Below, piece after piece: positions 1-64,000 of a stretch of 64,000 nucleotides of DNA. The translations under genes were made by a program, and so were the position numbers. The stretch comes from Mobula hypostoma (Eukaryota). Each line of letters starts with the position of its first letter. Position 1 is the first letter of the stretch. The notes under the pieces were generated by a model. It made no database searches, was not told where the DNA came from, and saw only the letters and a program-made list of their open reading frames with translations. The DNA lies in assembly GCF_963921235.1 (NCBI RefSeq), contig NC_086097.1, positions 14,260,001 to 14,324,000 of the forward strand, read 5' to 3'.

Positions 1-489
1 TGTGCAAAAGACAAATGTGCAAATAGAAAAAGGGAAAAAGTCATAATAATAATAATAATAATAATTACTGGTATAAAAATTAAATTGCTTTTATCCATAC
101 CTATTACTGCATATCTAAAATTTTCTTAAAAATCCTGAAAAAGTGCCTGAATTTTTGACAGAAGGTAAAACATATCTCTTACCTAAAGGAGAAATTACAA
201 ATGACCCATCAAAATCTCATCCTATTACTTATTTACAAACTATATATAAAATATAGTTTACCTCACAACTCACATCATGTACCTCACAACTAATCACCAC
301 TCACTCAGACAACCACAGTATACTTACAGAAGAGCAGAAAGGATGCTGTAAGGGTATGAAAGGATGTAAAGAACGACTGATAATAGATTCTGTAATTCTA
401 AATCAAGCCCGGCGGAAAAGCAGAGATCTTTCATGTTGGTATATTGACTACCAAAAGACATTTGGCTGTCCCACACTCATGGTTAATTG

Positions 490-1330
490 AATTGAATTAA
501 ATTGAATTGACTTTATTTCTTACAACCTTCACATACATGAAGAGTAAAAATCTCTACATTATGTCTCCGTCTGAATGTGCAATTGCAATTTATAGTAATT
601 TGTAATAAATAGTATGCACAACAGGACAGTCAATATAGCGTAGAAATGCAAGTGTATCAATGTGAATTAATCAGTCTGATGGCCTGGTGGAAGAAGCTGT
701 CCTGGAGCCTGTTGGTCCTGGCTTTTATGCTGAGGTACCGTTTCCTGAATGGTAGCAGCTGGAACAGTTTGTGGTTGGGGTGACTCAGGTCCCTAATGAT
801 CCTTTTTATTCTCCTGTCATTGCAAATTTTCTGAATAGTGAGAAGTGCACATCCACAGATGCGCTGGGCTGTCCGCACCACTCTCTGCAGAGTTCTGCAA
901 TTGAGGGAAGTACAGTTACCATGCCAGGCAATGATACAGCCAGTCAGGATGCTCTCAATTGTGCCCCTGTAGAAAGTCCTTAGGATTTGGGGAGCCATAC
1001 CAAACTTCTTCAAACATTTGAGGTGAAAGAAGCACTGTTGTGCTTTTCTCACCACACAACTGGTACGTACAGACCAGATGAGATCCTTGGTGATGTGTAT
1101 GCCAAGGAACTTAAAGCTGTTCACCCTCTCAACCGCAGATCCATTGATGTCAATAGGGGTTAGCCCGTCTTCATTTGATCTGTAGTCCACACCCAACTCC
1201 TTTGTTTTTGCAATATTGAGGGAGAGGTTGTTTTCTTGACACCACTGTGTCAGGGTGATGAATTCTTCTTTGTAACTGCCTCATTACTATTTGAAATAAG
1301 GCCAATCAATGTAGTATCATCAGCAATTTA
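490..1330 (-). mobile_element. Rex1/Babar-type LINE 3' fragment nested in the R4 relic
   Basis: ORF 657..1196 (VERVNSFKFLGIHI..KAQQCFFHLKCLKKFG..FYRGTIESILT..LQRVVRTAQRI..SFFHQAIRLIN); (AATTG)n tail at ~485-510; host frame HSWLIE|ILHIYK resumes after it. Confidence 0.88.
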
Positions 1331-2900
1331 ATTCTTCATATATATAAGTTCTTAATATATGTAAACAACACCCAATACTTGTGAAATTCTTGCAACATCT
1401 GATAAAGCATTGGTGTACTGTAATCGCCCAATCTATTAACAACCAAAAAAGAACAACCACTGTTATCAAAATAAACTGAGGCACTTTCTACTATGGTTTT
1501 GTCTAGCTCTAAACCCACTCTCTAATTTACTGAATCAGACAAAAAGTGGGTATCAAATCAGAAAAAATGAAATGAGCTATACCTTAACACACCTTTTATA
1601 CATGGATGATTTAAAATTATATGCTCCTTCATCAGTTAACGTAAAGAAATAATTCAGATAGTAGATCTATTTTCGAAATATGTGAACATGAACTTTGGAC
1701 TGGATAAATGCAGGACATAAAACATAAAGAAAGGTGCAACAGAGCTAATAGAATACAAAACAGAGCAGCAGGATTCAATACAACCGATGGATGAAGGTAA
1801 GTATCTGGGATATCAACAAGGGAAAAAATAGATCTTAGCATGATAAAGAAAGCACTTTTGACAGAATTTACTTCAAGGCTTAAGAAAATCTGCCAAACAG
1901 ATTTCAATGTAAAATATAACAAAGACAGCAACACTTTCGCTATACCTATATTAATGTGTTCTTTTGGCATAATATCTTGGTCTGAAAGCGATCTGGAAAA
2001 TTTATAAAGAAAAGTAAGAACTTAAATGACAAATTTCAGAGAACATTATGTACATTCGGATGCGCTTAGATTAACACTACTTAGTGCAGAAGAGGGAAGA
2101 GACGTTAAAAATCTACACAACAGGAAGATAAAGCTTCTGAGGATATACTTTCATCAACAAAAACAGGAATCAGTATTTCACACAAGCAAATGAGAAATAT
2201 GCACCACTAAACTTAAATAAGACCACAACCCAGAAAAATGAAGACATTGTCACTACTGAAGAAAAAGTTAACCGGTGGAAGAGCTTGACCCTCCATGGAA
2301 GACATCCCCATGATCCGAGCAGACTAGATGTCAACAAGGAAGTTGGAGACCTCTTCCCAGGAACAGAAGAGTTCCTTGTGGCAATGCAGGACTAGGTGGT
2401 TAACACAAAAAATATCAAAAATACATAATAAAAGACCAACAAATTCAGAATGTTAACTGTAGAAAATGCCAAGAAAAACCAGAAACAATCCAATGCATTA
2501 CTGATTACGGGTAGCAGTTTAACACAATCTGAATACTTACAATCAAGTGGCAAACATCATTCATCAAAAACTTGCTTTCAAATACAAACTCAAATGAGAT
2601 CACACCTTACTATAAATACAAGCCTGATCCAGTTTTAGAATCAGAGTACCAGAAATTATATTATGACTGATCAGTTATTACAGATAGGACAATCCATAAT
2701 AACTGTCTGGATATTTTAATACAGGATAAACAAACAGGAACAACTTATTTAATAGATACAGCCATTTCAAAACATGCATAACTTACAGAAATCATTAAGT
2801 GAAAAACAGCAGAAATATGCTGAATTAAAAGAGGAAATTGGAAGACTTTGTAACATGAAGAGGATATACATTGTTCCAATAGTAATATTTAATAGTAATA

Positions 2901-3643
2901 GAAAGACTAAGGAGCTGGTGGTAGACCTGAGGAGAGCTAAGGTACCGGTGACCCCTGTTTCCACCCAGGGGGTCAGAGCGGACATGGTGGAGGATTACAA
3001 ATACCCGGGATACGAATTGACAATAAACTGGACTGGTCAAAGAACACTGAGGCTGTCTACAAGAAGGGTCAGAGCTGTCTCTATTTCCTGAGGAGACTGA
3101 GGTCCTTTAACATCTGCCGGACGATGCTGAGGATGTTCTACGAGTCTGTGGTGGCCAGTGCTGTCATGTTTGCTGTTGTGTGCTGGGGCAGCAGGCCGAG
3201 GGTGGCAGACACCAAGAGAATCAGCAAACTCATTCGTAAGGCCAGTGATGTTGTGGGGATGGAACTGACTCTCTGATGGTGGTGTCTGAAAAGAGGATGC
3301 TGTTCAAGTTGCATGCCATCTTGGACAATGTCTCCCATCCACTACATAATGTACAGGGTGGGCACAGGAGTACATTCAACCAGAGACTCATTCCACCAAG
3401 ATGCAACACAGAGCGTCATAGGAAGTCATTCCTGCCTGTGGCCATCAAACTTTACAACTCCTGCCTTGGAGGGTTAGACACCCTGAGCCAATAGGCTGGT
3501 CCTGGACTTATTTCCTGGCATAATTTATATATTACTATTTAACTATTTATGGTTTTATTACTATTTATTACTTATGGTGCAACTGTAACGAAAACCAATT
3601 TCCCCCGGGATCAATAAAGTATTACTATGACTATGACAATGAC
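2901..3643 (+). mobile_element. Rex1/Babar-type LINE 3' fragment nested in the R4 endonuclease domain
   Basis: KTKELVVDLRR..VEDYKY and RHRKSFLPVAIKLYN motifs, AATAAA, (CTATGA)n tail; closely similar to the copy at 35005-35960. Confidence 0.88.
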
Positions 3644-3840
3644 TAATACTGGCATCATCCCAAAGTCACTACACAACAGCATTAAACAAACAGGGCTACA
3701 CAGTAATATCTATGTAAATCTTCAGAAAGCCACAATGCTAAGCACCACTAGAATAGTCCAAAAGTTCCTATCAATTGACAAATGATCGTGCTTGGCTATA
3801 CCCGTACCTTAGGTTTTACCAGCTTGAATTGAGAAAAAAA

Positions 3841-4700
3841 ATAAATACGTAAGCAATAAAAATCAAGAACACGAATTGTAGAGTCCAAAAAAGCGAATCC
3901 ATAGGTTATGGGATTCTTTCAGTGTTTGGATGAGTGAAGTTCAGTGAAGTTATCCCCTCTGGTTCAAGAGCCTGATGGTTGAGGGGTAATAACTATTCCT
4001 GAACCTACTCGTATGGGACTTGAATCTCCTGATGACAGCTGCAAGAGGAAAGCATAGTATGGATGGTGGGAATCCTTCGTGATGGATGCTGCTTTCTTGC
4101 GAAGGTGCTCCTTGTACATACGCTCAGTGGTGGGGAAGGCTTTACCCTTGATGGACTGGACTGTATTCAGTATTTTAGTGGGCTTTTCTGTTCAACAGCA
4201 TTGATATTTTTATACCAGGTTGTGATGCAACCAGTCAATATACTCTCTACCACATATCCATAGAAGTTTATCAAAGTTTTATATAATATTTTAGAAAAAT
4301 TCTAAGAAAATAGAGGTACTGTTCTGCCTTCTTTGCAATGGCAATTATGTGCTGGACCCGGAACAGATCCTCTGAAAAGATAATGCTGAGGCCTCTTCAC
4401 CTCTGATCCCCTGATGAGGACTGGCTCATAGACCTCCAGTTTCCTCTTCCTGTAGTCCATAATCAGCTCTTTGGTTTTGCTGACACTGAGTGAGATTTCA
4501 ATCTCCCAGGAGGAATCTAGGAATATGCTGATTTGTCGCTACCTTTGATTCAGCCAATAGCAATGATCTCGTCAACAATCTTAAATATGGCATGGAGGCT
4601 GTACTTAGCCTGATACAGTAGTCTTAAGTATAAAGTGAGTAGAGCAAGGGACTAAGCACACAGCCTTGTGGTGCATGTGTATTGATGGTGATTGCAGAAG
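3841..4700 (-). mobile_element. Old Rex1/Babar-type LINE (host of the R4 relic; its 3' UTR continues at 1..66)
   Basis: Degenerate LINE sequence (TCAAGAGCCTGATGGTTGAGGGGTAATAACT etc.). Flanks 1-66 plus 3838-3910 rejoin into the same 3' UTR seen uninterrupted at ~57620-57745. Confidence 0.75.
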
Positions 4701-4964
4701 AGGTGTGCCATTATGCTGAGTGTTAATCTCACTGCTTGTAGCACTGTCATATCAACTTGAGTGCAATCAATACTCATGTAACATGCCCATGTAAGCTGTC
4801 TGCACAAAAGTTCACAGTCCAAAGTAAACTTATTATTAAAGTATGTACTGTATACGTCACCACATACAACTCTGAGATTTATTTTCTTGCAGGCATTTCC
4901 AGTAGAACAACAAAATACAATAGAATCTATGAAAAACTATACACAAAGACTGACAAAGACCCCA

Positions 4965-5545
4965 TCTTACAGGAGCACCATTGACAGCATCCTGACAAGT
5001 TACATCTCCATCTGGTATGGGAACAGTTGAGCGTCAGACCAGGAGTCTCTACAAAGGACTGTGAGAACAGCTGAGAGGATCATAGGCTTCCATCCATCGG
5101 GGACATTTATCAGGAGCGCTGCGTACGCAGGGCCCTTAGTTTATTAAGGATCTCACTCATCCATCCAGCATCCTCTTTGACTTCCTACCATCAGGCAGGA
5201 GACTACAATGCATAAAAACAAGACTGGTCAGGATGAGAAACAGTCTTTTCCCCCAGACCGTTAGGCTTCTGAACTTGCTGCTGCATCATATTCAAAGTGT
5301 CACTGGATAATCTGTTCTGTACCTTACAATATGTAATATTACTTTAGTTTTTTATTTATGTGATTTAGCTGTAGATTTTATCCTTACATTCATAAGTTAT
5401 CATGTGTTATGTGTCTTATGTGCACTACTGTGCTTTACACCCTGGGTCGGAGAAACTTTGTCTCATTTCTATATACATTATATGGTTAGATATGTTATGT
5501 ACATGTATATCGCTAAATGGCAGTAAACTTGACTTAACTTGACAA
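4965..5545 (+). mobile_element. Rex1/Babar-type LINE 3' fragment
   Basis: Degenerate YRSTIDSILT..WYGN..LQRTVRTAERII coding sequence; (ACTTG)n-like tail at ~5527-5543. Confidence 0.75.
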
Positions 5546-5620
5546 TCAATGTGCAAAGGAAGACTACCTGTGCGAAGACAAATAAATAAATATATAGATA
5601 TACACATAAATATATAAATA

Positions 5621-5931
5621 GGCACATGGCCAAGTGGATAAGGCATTGGACTAGCAACTTGAAGATCGTGAGTTCGAGCCCCAGCCAAGGCAACGTGTGT
5701 TGTGTTTTTGAGCAAGGCACTTAATCACACACATTGCTCTGCAACGACACTGGTGCCAAGCTGTATGGGTCCTAATGCCCTTCCCTTGGACAACATTGGT
5801 GTCGTGGAGAGGGGAGACTTGCAGAGTGGGCAACTGCTGGTCTTCCATACAACCTTGCCCAGGCCTGCACCCTGGAGAGTGAAGACTTTCTAGGCGCAGA
5901 TCCATGGTCTCGCAAGACTAACGGATGCCTT
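5621..5931 (+). mobile_element. tRNA-derived SINE with RTE-related body/tail
   Basis: A box TGGCCAAGTGG and B box GTTCGAGCC; flanking direct repeat TATATAAATA (5611-5620 / 5932-5941); 3' half similar to 9630-9830 on the minus strand. Confidence 0.85.
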
Positions 5932-6594
5932 TATATAAATAAATACAGAGAACGCAAGTTATAAAGTCCTTGAAAGTGAATCCTTCCATTCAAGTTGAGG
6001 TGAGTGAAGTTATCCACACTGGTTCAGGAGCTTGATAGGTGAAGGGTATTAACTGTTCCTGAACCTGCTGGTGTTGAACCATCCGAATCTGCGCAAGCTT
6101 CTTTGACAGCTTGGACAGCTAAGTAGAGGCGCTATCGAATCCTGAGCGAAAAACACTAAATAGATGCATTAGACCTTGCCACTTTTGGAATTACAGAACA
6201 TTGAACTCTTTGGTTAAGATCAGCTCCTGTTGGAAATTGTTTTAGTTAAGTCCATTAAACTTGCAACTCTTGCTACTCATCACAGTGCACTGACATATAT
6301 TGTACAGAATACTTTCACGTTTAGGTTGCTAAAGCTGCTCCAATATCTTAGCTAAACACCATTGTCCAACTGAGTTGTCCCAGGCCATGTTCACTTTTTA
6401 GAATTTCAACATCAAGGCTCTTTGCAGGTAGTGAAAGCATTTTCTTCAGGAGTTCCACTGGTCCAGATTACGAAGCTAGCCATTGGGAAAGTCAATACTG
6501 GAAGAGTCTAGGACCAGAGGGCACAGACACAGAATAGAAGGATATCTCTTTACAACAGAGATGAGGAGCAATTTCTCAGAATCTACCACAAGCG

Positions 6595-7210
6595 GAACTT
6601 CCCTGTGGCCAAACATTTTAATTCTGATATGCAGGTCTATGGCCTCCTCTTGTGCCAAGCTGAGGTCACCCTTAGGGTGGAGGGGCAACACCTAATATTC
6701 CATTCAGGTAGCCTCTAACCTGATGGAATAAATTTCAATTTCTCCTTCCTGTTAAAAGGTACTCTATTCCCCACTCTGATCCTTCACTTCTTCTCAATTG
6801 CCGATCACTTCCCCTGGGTCCCCTTCTCCTACGCTTTCTCCTATGCTCCACTCTCCTCTCCTATCAGATTCCTTCTTCTCCATCCCTTTAACTTTCCTAC
6901 TCACTTACCTTCACCAGCTAGCCTCTGTCCACTCCACCAACTTTTTTTGTTCTGTCATCTTATTATTATTTTTTTTCTCTTATTGCATTGAACTGCTGCT
7001 GCTAAGTTAACAAATTTCACGTCACAAGCCGGTGATAATAAACCTGATTCTGATTCTTCTCCTTTCATTTACAATCCTGAAGGAGGGTCGCAGCCCAAAG
7101 AGTGACTGTATATTCATTTCCATAGATGCTGCCTGATCTGCTGAGAGCTTCCAGCATTTTGTGTGTGTTGCTTTGGATTTCCAGCATCTGCAGAGTTTCT
7201 CATGTTTATT
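6595..7210 (+). mobile_element. Penelope-like element 3' remnant with degenerate hammerhead
   Basis: Similar to the GIY-YIG C-terminus (PVAKHF..LGWRGN) and 3' region of the PLE at 53791-55866; decayed core CTGAAGGA..CAAA at ~7078-7100. Confidence 0.75.
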
Positions 7211-7641
7211 GTTAGAATGTTTGCCTCTCTCCTTCCAATGTGCAGACCCACCTTCACCTCATGAGATCCATAAGCAACAAAATAGTTTGTTACAAAATGA
7301 ATGTTAGCCAGGTCATGAGAAGATTGCCAAGAACAAATAAAAAGATAATTGCAGTAGACATCCTTATTTACAATATTTTGAATGACTAACCCACTTTCAA
7401 AGAGTAAATTGGCTATCTAATTGCACCACCTCTGTGAAGGCAGAAAGCTGACACAGTCTGGATTCCTGTTTCTGATGTTTTCTAGCTTAACTTCTGACAG
7501 GACTTCCCAATCACCAGCTATTTTTCAGAGTTAAAAATCAGCCCAGTATTAACAGAGTCATAGAATCATGAAGAGATACAGCATGAAATCAAGTCTTTCA
7601 ACCCATCGAGTACACACTAGTTCTCAATTATCCTTTTACGT

Positions 7642-7720
7642 CGGGGGTTCCCAACCTAGGATCCACGGACCCCTTGCTTGATGATAATGATCCATGGCAT
7701 AAAAAAGTCAGGAACACCTG
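7642..7720. mobile_element. ~80-bp hAT (Charlie-like) MITE
   Basis: Termini CGGGGGTTCC.. / ..GGAACACCTG; related copies at ~9491-9545 (partial) and 45072-45151. Confidence 0.6.
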
Positions 7721-8034
7721 ATTTACACCAATTTGTCGTACAACAAATACCCCAAAGTTCTTAAAACATTAAGTATGTGTCTCGGGCTCCTATAATGCCT
7801 CCCTTCTGGTAGAAATATGAAGAGGACATGTCCTTTACTCACAGACGCAGTCTGACCCGCTGACTATTTCCAGCATTTTCTGCTTTTCTTGATAAATTGA
7901 TGTATTGTTGACATATAGTGAAAAGCTTGTTTGGCATACGGATAATTTCATTACGCAGGTACATTGAGGTATAAAAGGAAACACAATAACAGAATGCAGA
8001 ATAAAGACAGGACATTCTGCAGATTTCTACACAT

Positions 8035-8517
8035 TCACCCACAAATTTCTACAGATGTACGGTGGAAAGCGTTCTAACTGGCTGCATCACTATCTGGAAT
8101 GCGCAGGATCAAAATAAGCTGCAGGCAGGGTCGGCTCCGTCTTGGGCACTAGCCTCCACAGTATCCAGGACATCTTCATAAAGGTGATGCCTCAAAACTG
8201 CGGCATCCATTATTAAGGACCCCCATCACCCAGGACATGCCCTCTTCTCATTGGTATCATCAGAGAGGAGGTACAGAAGCCTGAAGACACACACTCAACG
8301 ATTCAGAATCAGCTTCTTCCCCTCTGCCATCTGATTTTTGAATGGACGTTGAAACCATGAACATTACCTCACTACTTCGTTTTGCATTACTTATTAAACA
8401 TAACTATTATATATATATATATTTCTCTCTATTATCATGTATCGCAATGTACTGCTGCCACAAAGACGACAAATTTCATGACATGTGCCGGGGATATTAA
8501 AACTGATTCTGATTCTG
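8035..8517 (+). mobile_element. Rex1/Babar-type LINE 3' fragment
   Basis: FYRCTVESVLTGCIT..IIKDPHHPGHALFSL-like sequence; (ATTCTG)n tail. Confidence 0.75.
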
Positions 8518-8689
8518 GGATGCTGGAAATCCAGAGAAACACACACAAAACGCTGGAGGAACCTGACAGGTCAGGCAGCATCTATGGAAATGAACAGATA
8601 GTTAATGTTTTGGGCTGAGATGCTGCATCAGGATTCGAGTTCCTCTGGCATTTTGTGTGTGTTGCATGCAGAATAAAGTGTTGCAATTA

Positions 8690-9260
8690 CAGAGAAAGTG
8701 CAGCGCAGGTAGACAAACATGAATCCATCTTAATATCTGTTAGTCTTCGAGGTAGACACTGTCCATGAGGCTGGTGGCATGTGCTTTCAGGCTTTCGTAT
8801 CTCCTGCCCAGTGGGAGGGAGGAAATAATAGAAGATGGAGAGTTATTTTATTTTGCTGGAGGCTTTATCAAGGCAGTAAGAAGTGCATTCAGAACCCACG
8901 GATGGCAGACTGGTTGCCGTGATCTATTAAGCTGTGTCCTCAACTCTCCATAGTTTCTTCAGGTCTCAAGCATAGCAGTTGCCATACCAAGCAGTGATGC
9001 ATCCAGATTGGATGCTTTCCACGGTGCATCAGCGTAAATCAGTGAGAATCAAATGGGACATGCCAAATTTCTTTAGCCTCCTGTCAACTGAAGGTACTGG
9101 TGAGCTTTCTTGGAAGTGGCATCTACATAGTGAGACCAGGACAGGCTATTGGTGATGTTAACTCCTAGGAACTTGAAGTTCTCAACCCTCTCAACCGCAA
9201 CATCGATGATATGTGCACCACCCCACTTCCAGAGGCCAATGACCAGCTCTTTAGTTTTCC
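8690..9260 (-). mobile_element. Rex1/Babar-type LINE fragment
   Basis: Reverse-strand similarity to the RT C-terminal region of 657..1196 (RVENFKFLG, WYGNC). Confidence 0.65.
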
Positions 9261-9629
9261 TACTACGAGAATACCTTCAAATGCTGAAAATCCTAAGCAA
9301 CACAGACAAATAACTCGCCAGGCTAGGCAGTATCTACAGAATGGAAAAGAATAAAGAGTTGACATTTTGGGCTGAGACACTTCATCAGGACTGGAAAAAA
9401 AAGATGAGAGTCATCTTTTAGTTTTTATAAACTCCTCAATTTTTTTGCCACTGAGGAAAGGTCATTGTCATGACATCCTGCCACTAGCCCAGGGGTTCCA
9501 ACGTGGTGGCTGTGGACTCCTTGCTTAATGGTATTGGCCAATAGTGACTAGGTTCTCCACCTTCCTCCAGAATCAGAATCAGAGACACACTTATTAACAC
9601 TGGCATATGTTGTAAAATCAGGACGTATA

Positions 9630-10016
9630 TCATCGGCAGCCTTTAATCCCAGGGGATCATGGGTTTGCGCCTCTGGTGGACTGTGTCCTCTCCTGGGTGC
9701 AAGGTTGGGTGGGAAGATTTGAAGAACCAGCTGTGGCCCACACAGCAGGATCCCCCTCTCCACGTCACTGACATAGTCCAAGGGAAGGGGAAGCGCCGAT
9801 ACAGCCAAGTACCAGTGTCGTCGCAGAAGCTGCCAGAGTGAAGTTGTAAACAACATCAAACTGCCTTAGGGACCCGGCTCCAGATTTCTTCCTCAGGGTT
9901 TACTCCCAAAGCCTTTCCCTTGGGTGGGTATGGCTGCAAGGTAGCGGAGATTTAAAATCAGAGTCTTCCTTCTCCTAGGCGGGCTGCTGTCCAAGATTGA
10001 CAATCCCCACCTGCCC
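9630..10016 (-). mobile_element. Non-autonomous RTE-related element (RTE-type 5' UTR plus short tail)
   Basis: Minus strand starts GGGCAGGTGGGG..CTAGGAGAAGGAAGACTCTGA..GGAAAGGCTT..GGAGCCGG, an RTE-type leader; shares its 3' part with the SINE at 5621. Confidence 0.65.
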
Positions 10017-11369
10017 AAAAGTAAGTATATAAAAATTCAGAAATAGTAGTGAGTTAGTGTTCAAGGGTTCAATGTCCATGCAGGAATTGGATGGCAGAGG
10101 GGAAGAACCTGGTCCTGAATCATTGTGTATGTGCCTTCAGGCTTCTGCACAACCTACCTGGTAGTAACAATGAGAACAAGTACACCGAGTCATCAGTATC
10201 TGGGATTGTGCCCTCTACAGCGGTGTCATCTGATGGAGTTACAGCAGAATTTGGCCATGCAGATGTGAATGCACAGGGAATAGAGTAGGGGGCTGAATAT
10301 ACAGCCTTGCAAGGTAGAACCATTGAAGATACCAGTGCCACAGATATATTACTCCACCTGCATCTATTCCAGATCCACTGAAATCTGATTGACTCTGAAG
10401 TGAACTGGTGAAACTTTCTGAGGATAAAAATTGGCCTGACCACTAATGTTCACAATCCACAAATGAAAAGTAGCTTGTCGGCCATTGTGGGAAAAGCTTG
10501 CTATTAGGAGAGCATTAACATGTAGCCTAGCAGCTATACCATTTAACTTCTCATACTAAAACAACACACACACTGCACTTTGCATGCACTCTTCAATCAG
10601 CCATGTTAAATTTTCTTGTGTGGCAGTTCTCCTGAGGGAAGCCTTCAAAGAACTAGCCTTCAATTTAGGATTAATTTTTATTGTGTGTCAGAGTTAATGT
10701 GCCTATGAAGGACAAGGAGTGATCAATATTTTTCACCGAACCAGATTCTACCCACAGAGTCCTTCAATGTGAGTTTTCTAACTCCACTTAAATCTTATGA
10801 ACCACTTAAAAAATCCTATTGATCTTTAATTGTGGGTTTCTGATGCAGACTACTAATTCACTTGTGGAATGGACAGCTTTTCCTTAACCCTTAGTTTACC
10901 AAACTGATTCCAATGACTCACAAGCTGCTTAGCTGGTCTTCATATGGCTTAGCAGTTTAGAATTAAGGGAACTAATCCTTTGTGTTAGGCTAAACAATGA
11001 GATTTTCTATTTCAAATTTCCTTATGACAGGGAAGGAGACCGGTCTACCCATTAGGTAAATGCTGACCACCAGAGTAAACTCATAATCCCATGGATTCCA
11101 TTATATTTTTGCTACGAACTTTCTCACACATGTCCACGGTCACTTTCTCCTGTCCCAACAACCCCGCCACCCCACTAGATGCACCAATTTACACAGCAAA
11201 CTGCATGTCTTTGGGACATGAGAGTCATAGAGGAATAGAGCAAGGAAACAGCCCCTGCAAGCAGAAGCTCATGCAGTTGCAGAGAGACTATGCGAACTCA
11301 ACACAAACAGCGCTAGAGGCCAGAATCACACCTGGGGTGATGAAGAAGTGAAGCGGAAGCATGTAAAAA

Positions 11370-11750
11370 AATCCACCCCCCTCCTCTTCCTCTAGTCCCC
11401 ACTCTGACCTTTTACTCTTCTCACCTGCCCATTACCTCCCCCTAGGTCCCCTCCTCCTCCCCTTTCCCTCATGGTCCACTTTTCTCTCCTATTACATGCC
11501 TTCCTGTCCAGCCCTTTACCTCTCCCACCCACCTGCATTCACCTATCACCTTCCAGCTAGCCCCCTTCCTCTCCCCCTACCTTTTTATTTTGGCAGCTTC
11601 CCCCTTCTTTTCCAGTCCTGAGAAGGGTCCCGGTCCAAAATGTTGACTGTTTATTCATTCCATAGATGCTGCCTGACCTTCTGAGTTCCTTCAGCATTTT
11701 GTGTGTGTTGCCTTGGATTTCCTGCATCTGCAGAATTTCTTGTGTTTGTA
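11370..11750 (+). mobile_element. Penelope-like element 3' end / pseudo-LTR remnant
   Basis: Pyrimidine-rich tract, decayed hammerhead AGTCCTGA-GAAGGGTCCCGGTCCAAAATGTTGACT (~11614-11648), GATGCTGCCTGACC..CAGCATTTTGTGTG. Confidence 0.75.
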
Positions 11751-13524
11751 TTTGAACTGACCAAGTTGCATATTGACATCTTTTTAACAATTAGATGATT
11801 TTTTTAAAAAATCAACACAGTTTAGACAAGAGAATGACAAGAGGTCACACTTGCTTCTCCTATCTAGAAGCTTCTGATGGTAACGAACTTCTGCGACATT
11901 GCAAGAGGCAGAGAATGAGGAGGGAATTATTCCCACCCTCATTACGACTTCAACATCCTCAGCAACTACTGCACTCGAGTGTGTGCCTGACGGTTGGCCA
12001 AACCTGACAAGGTTAGCCAGCGGAGGCAGGGTTTAATGAGAGCCACCCGAACTATTCCGTCATCTCTGACCAGGGGTCCCAGAACGCCTGAAAATCAATT
12101 CTGCTGCAAATGTGCATTTTTTTTTTAAAGGGGTCTTTCAAACACCTGTGGAAGAGAGATATCTTTTGAAATAGCAGAAGTGAATTAAGGGGTTCTTAAT
12201 AATAGGATTTATGCACTGCTGTGTGAAAAAGTGTAGGAGGTGTTTTCTTAGAAAGGATTTACGAAGATGTGTTAATGGCTATTGGTCATCCCAAGCTGAC
12301 CCAACTTGAGGAGAGCTGAAGATTTAATGAGGTTTTGGTACACATCGGTTTCTTTTCTACCCTCCCTGTGTGTTCAAATTTCCCACAGAATTTTCACTGA
12401 TTCCACCCCTCAAAGTTCACTTCTGCTCTGTTTTTTTTTCCTATTGCAAAATATATCCCTTCATCAGAGCAGAGATGGTGATTTCAATTACTTGTTCAAT
12501 AGCTGTGGATGTCAAGTGCAATGCCACTACTGAATGTAGAGAATTTGGCCCAGTACATCACAAGTAAAGCCCTCCCAACCACTGAGCACATCTAAGTGAA
12601 ACACAGTCATAGGAAAGCAGCATCCGTCATCAAAGATCCTCACCACCTTGGCCATGCTGTTGCCATCATGTAGAATGTACAGGAGCCTTAGGACTCACAC
12701 TACCAGGCCTAGGATCAGTTACTATTCCTCATCATCAGGCTCTTGAATAAAAGGTGATAACTACACTCACTTGCCCCATTATAGAAATTAGATTAGATTA
12801 GATTATGAGGACACTCAGTCCTCGTTTATTGCCATTTAGAAATGCATGCATTAAGAAATGATACAATGTTCCTCCAGAGTGATATCACAAAAAAAAGCAG
12901 GACAAACCAAAGACTGACACTGACAAGACCACATAATTATAACATATAGTTACAGCAGTGCAAAGCAACACCATAATTTGTTAAAGAGCAGACCATGGGC
13001 ACGGTTAAAAAAAAAGTCTCAAAGTTCCGATCGACTCCCGATAGTCCCAGTAGCAGGCGGCAAAAGATTCCCACAACCAGTGATCTCACTTTAAGGACTC
13101 GTGTTTTCATTATTTATTGCAATTTATTTTTATTTATTTTTTTCACTGTTTGTTGTCTTCTGCACTCTGGTTGATCTTCCATTGATCCTGATATAGTTAC
13201 TAATCTATAGATTTGCTGAATATATCCACAGGAAAGTGAATCTCAGGGCTGTATATGGTGACCTATGTGTACTGTTATAATAAAATTTACTTTGAACTTT
13301 TAATCCACTTTCCTCTGAACTGTGGAGACAAGATTAGACCCAACAACAGGGACTGATCTGGAGTCAATCATAAGGATGGCAGAATTCCTTCCCTGAAGGT
13401 CACAAGAGAACCAAATGGGTTTTCCATCCTACTACCACCTACTGTCAGAATATTGAATCATGAATAAAATATCTAGGATGAACTTCATTCACCATATATA
13501 TTTACACGTTTTAGGACATGTATT

Positions 13525-13890
13525 AGGGTGGCAGGGTGGAGATACATCTCTACCAAAGGAAGTGTAAGGTGTTCCTTCCCTCCGCTAGCCTGCAGTTCAT
13601 CCTTGGGCAAGGTGTAGCACCTGCTTAGCCCTCCAGTCAGGGTCACGTGTAGCTATGGGAGCAGGTGGTGAATGGTCGTATGAGCAGCTAGAGCATATCA
13701 CAAGTCCTGGTTATGTGACCGCTTACACCAGGCAGACAATCTCTGGAGAGTACTGATAATGGCTGGGGTCACCCATCTTGTAAAGACACTGCCCAGAAGA
13801 AGGCAATGGTGAAGTAAAATTTGCCAAGAACAAAAATGATCATGGAAAGACCATGATTACCCATGTCATATGACATGGCAAATTATGAAC
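13525..13890 (+). mobile_element. Non-autonomous RTE/BovB-related element
   Basis: Second copy at 28253-28622 (-) with the same 5' start AGGGTGGCAGGGTGGAG; contains the BovB/Bov-A-like motif GAAGAAGGCAATGG. Confidence 0.7.
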
Positions 13891-14263
13891 AAATGAGGAC
13901 TCAACTCAGCCAGCTCCCTCACTGGCTCTCGCCTCAGGGATATCTCCAAAAGACGACACCTCAGAAAGGCTGCATCCATCACTAAGTATCCTCATCACCC
14001 ATGGTATGCCCTCTTCTCATTGCTACCATCAGGAAGTGCAGGAGCCTGAAGAAGCAGCTTCTTTTCCTCCACCATCGGATTTTTGAAAGGACAATGAATA
14101 AAGTAATGAACACCACCTCACTATTTTTTGTTCTCTTTTCACACTGTTTATTTTATTTAATCTATTACATATAAATATAACTAACAGAAACTCCATACAG
14201 ACGCACCCAGAACTGAACTCCAAACTCCGACACCCTGAGCTGTAACAGTGTCGCACTAAATGA

Positions 14264-14830
14264 TACACTACTGAGATGCCACAGTATCTGTACGTAATAA
14301 AGTGGTCACTGAGTGTATGTTCATGGTCTTCTGCTGCTGTAGCCCATCCACTTGAAGGTTCAACGTGCTGTGCATTCGGAGATGTTCTTCTGCACACTGC
14401 TCTTGTAACATGTGGTTACTTAAGGTACTGTTGCCTTCCTGTCTGCTTGAACCAGTGTAGCCATTCTCTGATCTCTCTCATTAACAACATTTTCTCCCAC
14501 AGAACTGCCACTTGCTGGATGTTGTTTTTTTAATTTTTCACACCACTCTCTGTAAACTCTAGAGACTGTTGTGTGTGAAAATCCCAGGAGGTCAGCAGTT
14601 TCTGAGATACTCAAACCACTCCATCTGGCACTAACAATCATTCCACGGTCAAAGTCACTTAGAGCTCATTTCTTCCCCATTCTGATGTTTGGTCTGAACA
14701 ACAAATGAACCTTTGACCATGTCTGTATGCTTTTATGTATTGAGCTGCTGCTATGTGATAAGCTAATCAGATACTTGCATTATCAAGCTGGTGTACAGGT
14801 GTACCGAATAAAGCAGTCACTGAGTTTATA
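14264..14830 (-). mobile_element. Internally deleted Tc1-like DNA transposon
   Basis: ORF 14420..14641 (GLSISETADLLGFSHTTVSRVYREW) is a Tc1-type HTH; terminal motif AATAAAGTGGTCACTGAGTGTA repeated at ~14296 and ~14807. Confidence 0.8.
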
Positions 14831-14879
14831 TTTCTGATTATAACTGAATTCAGTTCCATCTCCAAAGACATAATTACAA

Positions 14880-15180
14880 AATTTGGGCTGACACTCCAAT
14901 AGTGAGGGTGTGCTACATTGTTGGATGTGCTTCCCTTCAGGCGAGACTACTGTATAGGCAAACTGTTTCCCCTCTCAGGCGAAAATAAAAGATACCTCAG
15001 CACTTTCTTAATGAGCAGGGGAGTTTTCCCTAGTGTCCCAGCTATTGTTCACCATTCAAACAACAGCAATACATTTTGGTGACATCATTTGTAGCCTTGC
15101 TCTTTCGGGGATCTCGGTATGAACCACCTGTCTCCTATCTTCCCCGCATGCAGTGACTTCACTCCAAGAGTCCCTCATAA
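14880..15180 (+). mobile_element. Ancient Deu-domain SINE remnant (SacSINE1/AmnSINE-like)
   Basis: GGCTGACACTCC..GAGGGTGTGCTACATTGTTGGA..CCCTCTCAGG..AAAAGAT..GAGCAGGGGAGTTTTCCCTAGTGTCC matches my recollection of the DeuSINE consensus. Other remnants at ~15955-16170 (-), 16640-16745 (+), 20935-21240 (-), 60800-60930 (+). Confidence 0.65.
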
Positions 15181-15214
15181 AGGTTAAATGCTAGCTTCAT
15201 TTTTCACGTGTACT

Positions 15215-15460
15215 GCCAACACAGTCCAAGCATTGAGTTGGGGACAGCCGCAGGTGTCTCCAAGCTGCAGGCGCCAACATGGCATGCCCACAACTTTCTA
15301 ACCCGTCCATCTTTGGAACGTAGGAGGAAACCAGACCATCCGGAGGAAACCCAAGCGGACACGTGAAGAACATACAAACTCCTCACTGGGAGCGTGGGAA
15401 TTGATCCAGGTTTGCTGACATCATAAAGCAAAACGCTTACCACTATGCTACCACACACCG
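15215..15460 (-). mobile_element. V-SINE (HE1-like)
   Basis: V-domain GTTTGTATGTTCT..TGGGTTTCCTCCGG..GGTTTCCTCC..TCCAAAGA preceded by a tRNA-like head. Confidence 0.8.
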
Positions 15461-15659
15461 CTCTCTTCGTTCTTAAGAGCTTTAGGACATACTGGGGGTG
15501 TGAAAAGTTCATTATGAAAGCAGAGCCTCTTTACCCCTCTCATAATTGATTTCAATAACAATTCAAGCATTGAGTACCATTCCATATATCTCAAGTGATT
15601 AGTTCTTCCACTGCACTTTTTCCCATCTCAAAAGACCTGCATGTCCAACAAACTGCTTT

Positions 15660-15950
15660 TTATATTTTTTTATTGAGATACGGTGCAGAATACGGTCCAG
15701 TCCTTTGAGCCTCACCACCCAGCAATCCCCGATTTTAATCCTAGCCAAATCACAGGACAATTTACAATGACCAATTAACCCTCCAACCAGTAAGTCCTTG
15801 GGCAGTAGGAGGAAACCAGAGCACCCAGAAGAAACCCACGTGGTCACAGGGAGAACATATAAGCTCCTTACAGGCAATGGTGGGACTTGAACCTGCTTTG
15901 CCTGTACTATAAAGTGTTGTGCTAATGACTAGGCTCCCGCACTGCCCCTC
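15660..15950 (-). mobile_element. V-SINE (HE1-like)
   Basis: Same V-domain plus GGTTAATTGGTCATTGTAAATTGTCC and a CR1-like tail. Further copies at ~19850-19975, 22310-22540, 26000-26170, 30160-30280, 30555-30815, 62690-62885 (-) and 57358-57555 (+). Confidence 0.8.
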
Positions 15951-17524
15951 CCTCTTGAAGAGTCATCGCTGTTGTAAAATAGGAAGAGTCAGCAGGTTTT
16001 TACACAGTAAGGTTCCATAAATAAGACTGTGATAGTGATCAAATAATCTGTTTCATAAAATTGATGTAAAGATACATAACGTCTATTCTTCTTCAGAATA
16101 ATTCCATAGAATGTTTTGCTTTCATCTGGGAGCACAGATTGGACTTTCCTTTAACATCCTGTCCAAAAAAGTTCAAAACGCAATAAACAATCTGGCAGAG
16201 GAACTCACTGGGTCTAGCGGCATCTGAGACTGGGCGGGGGGGAGGGGATTGTGGTGATAGAGGAGGAATTATTGATGCTTCACATCAAAACCTTGCACCA
16301 ATGCCGTGGCTCCAGGTTCCTGGATCAGCCGTCTCTTGTGTCTACAAGTTCAAGATTGTCTTGCCTCCACGTGCTGCAATGAAAGGCCAGCAGAACAGCA
16401 ATTTATCTTAACTTTGGACACAAACTAGTATGGGAGCATCACCCCTTGACTACAATGGAGCAGAATATTTATTACTGAGAACCATCAATGGCCAGTATTC
16501 ACACACACACACAAACACACACACTGACCATAGACAATTTCCTTCCCTAGTGATCAATGGCAGCTGTTTCTCTTCTGAGATGGAAGGTGATGAGTCAAGC
16601 TCAACAATAGGAATTTAAGCAAATTATCTTGGTTTTAATATTGTAGTGAGGGCGTGCTGTACTCTCAGAGGTGCTGATTTTTGGATGAGCTGTTAAACTA
16701 GCCTACTCCTTCAGATGAATAAATAAGATCACATGACACATCATCAGGACATAAATTATATTCATTCCTGATCACTAAAACTTGACACAGAAATGCAGGA
16801 AAAATCGTGAAAACATCACTAATGGAAATATTTTGGAATGGAAAGACCTGAGGTTACATTTGCAGAATAGAAACGAGGGGCAAAGGTTATTCAGTCACAA
16901 TTCAGCACCTTGGTTTTACATTTGAAATTAAAGCCTGTTACATTCATAAACACCTTTGTCAATTCAATGCCAGCAATTATATTTCTTAGGGGAATAAAAA
17001 TGATAAATTATGACTTCATTGAAGGGCTTTTTAGTTTGTTTCCACTGGGAAAAAAGCCTGAAATATTCATAAAATTGTCAACATGTGACTGAAATTAGTA
17101 CATCTTTGATGGATCTGAACTCCCTTATACTCAGACTGTCTTGAACACAATTTAAATTGAATCATGTTAATCGTGATGTAACAATCACATTTTTTGGAAT
17201 TGGTCCACTGTTGCTACGTGTATTGAAATACTGTGAAACAATTTTCTTTGCGTGCCATTCTAATGGATCATTCCACACATAGGTGCATCAAGAAAGTTGA
17301 AAAGAAAACAGCACAGAATATCATGTTACAGTGACATGAGACCATATAGTGCAGGTAGACATATAAACCGCAAGGGTCACGACAAGGTCAGAATCAGAAT
17401 TTGGTTTATTATCATTGGCATACGTATATTGTGAAATTTGTTGTTTTGAGGCAAAACATAAAAAATTAGAGTCATAGATCATCAATTGTCAAATGCCTGT
17501 CACGTCACTAGCATTTAGGGCAGC

Positions 17525-17910
17525 AGAGTCATAGAAGAGTCATACATAAGTACAGCACAGAAATAGGCCCATTGGCCCATCTAATCCATGCCGAGCAATT
17601 TAAACTGCCTGCTCCCATCAGTCTGCACCAGGACCATAGCCTTCATATTCCTCCCATCCACATAGCCTTCCAGATTTCACTTAAGCGTTGAAATCGAGCT
17701 TGCATGCACCACTTGAGCTCACGATCCTCTGTATGAAGAAGTTTTCCCTCATATTCCCTTTAAACTTTTCACCCTTCACTCTTAACCTATGACCTCCAGT
17801 TATAGTCTCACCCAACCTCTGTGGAAAAAGCCTGCTTGCATTTACCATATCCATATCCCTCATAATTTTGCACATCTCTATCAAATCTACTCTCAGTCTT
17901 CTACATTCCA
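17525..17910 (-). mobile_element. CR1 LINE 3' fragment
   Basis: ORF 17681..17911 RRLRVDLIEMCKIM..GHRLRVKGEKF..FFIQRIV; (AGAGTCAT)n tail. Confidence 0.8.
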
Positions 17911-18355
17911 ATTATTATTAATCACAGTAGGAATATATTGTACATTTTAAATGTTCAGAAAGAGACCAGTATATTGAGGAAGTGCTTATGGGTTCATTGC
18001 CCATTTAGAAATCTGGTGGTGAAGGAGAAGATGCTCCTAAAATATTGAGTGTGTGTCTTGAGGCTCCTGTACCTACTTCCTGATGGTAGAAATCAGAAGA
18101 GGACAAGTTCTGGATGGTGAGGATCCTTCACGATGGATGCCACCTTGCAGAGGCATGGCCTTTTGAAGATGTCCTTGATGGTGGGGAGGCTAATGCTCAT
18201 GATGGAACTGACTGAATATACACCTCCAATTTATTTATTGACATACAACGTGGCGTAGGCCTTTCCAGCCCTTCGAGCCACACCACCCAGCAAACCCAGA
18301 TTTAACCCTAGCCTAAACACAACATCATTTACAATAACCAATCAACCTGCCAAAT

Positions 18356-18392
18356 GGTGTGTCTTTGGTGTGTGTGTGTGTGTGTGTCTTTG

Positions 18393-18448
<56 letters not shown>

Positions 18449-18491
18449 TGTGTGTGCGTGTCTTTGGTATGTGTGTGTGTGTGTGTGTGTG
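18356..18491. repeat. Compound (GT)n microsatellite
   Basis: GT runs punctuated by CTTTG. Confidence 0.95.
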
Positions 18492-18614
18492 CTGTCTGTT
18501 ACACTGCTGGCATTTAGGGCAGCAATGAAACTCCTCAATCTCTGACAGTGTTCAGAGTTTCCTTCATTGTGTCAGTAGCTTCCTCTTGGTTTTCACTACT
18601 CTCAGTCATGCATT

Positions 18615-19541
18615 GGTGGAAGCACAAGTGGTGTTGAGGAAACAGATAGGCTGCAGAAGGACTCAGACAGATTAGGAGAATGGGCAAGGAAGTGGCAAAT
18701 GAAATACAAAGTTGGAAAATGCATCGTCGTCCACTTTGGTAGAAGAAATAAATGTGCCAGCTATTTTCTAAACAAGGAGAAAATCCAGGAATCTAAGGCG
18801 CAGAGGGACTTAGGAGTTCTTGTGCAGAACACCTTGAAGGTTAACTTGTAGGTTGAGTCAGTGGTGAGGAAGGTAAATGCCATGTTAGCATTCATTTCAA
18901 GAGGTCTAAAATACAAGCACAAGGATGTGATGCTGAGGCTTTATCAGGTAATGGTGAGGCCTCATCTTCAGTATTGTGAACAGCTTTGGGCTTCTCATCT
19001 GAGAAAAGATGTGCTGGCATTGCAGAGGGTTCAGAGGATTTTCACAAGGATGATTCCAGGAATGAAAGAGTTATCATTCGAGAAACATTTGACAGCTCTG
19101 GATCTGTACTTGCTGGAATTTTGAAGGATGGGGCAGGGGGGGTAATCTCATTGAAACCTTCCGAATGTTGAAAGGCCTCGACAGAGTAGATGTGGAAAGG
19201 ATGTTGCCCATGGCAGGGGAGTCTAAGACAAGAGGGCACAGCCTTAGAATAAAGGGATGTCCATTTAAAACAGAGATGCAGAGAAATTTCTGTAGCCAGA
19301 GGGTGATGAATTTGTGAAACTTATTACCACAGGCAGCTGTGGAGGCCAGGTCATTGGATGTATTTAAGACAGAGCTTGATAGGTTTTTGATTGGACTTGG
19401 CATCAAAGATTACAGGGAGAAGGCCGGGGACTGGGGCTAAGGAGGGAAGAGAAAAAGGATCAGCCATGATTGAATGTTGGAGCAGATTCAATGAGCCAAA
19501 TGGCCTAATTCTGCTCCTATCTCTTATGGTCTTATGGTCTA
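18615..19541 (+). mobile_element. CR1 LINE 3' fragment inserted in an RTE-derived element
   Basis: ORF 18861 (VRKVNAMLAFISRG..VRPHLQYCEQLW); (CTTATGGT)n tail; flanks 18492-18614 and 19542-19830 form one minus-strand RTE/Expander-like element. Confidence 0.85.
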
Positions 19542-19830
19542 AGTCCCAGTTGGAGACTCAGGAATACTGTCACACTCAGATGTAGAAGGATTCTCCATTG
19601 CTGTTTCTGTCAAAGTTTTGTTTTAACGTAAAGGCTGTTAGCCCTGAGCTGAACCACCAAACCTGGAGGACTGGTGGACCACTCTTAGACTGGAGTCTAC
19701 CCTCTGACCTGTTTGGCGTGGGTGACCCTGCCAACAGCCAAAGCATAAAGCCCTGACTCCAGCCAGCATAACTCTCTGGGTCACTGAGGCACGCAAGCCT
19801 CCAGACTATGACAAGGTTATAGTCCCTTGC
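19542..19830 (-). mobile_element. RTE/Expander (Rex3)-like 5' leader of a non-autonomous element
   Basis: Minus strand ACCTTGTCATAGTCTGGAGGCTTGCGTGCCTCAGTGACCC..GGCAGGGTCACCCA..CAAACAGGTC resembles the leader at 32331. Confidence 0.65.
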
Positions 19831-20583
19831 AGGACGTCTTTGGGCTGTGCGAGGAAGCTGGGGCTCCCGGAGGAAACCCACGCGGTCATGGTGAGAACGT
19901 ACAAACTCCTCGCAGTCAGCAGCAGGATTTGAACGCATGCTGCTGGTATTGTGCTAACCACTACGCTACTGTGCCAAGGAATACGGTAACACAGTGAAAC
20001 TTTACATCTGAATTAAAGCCAATGAATTGGCAATTGCTAATGGCAAGTATAAACTAAGAGGGAGTCTAATTGTATGTGCTTTCGGCTTCCACCTGATATG
20101 GGTGGTTGGTGGGTGGGCTGCGTTGGGGGAAGGGGTTTAGTCATAATGTACGTACTTATTTATTTATTTGTTAATTAAAGAAGAGCAGAATCCGTCACCA
20201 CCTATACTCCCTCAGTGCTTCTGTGTGACACCACTGGCTTGAGAAGACAGTTGAACACAGTCCGTCAGAGCAATATGATTGCTGGCCCCACTGACAAAAT
20301 AATTTGCACCCGTCGCTTTTCTGAGGCACGCATTAAATGACGGATTTGGCATGCCGATTTTTGAATTTTAATCAGAAGTGAAGGAATGACACGGTACATC
20401 AAAACAAGGCATCAGATGTTAAATGGGCTTTTGCAATCACTGTCAAACAAGACTCCATTAAGGAGCCATGACTTCATGAGCATCAATCATGTGTTTTTTT
20501 CCCCTTTCTCCAGCAACCTATATATGTGGCTTTAATTAGACTACAATTTTCAACTAGCAGTTTGCTAAGATAACTCTGCCAAG

Positions 20584-20830
20584 GGCGGTCTCAAACGCAG
20601 CTGTGAAGGGAGGCGGGCTGGGAATGGTGCTAGCAACCCTGTCCCACAAAAACCCAGAGCTACAAAAACACCAACAGAAGCTCCCAAGGCGTCATCCTCG
20701 GAGGAAGGAGGATCTGAGAAGATAGGCTACACCTGGGGACTACTTGAAAGACTGGCCAAGGACAGAGCACTCTGTGGAGCTGCTGCCAGCAGCCATTCTC
20801 CAGTAGGGTTGATAGGCTTGAGAGGAAGAA
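20584..20830 (+). mobile_element. RTE-derived fragment
   Basis: 3' coding relic GYTWGLLERLAKDRAL, typical of RTE C-termini, then a GAAGAAG tail. Confidence 0.55.
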
Positions 20831-21469
20831 GTCGACAAAGATGTTACCAAGCTGCTCACATTGGTGTGACCAAAGCGGAGGTAAACGAGCATGGGATTTT
20901 GTTCATGCATGCTTACCTATGGGCAGTGAAAGCACTGCATTTATGTAGCACCTCCCAAAAGATGTGCCAAAGCACAGAACAAGCGATAAAGCAGTCCATG
21001 TAGTGAGATTACTGTTGTAATGGAAGCAACCCGGCAAGTGATCTACATAGAGCAAGATCCCAAAATCATCAAAGAGCCAGGGACCAAATTGCTGAGGAGC
21101 AGATGGTGACGCTCACATGTTCACATCATGTGAAAGGTCACTTGTTCGTTGGAATAGTACCTTGAGATTTTTTATGTCCAGCTGAGAGAGCGGATAGGAC
21201 CTTAGCACAGTGTATCAGCCGGAACGTGGCACCTTTGCTATCTGGCGTAGAGAAGAATTTCTAAGCATTGGTCCTTAACACAGACATTAAAGATAGAGCA
21301 ATTGAAATTCATGGTTGAGCAAAAGGCTGGAACTGTAGGAATGCTGATATTTCAGAGACATATGGAGGTGGGAAGGGCTGAGGCAATTATGGGATGCCAG
21401 ACCTGCTGAGTTCCTCCAGTATTTTGTGTGTGTTGCTTGTAAGGTATTTTGAAACAACGCTGGCAAATC

Positions 21470-21972
21470 CTCAAAGTTCAAAGTAAATTTTATTATCAGA
21501 GAACATATATGTCACTATATACAACCCTGAGATTCATTTTCTTGTGGGCATACTCAGCGAATCTATAGAATAGTAACTATAACAATCTCAAGGAAGGATC
21601 AAGTAGAGAGCAGAAAACTACAAACTGTGCAAATGCAAGTATAAATAAATAGCGATAAGTAATGAGAGCATGAAATATACAAGATAAAGAGTCCATAAAG
21701 TGAGATCATTGGTTGTGGATGATCTCAGTGGATGAGTGTAGTTATCTGCTGGGCAAGTGAGTGTAGTCATCCCCTTTTGTTCAAGAGCCTGATGGCTGAG
21801 GGGTAGTAACTGTTCTTGAACCTGGTGGTGTGAGTCCTGAAGCTACTTGTGCCTTCTACCGGATGGCAGCAGCAAGTAAAGAGCATGACCTGGATGGTGA
21901 GGATCTCTGATGATGGATGCTGCTTTCCTACGACAGTGTTTGATGTAGATGTGCTCAGTGCTGGGAGGCTTT
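21470..21972 (-). mobile_element. Rex1/Babar-type LINE 3' end
   Basis: TCAAAGTTCAAAGTAAATTTT tail and 3' UTR shared with copies at 41545 and 44725. Confidence 0.75.
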
Positions 21973-22822
21973 ATGAGCAGATGTTAAACAACCGGATTAG
22001 CCCCTATATTTTACATCTTCTTGGAGATACTTTAAGGTCTGCCCCATAAGTAATGAGAGCCAGCCCGGGTTTGCCTGCCATACTTCCCAACAAGATGAAT
22101 TCACCACAGCAATCAGCAGTCCATGTAAGCCGGGAAGCACAGGGGTGATGGGTGAATGGAAAGAAGTACAATGGGCAGCAGCTTGAGGGTATCTGGAAAG
22201 TTTCAAAAAGCTGAATGAGGGAAAGCAGCTGTCAGGTACAATGCAGGACAAATTTTACAGCACTGACTGAGCAACGATGGATCTGATAAAGTTTTAATTG
22301 GTACATTTATTTATTTAGAGATACAGCATAGTAGCGGTCCCTGTCAGCCCAATGAGCCTGTCCTGCTATTTTACACCCATGTGACAAATAAACCTACTAA
22401 CCCGTACGTCTTTGGAAGGTGAGAGGAAATCGAAGCACCCGGAGCAAATCTATGCGGTCGCGGCGAGAATGTGCAAACTCCGTACAAACCCAGGGCACTG
22501 GCACTGTAATAACGTTGTGCTAACCATAACACTGCTGTGCCACCAAGTGTCATATATCACAGGAGTCAGGAGCTGAAACTCAGAACAGCTCATGGGCAGA
22601 TGTTAAACTACCTCTATTCTCTATCTAAATCCTTCTTGGAGGTATTTTGTAGTGTACCTCACAAACAACGAGAGCTGGCCTTGGTTTGCTTGTTGTAATT
22701 CCCACCAAGCTGATTCCCACCACAGCAATCCCCAAACTACAAACAGATTGAAATTGGTTTGCACTTTTATCAAATCCTCAAGGATTTTCCCCCTGAGGAT
22801 AACATAGCTGCCGCAATGTCAG

Positions 22823-24182
22823 AAACATAACAGCACATTTGGAAAGCAGTGAAACATCGGACAAAGTCAGCATGGATTTGTGAAAGGAAAATCATGTCTG
22901 ACGAATCTCATAGAATTTTTTGAGGATGTAACTAGTAGAGTGGATAGGGGAGAACCAGTGGATGTGGTATATTTGGATTTTCAAAAGGCTTTTGACAAGG
23001 TCCCACACAGGAGATTAGTGTGCAAACTTAAAGCACACGGTATTGGGGGTAAGGTATTGGTGTGGGTGGAGAATTGGTTAGCAGACGGGAAGCAAAGAGT
23101 GGGAATAAACGGGACCTTTTCAGAATGGCAGGCGGTGACTAGTGGGGTACCGCAAGGCTCAGTGCTGGGACCCCAGTTGTTTACAATATATATTAATGAC
23201 TTGGATGAGGGAATTGAATGCAGCATCTCCAAGTTTGCGGATGACACGAAGCTGGGTGGCAGTGTTAGCAGTGAGGAGGATGCTAAGAGGATGCAGGGTG
23301 ACTTGGATAGGTTGGGTGAGTGGGCAAATTCATGGCAGATGCAATTTAATGTGGATAAATGTGAAGTTATCCACTTTGGTGGCAAAAATAGGAAAAATAG
23401 ATAATAATAAGATTATTATCTGGATGGTGGCCAATTAGGAAAAGGGGAGGTGCAACGAGACCTGGGTGTCATTATACACCAGTCATTGAAAGTGGGCATG
23501 CAGGTACAGCAGGCGGTGAAAAAGGCGAATGGTATTCTGGTATTCATAGCAAGGGGATTCGAGTACAGGAGCAGGGAAGTACTACTGCAGTTGTACAAGG
23601 CCTTGGTGAGACCACACTTGGAGTATTGTGTCCAGTTTTGGTCCCCTAATCTGAGGAAAGACATCCTTGCCATAGAGGGAGTACAAAGAAGGTTCACCAG
23701 ATTGGTTCCTGGGATGGCAGGACTTTCATATGATGAAAGATTGGATCAACTAGGCTTATACTCGTTGGAATTTAGAAGATTGAGGGAGGATCTTATTGAA
23801 ACATATAAAATCCTAAAGGGATTGGACAGGCTAGATGCAGGAAGATTGTTCCCGATGTTGGGGAAGTCCAGAACGAGGGGTCACAGTTTGAGGATAAAGG
23901 GGAAGCCTTTTCGGACTGAGATTAGGAAAAACTTCTTCACACAGAGAGTGGTGAATCTGTGGAATTCTCTGCCACAGGAAACAGTTGAGACCAGTTCATT
24001 GGCTATATTTAAGGGGGAGTTAGATATGGCCCTTGTGGCTAAAGGGATCAGGGGGTATGGAGGGAAGGCTGGTACAGGGTTCTGAGTTGGATGATCAGCC
24101 ATGATCATACTGAATGGCGGTGCAGGCTCGAAGGGCCAAATGGCCTACTCCTGCACCTATTTTCTATGTTTCTATGTTTCTA
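22823..24182 (+). mobile_element. Young CR1 (HER1-like) LINE, 5'-truncated, RT nearly intact
   Basis: ORFs 22880..23404 (KSCLTNL..YLDFQKAFDKVPH..GVPQGSVLGP..FADDTKL) and 23450..24085; terminal hairpin and (TTTCTATG)n tail. Confidence 0.95.
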
Positions 24183-24524
24183 AATAAAGGAATAGGTCAA
24201 GTTATGTCAGTGCTCTCCACAAATTAGAGAATTAAACAGCCTTCACTACACAACGATTGCACTTGCCTGAAATATACCTGAGATCTCTTTCAGAATGGGA
24301 GGCCTTGGGATAAGAAGATCTCATCACTTCTGAGGTGCCAGTAACATTATACTTTTTGACTTGTATCATAAATGCGCCTTATACTAAATGTCAAACTTCT
24401 GGAGTATATTTTATTATTTGGTAATTTATTTGTGAAAATATTATTTTGTGTTGTGAGTGTGAGTTATACGTACTGTGTTGAGCACATTGGTCCAGAGGAA
24501 CATTGTTTCATTTGGTGGTATACA

Positions 24525-25327
24525 TGAATACTGACAAGTGTGAGGTATTGCACGTTGGAAGGACAAACCAATGTAGAACATACAGGGTTAATGGTAAGGC
24601 ACTGAGGAGTGCAGTGGAACAGAGGGATCTGGGAATACAGATACAAAATTCCCTAAAAGTGTCGTCACAGGTAGATAGGATCGTAAAGAGAGCTTTTGGT
24701 ACATTGGCCTTTATTAATCGAAGTATTGAGTATAAGAGCTGGAATATTATGATGAGGTTGTATAAGGCATTGGTGAGGCCGAATCTGGAGTATTGTGTTC
24801 AGTTTTGGTCACCAAATTACAGGAAGGATATAAATAAGGTTGAAAGAGTGCAGAGAAGGTTTACAAGGATATTGCTGGGACTTGAGAAACTCAGTTACAG
24901 AGAAAGGTTGAATAGGTTAGGACTTTATTCCCTGGAGCGTAGAAGAATGAGGGGAGATTTGATAGAGGTATATAAAATTATGATGGGTATAGATAGAGTG
25001 AATGCAAGCAGGCTTTTTCCACTGAGGCAAGGGGAGAAAAAAACCAGAGGACATGGGTTAAGGGTGAGGGGGGAAAAGTTTAAAGGGAACATTGGGGGGG
25101 CTTCTTCACACAAAGAATGGCCTGCCAGACGAGGTGGTAAATGCGGGTTCTTTTTTAACATTTAAGAATAAATTGGACAGATACATGGATGGGAGGTGTA
25201 TGGAGGGATATAGTCAGTGTGCAGGTCAGTGGGACTAGGCAGAAAATGGTTCGGCACAGCCAAGAAGGGCCAAAGGGCCTGTTACTGTGCTGTAGTTTCT
25301 ATGGTTCTATGGTTCTATGGTTCTATG
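24525..25327 (+). mobile_element. CR1 LINE 3' fragment (second subfamily)
   Basis: ORF 24503..25165 (KCEVLH..RDLG..LVRPNLEYCVQFWSP..RRMRGDLIEVYKIM); (GGTTCTAT)n tail. Confidence 0.92.
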
Positions 25328-26504
25328 AACTTGGACTATGCAGCGAGAAGTGACAGTGGAGTCAGCACTGGAATCGGGACAAATGAGGCACAAAGCACAT
25401 ATGGACCAACTGGAAGGTCCCAAACCAGCTCAGCACTGAACTCAACCAATCTGGAGCTAATGCTGTTAAATGGTGCTGTGCTACTGTACCCCACACCTCC
25501 AGCTGAAGCCAGAGCTAGGTCATGCAGAAGTTTTCAGTTCACCCTGGCTCAAGGGCAGCCCAAGCTTGCCTTACAATCTTACTGAGGCCAACTCACAAGC
25601 TCTAATCTAAGAGTCATCGAGCAGTGCGGCACAGAAGCACACCCTTCGGGCCATCTACTCCATGCTAACCTGTTATTCTGCTAGTGGTTTCAACGTGCAC
25701 CTGGATTATAGCCCTCTATTCCCCTCCCATCCACGTACTTATCCAAACATCCCTTAAATGTTGCAATCGAACCCACATCCACCATTTCTGCTGGCAGCTC
25801 GTTCCACACTTATAATACCATATGAGTGAAGAAGCTTACCCAAAGATAATCATTAGCTTTATTTGTCAGATGTACTTTGGTACGTACAGTGAAATGCATC
25901 TTTTGTGCCAACAACCACCTCAGTCCAAGAGTGTGCTGGGGCCCCCCACAAGTGCTGCCACATTTCTGGCACCAAAATAGCATGCTCATAACTTACTAAT
26001 CCTAACTCGAAATGTATGTCTTTGGAAGGTAGGAGGAAACTGAATCACCTGGGGAAAACCACATAGTCTCGGGAAGAGCGTACAATCTTTAATTAGACAA
26101 CGGCAGGAGTTGAACACCCGATCGGCGATTACTAACACTGTAATACATCATGCTAACTGCTAACGCAACATGCAGTTTGTAATGGAAAGATTAGTATATA
26201 GAAGATGTAGAAAAACAATTTTATTTAGAGGTTTGTAATCTTTGAACTTCTCCACTCGAGATGTGGCTAATTTCTCAGTTGTTAGAAAATTCAAGATTGA
26301 TGTTTGAATTTGTTTTGGCCACTAAAGGAATTAGTGGAAGCGTCAGAAAAAAAGATGACCAGGATGTATTGCGATCAGGCATGATCCTATTAAGTGGTAA
26401 AAGGCCATACAGCTTCTTATGTTCATTCACCACTGGTGCTGCCAGCTGAACTCTCCAAAACCTCAGAATGATTTCATTGGCTCTGGCAGAATGTGGCAAA
26501 ATTA

Positions 26505-27670
26505 GACATAGGAGTAGAATTAGGCCCATCAAGTCTGCTCACTATTTCATGAAGGCTGATTGATTTCCCATTCAGCCCCAATCTCCTGCCTTCTCCCTGT
26601 GCTGTGACTAATCAAGAACTCCCCGTGCTCTGATAATCAAGAATCTATCAAGCTCTGCCGTAAACATACCTAATGACTTGATCTCCTCAGTTAGGGTTGC
26701 CAACTTCCACACTCCCAAGTAAGGGAAAAGTAGCAGTCAAATACAGGACACTTGTGTTTACCCCGAGAAAGACTACCATGACCGTGAAGCCTTCTGCGGG
26801 CACCTGTGTGCGCACGTGTGACGTGCGCATGCGCGTACGTGCCGATTTTTTTCCCCACAGATCGGTTTTGGCTTAATCTTCCTGACTACACTGTGCATAC
26901 ATTATTTCTACTTTATACAGGTTGTGTATTTATCATATCATTCCCGCTTTTGCTATATGTTAGTGTTATTTTAGGTTTTATGTGTTATTTGATATGATTT
27001 GGTAGGTTATTTTTTGGGTCTGGGAACGCTCAAAAATTTTTCCTATATAAATTAATGGTAATTGCTTCTTTGCTTTACGCCATTTCGGTACAAAAGGTTT
27101 CATAGGAACGCTTTACCTTAGCGGGGGAAATACGGAACAAGGGCAGTCCTGTATGGGACAAATCAATTTAGCCCAATATACGAGATGTCCCGGCAAATAC
27201 GGGACTATTGGCAACCCTACTCCACAGTCGCCTATGGCAATGAATTGCACAGATTCACCACTCTCTGGCTAAAGAAATTCCTCCTCGACTACATTCTAAA
27301 TGGATGACACTCTATTCTGAGGCTGTGACTTTTGGTCTTAGACTCCTCCTCCACAGAAAACATCTTCTCCCCATCAACTCCAGCTAGGTCTGTCAAAATT
27401 CAATAGACTTCAATGAGATCCCCCGCCCCCCCCCCGCATTCTTCTGAATTCCAATGAGTACAGGTCCACAGCCGTCAAAAGCTCCTCATATCATAACCCT
27501 TTCAATCCTAGAATCATTTTCGTGAGCCTCCTTTGACTCCTCACCAATGTCAACACATCTTTTCTTAGATAAGGGGCCCAAAACTGCTCACAATACTCCA
27601 AGTGAGGCCTCGCCAGGGCTTTATAAGGCCTCAACATTACAACCTTGCTTTTATATTCTAGTCCTCTCAT
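26505..27670 (-). mobile_element. Old CR1 LINE fragment (host of the MITE at 26692)
   Basis: Reverse-strand CR1 3' sequence (CACAGATTCACCACTCTCTGGCTAAAGAAATTCCTC..). Confidence 0.8.
26692..27219. mobile_element. Non-autonomous DNA transposon (hAT-Blackjack-like MITE)
   Basis: TIRs TAGGGTTGCCAA / TTGGCAACCCTA, subterminal GGGACA/TGTCCC repeats, flanking duplication CTCC(T/A)CAGT. Confidence 0.85.
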
Positions 27671-27835
27671 TACAGAACTAGCAAGGCCAGAAGAAATTAA
27701 TCAACAACTAACCATAATATAGTTGAAGATCCCTTTAGCTGGCGCTGACTGTGTGGTAGGGGTGAGGAAGGCAGAACTGAGCTATGAAATAGGAATGCTA
27801 TGGCAAATGTGCCTAATGGGAACTGCTTCAGAGAA

Positions 27836-28042
27836 GAACCTGGTACGGAGGTGCCAGCGTACAGGAACTGAACCTGGTACGGAGGTGCCAGCGTAAAGGA
27901 CCTGAACCTGGTACGGAGGTGCCAGCGTACAGGATCTGAACCTGGTACGGAGGTGCCAGCGTACAGGACCTGAACCTGGTACGGAGGTGCCAGCGTACAG
28001 GACCTGAACCTGGTACAGAGGTGCCAGTGTACAGGATCTGAA
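27836..28042 (+). repeat. 34-bp minisatellite, 6 copies, derived from LINE coding sequence
   Basis: Unit GAACCTGGTACGGAGGTGCCAGCGTACAGGACCT at 27836, 27870, 27904, 27938, 27972, 28006. Confidence 0.95.
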
Positions 28043-28252
28043 AATGCTGAAGGAGGTTGAAGTGCTGCTGTATCATGAGTACTAACTTCCCCACCTTCAA
28101 GGACATCTTCAAAAGGTGGCATCCATCCTTAAGGACCAACACCTTTCAGGGCATGCCCTCTTCTCTTACTACCATCAGGAACCCGAGGACACACACTCAA
28201 CTTTTAAGGAACAGCTTCTTCCCCTCTGATCAGACCATGAACCCATGAACAC

Positions 28253-28622
28253 TCATCATCACCATCATTATGTGCCATGTTGCATGACGTGGGCAATCAT
28301 TGTCATGACCATGACCATGACTATTCTTGGGCAAATTTTTCCACAGAAGTGGCTTGCCATTTCCTTCTTCTGGGTAGTGCCTTTACAAGGCAGACAGCCC
28401 CAGCCATTATCAAAGATTGAGAGCCTGTCATCGCTGGTCATATATCCAGGACTTGTGATATGCACCAGCTACTCATACGACCATCCACCATCTGTTGCCA
28501 TGGCTTCTCATGACCCTGATTGGGGTGCTAAGCAGGTGTTACACCTTGCCCAAGAGTGACGTGCGGGCTAGCGGAGGGAAGGAATGTCCTTTGGGAGAGA
28601 CGCTTCTCCACCCTGCCACCCT
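28253..28622 (-). mobile_element. Non-autonomous RTE/BovB-related element
   Basis: TSD TGAACAC (28246-28252 / 28623-28629); (ATG)n-type tail; homologous to 13525-13890. Confidence 0.75.
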
Positions 28623-29509
28623 TGAACACCACTTTGCTATTTTGCTCTCCTTTAGCACTATTCACATCACTTCCGTAGCTTACAGCAGCTTTTTGTATTA
28701 CACAGTAAGGATGCTGCAAAACAACTAACTTCTCAGCATACTGTATGTTAGTAACAATAAACCTGACTCTGATTCTAACCTGGTGGGAGCATAACAGCCC
28801 AAATGGCCTCTTTGTGTCCAATCCCAGGATTCTGCTGGTAAATCGTTATGGAAACCATGAATTGGAATTCCATCATATGCATTTTTTTAATTATTTAATT
28901 GGAATCACTATGATTCCCACTTTAGCTGGTGGGGATCTACCCCATCTACTGAACTCAGGATATGCTGCTGTAAACATGCTTCAAAGTTTGCCTTGCATCT
29001 TCCCATCAGACCCGGCCTATTTATCAAAGGTCAAGTGAGTCATTAATGCTTGTTAAATTAGCATAATTCTATCTATTTACCCTTGCCAGTCCTAATTTAC
29101 CACCTGCATTAAATTACCATGAAGGAATTTGTTGAGCATTGTACTTGCACTAGAATTGCTATTACCACACAGTTACCCCTTCCCCCCCCCCAAAGGGTCT
29201 TAAAGGGATTATCTTTATTTTTCACAGGTACCTCAAAACATGAAATGAAATGTGTCATTTGTCATTTGTGTCAAATCAAATTGGGGGCAGCCCGCAAGTG
29301 TCACCATACTTCTGGCGCCATCATTACACACCAACAACTGACTAACACTAACTCAAATTGTATGGAACGTACTGAATGGGAAATCCTACAGAAAGTAGTG
29401 GATGCAGCCCAGTCCATCACCGGTAAAACTCTTCCCACCATTGAGTGCAATAGCACAAAGAAATGTTACAGGAAAGCAGCATCCATCATCACCACCCAGG
29501 ACATGCTCG

Positions 29510-29720
29510 TGTAGGGTAATGTAGTGGGTGGAAACATATACATAATTTGCAACCACCAGCATTAAGTAGGGGTTCTCTTTAAGAGACTGATATGATGTGA
29601 TGATGTAATTACTTGGTTTTTACCACACTTTATGTTCTGTGTTTGGAAGACAATAAAGGAGTTGTTACAGTTTCCCTTACACATAAAATGGCTCTGCCAT
29701 TTTACTTACGTAAACCTGCA
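29510..29720 (+). mobile_element. Probable short solo LTR inside a Rex-type LINE
   Basis: TGTAGG..CCTGCA termini, internal AATAAA, imperfect 4-bp TSD CTCG/CTCT; splits host GGACATGCTC|TCTTCTCGCTG. Confidence 0.55.
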
Positions 29721-29929
29721 CTCTCTTCTCGCTGCTGCCTTCAGGAACAAGTTGCAGGAGCCTCAGAACTCACACCACCAGAATAAAGAACAATTATTAT
29801 CCTCAACCATCATCCTCTTGAACCAGTGGGGTAACTTCACTCAACTTCACTTGCCCCATCATTGAAATGTTCCCACAATCTATGGACTCACTTTCAAGGA
29901 CCCTTTTTCTCTGGATATTTATCGCTTAC

Positions 29930-29963
<34 letters not shown>

Positions 29964-31148
29964 GTCTTTCTTTTGTACTTACCTAATTTGTTATCTTTAA
30001 CACAACAGTTGAACCCCCAAGTTGATGCAGTCTTTCATTGATTCTGTTATAGTCTTCGTTCTATTAAGGACTTATTGAGTATGACTGCAAGAAATTAAAT
30101 TTCAGGGTTGTATATGGTGATAGATATATGTACTTTAATAATGAATTTACCTTGAGTGAGGGAGGAAACTGGAGCACCTGGATGAGACCCACGAGGTGAA
30201 TATACAAGCTCCTGACAAATAACTATGGGAATTGGACCCCAACCGGTGATAGCTGGTGCTATAAAGCCACTGTGCTAACCGTCATACTCACATGGTGTGA
30301 CTGAACTGTGAATTGAGGAGGTAAATCCAGTTTTTAAAAAAAGAAATAAGATGCATCCCTTGCAAAGGAAAGGTAAATAAGACATTCTACAAAGGGATCC
30401 AAATCTTTGAAGATCAGGGAAGATTGAAAAAACCAAAGGCAGGAGAAGCAAAACACCTTCCTCCTCAGTTACCAGGAAAGTTGCATTTCTTTGTTTGAAA
30501 CCTATTTCTGCACAGCAATAGGCTCTGTGAGAAATTACCCTTATCCGGTATTATTTATTTACTTATTTCCTTGTTTATTGGGATACAGCATGGAGTAGGC
30601 TCTTTCAGACCTTTGAGCAGTACCGAGGACAATTTACAATGACCAACTAACCTACCAACCGCTACGTCTTCAGACTGTTGGTGGAAGCTAGAGTACCCGG
30701 TAGAAACCCACATAGCCACAGGGAGAACGTATAAACTCCTTACAGATAGTGTCGGGAATTGAGCCCAGGTCACCCGCACTGTAAAGTGTTGTACTGACCA
30801 CTATGCTAACATGCCACATTATACTTTATTGCATTTTACAGACATTAAATGCCAGGAGTTTTAACTTCACTTGTAGCAGGTCGTTCTACAAATCTGCTTA
30901 CATAAATTCAACATAACATTCATATTAATTGAATTAATATTGTTGCTTTCAACTTTAGGCATCTCCATCTTAAAGACTTGCTGTTTTTGCGATTTTATAT
31001 TCTTTGGCGGTTTCTCATTTACTCATAACCCTTACACAGCATATTTAAAACCCACGGCAAGCTACAAAGTCACTGAACATCTCTCATGCTCAACTCAAAC
31101 CACTGGAGGAACTCAGCAGATCAGGCAGCATTTATGGAAAGAAATGAA

Positions 31149-31902
31149 TGAAACTCCTCTTTACTGGGCATTTCTACAGATGATGTTCGTTAGCCCCTCG
31201 CTGATAGACACCGGACTCAGCATTGAGAAAACCACGTACATCTATGGTAGATATGGCTTGGGTCCCGCCAAACACGTGAGGTTGGATGTCTCGCCCACCC
31301 AACCCCGATTAGTGTGAATGCTATGTGATTTACTGCCCCATACAATTGCCTGTCAGCAAGAAATAACAGATCATACACTGCATGCAATTATAAAGAAAGT
31401 ATATTTATGAATGTTAACTTAACCAAAGAGTTATTAAAGAAAAGAAAGAAAGAGTCCAAACATAAGGGCTCATTATAATTAAACAGTCTGCATAGGTTGG
31501 AGCTCAAATCTTCCAAAAGTCAATATGTCTGATGTACTCATGGCACCAGCTCATGTTCACAGATCCCCTTCTTGGGCTCCATCGGATCGTGCATTCCTGC
31601 CAGATCGAATCCCATGGCCGGTTCTCTCAAGCTTCTTCTCTCTCCATCTCCTGCTGAAAAAGACCTCGACCCACCTCAGTTGGTCACAAAACCTCTCCCC
31701 CAGCGTTCTCTCAAACCATCCTGATTGGATGACACAATATTCCTAAGCATCCCTTATCTTTAACAGTAACCCAAACACTACCAGCAGAACACACTGCTTC
31801 TAAAGAAGCAAACACTACCAACAGAACACACTGCATCTAAAGAAAGCCATTACATGAAATACTCTATAACCTTAGCAGTAAAATTTTTACCAGGGTGTTT
31901 CA
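31149..31902. mobile_element. Solo LTR (754 bp) inserted in a Penelope-derived repeat
   Basis: Inverted termini TGAAAC..GTTTCA, 4-bp TSD TGAA (31145-31148 / 31903-31906), internal ~37-bp tandem duplication at ~31772-31848. Confidence 0.7.
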
Positions 31903-32330
31903 TGAACAATAGAAGTTTTGGGTTGGTTCCTTTCATCAGAACAGGTTGTAGGGTTACCACATTCCAGACACTGTATCCAATTCTACTTTCCTGTCTCCCT
32001 AATCTGCATCTATCTGCTCTTTTCTCTCTCCCTCCTTGGCTGTTTCTACCCATCACTCACTGATCTCTGTCTCCCAACTCTATCCTCACATTCCCACTTC
32101 AAGTTCAAGTTTATTGTCATTTGACTGTAAATATATACAACAAAATGAAGTAATGTTCCTCTGGACCATGGTGCACCCACAAAACATATATCACACACGG
32201 GACATCAAACAAAACATTACCAACAAAAATTTAATAAAATATAATTCCACGTGGCTCTATTTGTCCATCATCCCCTCCCTCACCTGGTTCTGTCTATCAC
32301 TTACCTCATGCCTCCCTCTGACCCCTTTAT

Positions 32331-32728
32331 CTTCTCCGTGGATTGTCACCTCGTCGTGGTGGAGAAGCTTGTATGGTCCTGTGATCCCAAGAGCGATGCC
32401 GTCTGGAGCTATGCTCCTGGTAGGGTCACCCATGGCGGTAAGGTCAAGGGTGAGGTCCCTGACAAAGAACAATCCAACCAAGACCTCAACGGTGGAACAG
32501 GCGGACAAAGTTACTTCGAACTCAACGGCTGTGAAGGCTGCAACAAATCCATCAGCTCCAATCGTCGTGGTTTCCGTGCCATTGGAATCAGTTGGTTGAT
32601 TTGTGAAGTATCGTGTGCTTCTTCGAGTGCAACATCAAGTACACGTTAAACAAATACACACACAGGCGTCTTCACTCTGTGATCAATGGAATGAAGACAA
32701 TCATTCCCAACCTCGAGGGGTAGCCACA
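32331..32728 (+). mobile_element. Non-autonomous RTE/Expander (Rex3)-like element
   Basis: TSD ACCCCTTTAT (32321-32330 / 32729-32738); leader GTCACCTCGTCGTGGTGGAG..CCTGGTAGGGTCACCCATGGC resembles Expander 5' UTRs. Confidence 0.75.
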
Positions 32729-33793
32729 ACCCCTTTATACTGGCTGCCTCTCCCCTACACTCTCAGTCATGACGCAGGGTCTCACTCCAAGACATTGACT
32801 ATCCGTTTGCCTCCACAGGTGCTGTCTGACCCACTGAATTCCTCAAGCAGCTTTTTTTTTTGCTCCATATTCCAACATCTGGAGTCTCTCAGTTCTCCAT
32901 CATGTATAAGGCCATAAGATATAGGAGCAGAATTAGGTCATTCAGATCAGGCATTCTATCAGGACTGATTTATTATCCCTCTCAATTCCATTCTCCTGCC
33001 TTCTCACTGTAACCTTTGATGCCCCGACTGACCAAGAACCGATCAACCTCCACTTTAAATATATCCAATGACTTGGCTTCCACAGATATCCATGGCAATG
33101 AATTCCACAGTTTCAGCACCTTCTGGCTGAAGTTTATCTGAGTACACTGATGATACAAACCTGAAGCGCAATTCAATTTGTATGGAGAACAGGGGCTTGA
33201 GACGCGTAACTTTCTCCAATTTTTTTGTGCTCTTGTATTCTTGATGTGCTTCCTCTTTCACTCATTGCCCCAGCACTGGCACAGAGTGGTTATAGTCTCT
33301 ACCATCGACACAATGCTCTCGCCCTGACCAAGTCTAGCAAAACCTCCCAAATACACAACCTCTGCCACCAATGCAACCAGGTACATGTCATCCCAAACAT
33401 CTCTTCATTGCTGCTGAGTCTAAATCTTCAACAGCACTGTACAAGTATCTTCACCAGAAGGATAGCTGCAGTTCAATAAGGCATATCACCATCATCTTCC
33501 CAAGGGCAAGTAGGAATGGGAAATATGTCCCTTACCACAAAGCCCAGATTCAGAATAGTGAACAAAAATAAATAAATGAAAGTAGGAATTTCATTCAGAT
33601 TCTGCAGATGCTGGATCTACGGTGTAACACATGGAATGCAAGAGAAACTCAGAAAGTCAGGCAGCGTCTATGGAGAGGAATAAACAGTCAACGTTGCAGG
33701 CTGGATTCTGGCAACATCAACTGATTATTGCTCTCCATAAACGCTGCCTGACCTGCTGAGTTCCTCCAGCATTTTGTGTGAATTAAAGTAAAG

Positions 33794-34512
33794 AAGATGG
33801 TGCCAGCAAGCAACGCTACCAGAGGCGACACCCTCAAAATGGATTACGGCACAACTCCTTTCACTTCTTTTTACTTCAGAGGAGGTTCTGCTACCATTGG
33901 AGCCTGTTATCTACATTCTGGTGATGTGCTTTCGGGCTGCTTGGACAGTCTAGTGCCTTGCTGTCTCCGAGACGGTTCCACGAGGCTGTGAGCAAGGAGT
34001 GTGGTATGGAGGCTAGGCAGCTTGGAGATGGGACATGAGCCCATGGTTGTCTCTATCTCTCACCAGTCTCATTGAATAAAGTGCCAAGAAAGATTGAAAT
34101 CTTTGAGAGAATTGCAGAAGTTGAGAGAGCGTTCAGCGCCGTCTACCTCCTGCTCTCTTGCTGCCCGAGGAAGGTGTTTGTGTGTGATGGTCTCTGTCTC
34201 CTGCTCGTTCATTGCTCCCAAAGGAAAATCCTTGTGTATGAATGATCTCTCTCTGTTTCTCTCTCTCTCCCTCCCTCGAAGTTGTCAGACGATGATGTCA
34301 GAGCAAGGTTTAATCGATGTGGTTTGTTGATTGTGGATTCTAACTCACATTTATGATGGGTTCTGGTTTCTACCGCTGCTTTTTTGTAGCTAATTTAGGC
34401 AATTTTGAATCTGGTAATAATGAACACTGAGCTCGACTGAGGTATGCCTTTTGATTTTGTGTTTCCTATCCTGTGTTCTTGCTCTTTTTTCGTTGCTGTT
34501 CGCGCGATTTGA

Positions 34513-34555
<43 letters not shown>

Positions 34556-34690
34556 GGGGGTTTGATGTTGATTTTTTTTTAACAGGTTCCATGGTTCTTC
34601 TTTATTTCATGATTGTCTGTGGGGAAGACAAATCTCAGAGTTGGATACTGCATGCATACTTTGATAATAAATGTACTTTTAATCTTTGGT
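33794..34690 (+). mobile_element. Probable non-autonomous LINE derivative with internal (GT)n
   Basis: Starts AAGATGGTG (YY1-like) and ends with the Rex-type 3' end AATCTCAGAGTTG..TTTGATAATAAATGTACTTT; no ORF; (GT)n at ~34516-34552. Confidence 0.5.
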
Positions 34691-35004
34691 AACTCTTCAC
34701 AAAAAGCCCAGGTTTAATTGTAATACCCCTACCATACAGTAGCAAAGTTCAGACAACACTCATCAACACTCCGCCGTATGAGTGACCTTTTTATCTTAAG
34801 TGAACTCCAGATACATTGTCCTCTAACAATGTGCCAACAGTCCAGCCGTCTTGGAATTCCCTACCGTAAAAAAGCAGCAAATGTTGAATCATTAAGAATG
34901 ATGCCAGCTCGGTCATGGGCAGTAGCCTCCTCACCATCTTCAAAAGGCCAAGCCTCAAAGAGACAAGTTATTATTAAGGACCCCCACCAGCCAGGACATG
35001 CCCT

Positions 35005-35960
35005 GTGGAGCACTGGGGCTCCACAGGGGACTGTCTTGTCTCTCTTTCTCTTCACCATTTACACCTCGGACTTCAACTACTGCACAGAGTCTTGTCATCT
35101 TCAGAGTTTTCTGAAGACTCTGCCATAGTTGGATGCATCAGCAAGGGAGATGAGGCTGAGTACAGGGCTACGGTAGGAAACTTTGTCACATGGTGTGAGC
35201 AGAATTATCTGCAGCTTAATGTTGAAAAGACTAAGGAGCTGGTGGTAGACCTGAGGAGAGCTAAGGTACTGGTGACCCCTGTTTCCATCCAGGGGGTCAG
35301 TGTGGACATGGTGGAGGATTACAAATACCTGGGGTTACAAATTGACAATAAACTGGACTGGTCAAAGAACACTGAAGCTGTCTACAAGGAGGGTCAGAGC
35401 CGTCTCTATTTCCTGAGGAGATTGAGGTCCTTTAACATCTGCCGGATGATGCTGAGGATGTTCTACGAGTTGGTGGTGGCCAGTGCGATCATGTTTGTTG
35501 TTGTGTGCTGGGCAGCAGGCTGAGGGTAGCAGACACCAACAGAATCAGCAAACTCATTCGTAAGGCCAGTGATGTTGTGGGGATGGAACTGGACTCTCTG
35601 ACGGTGGTGTCTGAAAAGAGGATGCTGTCCAAGTTGCATGCCATCTTGAACAATGTCTCCCATCCACTACATAATGTACTGGTTGGGCACAGGAGCACAT
35701 TCAGCCAGAGACTCATTCCACCGAGATGCAACACAGAGCGTCATAGGAAGTCATTCCTGCCTGTGGCCATCAAACTTTACAACTCCTCCCTTGGAGGGTC
35801 AGACACCCTGAGCCAATAGGCTGGTCCTGGATTTATTTCCTGGCATAATTTACATATTACTGTTTAACTATTTATGGTTTTAATATTACTATTTAATTAT
35901 TTATGGTGCAACTGTAACGAAAACCAAATTCCCCCGGGATCAATAAAGTATTACTATGAC
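35005..35960 (+). mobile_element. Young Rex1/Babar-type LINE 3' fragment nested in an older copy
   Basis: TGAPQGTVLS..YTSD, WCEQNYLQLNVEKTKELVVD, RKSFLPVAIKLYN; same subfamily as 2901-3643. Confidence 0.92.
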
Positions 35961-37519
35961 AACCATCAGAAAGAAAGTACAAAAGCCTGAAGAAGCACCC
36001 ACAATGCTTTAGGAACAGATCCTTCCCGTCTGTTATCAGATTTCTGAACAGACAGAGAACCCATGAACACTATTTTTGCACTATGTGTTTAATTATTTAA
36101 AAATATATTTCTTACCGTAATTCATACTATATTTAATGTATTGTGATGTACTGCTGCTGCAAAACAACAAATTTCATGACATATGCCAGTGATCGTAAAT
36201 GTGATTCTGGGTCTGAGTATATTCATGGCTGGAAAAGACAGATTTTTGGACTACAAGGGAATTGAGGATTATGAGGATTGGGCAGGAGTTGAGGCCAAAG
36301 TTCAGATAAGCCAAGGTTGTGTTGAATGACTGAGCCGTCTCAAGTGCCTGTGCGGCCAACTCCTGCTCCCAGTTGATGTGTTGTTACGTTCTCATGGCAG
36401 CATGTCTTGCATTAATAGCGTATCTGCGCCTAGCTCTCCAGCTTGGTGGTGTTGTTATTCAGAAAAGCACGTCAAATGGTTTATTTACATGTAGTTGGCA
36501 GGCTGCATTTGTTTATGAGGTCATGAAGAATTCATTGAGGTTCGTCCAAAATCAGGAATCAGGGAACGGGAAACTTTTCATTTGGATGCAAGTGTATCCA
36601 AATCCAGAAAACTCCAGTTCAGGTAGCCGGAAGGAAAGTCAAAGTTAGATTACAATTTATGGGAGAAATAGTCCCAGGGACCAAGTCTGAATTCTTCCCT
36701 TTATTTTTAAATGAAATGTTAAGGATCTCTCTGGCATGGATCTGCCCCATCAGTTTTACAAAATGCAGATCCAAAAACTGAAAGCATTATTTTATTATTG
36801 TCTGAATACAGAAACACAAAACAAAATGCTTAATTCATGCTAAAGTGGTCCAGGCTCACCCTTTAACCAGGCAACCAGGAGCCAAACTCCAGAGCTTCAA
36901 CAAACATTCATCTGCGATACAGCGAGACTTCATTTGCATTGTTTGTTATGCTGTGCTGTTCACTGGCTGGGCGAGGTGCAGAGGGTGTAACACTGTTCAA
37001 ATTTGTCATTCTGTGCTACTGTAGAGCTTCCAATAGTATCAAACATTGGCAATTTAGCCTGAGCACAATGACTGTTTAGTACACGTGCCAGGTCTTTCAA
37101 CAACCTGTTCCACAAACTCGAATTATTATGTTCCAGTCAGTGGCCAATCAGATAAACCCAATCTGAAGCTAATACAATTTGATTGAAGCCATTTCAGAAA
37201 CGCATTCATTCTTAGTGGCTGCCATTCTATGCAAGAATTTCTCCCAAATATAACCCTTATGTAGTCAGTGTTATGTTTTGTAACTTCAAAAGATTTAATT
37301 AATTCAAAAAGAGGACATCGGGAGTCCAAACTGCGGGTCTAATTTTATGTTTACTTTAAGTGAGGTGCACCAGTGTCATGTGGTAGTGTGATAACATATA
37401 CAATTCGTGTATTTATATGTATAACCCTTAATGAAATATTTAAACAAACAATAACGCTTGATCAACCAATTTACTTATAAGATTGCTCAAATATTATTTC
37501 AATATTAAATACACAGCAA

Positions 37520-37815
37520 CATGGCCTCGTATCAACTTAGTTGCACATTTAGCACAATGCTAAAACATCTTGGGGTTTTGGGATTTGGAGTTCAATACTT
37601 TGCCTTCCGTATGATTGATTGTACGTTTTTCCTGTGTGCGCATAGGCTTCCTCCAGGTATTCCGGTTTCCTCCCACAGTCCAAAGATGTACTGGTTAGAA
37701 GGTTAACTGGTCATTGTAAAATCTACCGTGATTAGGGTAGGGTTAAGTCAGTGGGTTACTGGGCAGTGCAGCTCGTCGGCCAGAAGGGGCCTGTTCTGCA
37801 CTGTATCTCCAAATA
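37520..37815 (+). mobile_element. V-SINE (HE1-like)
   Basis: V-domain CCGGTTTCCTCCCACAGTCCAAAGA and GGTCATTGTAAA. Confidence 0.7.
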
Positions 37816-40507
37816 AGATAATAGATGAATAAAATAAATTGCCCTATAAACATCCACCAAAGCAGTATCCTTTTCTTCACTGCTTATTCCACAAGTGGCT
37901 GGTCACGACCAATGTACAGACTGTATCTGAAGACAAAAGAGAATGCAAATGCTGAAAGGGGGAGATGTCAGCGTGTCCTGAAGAGATATTACACTGGAGC
38001 ATAAAACATTAGGAGTAGAATTTGGCCATTTGGCCCATCAAGTCTGCTCCACCATTCTACCATGTACAATGGTCGGCGCATCATTGTGGGCTGAAAGGCC
38101 TGTGCTGTGCTGTAGTGCTCTATACTCTATGTTCTAATTTCTGATAAGTCCTGATTTATTTATCACTTATAGATTGAATTCTCGCTGCTGTCATCAGAAA
38201 GGTACAAGAGCCTCAGGACTCACACCACCAGGTTCAGCAACAATACTAATCCTCAACAATCAGATTCTTGAACCAGAGGAGATAATTTCACTCAATGTCA
38301 CTTGCCCATCACTGAACATTTCCCACAACCTATGGATTCACTTTCAAGGACTCTTTATCTTATATTTACAATATTTATTGCTTATTTATTTGTTTGTTTG
38401 TTTGTTATTATTTGTCTTCTCTTTTGTATTTGCACAGTTTGCTGTCTTTTGCACTGGTTGTTTGTCCGTCCTGTAGGGTGTGGTCTTTCACTGATTCAGT
38501 TTTGTTTCTTGGATTTACTGTGTATGCCCATAAGAAATGAACCTCCGAGTTTTATGTGGAGCCATATACATACTTCGATAACAAATTTACTTTGAACTTT
38601 GAACTAAGTGAAAAAACTAATTTTCTGCTCTCGGTGGTTTTAAAGGAAATACCAGTTTGTTTCTTGGTTCATTGCGGATGGTGGGGAAGGGGCAGTCAAA
38701 GAGATTGTTGGATGAATGAGCACGATCATAGACAATGTTAAGGGCCCTGTGCATGCAGCACCTTTGGTAATATCTCGGATAGATTGTCCTTGAGCAGATT
38801 TGCTTTCTAGATCATTTCAAAGGGGAGATCAAACCACACATTTATGGATCTGCAGTTACTGACTCAGTACATTTAATTCCCTAAAGCAAAAGAGTGAACA
38901 GGGTAAATTCCATGAACTATCCAGTCACGTCATGGTTACTGTTGTCAAAGAATCATGTCGCACGGAAACAAGCCCTTCGGCCCAAGCCAACAAAAACGCC
39001 CCATCCAAGCAAGTCTCGTTTACCAGAAGTTGCCCATAGCTTTCTAAATCTTTCCAATTCAGGTAGCTATTGCTACCTTGGCTGACTTTGAATCAGAGTG
39101 TCCTCGAAATAATGAATGCAGAGCTGAACAGGTTTATCATCACTCATAAATGTCATGAAATTTGGTTTTTTTTTTGCAGCACCAGCAGTATCTTCATCCC
39201 CCACCTCCCCAGAAGTTTTCATGTTGTATTATTTTACAACACTGAATCACAGTGGATCTAATTTGGCTTGTTTTGACATTGGTGAACAGAAAAATACTCT
39301 TTTTTTGTCAAAGTGAAAACAGATCGCTATGAAGTGATCCAAATTAATTACAAATTTGAAACACAAAATAATTGATTGCAAAAGTATTCACCCCCTTTAA
39401 TATGACACACCATATCATTACTGGTGCAGCCAGATGGTTTCAGACGTCACATAATTAGTTAAATGGAGATCTGTTTTTGGAGATCTGTGTGCAGACAAGG
39501 TGGTTCAATTGATTACAGTAGAAATACACTTGTCCAATTGAAGATCCAGTTGCTGGTGAATCAGTATCCTGGCAAAAACTACACCATGAAGACAAAAGAA
39601 CTCTGCAAGCAACTCAGTGAAAAGGTTATTGAAAAGCACAAAGTCAGAAGATGGATATGAGAAAATTTCCAAGTCACTGAATATTCCTTGGAGTACAGCT
39701 AAGTCAGTTATCAAGAAATGTAAAGAAAATAGCATAAATGTAAATCTGCCTAGAGCAGGCCATCCTCAAATACTGAGTGACCATGCAAGAAAGGGGCTAG
39801 TGAAAGAGGCCATCAAGTGACTTGTGACAACTCTGGAGGAGTTACAAGCTTCAGTGGCTGAGATGGGAGAGACAGCACATACAACAACCATTGCCCAGAT
39901 GCTTCACCAGTCACAGCTTTATAGAGGATTGGCAAAGAGAAGGCCACTGTTGAAAAGAACTCACATGAAATCTCAGCTAGAGTTTGCCAGAAAGCATGTG
40001 GGAGACTCTGAACTCAGCTGGAAGAAGGTTCTGTGGTCTGATGAAACAAAATTTTTTTTTTTTTGGCTATCAGACTAAACGCTATGTTTGGCATTAGCCA
40101 AATACTGTACATCATCAAAACCACACCGTTCCTTACCGTGAAGCATGGTGGTGGCTGCATCATGCTGTGGGGATGTTTTACTGCAGAAGGACCTGAAAGG
40201 CTTGTAAAGGTAGAGGGTAAAATGAATGCAGCAAAATACAGGGAAATCCTGGAAGAAAACATGATGCAGTCTGCAAGAGAACTGAGGCTTGAGAGAAGAT
40301 TTGTTTTCCAGCAAGACAATGACCCCAAGCATAAAGCCAAAGCTACACAGGAATGGCTTAAGAATAACAAAATTAATGCCCTGGAGTGGCCAAGTCAGAA
40401 TCCAGATCTCAATCCAATTGAGAATTTGCGGCTGGACTTGAAAAAGGCTGCACACTCATGCTCCCCATGCAATTTGACAGAACTTGAGCAGTTTTGTAAA
40501 TATCAAA

Positions 40508-40704
40508 GGGGTGTCTATAGGGTGTCAGGAAGGGGTAGCTCCTCTGGTGGGGGAACATGTTGCATCCTTTTTAAGGTGGTTAGTCCATCTTTGGTCTCCA
40601 CCTGGCACTCAGCTCTCACCTGTGGCTCCCCGTAGCTGTTTGCATGCGACAGCGGCCACACCCCGGGCAACGGCTTCGACAAGCCGGCTAAACCAGGTGA
40701 GGGT
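40508..40704 (+). ncRNA. Candidate HDV-like self-cleaving ribozyme
   Basis: Manual fold gives P1, P2, P3, P1.1, P4 and J4/2 GCUAA in canonical order (see findings). Confidence 0.6.
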
Positions 40705-41072
40705 AGCCGACGGGTCTCAAACATTCAGTGAGATAGGGTGTTGTCTATCCCAGCATGTGAAGACAGACTCCGGCGGATTGAGCGGACGAGACCAATGGAA
40801 GGTCCAATGGTCAAGAAGGTGGTCTCTGCAAACGTCGTGGAACGTGTAGAGCAGGACAAGACACAGAAGACATCCTGGTCATCCACTGCGCCCAGTCCCA
40901 TCTCCAGCCCTCTCGACTCTGTCTTGCCACTGGATCCAGATGGGAATTGGGAAGAGAGAGTGAGGCTGACGCTGCGCAACTCTCCCTCACTTAAATCCAA
41001 ATCACGCGCTGGTCTCGACACCATCATACTGGTGTCGAGGTTCTCACCGACCTTGACGATGGACGAACTCAC
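40508..41072 (+). mobile_element. Non-autonomous RTE-related element inserted in the Tc1 transposase
   Basis: TSD AAATATCAAA(GGGG) at 40498 and 41073; GC-rich structured leader; no credible ORF. Confidence 0.85.
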
Positions 41073-41544
41073 AAATATCAAAGGGGGAAAATAGCAGTCT
41101 CCAGACATGCAAAGCTGACAGATACCAATCCACACAGACTAAAGGCTGTAATTACTGCCAAAGTTGCATCTACTAAATACTGACTTGAAGGGGTTGAGTA
41201 ATTATGCTATCAATTATTTTGTGTTTAATACAGTAATTGTAATACATTTAGACCAACTTATAGAGATCTGTTTTCATTTTGACACAGAAGAGTTTTTTCT
41301 GTTGATCCGTGTCAAAGAAGCCAAAATAAATTCACTGTGATTCAATGTTGTAAAACAATAAAACATGACAACTTCCAAGTGGGGTGACTACTATTTATAG
41401 GGACGATATGTGCCTGTGGCTTATGCACAATACTGTACCTGGGAAAAACCCACATGGTCATAGAGAGAACATGCAAATTCCACACAGACTGCACTCATGG
41501 ATAACAATGAAATCAGGTGGCAAAACGGGGAGTTGTTAATTTGT

Positions 41545-43215
41545 TCAAAGTTCAAAGTAAAATTTATTATCAGAGTACCGACAACCCTGAGATTCTTTTT
41601 CTGCGGGCATACTTAGTAAATCTATAGAACTGTAAAAAAACTGTGCAAATGCAGATATAAACAAATAGCAATAAATAACAAGCATGAAATAACAATTTAA
41701 CCGAGTTCTTAAATGAGTTATCAAATGAGTGTAGCTACCCCCTTTTGTTGAAGAGCCTGATGGTTGAGGGGTAGTAACCTTTCTTGAACCTGTGGTGCGA
41801 GCCCTGAGGCTCTTGTACCTTCTACCTGATAGCAGCAGCAAGAGAAGAGCATGGACTGGGTGGGGAGGATCTTTGATAATGGATGCTGCTTTTCTACCAC
41901 AACATTTCATGTAGATGTGCTCAATGGTTCAGAGGGTTACACCTGCGACGCACTGGGCCCAATCCACTACCTTTTCGTAGGATTTTCTGCTCAAAGGCAT
42001 CAGAGTAGCCATACCAGGCGGTAATGCAGCCAGTCAGTACACTTTCCATCACACATCTATAGAAGTTTGCCAAGGTTTTCGATGACATGCCAAACCTCCG
42101 CAGACTCCTGAGGAAGTAGAGGTGCTGTCATGCTTTCTTCGCAATAATATTTATATGATGTGTCCAGGACAGGTCCTCTGTGATAGTGACACCCAGAAAT
42201 TTAAAGCTACTGACTCTCTCCAGCTCTGATCCTCCGATGATTACTGGCTCGTGGACCTCTGATATATTTCTCCTGAAGTTTAAAATCAATTCCTTGGTGT
42301 TATTGACATTGAGCGAGAGATTGTTGTTATTACACCACTCAGCCAAGTTTTCAGTCTCCCTCCTGTATGCTGATTCATCACCCCCTTTAATACAGCCCAC
42401 AACTCTGGTGTCACCAGCAAACTTGTATATGGTGTTGGAGCTGTACTTAGCCGCATAATCATGGGTGTAAAGCAAAGAGAGCAGGGATGCAAGAACACAT
42501 CCCTGTGGTGTTCCTGTGCTGATGGAGATTGTGGAGGAGATGTTCTTGCCAATCCAAACTGACTGGGGAAGTGAGGAAGTCCAGGAGCCAATTGCACAAG
42601 GGGATATTGCGGCCCAGGTCTTGGAATTTACTGATTAGTTCTGAGGGGATGATGGTGTTAAATGCAATCGATAAAGAGCATCCTGATGTATGCATCTTTG
42701 CTGTCCAGATGTTCCGGGGTTGTGTGAAGAGCCAATGAGATAGCATCTGCTGCAGATGTGGTGCTTCGATAGGTGAATTGGAGCGGATTCAAATTATCGT
42801 TCAGACAGGAGCTGATACGCTTCAACACCAGCCTCACAAAACACTTCATCACTGTGGATGTAAGTGCCACTGGGCGTTAGTCATTTAGACAGGTTACCAC
42901 ACTTTTCTTGGGCACCAGCACAATTGAAGCCTGCTTGAAGCAGATGGGTACCACACACTGCTGGAGCAAGAGGTTGAAGATACCCATGAACGCACCAGCC
43001 AGTTGGTCGGCACAGGTCTTCAGTACTTGGCCAGATATTCCATCCAGACCAGATGTTTTTCTTGAATTCACTGTCTTGACTGCAGCCCACACATCATCTT
43101 CAAATACCGAGACCAAAGGAAATCGGGAGATATGGAGGTGTGACGGTTTGTCATTGTTCTGATGGTCAAAGTGAGCATTGAAGACATTGAGCTTCGCTGG
43201 AAGCAAAGCTCCCAT
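41545..43215 (-). mobile_element. Rex1/Babar-type LINE, 1.7-kb decayed RT-containing fragment
   Basis: LKTCADQLAG..VPKK, ALTSTVMKCFVRLV, LYTHD..YKFAGDT..WCNNNNLSLNVNNTKELI; (TCAAAGT) tail. Confidence 0.9.
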
Positions 43216-43224
43216 GTATTTTTG

Positions 43225-43515
43225 GGGCAGCACAGTTGTGTAGTGGTTTGCACAATGCTTTACAGTCCCAGTGACACAATTTCAATTTCCTCCGCTGTCT
43301 GCAAAGAGTTTCTATGTTCTCCCTGTGACCACATGGGTTTCCTCCAGATGCTCTGCTTTCCTCCCGCAGTCCAAAGATATATTGAGTGCTAGGTTAAGTG
43401 GGTATTGTAAATTGTCCTGTGATTAGGCTCAGATTAAATCAGGGGATTGCTGGGTAGTGTAGCCTGAAGGGCTAGAAGAGCCTATTCCACGTGGTATCCC
43501 AATGAATCAATAAAT
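43225..43515 (+). mobile_element. V-SINE (HE1-like)
   Basis: tRNA-like head, V-domain TGGGTTTCCTCCAGATGCTC..CAGTCCAAAGA, AATAAA tail. Confidence 0.8.
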
Positions 43516-44027
43516 AAACCATCAGTAGAAGAGGTGATTAGAGTGATTTGCAATGTGAATACACTGTTTGATACTCACTTTGAAGAATGATATTTGCGTG
43601 ATTTACCATCCAAATTATCCCCTAGCGTAAGTCCCTATTATCAAGAGTTATGGGAAAACTGAACGAAGGTATAAGTGTTACTGCAAATTTTGATTTTCTT
43701 TCAAACTAAAAGTAAAACCACAATATTTCCATGGAGAGGTTTTAACACCAATGGAACATATAAATTGCAGAACACATAGAGGATTCAAGCACAGTAAAAA
43801 TGTTTGTATTTTATCTTTCTTTCATCTTGTGTGTTTCTTTGATGTTAGTGTTCACTTTTTTTGTCTGTTTCCTAAATTTTCTCTTATATTCCACAGCCAT
43901 TCTAAAAGGAAGCCGAAATCAACGCATTTACAGAATTACAGGAGCCGTTGAATGTAAGGACTCTTCATAAGGCATAACTGATGTGATTTTATTGTGAAGG
44001 AGTTCACCTTGAATGTTTCTCGGAGGT

Positions 44028-44402
44028 AAAACTATATCATACTGCTCTAAAAGCCTTGTCTCTGCTGGGTTTTTTTAAAGCTAGCAAATTAACCATGACA
44101 ATATGACACATCGGCTATTCCCATCATTTCAGGTGAAATTGCAGATATTTCATCGGAGGAAGTTTATATCCCCACATCCTGAGATACTGACATTGAAGGG
44201 CAGATTTTCAGAATAAGAGCGTCGCTCTTTTTAAATCAGGGAAAGGCTACCAGGTCCAACAAGCCTGAAGTTTTTTTTAGATAATAATCCCCTTCATACC
44301 TTCCTTCTCAATATATTTCTGGAAAAATCTTGGTCCTGCATGCTGAAGCCAATTATATTGTCTCTTCCAATGGCTCTTCTTGTTAACTTATCTCACAATC
44401 TA
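44028..44402 (+). repeat. ~370-bp segment duplicated at 47216-47585
   Basis: Alignable end to end by eye from AACTATATCATACTGCTC to CTCACAATCTA with scattered substitutions. Confidence 0.92.
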
Positions 44403-44935
44403 TGTCATAGCATTAAGGCATTAAGCAAAACCCCAGTTTGAATTCTTATATAAACATAAATGATCCTATGTTGATATTTTTGCAACATCTGCCATACTTA
44501 TAACACATCTCCCACTAAACTGAAAACTAACGCCAAGTCACATAACGAGATATTGAGATAAACTATAACATTCTTAAATGACTTGGCACACTATATGTGG
44601 GAGAATGTTTTCCCCTTTGTCATTGTGTTTGCAACATTAAGGGAATCAAGAAGTATATAGAGAGTGAAGGAACTTAGGTGGAAGGTTAGTCATGAACTTG
44701 ATCAGTGATGGAGCAGGAGCAATATTCAAGGTTCAAAGTAAATTTATTGTCAAAGTACATAAATGTACCATATACAACCCTGAGAGTCATTTTCTTGTGG
44801 GCATAATCAATAAATTTATAGAATAATAACCTTAACAGAATCAACGAAATACCACCCAACTAGGGAATTCAACCAAAGTGCAGAAAACAATGAACTGTGC
44901 AAATGCAAAAAGAATAAATAAATAAATAGAGTGCA

Positions 44936-44979
<44 letters not shown>

Positions 44980-45349
44980 CTGCTCCTGCTCCTGTTTCTT
45001 ATCTCTGCAACAATTATCCACAGATACACTATCAATTGTATGGCTAGATTCTGCTCTAACTCCATCTAGAGCAGGTGGTCCCAATCTGGGGTCTATGGAC
45101 CCCTCTGTTAACAGTAGAGGTCTATGGCATAAAAAGTATTGGGAACCCCTGCTCCAGACATTTGCAGGTCACCATCCTATTTGGGCTGAATCTCAAATAA
45201 TAATGAATTGGAATGCAGGAGGGAGATTCAGAGCCGGCTGGCACGGTGTCATCGCCACAACCTTTCCCTCAATATCAACAAAACAAAATACCTGGTTATT
45301 GACTACAGGAAATGGAGAGGAGAACAAGATCCCCTATCTCGGCCTTAGT

Positions 45350-46565
45350 GAAAGGCAAGATCTACCCACTAATTCGTTTGGAGAAAAAACAACTCAGATT
45401 GTACTTCCAACTTGAGACCTTTTATTTGGGCTAATTGTATTTGAATTACATAAAATGCTTTTGTCAAACTTTGAAATTAATTCAACCAAAAAAACTGTAA
45501 CTAGCATATCAAACAGGCCATAGCTGTCTTTCTTTAAGAATATTACAATACTTCATACCTTTTATAGTATCTTCTACTTTGAAAAAGGACCACTCGTCAA
45601 CTTCATGTCCAAAGGAACAACTTTACCTGGGATGGCAAAACCTTATACACACATGCGCAGAAAAGATCCCGCAACCCCGGAAACAAATTCTGTTTACAAA
45701 CAGCTTTCCGTAGCGGAAGTATTGCTATATTACCATTATCCTAATTGGTATTAACTTATCTTTATAATGCTCACATTACAACACTTCTCCCCCTTTAAAT
45801 TCCAACATTCCCGAAATGTAAAAGAACTGGGAAACAAAAAACAGTGGAGTCATTATCTTGCGTACCTCTGAAACTTATACTAGTGTCTCAGTAACAGTTT
45901 ACCAATACAAAACACCTGAAAAACGTGGCAGATTCAACATTCAGTCTAACAAAGGAAACTGTCCACTCAAATATTCAGTCTGTCAGGAGGTTTGCGAGAG
46001 CGCTGTGCTGCAACAGATGAAAATTATGAAATCTAAGTACAGAAGCTGTCTTACTGACAGACACCTCACAGACTGTCTCAAACTGGCTGTCTGTAGTTAT
46101 GAGACAAATTTCAGGGAACTAGCAGAAAGTATTCAGCCCCAGTCATCACACTGAGTGCAACAGTCAATTTTTATTCGTTTATTTTCTGTGTTGAAATAAA
46201 ATTAAATAATGAAACATAGAATTAAAGGTGTTGTAATGTGAGCATTATAAAAATAAGTAATACTAATTATGATAGTATTTCCGGGTTGCGGGGTTTTACT
46301 TCCGGTCTTTTCTACCGTGGTGCATGGCGGGGGAGCTACACACATGCGCACTGGGCAGAAAGAACAGAACTAACACTCCACAACCCGGAAACAATCTCTC
46401 TTTACAAACAGTTTCAGTAGTGGAAGTATTGCTATATTAACATTATCCTAATTAGTATTACTTACTTTTATAATGCTCACATTACAACAGTATTTGTGTA
46501 TTTATTTTTCATTTTTTTCGGGATCTATTGGGAAAGTCTCAAAGATCGACGGGTTGGCGACCACT
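45350..46565 (+). mobile_element. hAT (Charlie/SPIN-like) internally deleted transposon
   Basis: ORF 45858..46154 ends CESAVLQQMKIMKSKYRSCLTDRHL..QSSH* (hAT dimerisation domain); 3' terminus GGGTTGGCGACCACT; 5' boundary uncertain. Confidence 0.8.
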
Positions 46566-46575
46566 AAACTATATC

Positions 46576-47215
46576 CTCGGTGAGACCCCTTGTAAATGAG
46601 AGACTGCTTCATTGAGCACCTCCGCACCATCTGCCACAAGGGGGACTTCCCAGTGGCCAAACATTTTAATTCCAATTCCTATTCTCATTCTGACTTGTCG
46701 GCCCATGGCCTCCTCTTGCGCCAAGAGGAAACCATCCTCAGGATGGAGAGCAATACCTTTTATTCCGTCTGGGTAGCCTCCAACCTGATGGCATGAATAT
46801 CGAGTTTTCCTTCTGGGAAAAATAAATTCCCTCCCCCTCCCCTCTTCCTCTATTCCCTACTCTCTCCTTTTACCTTTTCTCACCCCCCTTTCACTCTCCA
46901 CCCGGGTCCTCTCCACCTTCTCTTTCTCCTATGGTCCATTCCCCTCTCCTATCAGATTCCTTCTTCTCCAGCCCTCGACCTTTCCCCCCCACCTGGCTTC
47001 ACCTATCACCTTCCAGCTAACCTCTTTCCCCTCCTCCCACGTTTTTATTCTGGCATCTTCCCCCTTCCTTCTCAGTCGTGAAGACGGGTCTCAGCCTGAA
47101 ATGTCAACTATCTATTAATTTCCATAGATGCTGCTTGACCTGCTGAGTTCCTCCAGCATTTTGTGTGTGTTGCTCTAGATTTCCAACATCTGCAGACTTT
47201 TATGTGTTTATGATC
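46576..47215 (+). mobile_element. Penelope-like element 3' fragment
   Basis: ORF 46596 (DCFIEHLRTI..FPVAKHFNS); TSD AACTATATC (46567-46575 / 47216-47224); decayed hammerhead at ~47074-47109. Confidence 0.85.
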
Positions 47216-47594
47216 AACTATATCATACTGCTCTAAAAGCCCTGTCTCTGCTGGTTTTTTTAAAGCTAGCAAATTAATGATGACAATATGACAACTCGGC
47301 TATTCCCATCATTCAGGTGAAACTGTGAACATTTCATCAGAGAAAGTTTATATCCCCACATCCTGAGATACTGATATTGAAGGGCAGATTTTCAGAATAA
47401 GAGTGTCGCTCTTTTTAAATCAGGGAAATGCTACCAGGTCCAACAAGCCTGAAGTTTTTTCAGATAATAATCCCCTTGATACCTTCCTTCTCAATATATT
47501 TCTGTAAAAATCATGGTCCTGCTTGCTGAAGCCAATTATATTGTCTTTCCCAATGGCTTTTCTTGTTAACTTGCCTCACAATCTAGCTCTTATA

Positions 47595-48275
47595 TCTGAA
47601 ATTGAGAGGATTGAGAGTTTCAGCTTCCCGGGAATAAACAATATCTGTCCTGGTCCAACCAGAAAAGCACATCAGCACTTCTAATTCCTCAGGAGAATAA
47701 AGAAATTTGGCATGACCCCTTTGACCCTCACCGATTTCTATAGATGCATCACAACTTGGTATGGGAATTACTCTGCCTTAGACCACAAGAGACTGGAGGA
47801 GGTTGTGAACACAGTTCAGCACATCCCAGACACTAACCTCCTCTCTGTGGACTCGGATTACACTTGTTGCTGCCTCAGTAAAGCAAAACATAATCTAAAG
47901 CACTACTATCCAGGACATTCCCTCTTCTCTCCCATCCCGTCCAGTGAAGCATATAAAACCCACAAAGCACACACCACTAGGCCCAAGGACTGCTTCTATC
48001 CCACTGTTATAAGACTATTGAATAATTCTTCAGTACAATAAAATGGACTTCTGACTTCACAACATACAGTACCTTGCTATAGCCTTGTACCTTCATGTGT
48101 GTTTGCACTGCACTTTTTCTATAAATGTAACTATTTATTCTGCACTCTGCTATTGTTTTTTCCCCTTGCAGTACCTCAGTGCACTGGTGTTTTGAAATTA
48201 TCTGTATGAGTGGCATGCAAAGCAGCATTTTTTCACTGTACCTCGGTATGTGTGACAATAATAAACTTACTTCAA
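47595..48275 (+). mobile_element. Rex1/Babar-type LINE 3' fragment
   Basis: ORF 47712 (LTDFYRC..WYGN..FYPTVIRLLN). Confidence 0.8.
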
Positions 48276-48689
48276 TTTTACGTTCTTATGTCATGACCAA
48301 AATCTTGGTCAAAAACATTCTAAATAGAATCTTAGAGAGGAAAAGAAAGGTAGAGAGCTGAAGAGAGATTCCAGAGTTTGTCTTTTGAGGGTCCTGAACC
48401 ATTAGGTTCCTGGACAAACGTGGACGACTTCACTCACTAACCTTCAGACTCATTTTCAAAAACTACAATTCATGTTCTCAGTATTATTTAGTTTTTTTTT
48501 ATTTGCACTATTTGTCTTGTTTTCAACATGGGTTGTTTGTGCATCTTTGTTTATGTATAGTTTTTCATAATTTCTATTGTCCTGTGTTATAAATTTACTT
48601 TGATTTCGAGAGTTGAAGGATCCGTTGCCAACTGTGGATCAATTAAATCTGGAGATTAGTGTAAGGCCAAAGTCAGGGAAGAGTGGATA

Positions 48690-49290
48690 TAAGACCATAA
48701 GGTATAGGAGTAGAACAAGGCCACGTGGCCCATCATATCTGCTCGCCATTGCTGATCCATTTCCTTTCAGCCCCAATCTCCTGCCTCCTCCCTGTAACTC
48801 TTCATGCCCTGACTAATCAAAACCTATCAACCTCTGCTTTAAACATATCCAATGACTTGGCCTCTGCAGCCACCTGTGGCAATAAATTCCACAGATTCAC
48901 CACTCTCTGGCTAAAGAAATTCCTCCTCATCTCCATTCTAAATGAATGCCCCTCTACTCTGAGGCTGTGTCCTCTGGTCTTCGACTCCCCCACCATATGA
49001 AACATCCTCTCCACATCTACTCTGCTGGGCCTTTCAACATTTGATCTTTTTCAATGAGATTCCCCCATCATTCTTCGGAATTCCGATGAGTACAGGTCGG
49101 GAGCCATCAAATGCTCCTCATATGATATCTTTCAATCTGGAATCATTTTCACGAACCTCCTTTGAATCCTCTAAAAATGTCAGCACATCTTTTCTTAGAT
49201 AAGGGGCCCAAAACTACTCACAATTCTCCTAGGCCACATCAGTGCTTTATAAAGCCTCAACATTAGATTCTTGTTTTTATATTCTCATCC
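48690..49290 (-). mobile_element. CR1 LINE 3' fragment
   Basis: ORF 48817..49014 (TRGHSLR..RRNFFSQRVVNLWN). Confidence 0.85.
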
Positions 49291-49304
49291 TCTCTACATG
49301 AATG

Positions 49305-50280
49305 CTAACACCTAGACAATGCACTGAAGCGATTAGGAAGGTTAATAGCATATTGGGCTATATAATGCAGTCAGTGGAGTTCAAGTCTAGAGATGTTCTC
49401 CTTAAGCTGTATAATGTGCGGACACACCTTGAATACTGTATACAATTCTGGTCTCCGTATTTTGTGAGAGATGTGAAGGCACTGGAGAGACTTCAGAGAA
49501 GGGTGACTAGACTCATTCCAGGTCTACAGGGTATGAGCTATAGAAACATAGAAACATAGAAAATAGGTGCAGGAGTAGGCCATTCGGCCCTTCGAGCCTG
49601 CACCGCCATTCATTATGATCATGGCTGATCATCCAACTCAGAACCCTGTACCTACCTTCTCTCCATACCCCCTGATCCCTTTAGCCACAAGGGCCATATC
49701 TAACTCTCTCTTAAATATAGACAATGAACTGGCCTCAACTGTTTCCTGTGGCAGAGAATTCCACAGATTCACCACTCTCTGTGTGAAGAAATTTTTCCTC
49801 ATCTCGGTCCTAAAGGGCTTCCCCTTTATCCTTAAACTGTGACCCCTCATTCTAGACTTCCCCAACATCGGGAACAACCTTCCTGCATCTAGCAAAGATG
49901 AAGAAAGATTGAAAGAATTAAATCTTTTTAGCGTAAAGTAAATGTAGAATGAGAGGAGACATGATAGAGGTGTTCAAAGTCATTAAGGGTATAAAAAAGT
50001 GGATGGCTGCTGCTACTTCAAAATTAATCCATCATCAAGGACACGGGCCATAGGTGGAGACTGGTTAAAGGGAGATTTCAGATTAACATCAGGAAGCATT
50101 TCTTTACACAGCGAGTTGTGGACACATGCAACAAACTACCTAGATGTGTAGCTGAGAGTTGTACCTTAGAGACTTTCAAATCTAAACTCGATAGTTATTT
50201 CAACACACTATGTGAGTAAGAATTTATTGGGCCAAATGGCCTGTTCTTGTCAAAAACTTTCTAATGTTTTATTGTTCTAA
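49305..50280 (+). mobile_element. CR1 LINE fragment interrupted by a younger antisense CR1
   Basis: ORF 49302 (VRTHLEYCIQFWSP..GLQGMSY) continues after ~49898 (EERLKELNLF..RGDMIEVFK). Confidence 0.85.
49541..49893 (-). mobile_element. Young CR1 3' fragment (same subfamily as 22823-24182)
   Basis: ORF 49638..49895 almost identical to the end of ORF 23450..24085; (AGAAACAT)n tail. Confidence 0.93.
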
Positions 50281-50942
50281 CACTGCACTTGCCTTTCTCA
50301 CCATAAACTAAACCTGTAAATTAGGGGTGGAGGAGATTTAAGAGAAGGAAAGGGAGTTTGAAAATAAGGGTGAGAATTTTTTAAATTCAGGTGTGGTGTA
50401 ACATGGTGCCATCGCTCATCTGATCAGTGAATGGGATTTGCTGCGAAATATATTGTGGACACAGAGATTTGGATGACTTCATGTTTGCACAGAGCTCGGG
50501 CTCTCCACCCTAAAGTAGTAATTCTTCTGCAAATACCTGATGATAGATAATCAGTTCTATTTATCACCAGGCTGGGAGTGAAAGGTCGAACTAAGGGACT
50601 CAGTTATGGCTCATTTCCGCTGAAGAATTAAGTAGCCAATCTATAAAAGGGGAATACCAGAGATATTCAACAGGTCAGGCAGCATTTACCAAGAAATACA
50701 GTTCATGTTTTAGGTCACTGACCGTTCGTCAAACCTGCTGAATATTCCCCTGTATTTTCTGTTTCAATTTCAAAGTCGACTTTATTGTCATATGCACAAG
50801 TGCATGCATGCCCAGTGCAAACAAAAACTTACCTGCGACAACATCACAGCAACTTTACATTAGATAAGCAGCATTCACAAGAAAAGTATAAGCCAAACCT
50901 TAATTACACACAATTTTTACAAGAAAGAGCACAGTAGTCTGC

Positions 50943-51205
50943 AGGGTAGCATAGCAGTTAGGTCAACACTATTACAGCTTGGGGCATCAGAGATCAGAGT
51001 TCAACACCAGAGTCTTCTGCAAGCAGGTTTGTATATTCTCTCCCGTGTGCATGTGGGTTTCCTCCAGGTGCTTTGGTTTCCTCCCACAGTCCAAAGATAT
51101 GCCAGCTAGTCGGTTTATTCGTCACAGTAAATTGTCCCATGATTAGGGTTATATCAGTGGGTTGAAGGGCCTGTTCCATGCTGTATCTTGAAATAAAATA
51201 AATTA
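50943..51205 (+). mobile_element. V-SINE (HE1-like)
   Basis: Head with GAGTTCAA, V-domain, CR1-like tail; another copy at 51605-51835. Confidence 0.8.
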
Positions 51206-52368
51206 AATTAAATTAAGTCAATTTTAGAACAAAATTATCAAAGTTGTCATAGTGTTGCTAAAATGTGCTGATTAGGGTTCCGCTGGTTGGTTCGAGAACT
51301 GAATGACTGAAGGGAAGTAACTGTTCTTGACCCTGGTGCTGTGAGAGATCATGCTTCCTTCCTAAAGGCAGCTGTGAGAAGATTTAGTGGTCCAGATGGT
51401 GGGGGTCTTTGGATGACAAGTGTTGCCTTCTTCAGTCAGCACCTCCCGCAGAAACAACAAAATTAATTCTTAAAGCATGTGCAGTGCTCTTTTTTATTTT
51501 AGCTTTTCAAAAAGTGGAGGCTTGGAAGCTATTTTTCATCGCTTACATTAAAATAACACTGTTTTGCGATTGCTGCCTGTCTCAAATTTTTCACGTCAAC
51601 ATCATAGTGTAGCGGTTAGCGTAATGCTATTACAGTGCCAGTGACCTGGGTTCAATACTTCAATACTCTGTCGGGAGTTTGTACATTCTCCCTGGGAGCA
51701 TGTGGGTTTCCTCCAGGTTCTCTGGTTTCCTCTCAGAGTCCAAAGTCCAAAGTTAGTAGGTTAATCAATCGGTTAATTGGTGGAGCGGGCTCATAGAGCT
51801 AGAAGGGCCTGTTCCCACGCAGTATCTTTAAATAAAATTTAAAAATTTTTAAATCAATGTGTAAAAATCTCAGAAGGAGCGGGAAAGATTTCCTTCACAT
51901 TATATCATTGTGTACACTAGAAAAGCTGTAGAGAGATTTCAGCAAGAAAGTACTTCAATTGGAGAGTGAGCACACATTTCAGAATGAGTATATGACTCCA
52001 CTGAAAGAGAATGTGCAAAACTTTCTTTTTAACTTCATAATGTTGTTAGGTTTAAAAAAAACAATATTATTACAGCCAATTCTCAGCAGGAGACCACAAC
52101 CTCCGGAGCTGCAAATCAAGAGAGCATATCACCAGCACTCCTGTGTGCATTTCTCCCCATGAGTCTGAACTTGAGGACAGCCATTGTATAATTTCCAAGT
52201 GAATGGTGATTTCTGTTGTGGCTGCTTAATCATAAATTTGGTCTCCTGAGGCTGGAGGAAACCTTCTCACCTTGTAAATAATACTTAGTTTTTAGCCAAG
52301 CAATATTTTCCTTCACCTATTAGGCCTAGAAACTCTTTGACACATCCAGCAGCATTGTCATTCCTCGA

Positions 52369-52970
52369 TATACTTTATACTTTATCATTGCCAAACAATT
52401 GATACTAGAATGTACAATCATCACAGCCATATTTGATTCTGCACTTCCGGCTCCCTGGATTACAAATTGATAGTAAATATTAAATTATAAATCATAAATA
52501 GAAAATAGAAAAATGGAAAGTAAGGTAGTGCAAAAAATCCGAGAGGCATGTCCAGATATTTGGGGGGTACGGTCCAGATCCAGGTCAGGATCCGTTCAGC
52601 AGTCTTATCACAGTTGGAAAGAAGCTGTTCCCAAATCTGGCTGTATGAGTCTTCAAGCTCCTGAGCCTTCTCCCAGAGGGAAGAGGGACAAAAAGTATGT
52701 TGGCTGGGTGGGTCGTGTCCTTGATTATCCTGACAGCCCTGCTCTGACAACATGCAGTGTAAAGTGAGTCCAAGGACGGAAGATTGGTTTGTGTGATGTG
52801 CTGGGCTGTGTTCACGATCTTCTGCAGCTTCTTCTGGTCTTGGACAGGGCAACTTCCATACCAGGTTGTGATGCACCCTAGAAGAATGCTTTCTACAGTG
52901 CATCTATAAAAATTATTGAGGGTTTTAGGGGACAGGCCAAATTTCTTTAGTTTTCTCAGGAAGTAAAGGC
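52369..52970 (-). mobile_element. Rex1/Babar-type LINE 3' fragment
   Basis: ORF 52585..52986 (LYFLRKLKKFG..FYRCTVESIL..SFFPTVIRLLN); (TATACTT)n tail. Confidence 0.9.
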
Positions 52971-53857
52971 TCCACCTCTCTGCCATTTCCCTGTTGCCCC
53001 CAGTCCCTCTACTTCCTCTTTAAATAACCAAACAACCCTGTCTCCGCAAGGCTCTGGGGTAGAAAATTCCGAGATGCACCACCTTGTGCAAGAAGCTGTT
53101 CCTATGGACTTCAGTTTAAAATGACTGTCTGGTAATTCTGTCTCCTCAACTCAAAATTCTCCCACAAGAAGAAATAACATTTACCCTGTCACACCCCCTC
53201 AGAATCAATCATTCTTCTACATTCTTAAAGTACAGATCCGTTTTCTTTACCCTTCTACTGAACTTTTGCTCCATTGGGGAAATAGGTAGAGTCTGTTCAA
53301 TTCTGATAGGTCTCCCATCATTTTGAATCTCGATTTAATTGCCCTCATTCCAATATTTTCCCAAAACAGACAATCCCTGCCTAGCAGGCTCTCTTAATGT
53401 AATTGTCCAGCCTGACAACATGCCTGTTGATCCCCTCTGAACATCAGAACCTTGTTATTTTGTGGTGGCCAGAAACCCACTGAGTAGACGTATCAGGCTC
53501 AGAGCGGTGGCTAGTTGAAGCTCCAGTATTCTTTTTGAGTTGTATCCGTCGTATCGGCCAATCTCACACCACTGTATATTTAACATCAGAATCAGTTTTA
53601 TTATCACTGGCGTATGTCATGAAATTTGTTGTTTTGTGTCAGCAGTACTGTTTGATGCACGAAATATACTGTGAATTATAATAAGATATATACATACACT
53701 TGAATAAGTAATGCTAAAAGAGAGCAGAAATAGTGGGGGAGTGCCCATTCAGAAATGATGGCGTTGGGGAAGAAGCTATTCCTAAAAGAATCAGGCAACA
53801 CACATCAAAGTTGCTGGTGAAAGCAGCAGGCCAGGCAGCATCTCTAGGAAGAGGTAC

Positions 53858-53893
53858 AGTCGACGTTTCAGGCCGAGACCCTTCGTCAGGACT
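53858..53893 (-). ncRNA. Minimal type I hammerhead ribozyme motif
   Basis: Minus strand reads AGUC-CUGACGA-AGGGUCUCGGCCU-GAAA-C-GUC-GACU. Confidence 0.8.
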
Positions 53894-54189
53894 AAATGAA
53901 GGAAGAGTGAGTAAGGGATTTGAAAGTTGGAGGGGGAGGGGGAGATCCAAAATGATAGGAGAAGACAGGAGGGGGAGGGATAGAGCCAAGAGCTGGACAG
54001 GTGATAGGCAAAAGGGGATACGAGAGGATCATGGGACAGGAGGTCCGGGAAGAAAGACAAGGTGGGGGGGGGACCCAGAGGATGGGCAAGAGGTATATTC
54101 AGAGGGACAGAGGGAGAAAAAGGAGAGTGAGAGAAAGAATGTGTGCATAAAAATAAGTAACTGATGAGGTACGAGGGGGAGTTGGGGCC

Positions 54190-55546
54190 TTAGCGGAAGT
54201 TAGAGAAGTCGATGTTCATGCCATCAGGTTGGAGGCTACCCAGACGGAATATAAGGTGTTGTTCCTCCAACCTGAGTGTGGCTTCATCTTTACAGTAGAG
54301 GAGGCCGTGGATAGACATGTCAGAATGGGAATGGGATGTGGAATTAAAATGTGTGGCCACTGGGAGATCCTGCTTTCTCTGGCGGACAGAGCGTAGATAT
54401 TCAGCAAAGCGGTCTCCCAGTCTGCGTCGGGTCTCGCCAATATATAAAAGGCCACATCGGGAGCACCGGACGCAGTATATCACCCCAGCCGACTCACAGG
54501 TGAAGTGTTGCCTCACCTGGAAGGACTGTTTGGGGCCCTGAATGGTGGTAAGGGAGGAAGTGTAAGGGCATGTGTAGCACTTGTTCCGCTTACACGGATA
54601 AGTGCCAGGAGGGAGATCAGTGGGGAGGGATGGGGGGAACGAATGGACAAGGGAGTTCCGTAGGGAGCGATCCCTGCGGAATGCAGGGGGGGGGAGGGAA
54701 AGATGTGCTTAGTGGTGGGATCCCGTTGGAGGTGGCGGAAGTTACGGAGAATAATATGTTGGACCCGGAGGCTGGTGGGGTGGTAGGTGAGGACCAGGAG
54801 AACCCTATTCCTAGTGGGGTGGCGGGAGGATGGAGTGAAAGCAGATGTACGTGAAATGGGGGAGATGCGTTTAAGAGCAGAGTTGACAGTGGAGGAAGGG
54901 AAGCCCCTTTCTTTAAAAAAGGAAGACATCTCCCTCGTCCTAGAATGAAAAGCCTCATCCTGAGAGCAGATGCGGCGGATCGGAGGAATTGTGAGAAGGG
55001 GATGGCGTTTTTGCAAGAGACAGGGTGAGAAGAGGAATAGTCCAGATAGCTGTGAGAGTCAGTAGGCTTATAGTAGACATCAGCGGATAAGCTGTCTCCA
55101 GAGACAGAGGCAGAAAGATCTAGAAAGGGGAGGGAGGTGTCGGAAATGGACCAGGTAAACTTGAGGGCAGGGTGAAAGTTGGAGGCAAAGTTAATAAAGT
55201 CAACGAGTTCTGCATGCGTGCAGGAAGCAGCGCCAATGCAGTCGTTGATGTAGCGAAGGAAAAGTGGGGGACAGATACCAGAATAGGCACGGAACATAGA
55301 TTGTTCCACAAACCCAACAAAAAGGCAGGCATAGCTAGGACCTATACGGGTGCCCATAGCTACACCTTTAGTTTGGAGGAAGTGGGAGGAGCCAAAGGAG
55401 AAATTATTAAGAGTAAGGACTAATTCCGCTAGACGGAGCAGAGTGGTGGTAGAGGAGAACTGATTAGGTCTGGAATCCAAAAAGAAGCGGAGAGCTTTGA
55501 GACCTTCCTGATGGGGGATGGAAGTATATAAGGACTGGACATCCAT
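54190..55546 (-). pseudogene. Penelope-type RT/GIY-YIG ORF, frameshifted, YIDD motif reads YIND
   Basis: ORF pieces 54617..55546, 54513..55016 and 54190..54516. Confidence 0.9.
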
Positions 55547-56474
55547 GGTGAAAATAAAGCAGTGGGGGCCAGGGAACTTAAAATCATCGAAAAGTTTAAG
55601 AGCATGAGAAGTGTCACGAACATAGGTCGGAAGGGATTGAACAAGGGGGGATAAAGCCGTGTCGAGGTATGCAGAAACGAGTTCGGTGGGGCAGGAGCAA
55701 GCTGAGACAATAGGTCGGCCAGGACAGGCAGGTTTGTGGATCTTGGGTAGGAGGTAGAAACGGGAAGTGCGAGGTGTGGGAACTATAAGGTTGGTAGCAA
55801 TGGATGGGAGATCCCCTGAGTGGATAAAGTCGGTGATGGTGTGGGAGACAATGGCCTGGTGCTCCTCAGAAGCAAAGAGAAGAGAGCATGTCCGGTGGTG
55901 TGGGTACTTAATGATGGATCATGCCTTTTTGAAGCTTTGCCTTTTGAAGATGTTATCGATGGTGGGGAGGCTAGTGTCCTTGATGGATCTGGCTGAGTTT
56001 GCAATTTCATGCAGCTTTTTCCACTCCTGTGTAGTGACTCCTCCATACCAGACGGTGATGCAAACAGTTAGAAAGCGCTCCACAGTACGTGTAGAAATTT
56101 GCTACAGTCTTTGGTGACATACCAAATTTCCTCGAAATCCTAAAGAAATATAGCCTTTGGCTTGCCCCTTCATAACTGCATCAGTATGCTGGGCTCAGAA
56201 TAGATCTTCAGAGATGTTGACACTCAGAAACTTGATTATTTAGTCATGCTATATCAGACCAGGTTTGCAATGGGGCTATATATTAAATGGCTTTCTGAGC
56301 ACTTTATAAACTTACCCAGTGTTAGATTAAAGAGTATGGAGAGAGGAGTCAAATTCAATTAAAAAGGAATGTGGATGGGTGAAGGGGTTCAGACTGGGCC
56401 AGATGATGAGCCTAATCAGGTCTATTCTGTTTCTACAAGTTTTTTTTGTGAGTTGCGAGTTGACAAGTGAATCA

Positions 56475-57035
56475 CGGCCCAGTATGGAAACACCAATGCC
56501 TTTGAATGAAAAATCTTACAGCAAGTAGTGGATTTAGCCCAATACATCACAGATAAAGCCCTCCAAACCATTCAGCACATCTACATGAAACGCTGTTGTA
56601 GGAAAGCAGCATCCATCATCAGAGATCCCCACCACCTAGGTCATGCTCTCTTCTCACTGCTGCCACCAGGTAGAAGGTACAAGAGCCTCAGGACTTGCAC
56701 CAGCAGGTTCAGGAACAGTTACTACCCCTCAACCATCAGGCTGTTGAACAAAAGTGGATGATCCACACTCAGCTTCTTTTGCCCCAATACTGAAATTTTC
56801 CTCCAATCAATGAACTCACTTTCAAGGTCTCTTCATCTCATGTCTCGTTAATTATTACTATTTATTTATATTCACGTTTACACAGTTTGTTATCTTTTGC
56901 ACACTACTTGATATTTCATTGATCCTGTTATAATTACTATTCTATAGATTTGCTGAGTATGCCCACAGGAAAGTAAATCTCAGGGTTGTATATGTACTTT
57001 GATAATAAAATTTACTTTGAACTTTGAACTTTGAA
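56475..57035 (+). mobile_element. Rex1/Babar-type LINE 3' fragment
   Basis: ORF 56528 (KAASIIRDPHH..RFRNSYYPSTIRLLN); (ACTTTGA)n tail. Confidence 0.85.
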
Positions 57036-59199
57036 CCTGTATATTTGGGATACTTTTAACAGCTGACTTCAAGATGTGGTAGAATGGTGATAAGTTTGGG
57101 ACAATTAGAACATAGAACTTGTGGGCTTTGATTTGAGGCAAACAACGCATTTAACAGTATGTTTCAATGTTTCGATGTTAATGTGACGAACAAAGTGAAT
57201 CCGTACAGCAGGACAATAGTCTCTTCAACCCCTGATATCTGTGCTGACCATTCCAATTTAAATTAATCCCAGTTGCCTGCACATGGTCAATACCTCCCCT
57301 TTCCCTGCCTGCTCATGTTCAAAGTCCAAAGTAAATTTATCATCAAAGTAGACATGTCTGTAAGGAGTTTGTATGTTCTCCCCGTGACCACATGGGTTTC
57401 CTCCGGATGGTCCGGTTATCTCGCACATTCCTGTGACAGACTGGTTGGTAGGTTAATTGGTCATTGTAAAATTGTCTCGTGATTAGGCTAGAATTAAATC
57501 TTGGGCTGCTGGGCGGTGGGGCTGAAAGGGCCTGTTCTGCACTGTATCTCAATAAATAATGAAAATCCCATAACCATAATAGAGTCAATAAAAGACCGCA
57601 TCCAATGGGGCAGACAACCTGTGTGCAAAAAACAAGAAACGGTGCAAATACAAAAGAAAAAAAAGAAATAATAATAATAAATAAATAAGCATTAAATATC
57701 AAGAACATGAGATGAAGAGTCCTTGAAAGTGAGTACATAGGTTGTGCCGTCTACGTGCCTCCTAAACACCACTATTGTATCTGGCTCCACCCAGCGCAAT
57801 GTCCAGGGCACCTCCCACTCAAAAAGAAACTTGTCTCATCAATCTCCTTTACATCTTACCCCTCTCTCCTTAAAGCTATGTCCTTGAATATTTGACACAT
57901 CCACCTGGGAAAAAGACTGTCTATCCTATCTGTGTCTCTCATAATTTTACATTCTTCTATCGGCTCTTTTCTCAGCCTCTGACACTCCAGGAGAAACAAC
58001 CCAAGTTGGCCTTTCCTATTACAGGAGCACAGCTTTAGAACAGAGATGAGGAGGAATTTCTTTGGCCTGAGGGTGATGAATTTGAGGAATCTATTGCCTG
58101 AGACAGCTGTGGAGGCTAAGTCATTGAGTAGATTTAAAGTGAAGATTGATTGGTTCTAGATTAGAAAGGGCATCAAAGGTTACAAGGAGGAGACAGGATA
58201 TAGGGGTTGAGAGGGATAATAAATCGACCGTGATGGAATGGCAGTGCAGACCCAATGGGCTACTGGCCTACTTTTGCTTTTATGTTTTATCCCACTCTTA
58301 CACCATCAGGTTGAATCCTTTGACTTGAAAATGGGGTAGAACTTCCAACAGGTTTCTGGAAGCCAATATGAGCCTGACTTTGCATCATTTCTGTGAACAC
58401 TGACCAGGAAAAAAGAATGTGCAAATACTGATCTCAGTAACCGAACCAGTTACGTTTCTAATCAGGGGCAATTTACTTTTACTGGGAAGCAGCACTAGTA
58501 TGAAGTTCTTTGATTCATTATAATTTACTATCTACATTAACAGATTTAACCCTACAACCAGCCACCTGCTGTGCTTTCTGTTGAAAAAACCGTAGAGGAA
58601 ACTAATTGTGTCACACTTAAATTAAATGAAATAAAGGGATTGGACGGGGGTTGGGGACGTACATTGTAAAGGTACTGAAATATGAATAATGGACAGAACT
58701 GATTATTCACAAAGGCAGGATACCTTATGCATTTTTATTATACTGCACACAAAGTTATTTTAATAACCTTTAAATCAAAGATTATGATTAGAATAACACG
58801 AGGATAGTCTACATCATTATTATTCAGTTATGAAAAGTACTTTGGAAATATTACAACTTGAATTAATTATAGGACATTCACATCAAAGTGTTTCTTACAT
58901 TGACTGACGCCCTTTGCAGCTTCACTGCTGGTATATGAATATGTAGTTAGCATGCACCTAACAATCCGTGCAATGGTATTCTCCTCAGGCACTGTAGTGG
59001 ATTTGTTCAGAAGAACCTATCACCAGTATCCTCTCAAGCCCCTAGTATGGTGGACAGGAAGCAGGGATTCCCGGGAGGAAGACTGCCAGCAGACATATTG
59101 GACTGGCGGTGACCTTAACACAGCTGTGCATGTTCAAAATTTCCAGGGGTGGAAAATCATAAACGAGGGAGATTCTTCGGCTCCTGGAAGTCTGAGCAA

Positions 59200-59725
59200 T
59201 GGACAGAAAAAGCTGGAGGAAGTCAGCAAGTCAGGCTGTGCCTGTGGAGGGGGATAAACAATCAGCATTTCAGACCAAGACCCTTCATTGAGACTGGAAA
59301 GGAAGGGGGAAGAAGCCAGATTAAGAAGTGGGAGGAGCGGAATGAGTACAAGATGGCAGGTGATGAATGAGAGAAAGGTTAGTGGGTGGGATAAAATATG
59401 AAGCTTGGTGGGGAGAGGTGAAAGTGGTAGAGGGCTGATAATCTATGGTCCACTGTCCTGTCCTATTAGATTCCTGCTTCCTCAGTCTACCCATCTCCTT
59501 CCAGCTTTTCATTTCATACTCTCTGCCCCGTCCTCCCATCTTCCCCCTTACCTATTCTCACTTATCACCTGCTAGATTGTACTCATTCCCCTCTCCCCAG
59601 CTTCTTATACTGGCTTCTTTACCCTTTCGTTTTAGTCCATGATGAAGCATCAGCTGCTTATTCCTCCCCGTAGATGCTGCCTGATCTGATGAGCTCCTCC
59701 AGCATCTTTTCTGTGGTGCTCCAAG
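59200..59725. mobile_element. Penelope-derived repeat with inverted arms
   Basis: Purine-rich arm ~59200-59435 and complementary pyrimidine-rich arm ~59440-59725, both similar to the PLE 3' end. Confidence 0.65.
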
Positions 59726-60062
59726 GCTGGAACTAATTTATTGAAATTAAGGCCTTGCACTGCTGGCTGTCCTACATTCGTAACGAGACATGGTGTTTCA
59801 TTCACTTTGTGCTGTAGTTACCTCTTGAAACATGGACGAGGTAGCAGGAGGGCTCTCTTTCTACAATATTCCTTGTCACAAGAGCCCTGAAATGGAAGTA
59901 GGCCATATTAAATACAAGCTACTACTTCCGTCGAATGTGGAAGTCTTGCGTAGCTGCACCTGTCGATAGCAAAGGCCCTTACTCAGCATTTTATCCTCTG
60001 GTGATACAAGGTGGCCATAAGGCATAGAAACAAATTTAAGCCATTTAGCCCACCAAGTTTAC

Positions 60063-60275
60063 GCCACAGGAAACAGTTGAGGCCAGTTCATTGGCTATAT
60101 TTAAGAGGGAGTTAGATATGGCCCTTGTGGCTAAAGGGATCAGGGGGTATGGAGAGAAGGCAGGTACAGGGTTCTGAGTTGGATGATCAGTCATGATCAT
60201 ACTGAATGGCGGTGCAGGCTCGAAGGACTGAATGGCCTACTCCTGCACCTATTTTCTATGTTTCTATGTTTCTAT
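60063..60275 (+). mobile_element. Young CR1 3' end (same subfamily as 22823-24182) nested in an older antisense CR1 (~60010-60770)
   Basis: Nearly identical to 23971-24182, including the (TTTCTATG)n tail. Confidence 0.92.
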
Positions 60276-62321
60276 GACAGATTGAGTGTCCCTCTCAATC
60301 TCATTCTTGGGCTTTCTCTTCATAGTCTTTGATGCCCTGACTAATCAAGAACATATCAACCTCCACTTTAAATATATCCAAGGACTTAGCCTCTACAACC
60401 ATCTGTGGCAATGAATTCTACAGGTTCACCACTATCTGGCTGAAGATGTTCCTCCTCATGTCTGTTCCAAAGGGACGTCTTCTGTTCTAAGAACGTTCCC
60501 TCTAGTCCTAGCCTTCACCATTATTGGAAACATTCTGTCTACATCCACTCTGTCTAGGCCTTTCAGTTTTGAGTAGCTTTCAATTATATCCCTTCTCTTT
60601 CTTCTAATCTCAGCAAGTACAAAGCCCAGAGCTATCAACCACTCCTCATACATTATTCCTTTCATTCCAGATCGTTCTCATAAACCTCTGGGCTCTTTCC
60701 AATGCCAGCACATTCTTTCTCAGATATGGAGGCCAAAACTGCTCACAATGCTCGAAATGTGGCCTTATTTAAGTCTCACCAGGATGCCAGCAATCCAATT
60801 TGCTGGTTGGTTTATTCATTTGTAGGATCTCGTTGAGTGCATGTTGGCTGTTTTGTTTGACTTCAAAGTCCAATGATCCATTAGCCACCCTGTGCCTTGG
60901 GATGTACAGCGAGCTGCTACATAAATGCAGGCCCCCTACCCTGTTTATGAAAAGAGAGCTACATAGCTGCACAGTCACTGAGCCTATGATTAACATTGAA
61001 ACACCTTTCCTTGGAGGGTGCTCTTCTGAACTGTGAGGGACATTTGCCATAATGAGATATATCTGTAATAGTTATGATTACCAAGGTAACTAGAAATAGG
61101 GGCATGGGAAAAGACCATCAAGCTCCTACAATCTGTCTGGTACTTTATAAGATCAGGCTGAACTTGTGATGAACACTCATTTTTCCCTTAACATCTTAGG
61201 TCAATAAATTTTAAAATTAAAATTAAGATTTGGTTCTGTCCTCTACTGTGATGCTACTATCAGGATGGAGGTACAGGAGTCTAATGGCACACACTCAACG
61301 ATTCAGGAACCGTTTCTTCCCCTCTGCCATTTGATTTCTGAATGGACATTGAACCCATGAACACTAATTCACTACTTCTTTTATTTCGATTTTTGCATGA
61401 CTTATTTAATTTAACTATTTAATATAAATATATATTTCCTGTAACTCACAGTTTTGTTTTCTATTATTGCATATTGCTTTGTACTGCCGCTGCAAAATTA
61501 ACAAATTCCACGACATACGGTATGCCGGTGAAATTAAACATGATTCTGATTCCGCATCATTAGTTTTTGAGGATGAGATTACAAGTTTCTACAAAACACT
61601 GTGTAGGAGTATTTCCTAAATGTTACCCCCCCCACCGTAAAAAAATTTTGAGACAATATAGACTTTGATTTTAGACCTTGCAGTCAGCAGAGTTTTCCCC
61701 ATCTGATCCCCTTAATATCTGGAAAGCTTAATTAAATAGTTCATTTAACTATTAATTTCCAAAGAATGCAAAGCGACATTCTGTAACAAGCTGCAGCTTG
61801 ATATCATCACGAGCTCAGTGTGTGGATTATACCCTTATTTACAAATGGTCTGGTCAGAGGTTTGTTCTAGACAGGCACTGATGGACCCATTGACATTATA
61901 TTGTACAGTACAGGCATCAATGTTCCCATACAAGACATTATATTATACAGTACTAGAACACAATGTAATTTTAATCTGTCTGCTACACATCAATATGTTC
62001 TTGGACTACTATTGAAAACAATATTCCATAACAATTGATTTTGTGTGTTTTTCTATAAGATGATAATTAAAAATGTAAACAATGAAAATATTACTTCAAA
62101 GGCTGCAGACATTTTCCCTGGAGAAAGTTTTTACTAGGTTTTTTTTATTGCTTCACTTAATGGGGAATACTGCACATTACTGTTGATCAATAATTGTAAA
62201 TATAACTATTTCTTTCCAGGACAAGATGGACAACACTCAAAGTTCAGCAAAACTCATCACACATGGTTCATACAGAATGCTGGGTCTGTAAACCTCTTTG
62301 GCAGAGCAGGATAAAGTGAAT

Positions 62322-62551
62322 CTCACAACACGCTGGAGGAAATCAGCAGGTCGGGCAGCATCTGTGGAAACAATCAGTCGACGTTTCGGGCCGGAACTCT
62401 TCGTCAGGGTTCCTGACATGTGTCCTGACGAAGGGTTCCAGCCCAAAGCGTCGACTGATTGTTTCCACGGATGCTGCCAAACCTGCTGAGTTCCTCCAGC
62501 GTGTTGTGAGTGTTGCTTTGATCCCAGCATCTGCAGATAATTTTTGTGTTT
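62322..62551. mobile_element. Short palindromic Penelope-derived element with two opposed hammerhead arms
   Basis: TSD AGGATAAAGTGAAT (62308-62321 / 62552-62565); ~90-bp inverted arms. Confidence 0.85.
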
Positions 62552-63342
62552 AGGATAAAGTGAATACTTGAGCAACAACACGACGTCAATTGACTCACAC
62601 ACACAAGCATTTAGGTGCACAGCTATTGCATTTTTTATCTTATTAAGATACTGCATGAAGTAGGTACTTCTGGCCTGCTTAGCAATCACTGATTTTAACC
62701 CTAGTCTAATCTCTGGACAATTTACAATGACCAATTAAGCTAGATTGGACTCTGGGAGGGAACCGGAGAACCCGGAGGAAACCCATGTGGTCACGGGGAG
62801 ACGTCCAAACTCCCCACAGGCAGCTGTGGGAATCGAACCCGTGTCGCTGGTCCTGTAAAGCATTGTGCTAACCACTACACTACCATATGGTATCTGCAAA
62901 CACTCAAACACACATGGAATATACACTAACATATGGGGGGCAAAGAGCTACAGACACAAGAACACGTGCACAAATGACAAACAGACACACGTGCACACAA
63001 ACGCACACTTGTACATTAATATACACAGAAAAAAAACGTGTGTGCTCACACAGAAGCATATCAGAATGTTGGTACCATTAAGTGAATATTTTAACTACAG
63101 TATGAAATCAGTTGACTAACATATACATAAGCACACACACACACATGCACGTGCATATTTTAGAATCAGAATCAGGTTTAATATAATTGGCATAACTCGT
63201 GAAATTTGTTAACTTTGCAGCAGCTGTACATTGCAATATATAATAATAGAAAAAAACTATGAATTACAGTATGTCTATTAAATAGTTAAATTAAATAAGT
63301 AGAGCTAAACAATAGAAATAAAAAAGTAGTGAGGTAGTGTTC

Positions 63343-63979
63343 TGTCCGCCAGAGAAAGCAGGATCTCCCAGTGGCCACACATTTTAATTCCACATCCCAT
63401 TCCCATTCTGACATGTCTATCCACGGCCTCCTCTACTGTAAAGATGAAGCCACACTCAGGTTGGAGGAACAACACCTTATATTCCGTCTGGGCAGCCTCC
63501 AACCTGATGGCATGAACATCGACTTCTCTAACTTCCGCTAGGCCCCACCTCCCCCTCGTACCCCATCTGTTATTTATTAATATACACACATTCTTTTTCT
63601 CTCTCTCTTTTTTCTCCCTCTGTCCCTCTCACTATACCCCTTGCCCATCCTCTGGGTTTCCCCCCCTCCCCCTTTCCTTGTCTCTCTTCCCGGACCTCCT
63701 GTCCCATGATCCTCTCGTATCCCCTTTTGCCAATCACTTGTCCAGCTCTCGGCTCTATCCCTCCCCCTCCTGTCTTCTCCTATCATTTCGGATTTCCCCC
63801 TCCCCCTCCCACTTTCAAATCTCTTACCAGCTCTTCCTTCAGTTAGTCCTGACGAAGGGTCTCGGCCCGAAACGTCGACTGTACCTCTTCCTATAGATGC
63901 TGCCTGGCCTGCTGCGTTCACCAGCAACTTTGATGTGTGTTGCTTGAATTTCCAGCATCTGCAGAATTCCTCGTGTTTG
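63343..63979 (+). mobile_element. Young Penelope-like 3' fragment (same family as 53791-55866)
   Basis: 15-bp TSD AGTGAGGTAGTGTTC (63328-63342 / 63980-63994); near identity to the reverse complement of ~53795-54390. Confidence 0.93.
63845..63880 (+). ncRNA. Minimal type I hammerhead ribozyme motif (intact core)
   Basis: AGUC-CUGACGA-A-GGGUC UC GGCCC-GAAA-C-GUC-GACU. Confidence 0.85.
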
Positions 63980-64000
63980 AGTGAGGTAGTGTTCATGGGT

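What the first reader, a model, noticed from the sequence alone, without database searches (positions are those of the whole stretch)
40508..40704. HDV-like ribozyme fold with a hairpin inserted in L3, starting at the 5' junction of a non-autonomous RTE element
Seen: P1 GGGGUGU (40508-14) / ACACCCC (40658-64). P2 GCUCUCACCUGU (40612-23) / A(C)CAGGUGAGGGU (40692-704). P3 GGC (40624-26) / GCC (40655-57). L3 begins UCCCCGUA, with a CC that can pair GG at 40665-66 (P1.1). GCAA is followed by P4 CGGCUU-cgac-AAGCCG. J4/2 is GCUAA, with putative catalytic C40688. The long J1/2 is closed by GGGUGUCAGG (40520-29) / CCUGGCACUC (40601-10). Established: this is the HDV helix order, GGGCA..GCUAA occurs in the antigenomic HDV ribozyme, and R2- and RTE-clade elements use HDV-like ribozymes to define their 5' ends. 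Unusual: L3 carries an extra GCUGUU/GACAGC hairpin, which standard descriptors with a 7-8 nt L3 would miss. Inference: a self-cleaving RNA releases a promoterless parasitic retroelement from host transcripts. Caveats: the first GGGG overlaps the TSD, and UGUGGC/GCCACA is a competing helix.
Basis: partly seen in the sequence, partly recalled or inferred. Interest (0 to 1): 0.8.

Follow-up and report, generated by a model that had tools for sequence, protein, structure and literature searches.

The report
Delta-type self-cutting RNA heading retroelements
The first 197 bases of a short, thousand-copy jumping element fold like the hepatitis-delta self-cutting RNA, with an unusual extra hairpin in its active-site loop, and relatives show the fold has been kept by selection.

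Summary
A descriptor for the delta (HDV-like) fold hits the 64-kb window once, at these coordinates. It hits none of 300 window shuffles and none of 20,000 local shuffles.

The element (40508-41072) is a ~560-bp non-coding retroelement with target-site duplications and an (AAC)n tail. Its core 36-mer has 3,486 genomic matches.

Two further families in the same genome and one metagenome element (L145) carry a homologous module at their exact 5' end. One family has a normal 7-nt L3 and includes an autonomous endonuclease plus reverse-transcriptase element. L145 is an intact RTE-type element with the hairpin form.

Between lineages, P1, P2 and P4 differ by compensatory double changes. The L3 U, CC and G, the GG after P1', and the GCUAA junction stay fixed. 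The competing helix is not conserved.

I read this as a genuine HDV-like ribozyme that defines the RNA 5' end. The L3 hairpin is an old, propagated variant. Cleavage itself is untested, and this family's own autonomous partner was not found. It is a new variant of a known kind.

The parts
40498..40507 (+). 5' copy of the target-site duplication. It can be read on to 40511, overlapping the element's first GGGG.
   Evidence: Same letters at 41073-41086 (longest common string of 14 nt).
40508..41072 (+). Whole non-autonomous retroelement (family 1), inserted in a Tc1-like transposase reading frame.
   Evidence: copies 93-94% identical covering 40508-41068. Tail ...GATGGACGAAC(AAC)n in other copies.
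40508..40514 (+). P1 5' strand; predicted cleavage lies 5' of G40508.
   Evidence: Pairs with 40658-64. bp 6 is G-C here and A-U in family 2. Copies begin here.
40515..40611 (+). Long J1/2 domain, a self-contained stem-loop region.
   Evidence: The minimum-energy fold closes it with 40520-29 / 40601-10. It is the most variable part between families.
40612..40623 (+). P2 5' strand.
   Evidence: Pairs with 40692-704. There are double changes in family 2 and in L145.
40624..40626 (+). P3 5' strand (GGC).
   Evidence: Pairs with 40655-57; 96% of cells paired over 78 distinct rows.
40627..40654 (+). L3, 28 nt. U40627, C40628-29 (P1.1) and G40632 are kept. 40630-31 are variable. The inserted hairpin is 40635-40653.
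   Evidence: Family 2 has UCCAAGC (7 nt), family 3 has UCCAAGUA + hairpin + G, and L145 has a 26-nt L3 with the same stem and another loop.
40655..40657 (+). P3 3' strand (GCC).
40658..40664 (+). P1 3' strand (P1').
   Evidence: ACACCCC here and AUACCCC in family 2.
40665..40666 (+). GG of P1.1, pairing with C40629 and C40628.
   Evidence: Invariant in the majority sequence of all three families and in L145.
40667..40670 (+). J1/4 (GCAA).
   Evidence: UAAA in family 2 and UACA in family 3.
40671..40686 (+). P4 hairpin (6 bp, loop CGAC).
   Evidence: bp 2 is G-C here and C-G in families 2 and 3; bp 5 is U-A here and U-G there.
40687..40691 (+). J4/2 GCUAA with the putative catalytic C40688.
   Evidence: GCUAAAC in all three families and in L145; GCUAAAA in L116.
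40692..40704 (+). P2 3' strand (C40693 bulged).
41014..41039 (+). 3' inverted repeat (10-bp stem). Inferred handle for the partner's reverse transcriptase.
   Evidence: Seen in the sequence and kept in the 30 copies. The function is inferred only.
41058..41072 (+). 3' terminus GATGGACGAAC plus a decayed short tail.
   Evidence: Other copies end GATGGACGAAC(AAC)n.
41073..41082 (+). 3' copy of the target-site duplication (readable to 41086).

Best explanation
Window 40508-40704 is an HDV-like (delta-type, nested double-pseudoknot) self-cleaving ribozyme. It forms the 5' end of a short non-coding retroelement that an RTE-type element mobilises. The proposed mechanism has four steps. (1) The element has no evident promoter of its own, so it is transcribed as part of longer host or neighbouring-transposon transcripts (inferred). 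(2) The RNA folds into P1-P1.1-P2-P3-P4 and cuts itself 5' of G40508, using the C of the GCUAA junction. This leaves an RNA whose first base is G1 (inferred from the fold; not assayed). (3) A reverse transcriptase from an RTE-type partner starts at the 3' repeat tail and copies to the RNA's 5' end. New copies therefore begin at G1 next to a target-site duplication (shown as a pattern in the copies). (4) The 19-nt hairpin with its flanking bases replaces the last base of a canonical 7-nt L3. The U, CC and G positions of L3 are left untouched, so the hairpin probably points away from the active site and is tolerated (inferred).
For: FOLD AND CHANCE: there is one descriptor hit in the window, at the stated coordinates, and none in 300 + 20,000 shuffles.

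HOMOLOGOUS MODULES AT EXACT 5' ENDS: family 1 has 3,486 core matches against 0 controls. Family 3 has 851 and 2,028 matches against 0. Family 2 has 148 matches against 9. Duplications abut G1 in family 1 (9 of 20 exactly, 16 of 20 within 2 nt). In family 2, 3 of 7 abut exactly and 2 of 7 are ambiguous by GG. In L145, AGGATGGGAT sits on both sides of an element that starts at G1.

COVARIATION BETWEEN FAMILY MAJORITY SEQUENCES (29 pairs): there are four double compensatory changes: P1 bp6 G-C/A-U, P2 bp3 C-G/G-C, P2 bp11 G-U/U-G, and P4 bp2 G-C/C-G. One change is wobble-compatible. One pair is broken, the loop-closing U.U of P4. Placing the same 10 substitutions at random gave a pattern this good in 2 of 200,000 trials. 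L145 adds four more double changes in P2.

TOOL COUNT on 89 model-aligned cores, 78 of them distinct: 92.2% of cells are paired, against 35-46% with slid partners. The covariation score is 0.182, against 0.03-0.08. None of 500 shuffles is as high.

CONSERVED SINGLE-STRANDED POSITIONS match those of HDV-like ribozymes: the L3 U..G pair (Eickbush 2013, PMC3774820, sections read), the CC/GG, and C-U-A-A. The long J1/2 is within the R2 range of 23 to over 700 nt.

AUTONOMOUS CARRIERS: family 2b encodes endonuclease plus reverse transcriptase, with 114 homologues, most of them ~1,000 aa with both domains. L145 has an intact 1,015-aa frame followed at once by (ATAG)n.
Against: No cleavage assay exists and no RNA 5'-end data could be obtained. 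Rfam's HDV-type models match neither this sequence nor its relatives, including those with a canonical L3. Folding energy is ordinary. The descriptor was written after seeing the candidate. P1 rests on a single covarying pair plus position. A subfamily (9 of 30 sampled copies) starts GGGGUAU while keeping ACACCCC, which gives an A.C mismatch in P1. In families 1 and 3 a second GGGGUGU at nt 10-16 could also pair with P1'. Some copies carry 1-7 extra bases between the duplication and G1. The hairpin stem shows only one wobble change (U-A to U-G), so its own pairing is not proven by covariation. The alignment was fitted to the model and its rows are related. The 30 family-1 loci were the best-scoring, hence full-length, copies.
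Confidence: 0.8

Rival explanations
1. The fold is a true descendant of an HDV-like ribozyme, but the hairpin-bearing form (families 1 and 3, L145) no longer cuts. In this reading the uniform 5' end comes from an internal promoter that starts transcription at G1, as in the dual promoter/ribozyme first 77 nt of L1Tc.
For: L3 lines the active site, and I know of no active HDV-like ribozyme with a 26-28-nt L3. Two literature searches found none. L1Tc shows that one 5' segment can be both promoter and ribozyme (abstract listing). One copy has an extra G before G1 (L012), as capped RNAs can give.
Against: After the hairpin arose, the core kept evolving under pairing constraint. Families 1 and 3 differ by a G-C/C-G swap in P4, and L145 differs from family 1 by four swaps in P2, while U, CC, G, GG and GCUAA stay fixed. 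Hairpin lineages were highly successful (3,486 and over 2,000 matches). They include an element with an intact 1,015-aa frame and fresh duplications.
Confidence: 0.12
2. It is a conserved structured 5' leader with another job, such as binding the reverse transcriptase or starting translation, and the likeness to HDV is only partial.
For: Helices P2, P3 and P4 alone would suit many structured RNAs. HDV-like ribozymes of R2 and L1Tc have themselves been proposed to aid translation (review PMC6765202, passages read). The long J1/2 domain is kept in all lineages.
Against: The HDV-specific features are all present and kept. P1 is formed by the very first 7 nt, with a covarying pair. P1.1 is CC/GG. 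The U..G spacing in L3 is right. C-U-A-A lies directly before P2'. The non-coding families have nothing to translate. The two roles are not exclusive.
Confidence: 0.06
3. It is a chance resemblance in a GC-rich repeat.
For: Folding energy is no better than that of shuffles, and Rfam has no hit.
Against: There were 0 hits in 300 window shuffles and 20,000 local shuffles. The same architecture sits at the same place in four lineages, with compensatory changes.
Confidence: 0.02

Closest known systems
HDV-like ribozymes at the 5' ends of RTE and Baggins retrotransposons (Ruminski et al. 2011, J Biol Chem). The paper is not held; I know it through the review PMC6765202, passages read.
   Same: A delta-type fold sits at the first bases of a promoterless RTE-type element, upstream of the single endonuclease plus reverse-transcriptase frame. 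Its presumed role is release from co-transcripts.
   Different: In three of the four lineages here L3 is 26-28 nt and carries a hairpin. J1/2 is about 90-105 nt. Most copies belong to short non-coding derivatives present in thousands of copies. I could not check whether that paper or its supplements list such variants.
R2 ribozymes (Eickbush, Burke & Eickbush 2013, PMC3774820; abstract and sections 12, 16, 18 read).
   Same: HDV-like fold. P1 and P1' are separated by 23 to over 700 nt. The L3 G that pairs with U is conserved. Occasional P1 mismatches and duplicated P1 sequences occur near the 5' end. 5' junctions vary when cleavage is at the element's end.
   Different: R2 inserts only in 28S rDNA and often cuts upstream in the rRNA. 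Here insertion sites are dispersed and P1 is the element's own first 7 nt. That paper notes odd L3 spacing in one wasp R2 but no L3 hairpin.
Non-autonomous elements that keep their parent's 5' ribozyme: R2 SIDEs (PMC3414825) and NARTc of Trypanosoma cruzi (PMC3383444). I saw only the abstracts in the search listing.
   Same: These are short derivatives that retain the 5' HDV-like ribozyme and a 3' end usable by the parent's enzyme. Family 2a here is of this kind: it is the first ~440 nt of the long element plus a ~20-nt 3' end and (AAG)n.
   Different: The parent clade differs (RTE-type). For the window's family 1, the body between the ribozyme and the tail matches no known parent.
Genomic and antigenomic HDV ribozymes (sequence details recalled, not from a call).
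   Same: The helix order is the same. L3 begins UCC and has G at position 6. GG follows P1'. GGGCAA precedes P4. GCUAA (antigenomic) precedes P2'.
   Different: HDV has a G.U pair at the cleavage site, whereas here it is G-C. HDV has an L3 of 7-8 nt and a J1/2 of a few nt.

Membership tests
HDV-like self-cleaving ribozymes | Nested double pseudoknot with strand order P1, P2, P3, L3, P3', P1', P1.1, P4, J4/2, P2'. | tested here: met
   Coordinates were read. The descriptor hit is unique, with 0 hits in shuffles. Pairs are kept with compensatory changes.
HDV-like self-cleaving ribozymes | Cleavage directly 5' of the first base of P1, so that the downstream product begins there. | tested here: inconclusive
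   Cleavage was not assayed. Indirectly, copies of three families and L145 begin at G1 next to their duplications.
HDV-like self-cleaving ribozymes | Catalytic C in J4/2 followed by purines, directly before P2'. | tested here: met
   GCUAA(A) is present in all three family majority sequences, in L145 and in L116.
HDV-like self-cleaving ribozymes | L3 has a leading U, CC pairing with the GG after P1' (P1.1), and a G five bases after the U. | tested here: met
   UCCNNG is present in every lineage, and only the two N positions vary (CC or AA). The importance of the G comes from PMC3774820 section 12.
HDV-like self-cleaving ribozymes | Short L3 (7-8 nt; the figure is recalled from descriptor-based searches). 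| tested here: not met
   L3 is 28 nt in families 1 and 3 and 26 nt in L145. It is met in family 2 (7 nt) and L116 (8 nt). This is the variant feature.
HDV-like self-cleaving ribozymes | Three-base-pair P3. | tested here: met
   GGC/GCC, with 96% of cells paired.
HDV-like self-cleaving ribozymes | A match to a curated covariance model (Rfam HDV ribozyme, CPEB3, drz families). | tested here: inconclusive
   There was no match at E up to 10. The relatives with a canonical L3 (family 2, L116) are missed as well, so the blank says little.
HDV-like self-cleaving ribozymes | Divalent-metal-dependent self-scission. | not testable with these tools
   This needs a transcription/cleavage assay.
RTE-clade non-LTR retrotransposons and their non-autonomous derivatives | A single frame of about 1,000 aa with an N-terminal AP-type endonuclease and a reverse transcriptase (abstract of PMC2887409). 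| tested here: met
   This is met for the carriers of the homologous ribozyme. L145 has an intact 1,015-aa frame. Family 2b has endonuclease and reverse-transcriptase segments in broken copies. The homologues are mostly ~1,000 aa with PF03372/PF14529 + PF00078 on 3.2-3.9 kb contigs. Against: Pfam gave 0 families for the broken 286-aa piece P0001. The window's own element has no such frame.
RTE-clade non-LTR retrotransposons and their non-autonomous derivatives | An extremely short 3' UTR made of simple-sequence repeat units (abstract of PMC2887409). | tested here: met
   In L145 (ATAG)n starts right after the stop codon. Family 1 ends in (AAC)n and family 2a in (AAG)n. Other RTE-like copies in this genome end in (ACTG)n or (AGAC)n.
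RTE-clade non-LTR retrotransposons and their non-autonomous derivatives | Placement of the reverse transcriptase inside the RTE clade in a tree with named references. | not tested
   No named RTE reference was available. Cluster names were uninformative. The only hint is a 41%-identical bovine endonuclease-domain protein.
RTE-clade non-LTR retrotransposons and their non-autonomous derivatives | The non-autonomous element shares its 3' end with an autonomous partner. | tested here: inconclusive
   None of 185 RTE-like proteins matches the family 1 or family 3 body below E = 0.02. Three RTE copies fetched from this genome have other tails and no ribozyme hit. Only a tiny sample of the genome's RTE copies was seen.

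The most novel reading that the evidence does not exclude
HDV-like ribozymes include an unrecognised, catalytically active subclass. In it the last base of L3 is replaced by a helix, an extra peripheral stem that emerges from the active-site loop. The subclass is old enough to be shared by RTE-type elements of at least two organisms, and it was successful enough to seed thousands of copies. Searches that fix L3 at 7-8 nt would therefore miss a whole branch of delta-type ribozymes. The added stem might be a handle for the element's protein or a folding switch against the competing extended-P3 helix.
Probability: 0.55. Interest if true: 0.65.

Novelty: new variant of a known kind. Interest (0 to 1): 0.58.

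Why it matters
HDV-like ribozymes at the 5' ends of RTE elements are already known, so the general mechanism is not new. Three things are new here.

First, there is a lineage in which a hairpin sits inside L3, the loop that builds the catalytic pocket. All catalytic and pairing positions around the hairpin stay under constraint.

Second, the same module heads both autonomous RTE-type elements and several short non-coding families that together number thousands of copies in a 3.5-Gb animal genome.

Third, this is a natural series: a canonical 7-nt L3, two hairpin forms and one distant hairpin form. That series makes the tolerance of L3 to insertion directly testable.

If the hairpin form cuts, motif descriptors and covariance models for this ribozyme class need a variable L3. 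The count of delta-type ribozymes in animal genomes is then probably an underestimate.

Tried and rejected
RFAM: gathering and E-value scans of the window and of relatives gave no HDV-type hit. I rejected this as evidence either way, because the canonical relatives are missed too.

FOLDING ENERGY of either strand is not distinctive, as expected for a pseudoknot.

RNA EVIDENCE: no RNA holder was listed. All four runs laid were contigs, which cannot show starts, ends or strand. I used them only as leads to related families, and I then verified those families in the genome.

MAFFT ALIGNMENTS across families misplace the gap for the hairpin-less family. I did not use them for pair counts. I used per-family alignments and a model-based alignment instead.

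FURTHER FAMILIES: a search for families with another first base of P1' gave 57 matches, all single mutated copies.

THE PARTNER OF FAMILY 1: tblastn of 185 RTE-like proteins found nothing. Three RTE copies from the genome had other tails and gave no model hit.

OPEN FRAMES in the family-1 majority sequence, including 189 codons on the minus strand, have no protein match. I treat them as unexplained rather than as genes.

NAMES for the RTE-like proteins: cluster names were uninformative.

LITERATURE: searches for an L3 insertion or hairpin in HDV-like ribozymes and for HDV-like ribozymes in SINE-like elements found no description of this variant. Ruminski 2011 and Webb 2009 are not held, so their figures and supplements may bear on novelty.

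EARLIER FINDINGS of this scan: nothing for this place or sequence. A search by words returned two unrelated notes.

Full report
WHAT IS THERE

The window holds one ~565-bp insertion (40508-41072, + strand). It splits a Tc1-like transposase frame and is bounded by AAATATCAAA(GGGG) on both sides. A search of the window's own 3.48-Gb genome with this stretch found 3,701 first-look candidates. The 40 that were scored are 93-94% identical and cover 40508-41068. Thirty were fetched (L001-L030). Apart from L001, which is the window copy itself (92.6% like the majority sequence), they are 94.8-97.6% like it. They end ...GATGGACGAAC(AAC)n and have target-site duplications. A core 36-mer from the window has 3,486 genomic matches with up to 3 mismatches, and the reversed control has 0. 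The 5'-terminal 36-mer has 2,729 matches and 0 controls, so most copies reach the 5' end. I call this family 1. It has no protein-like content: the open frames in its majority sequence match nothing.

THE OBSERVATION

I wrote a descriptor of the delta fold, after seeing the candidate. It required a P1 of 7 bp and a P3 of 3 bp. L3 had to begin UCCNNG and be 7-30 nt long. GG had to follow P1', and C-N-A-A had to precede a P2' of at least 7 bp. J1/2 could be up to 150 nt. It finds exactly one place on both strands of the 64-kb window: P1 at 40508, P3 at 40624, L3 of 28 nt, junction C at 40688. It finds nothing in 300 dinucleotide shuffles of the window, where the mean number passing as far as P1 was 0.05. 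It finds nothing in 20,000 shuffles of the 197 nt themselves. Folding energy alone is unremarkable (z = -0.95 and -0.28 for the two strands). Rfam gives no HDV-type match.

RELATIVES

Laying contigs of four coded public runs on the stretch gave no usable RNA evidence. Its loose ends did point to related sequence forms, which I then looked for in the genome.

- Family 2 (148 matches against 9 controls; loci L031-L060) has a canonical 7-nt L3 (UCCAAGC), P1' AUACCCC, and a 5' end GGGGUAU...
- Family 3 (851 and 2,028 matches against 0; loci L061-L090) is older. It is ~540 bp long and carries the same L3 hairpin as family 1, but a different P4.
- Family 2 splits into two forms. One is a ~465-bp non-coding form ending in (AAG)n. 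The other is a long form whose sequence runs on into an AP-type endonuclease and a reverse transcriptase.
- That protein has 114 homologues at E <= 0.001 among 242 candidates. Most are ~1,000 aa with both domains and lie on contigs of 3.2-3.9 kb.
- A scan of metagenome contigs with an alignment of 15 of these proteins returned 78 loci. In 23 with enough 5' sequence, a relaxed descriptor hit 2, and it hit 0 in the reversed controls.
- One hit, L116, has a canonical ribozyme with an unrelated P1 (GGAGGAG/CUCCUCU) and an L3 of 8 nt.
- The other hit is L145. Its nt 1264-1445 align to nt 1-192 of family 1 at 67-69% identity. It has a 26-nt L3 with the same stem and a different loop. It starts at G1 directly after AGGATGGGAT, which recurs after its 3' end. 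It has an intact 1,015-aa endonuclease plus reverse-transcriptase frame, with (ATAG)n following the stop codon at once.
- That architecture is what the abstract of PMC2887409 gives for the RTE clade.

SELECTION ON THE FOLD

Variation among copies of one family is post-insertion decay, mostly at CpG, and says nothing about selection. I therefore compared family majority sequences. Of 29 pairs in P1, P1.1, P2, P3 and P4:

- 23 are identical in the three families.
- 4 differ on both sides and stay paired: P1 bp6 G-C/A-U, P2 bp3 C-G/G-C, P2 bp11 G-U/U-G, and P4 bp2 G-C/C-G.
- 1 changes U-A to U-G.
- 1, the loop-closing pair of P4 in family 2, is U.U.

Placing the same ten substitutions at random on the 58 paired bases gave four or more compensatory doubles in 5 of 200,000 trials. 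It gave one or fewer broken pairs in 18 trials, and both together in 2 trials. L145 adds four more double changes in P2 (CUCAUGUC with GACAUGAG).

A covariance model of the core, built from 10 hairpin-type sequences, finds family 2 with the hairpin deleted (E about 2e-11) and L145. On its alignment of 89 cores (78 distinct rows), 92.2% of cells are paired, against 35-46% when partners are slid. The covariation score is 0.182 against 0.03-0.08, and none of 500 shuffles reaches any of four of the five measures. The rows are related and the alignment is fitted to the model, so these figures lean towards the structure.

The unpaired positions that matter in HDV-like ribozymes are fixed in every lineage: the L3 U, the CC, the G five bases on, the GG after P1', and C-U-A-A. 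The two L3 positions between CC and G vary, being CC or AA.

The competing helix UGUGGC/GCCACA exists in families 1 and 3. In family 2 the very change that keeps P1 paired turns it into U.U. Covariation therefore favours P1.

THE 5' END

- Family 1: 29 of 30 loci could be scored, and 20 had a duplication of 8 nt or more. In 9 it ends exactly before G1. In 5 it overlaps G1-G2, either because the duplication ends in G or because the copy lacks one or two bases. In 2 there is one extra base, and in 4 there are three to seven extra bases. These loci were the best-scoring copies and so are biased towards full length.
- Family 2: these loci were picked by an internal motif and are not biased in that way. 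Of 7 with a duplication of 8 nt or more, 3 abut G1, 2 are ambiguous by GG, and 2 lie at -2 and -6. Nearly all 28 reach within a few bases of G1.
- L145 gives the same picture for an autonomous element.

A fixed RNA 5' end at the predicted cleavage site is what a 5' ribozyme predicts. An internal promoter firing at G1 would also give it.

MECHANISM AND ITS STATUS

Shown: the fold can be drawn, it is not a chance match, it is conserved with compensatory changes, and it sits at the exact 5' end of four lineages, two of them autonomous RTE-type elements.

Inferred from established knowledge of R2, RTE, Baggins and L1Tc elements (review passages; Eickbush 2013): co-transcription, self-cleavage 5' of G1, and reverse transcription to that end.

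Inferred only: that the hairpin form still cuts. The hairpin with its flanking bases replaces the seventh base of the canonical L3, downstream of the conserved G. After the hairpin arose, the surrounding core went on accumulating compensatory changes only. Hairpin lineages also include an element with an intact frame and thousands of young copies. That argues for activity but does not show it.

WEAK POINTS

- P1 has one covarying pair.
- Nine of 30 family-1 copies begin GGGGUAU against ACACCCC, which gives an A.C mismatch.
- Families 1 and 3 have a second GGGGUGU at nt 10-16 that could also pair with P1'. Family 2 does not have it.
- Rfam sees none of these RNAs.
- The family-1 partner element was not found.
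- RTE-clade placement rests on architecture, not on a tree.
- No RNA data could be used.

COMPARISON AND NOVELTY

The system works like the known HDV-like ribozymes of RTE, Baggins and R2 elements and of their internally deleted derivatives. It meets all defining features that can be read from sequence, except the short L3. My searches found no description of an L3 hairpin in this class. The two primary papers most likely to bear on it are not held. I file it as a new variant of a known kind, of moderate interest.

Noticed in passing
window 40200-40507 and 41087-41195: The retroelement sits inside, and in the same orientation as, the C-terminal part of a Tc1-like transposase reading frame (...FQQDNDPKH...WPSQNPDLNPIENL...). 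The transposon copy is therefore disrupted.
   Followed up: no
L007, L008, L014, L015, L017, L020, L026, L027 (5' ends): A family-1 subfamily starts GGGGTATAT instead of GGGGTGTAT, which is the P1 of family 2, while keeping ACACCCC as P1'. Several of these copies carry extra TATAT-like bases before G1. This could reflect template switching between families at the RNA 5' end, or a tolerated P1 mismatch.
   Followed up: partly
majority sequence of family 1; window 40508-41072, minus strand: One minus-strand frame of the ~578-nt majority sequence is open for 189 codons, almost end to end. Two plus-strand frames are open for 118 and 112 codons. No protein match was found. This may be a composition effect or a remnant of coding sequence.
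   Followed up: partly
L060 + L091 (element nt ~2400 onward): The long family-2 element in this locus is interrupted after its reverse-transcriptase domain by a gypsy-like polymerase/integrase sequence.
   Followed up: no
L171, L173, L175: Other RTE-like copies of the same genome (40-45% identical in protein to L145) end in (ACTG)n or (AGAC)n. Several RTE lineages with different repeat tails therefore coexist.
   Followed up: partly
L100 nt ~150-270: The 5' region of this metagenome RTE-like contig holds a stretch that looks like a tRNA (…GGATAGCTCAGTTGG…GGGTTTGAATCC…), upstream of the reading frame. I did not run it through a tRNA finder.
   Followed up: no
L093 nt 1-100: This contig of a closer relative (59% protein identity) opens with a delta-type core: P2, P3 GGG/CUC, L3 UCCGAGU, GG, and GCUAAA before P2'. 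It lacks the P1 5' strand because the contig starts just before P2. I read this by eye only.
   Followed up: partly
fam 2a loci (e.g. L057 element nt 262-450): The N-terminal ~30-80 residues of the RTE-like frame retained in the short family 2a are up to 80% identical to the N-termini of proteins from crustacean and annelid records. That is unusually conserved for the leader of a retrotransposon protein.
   Followed up: no
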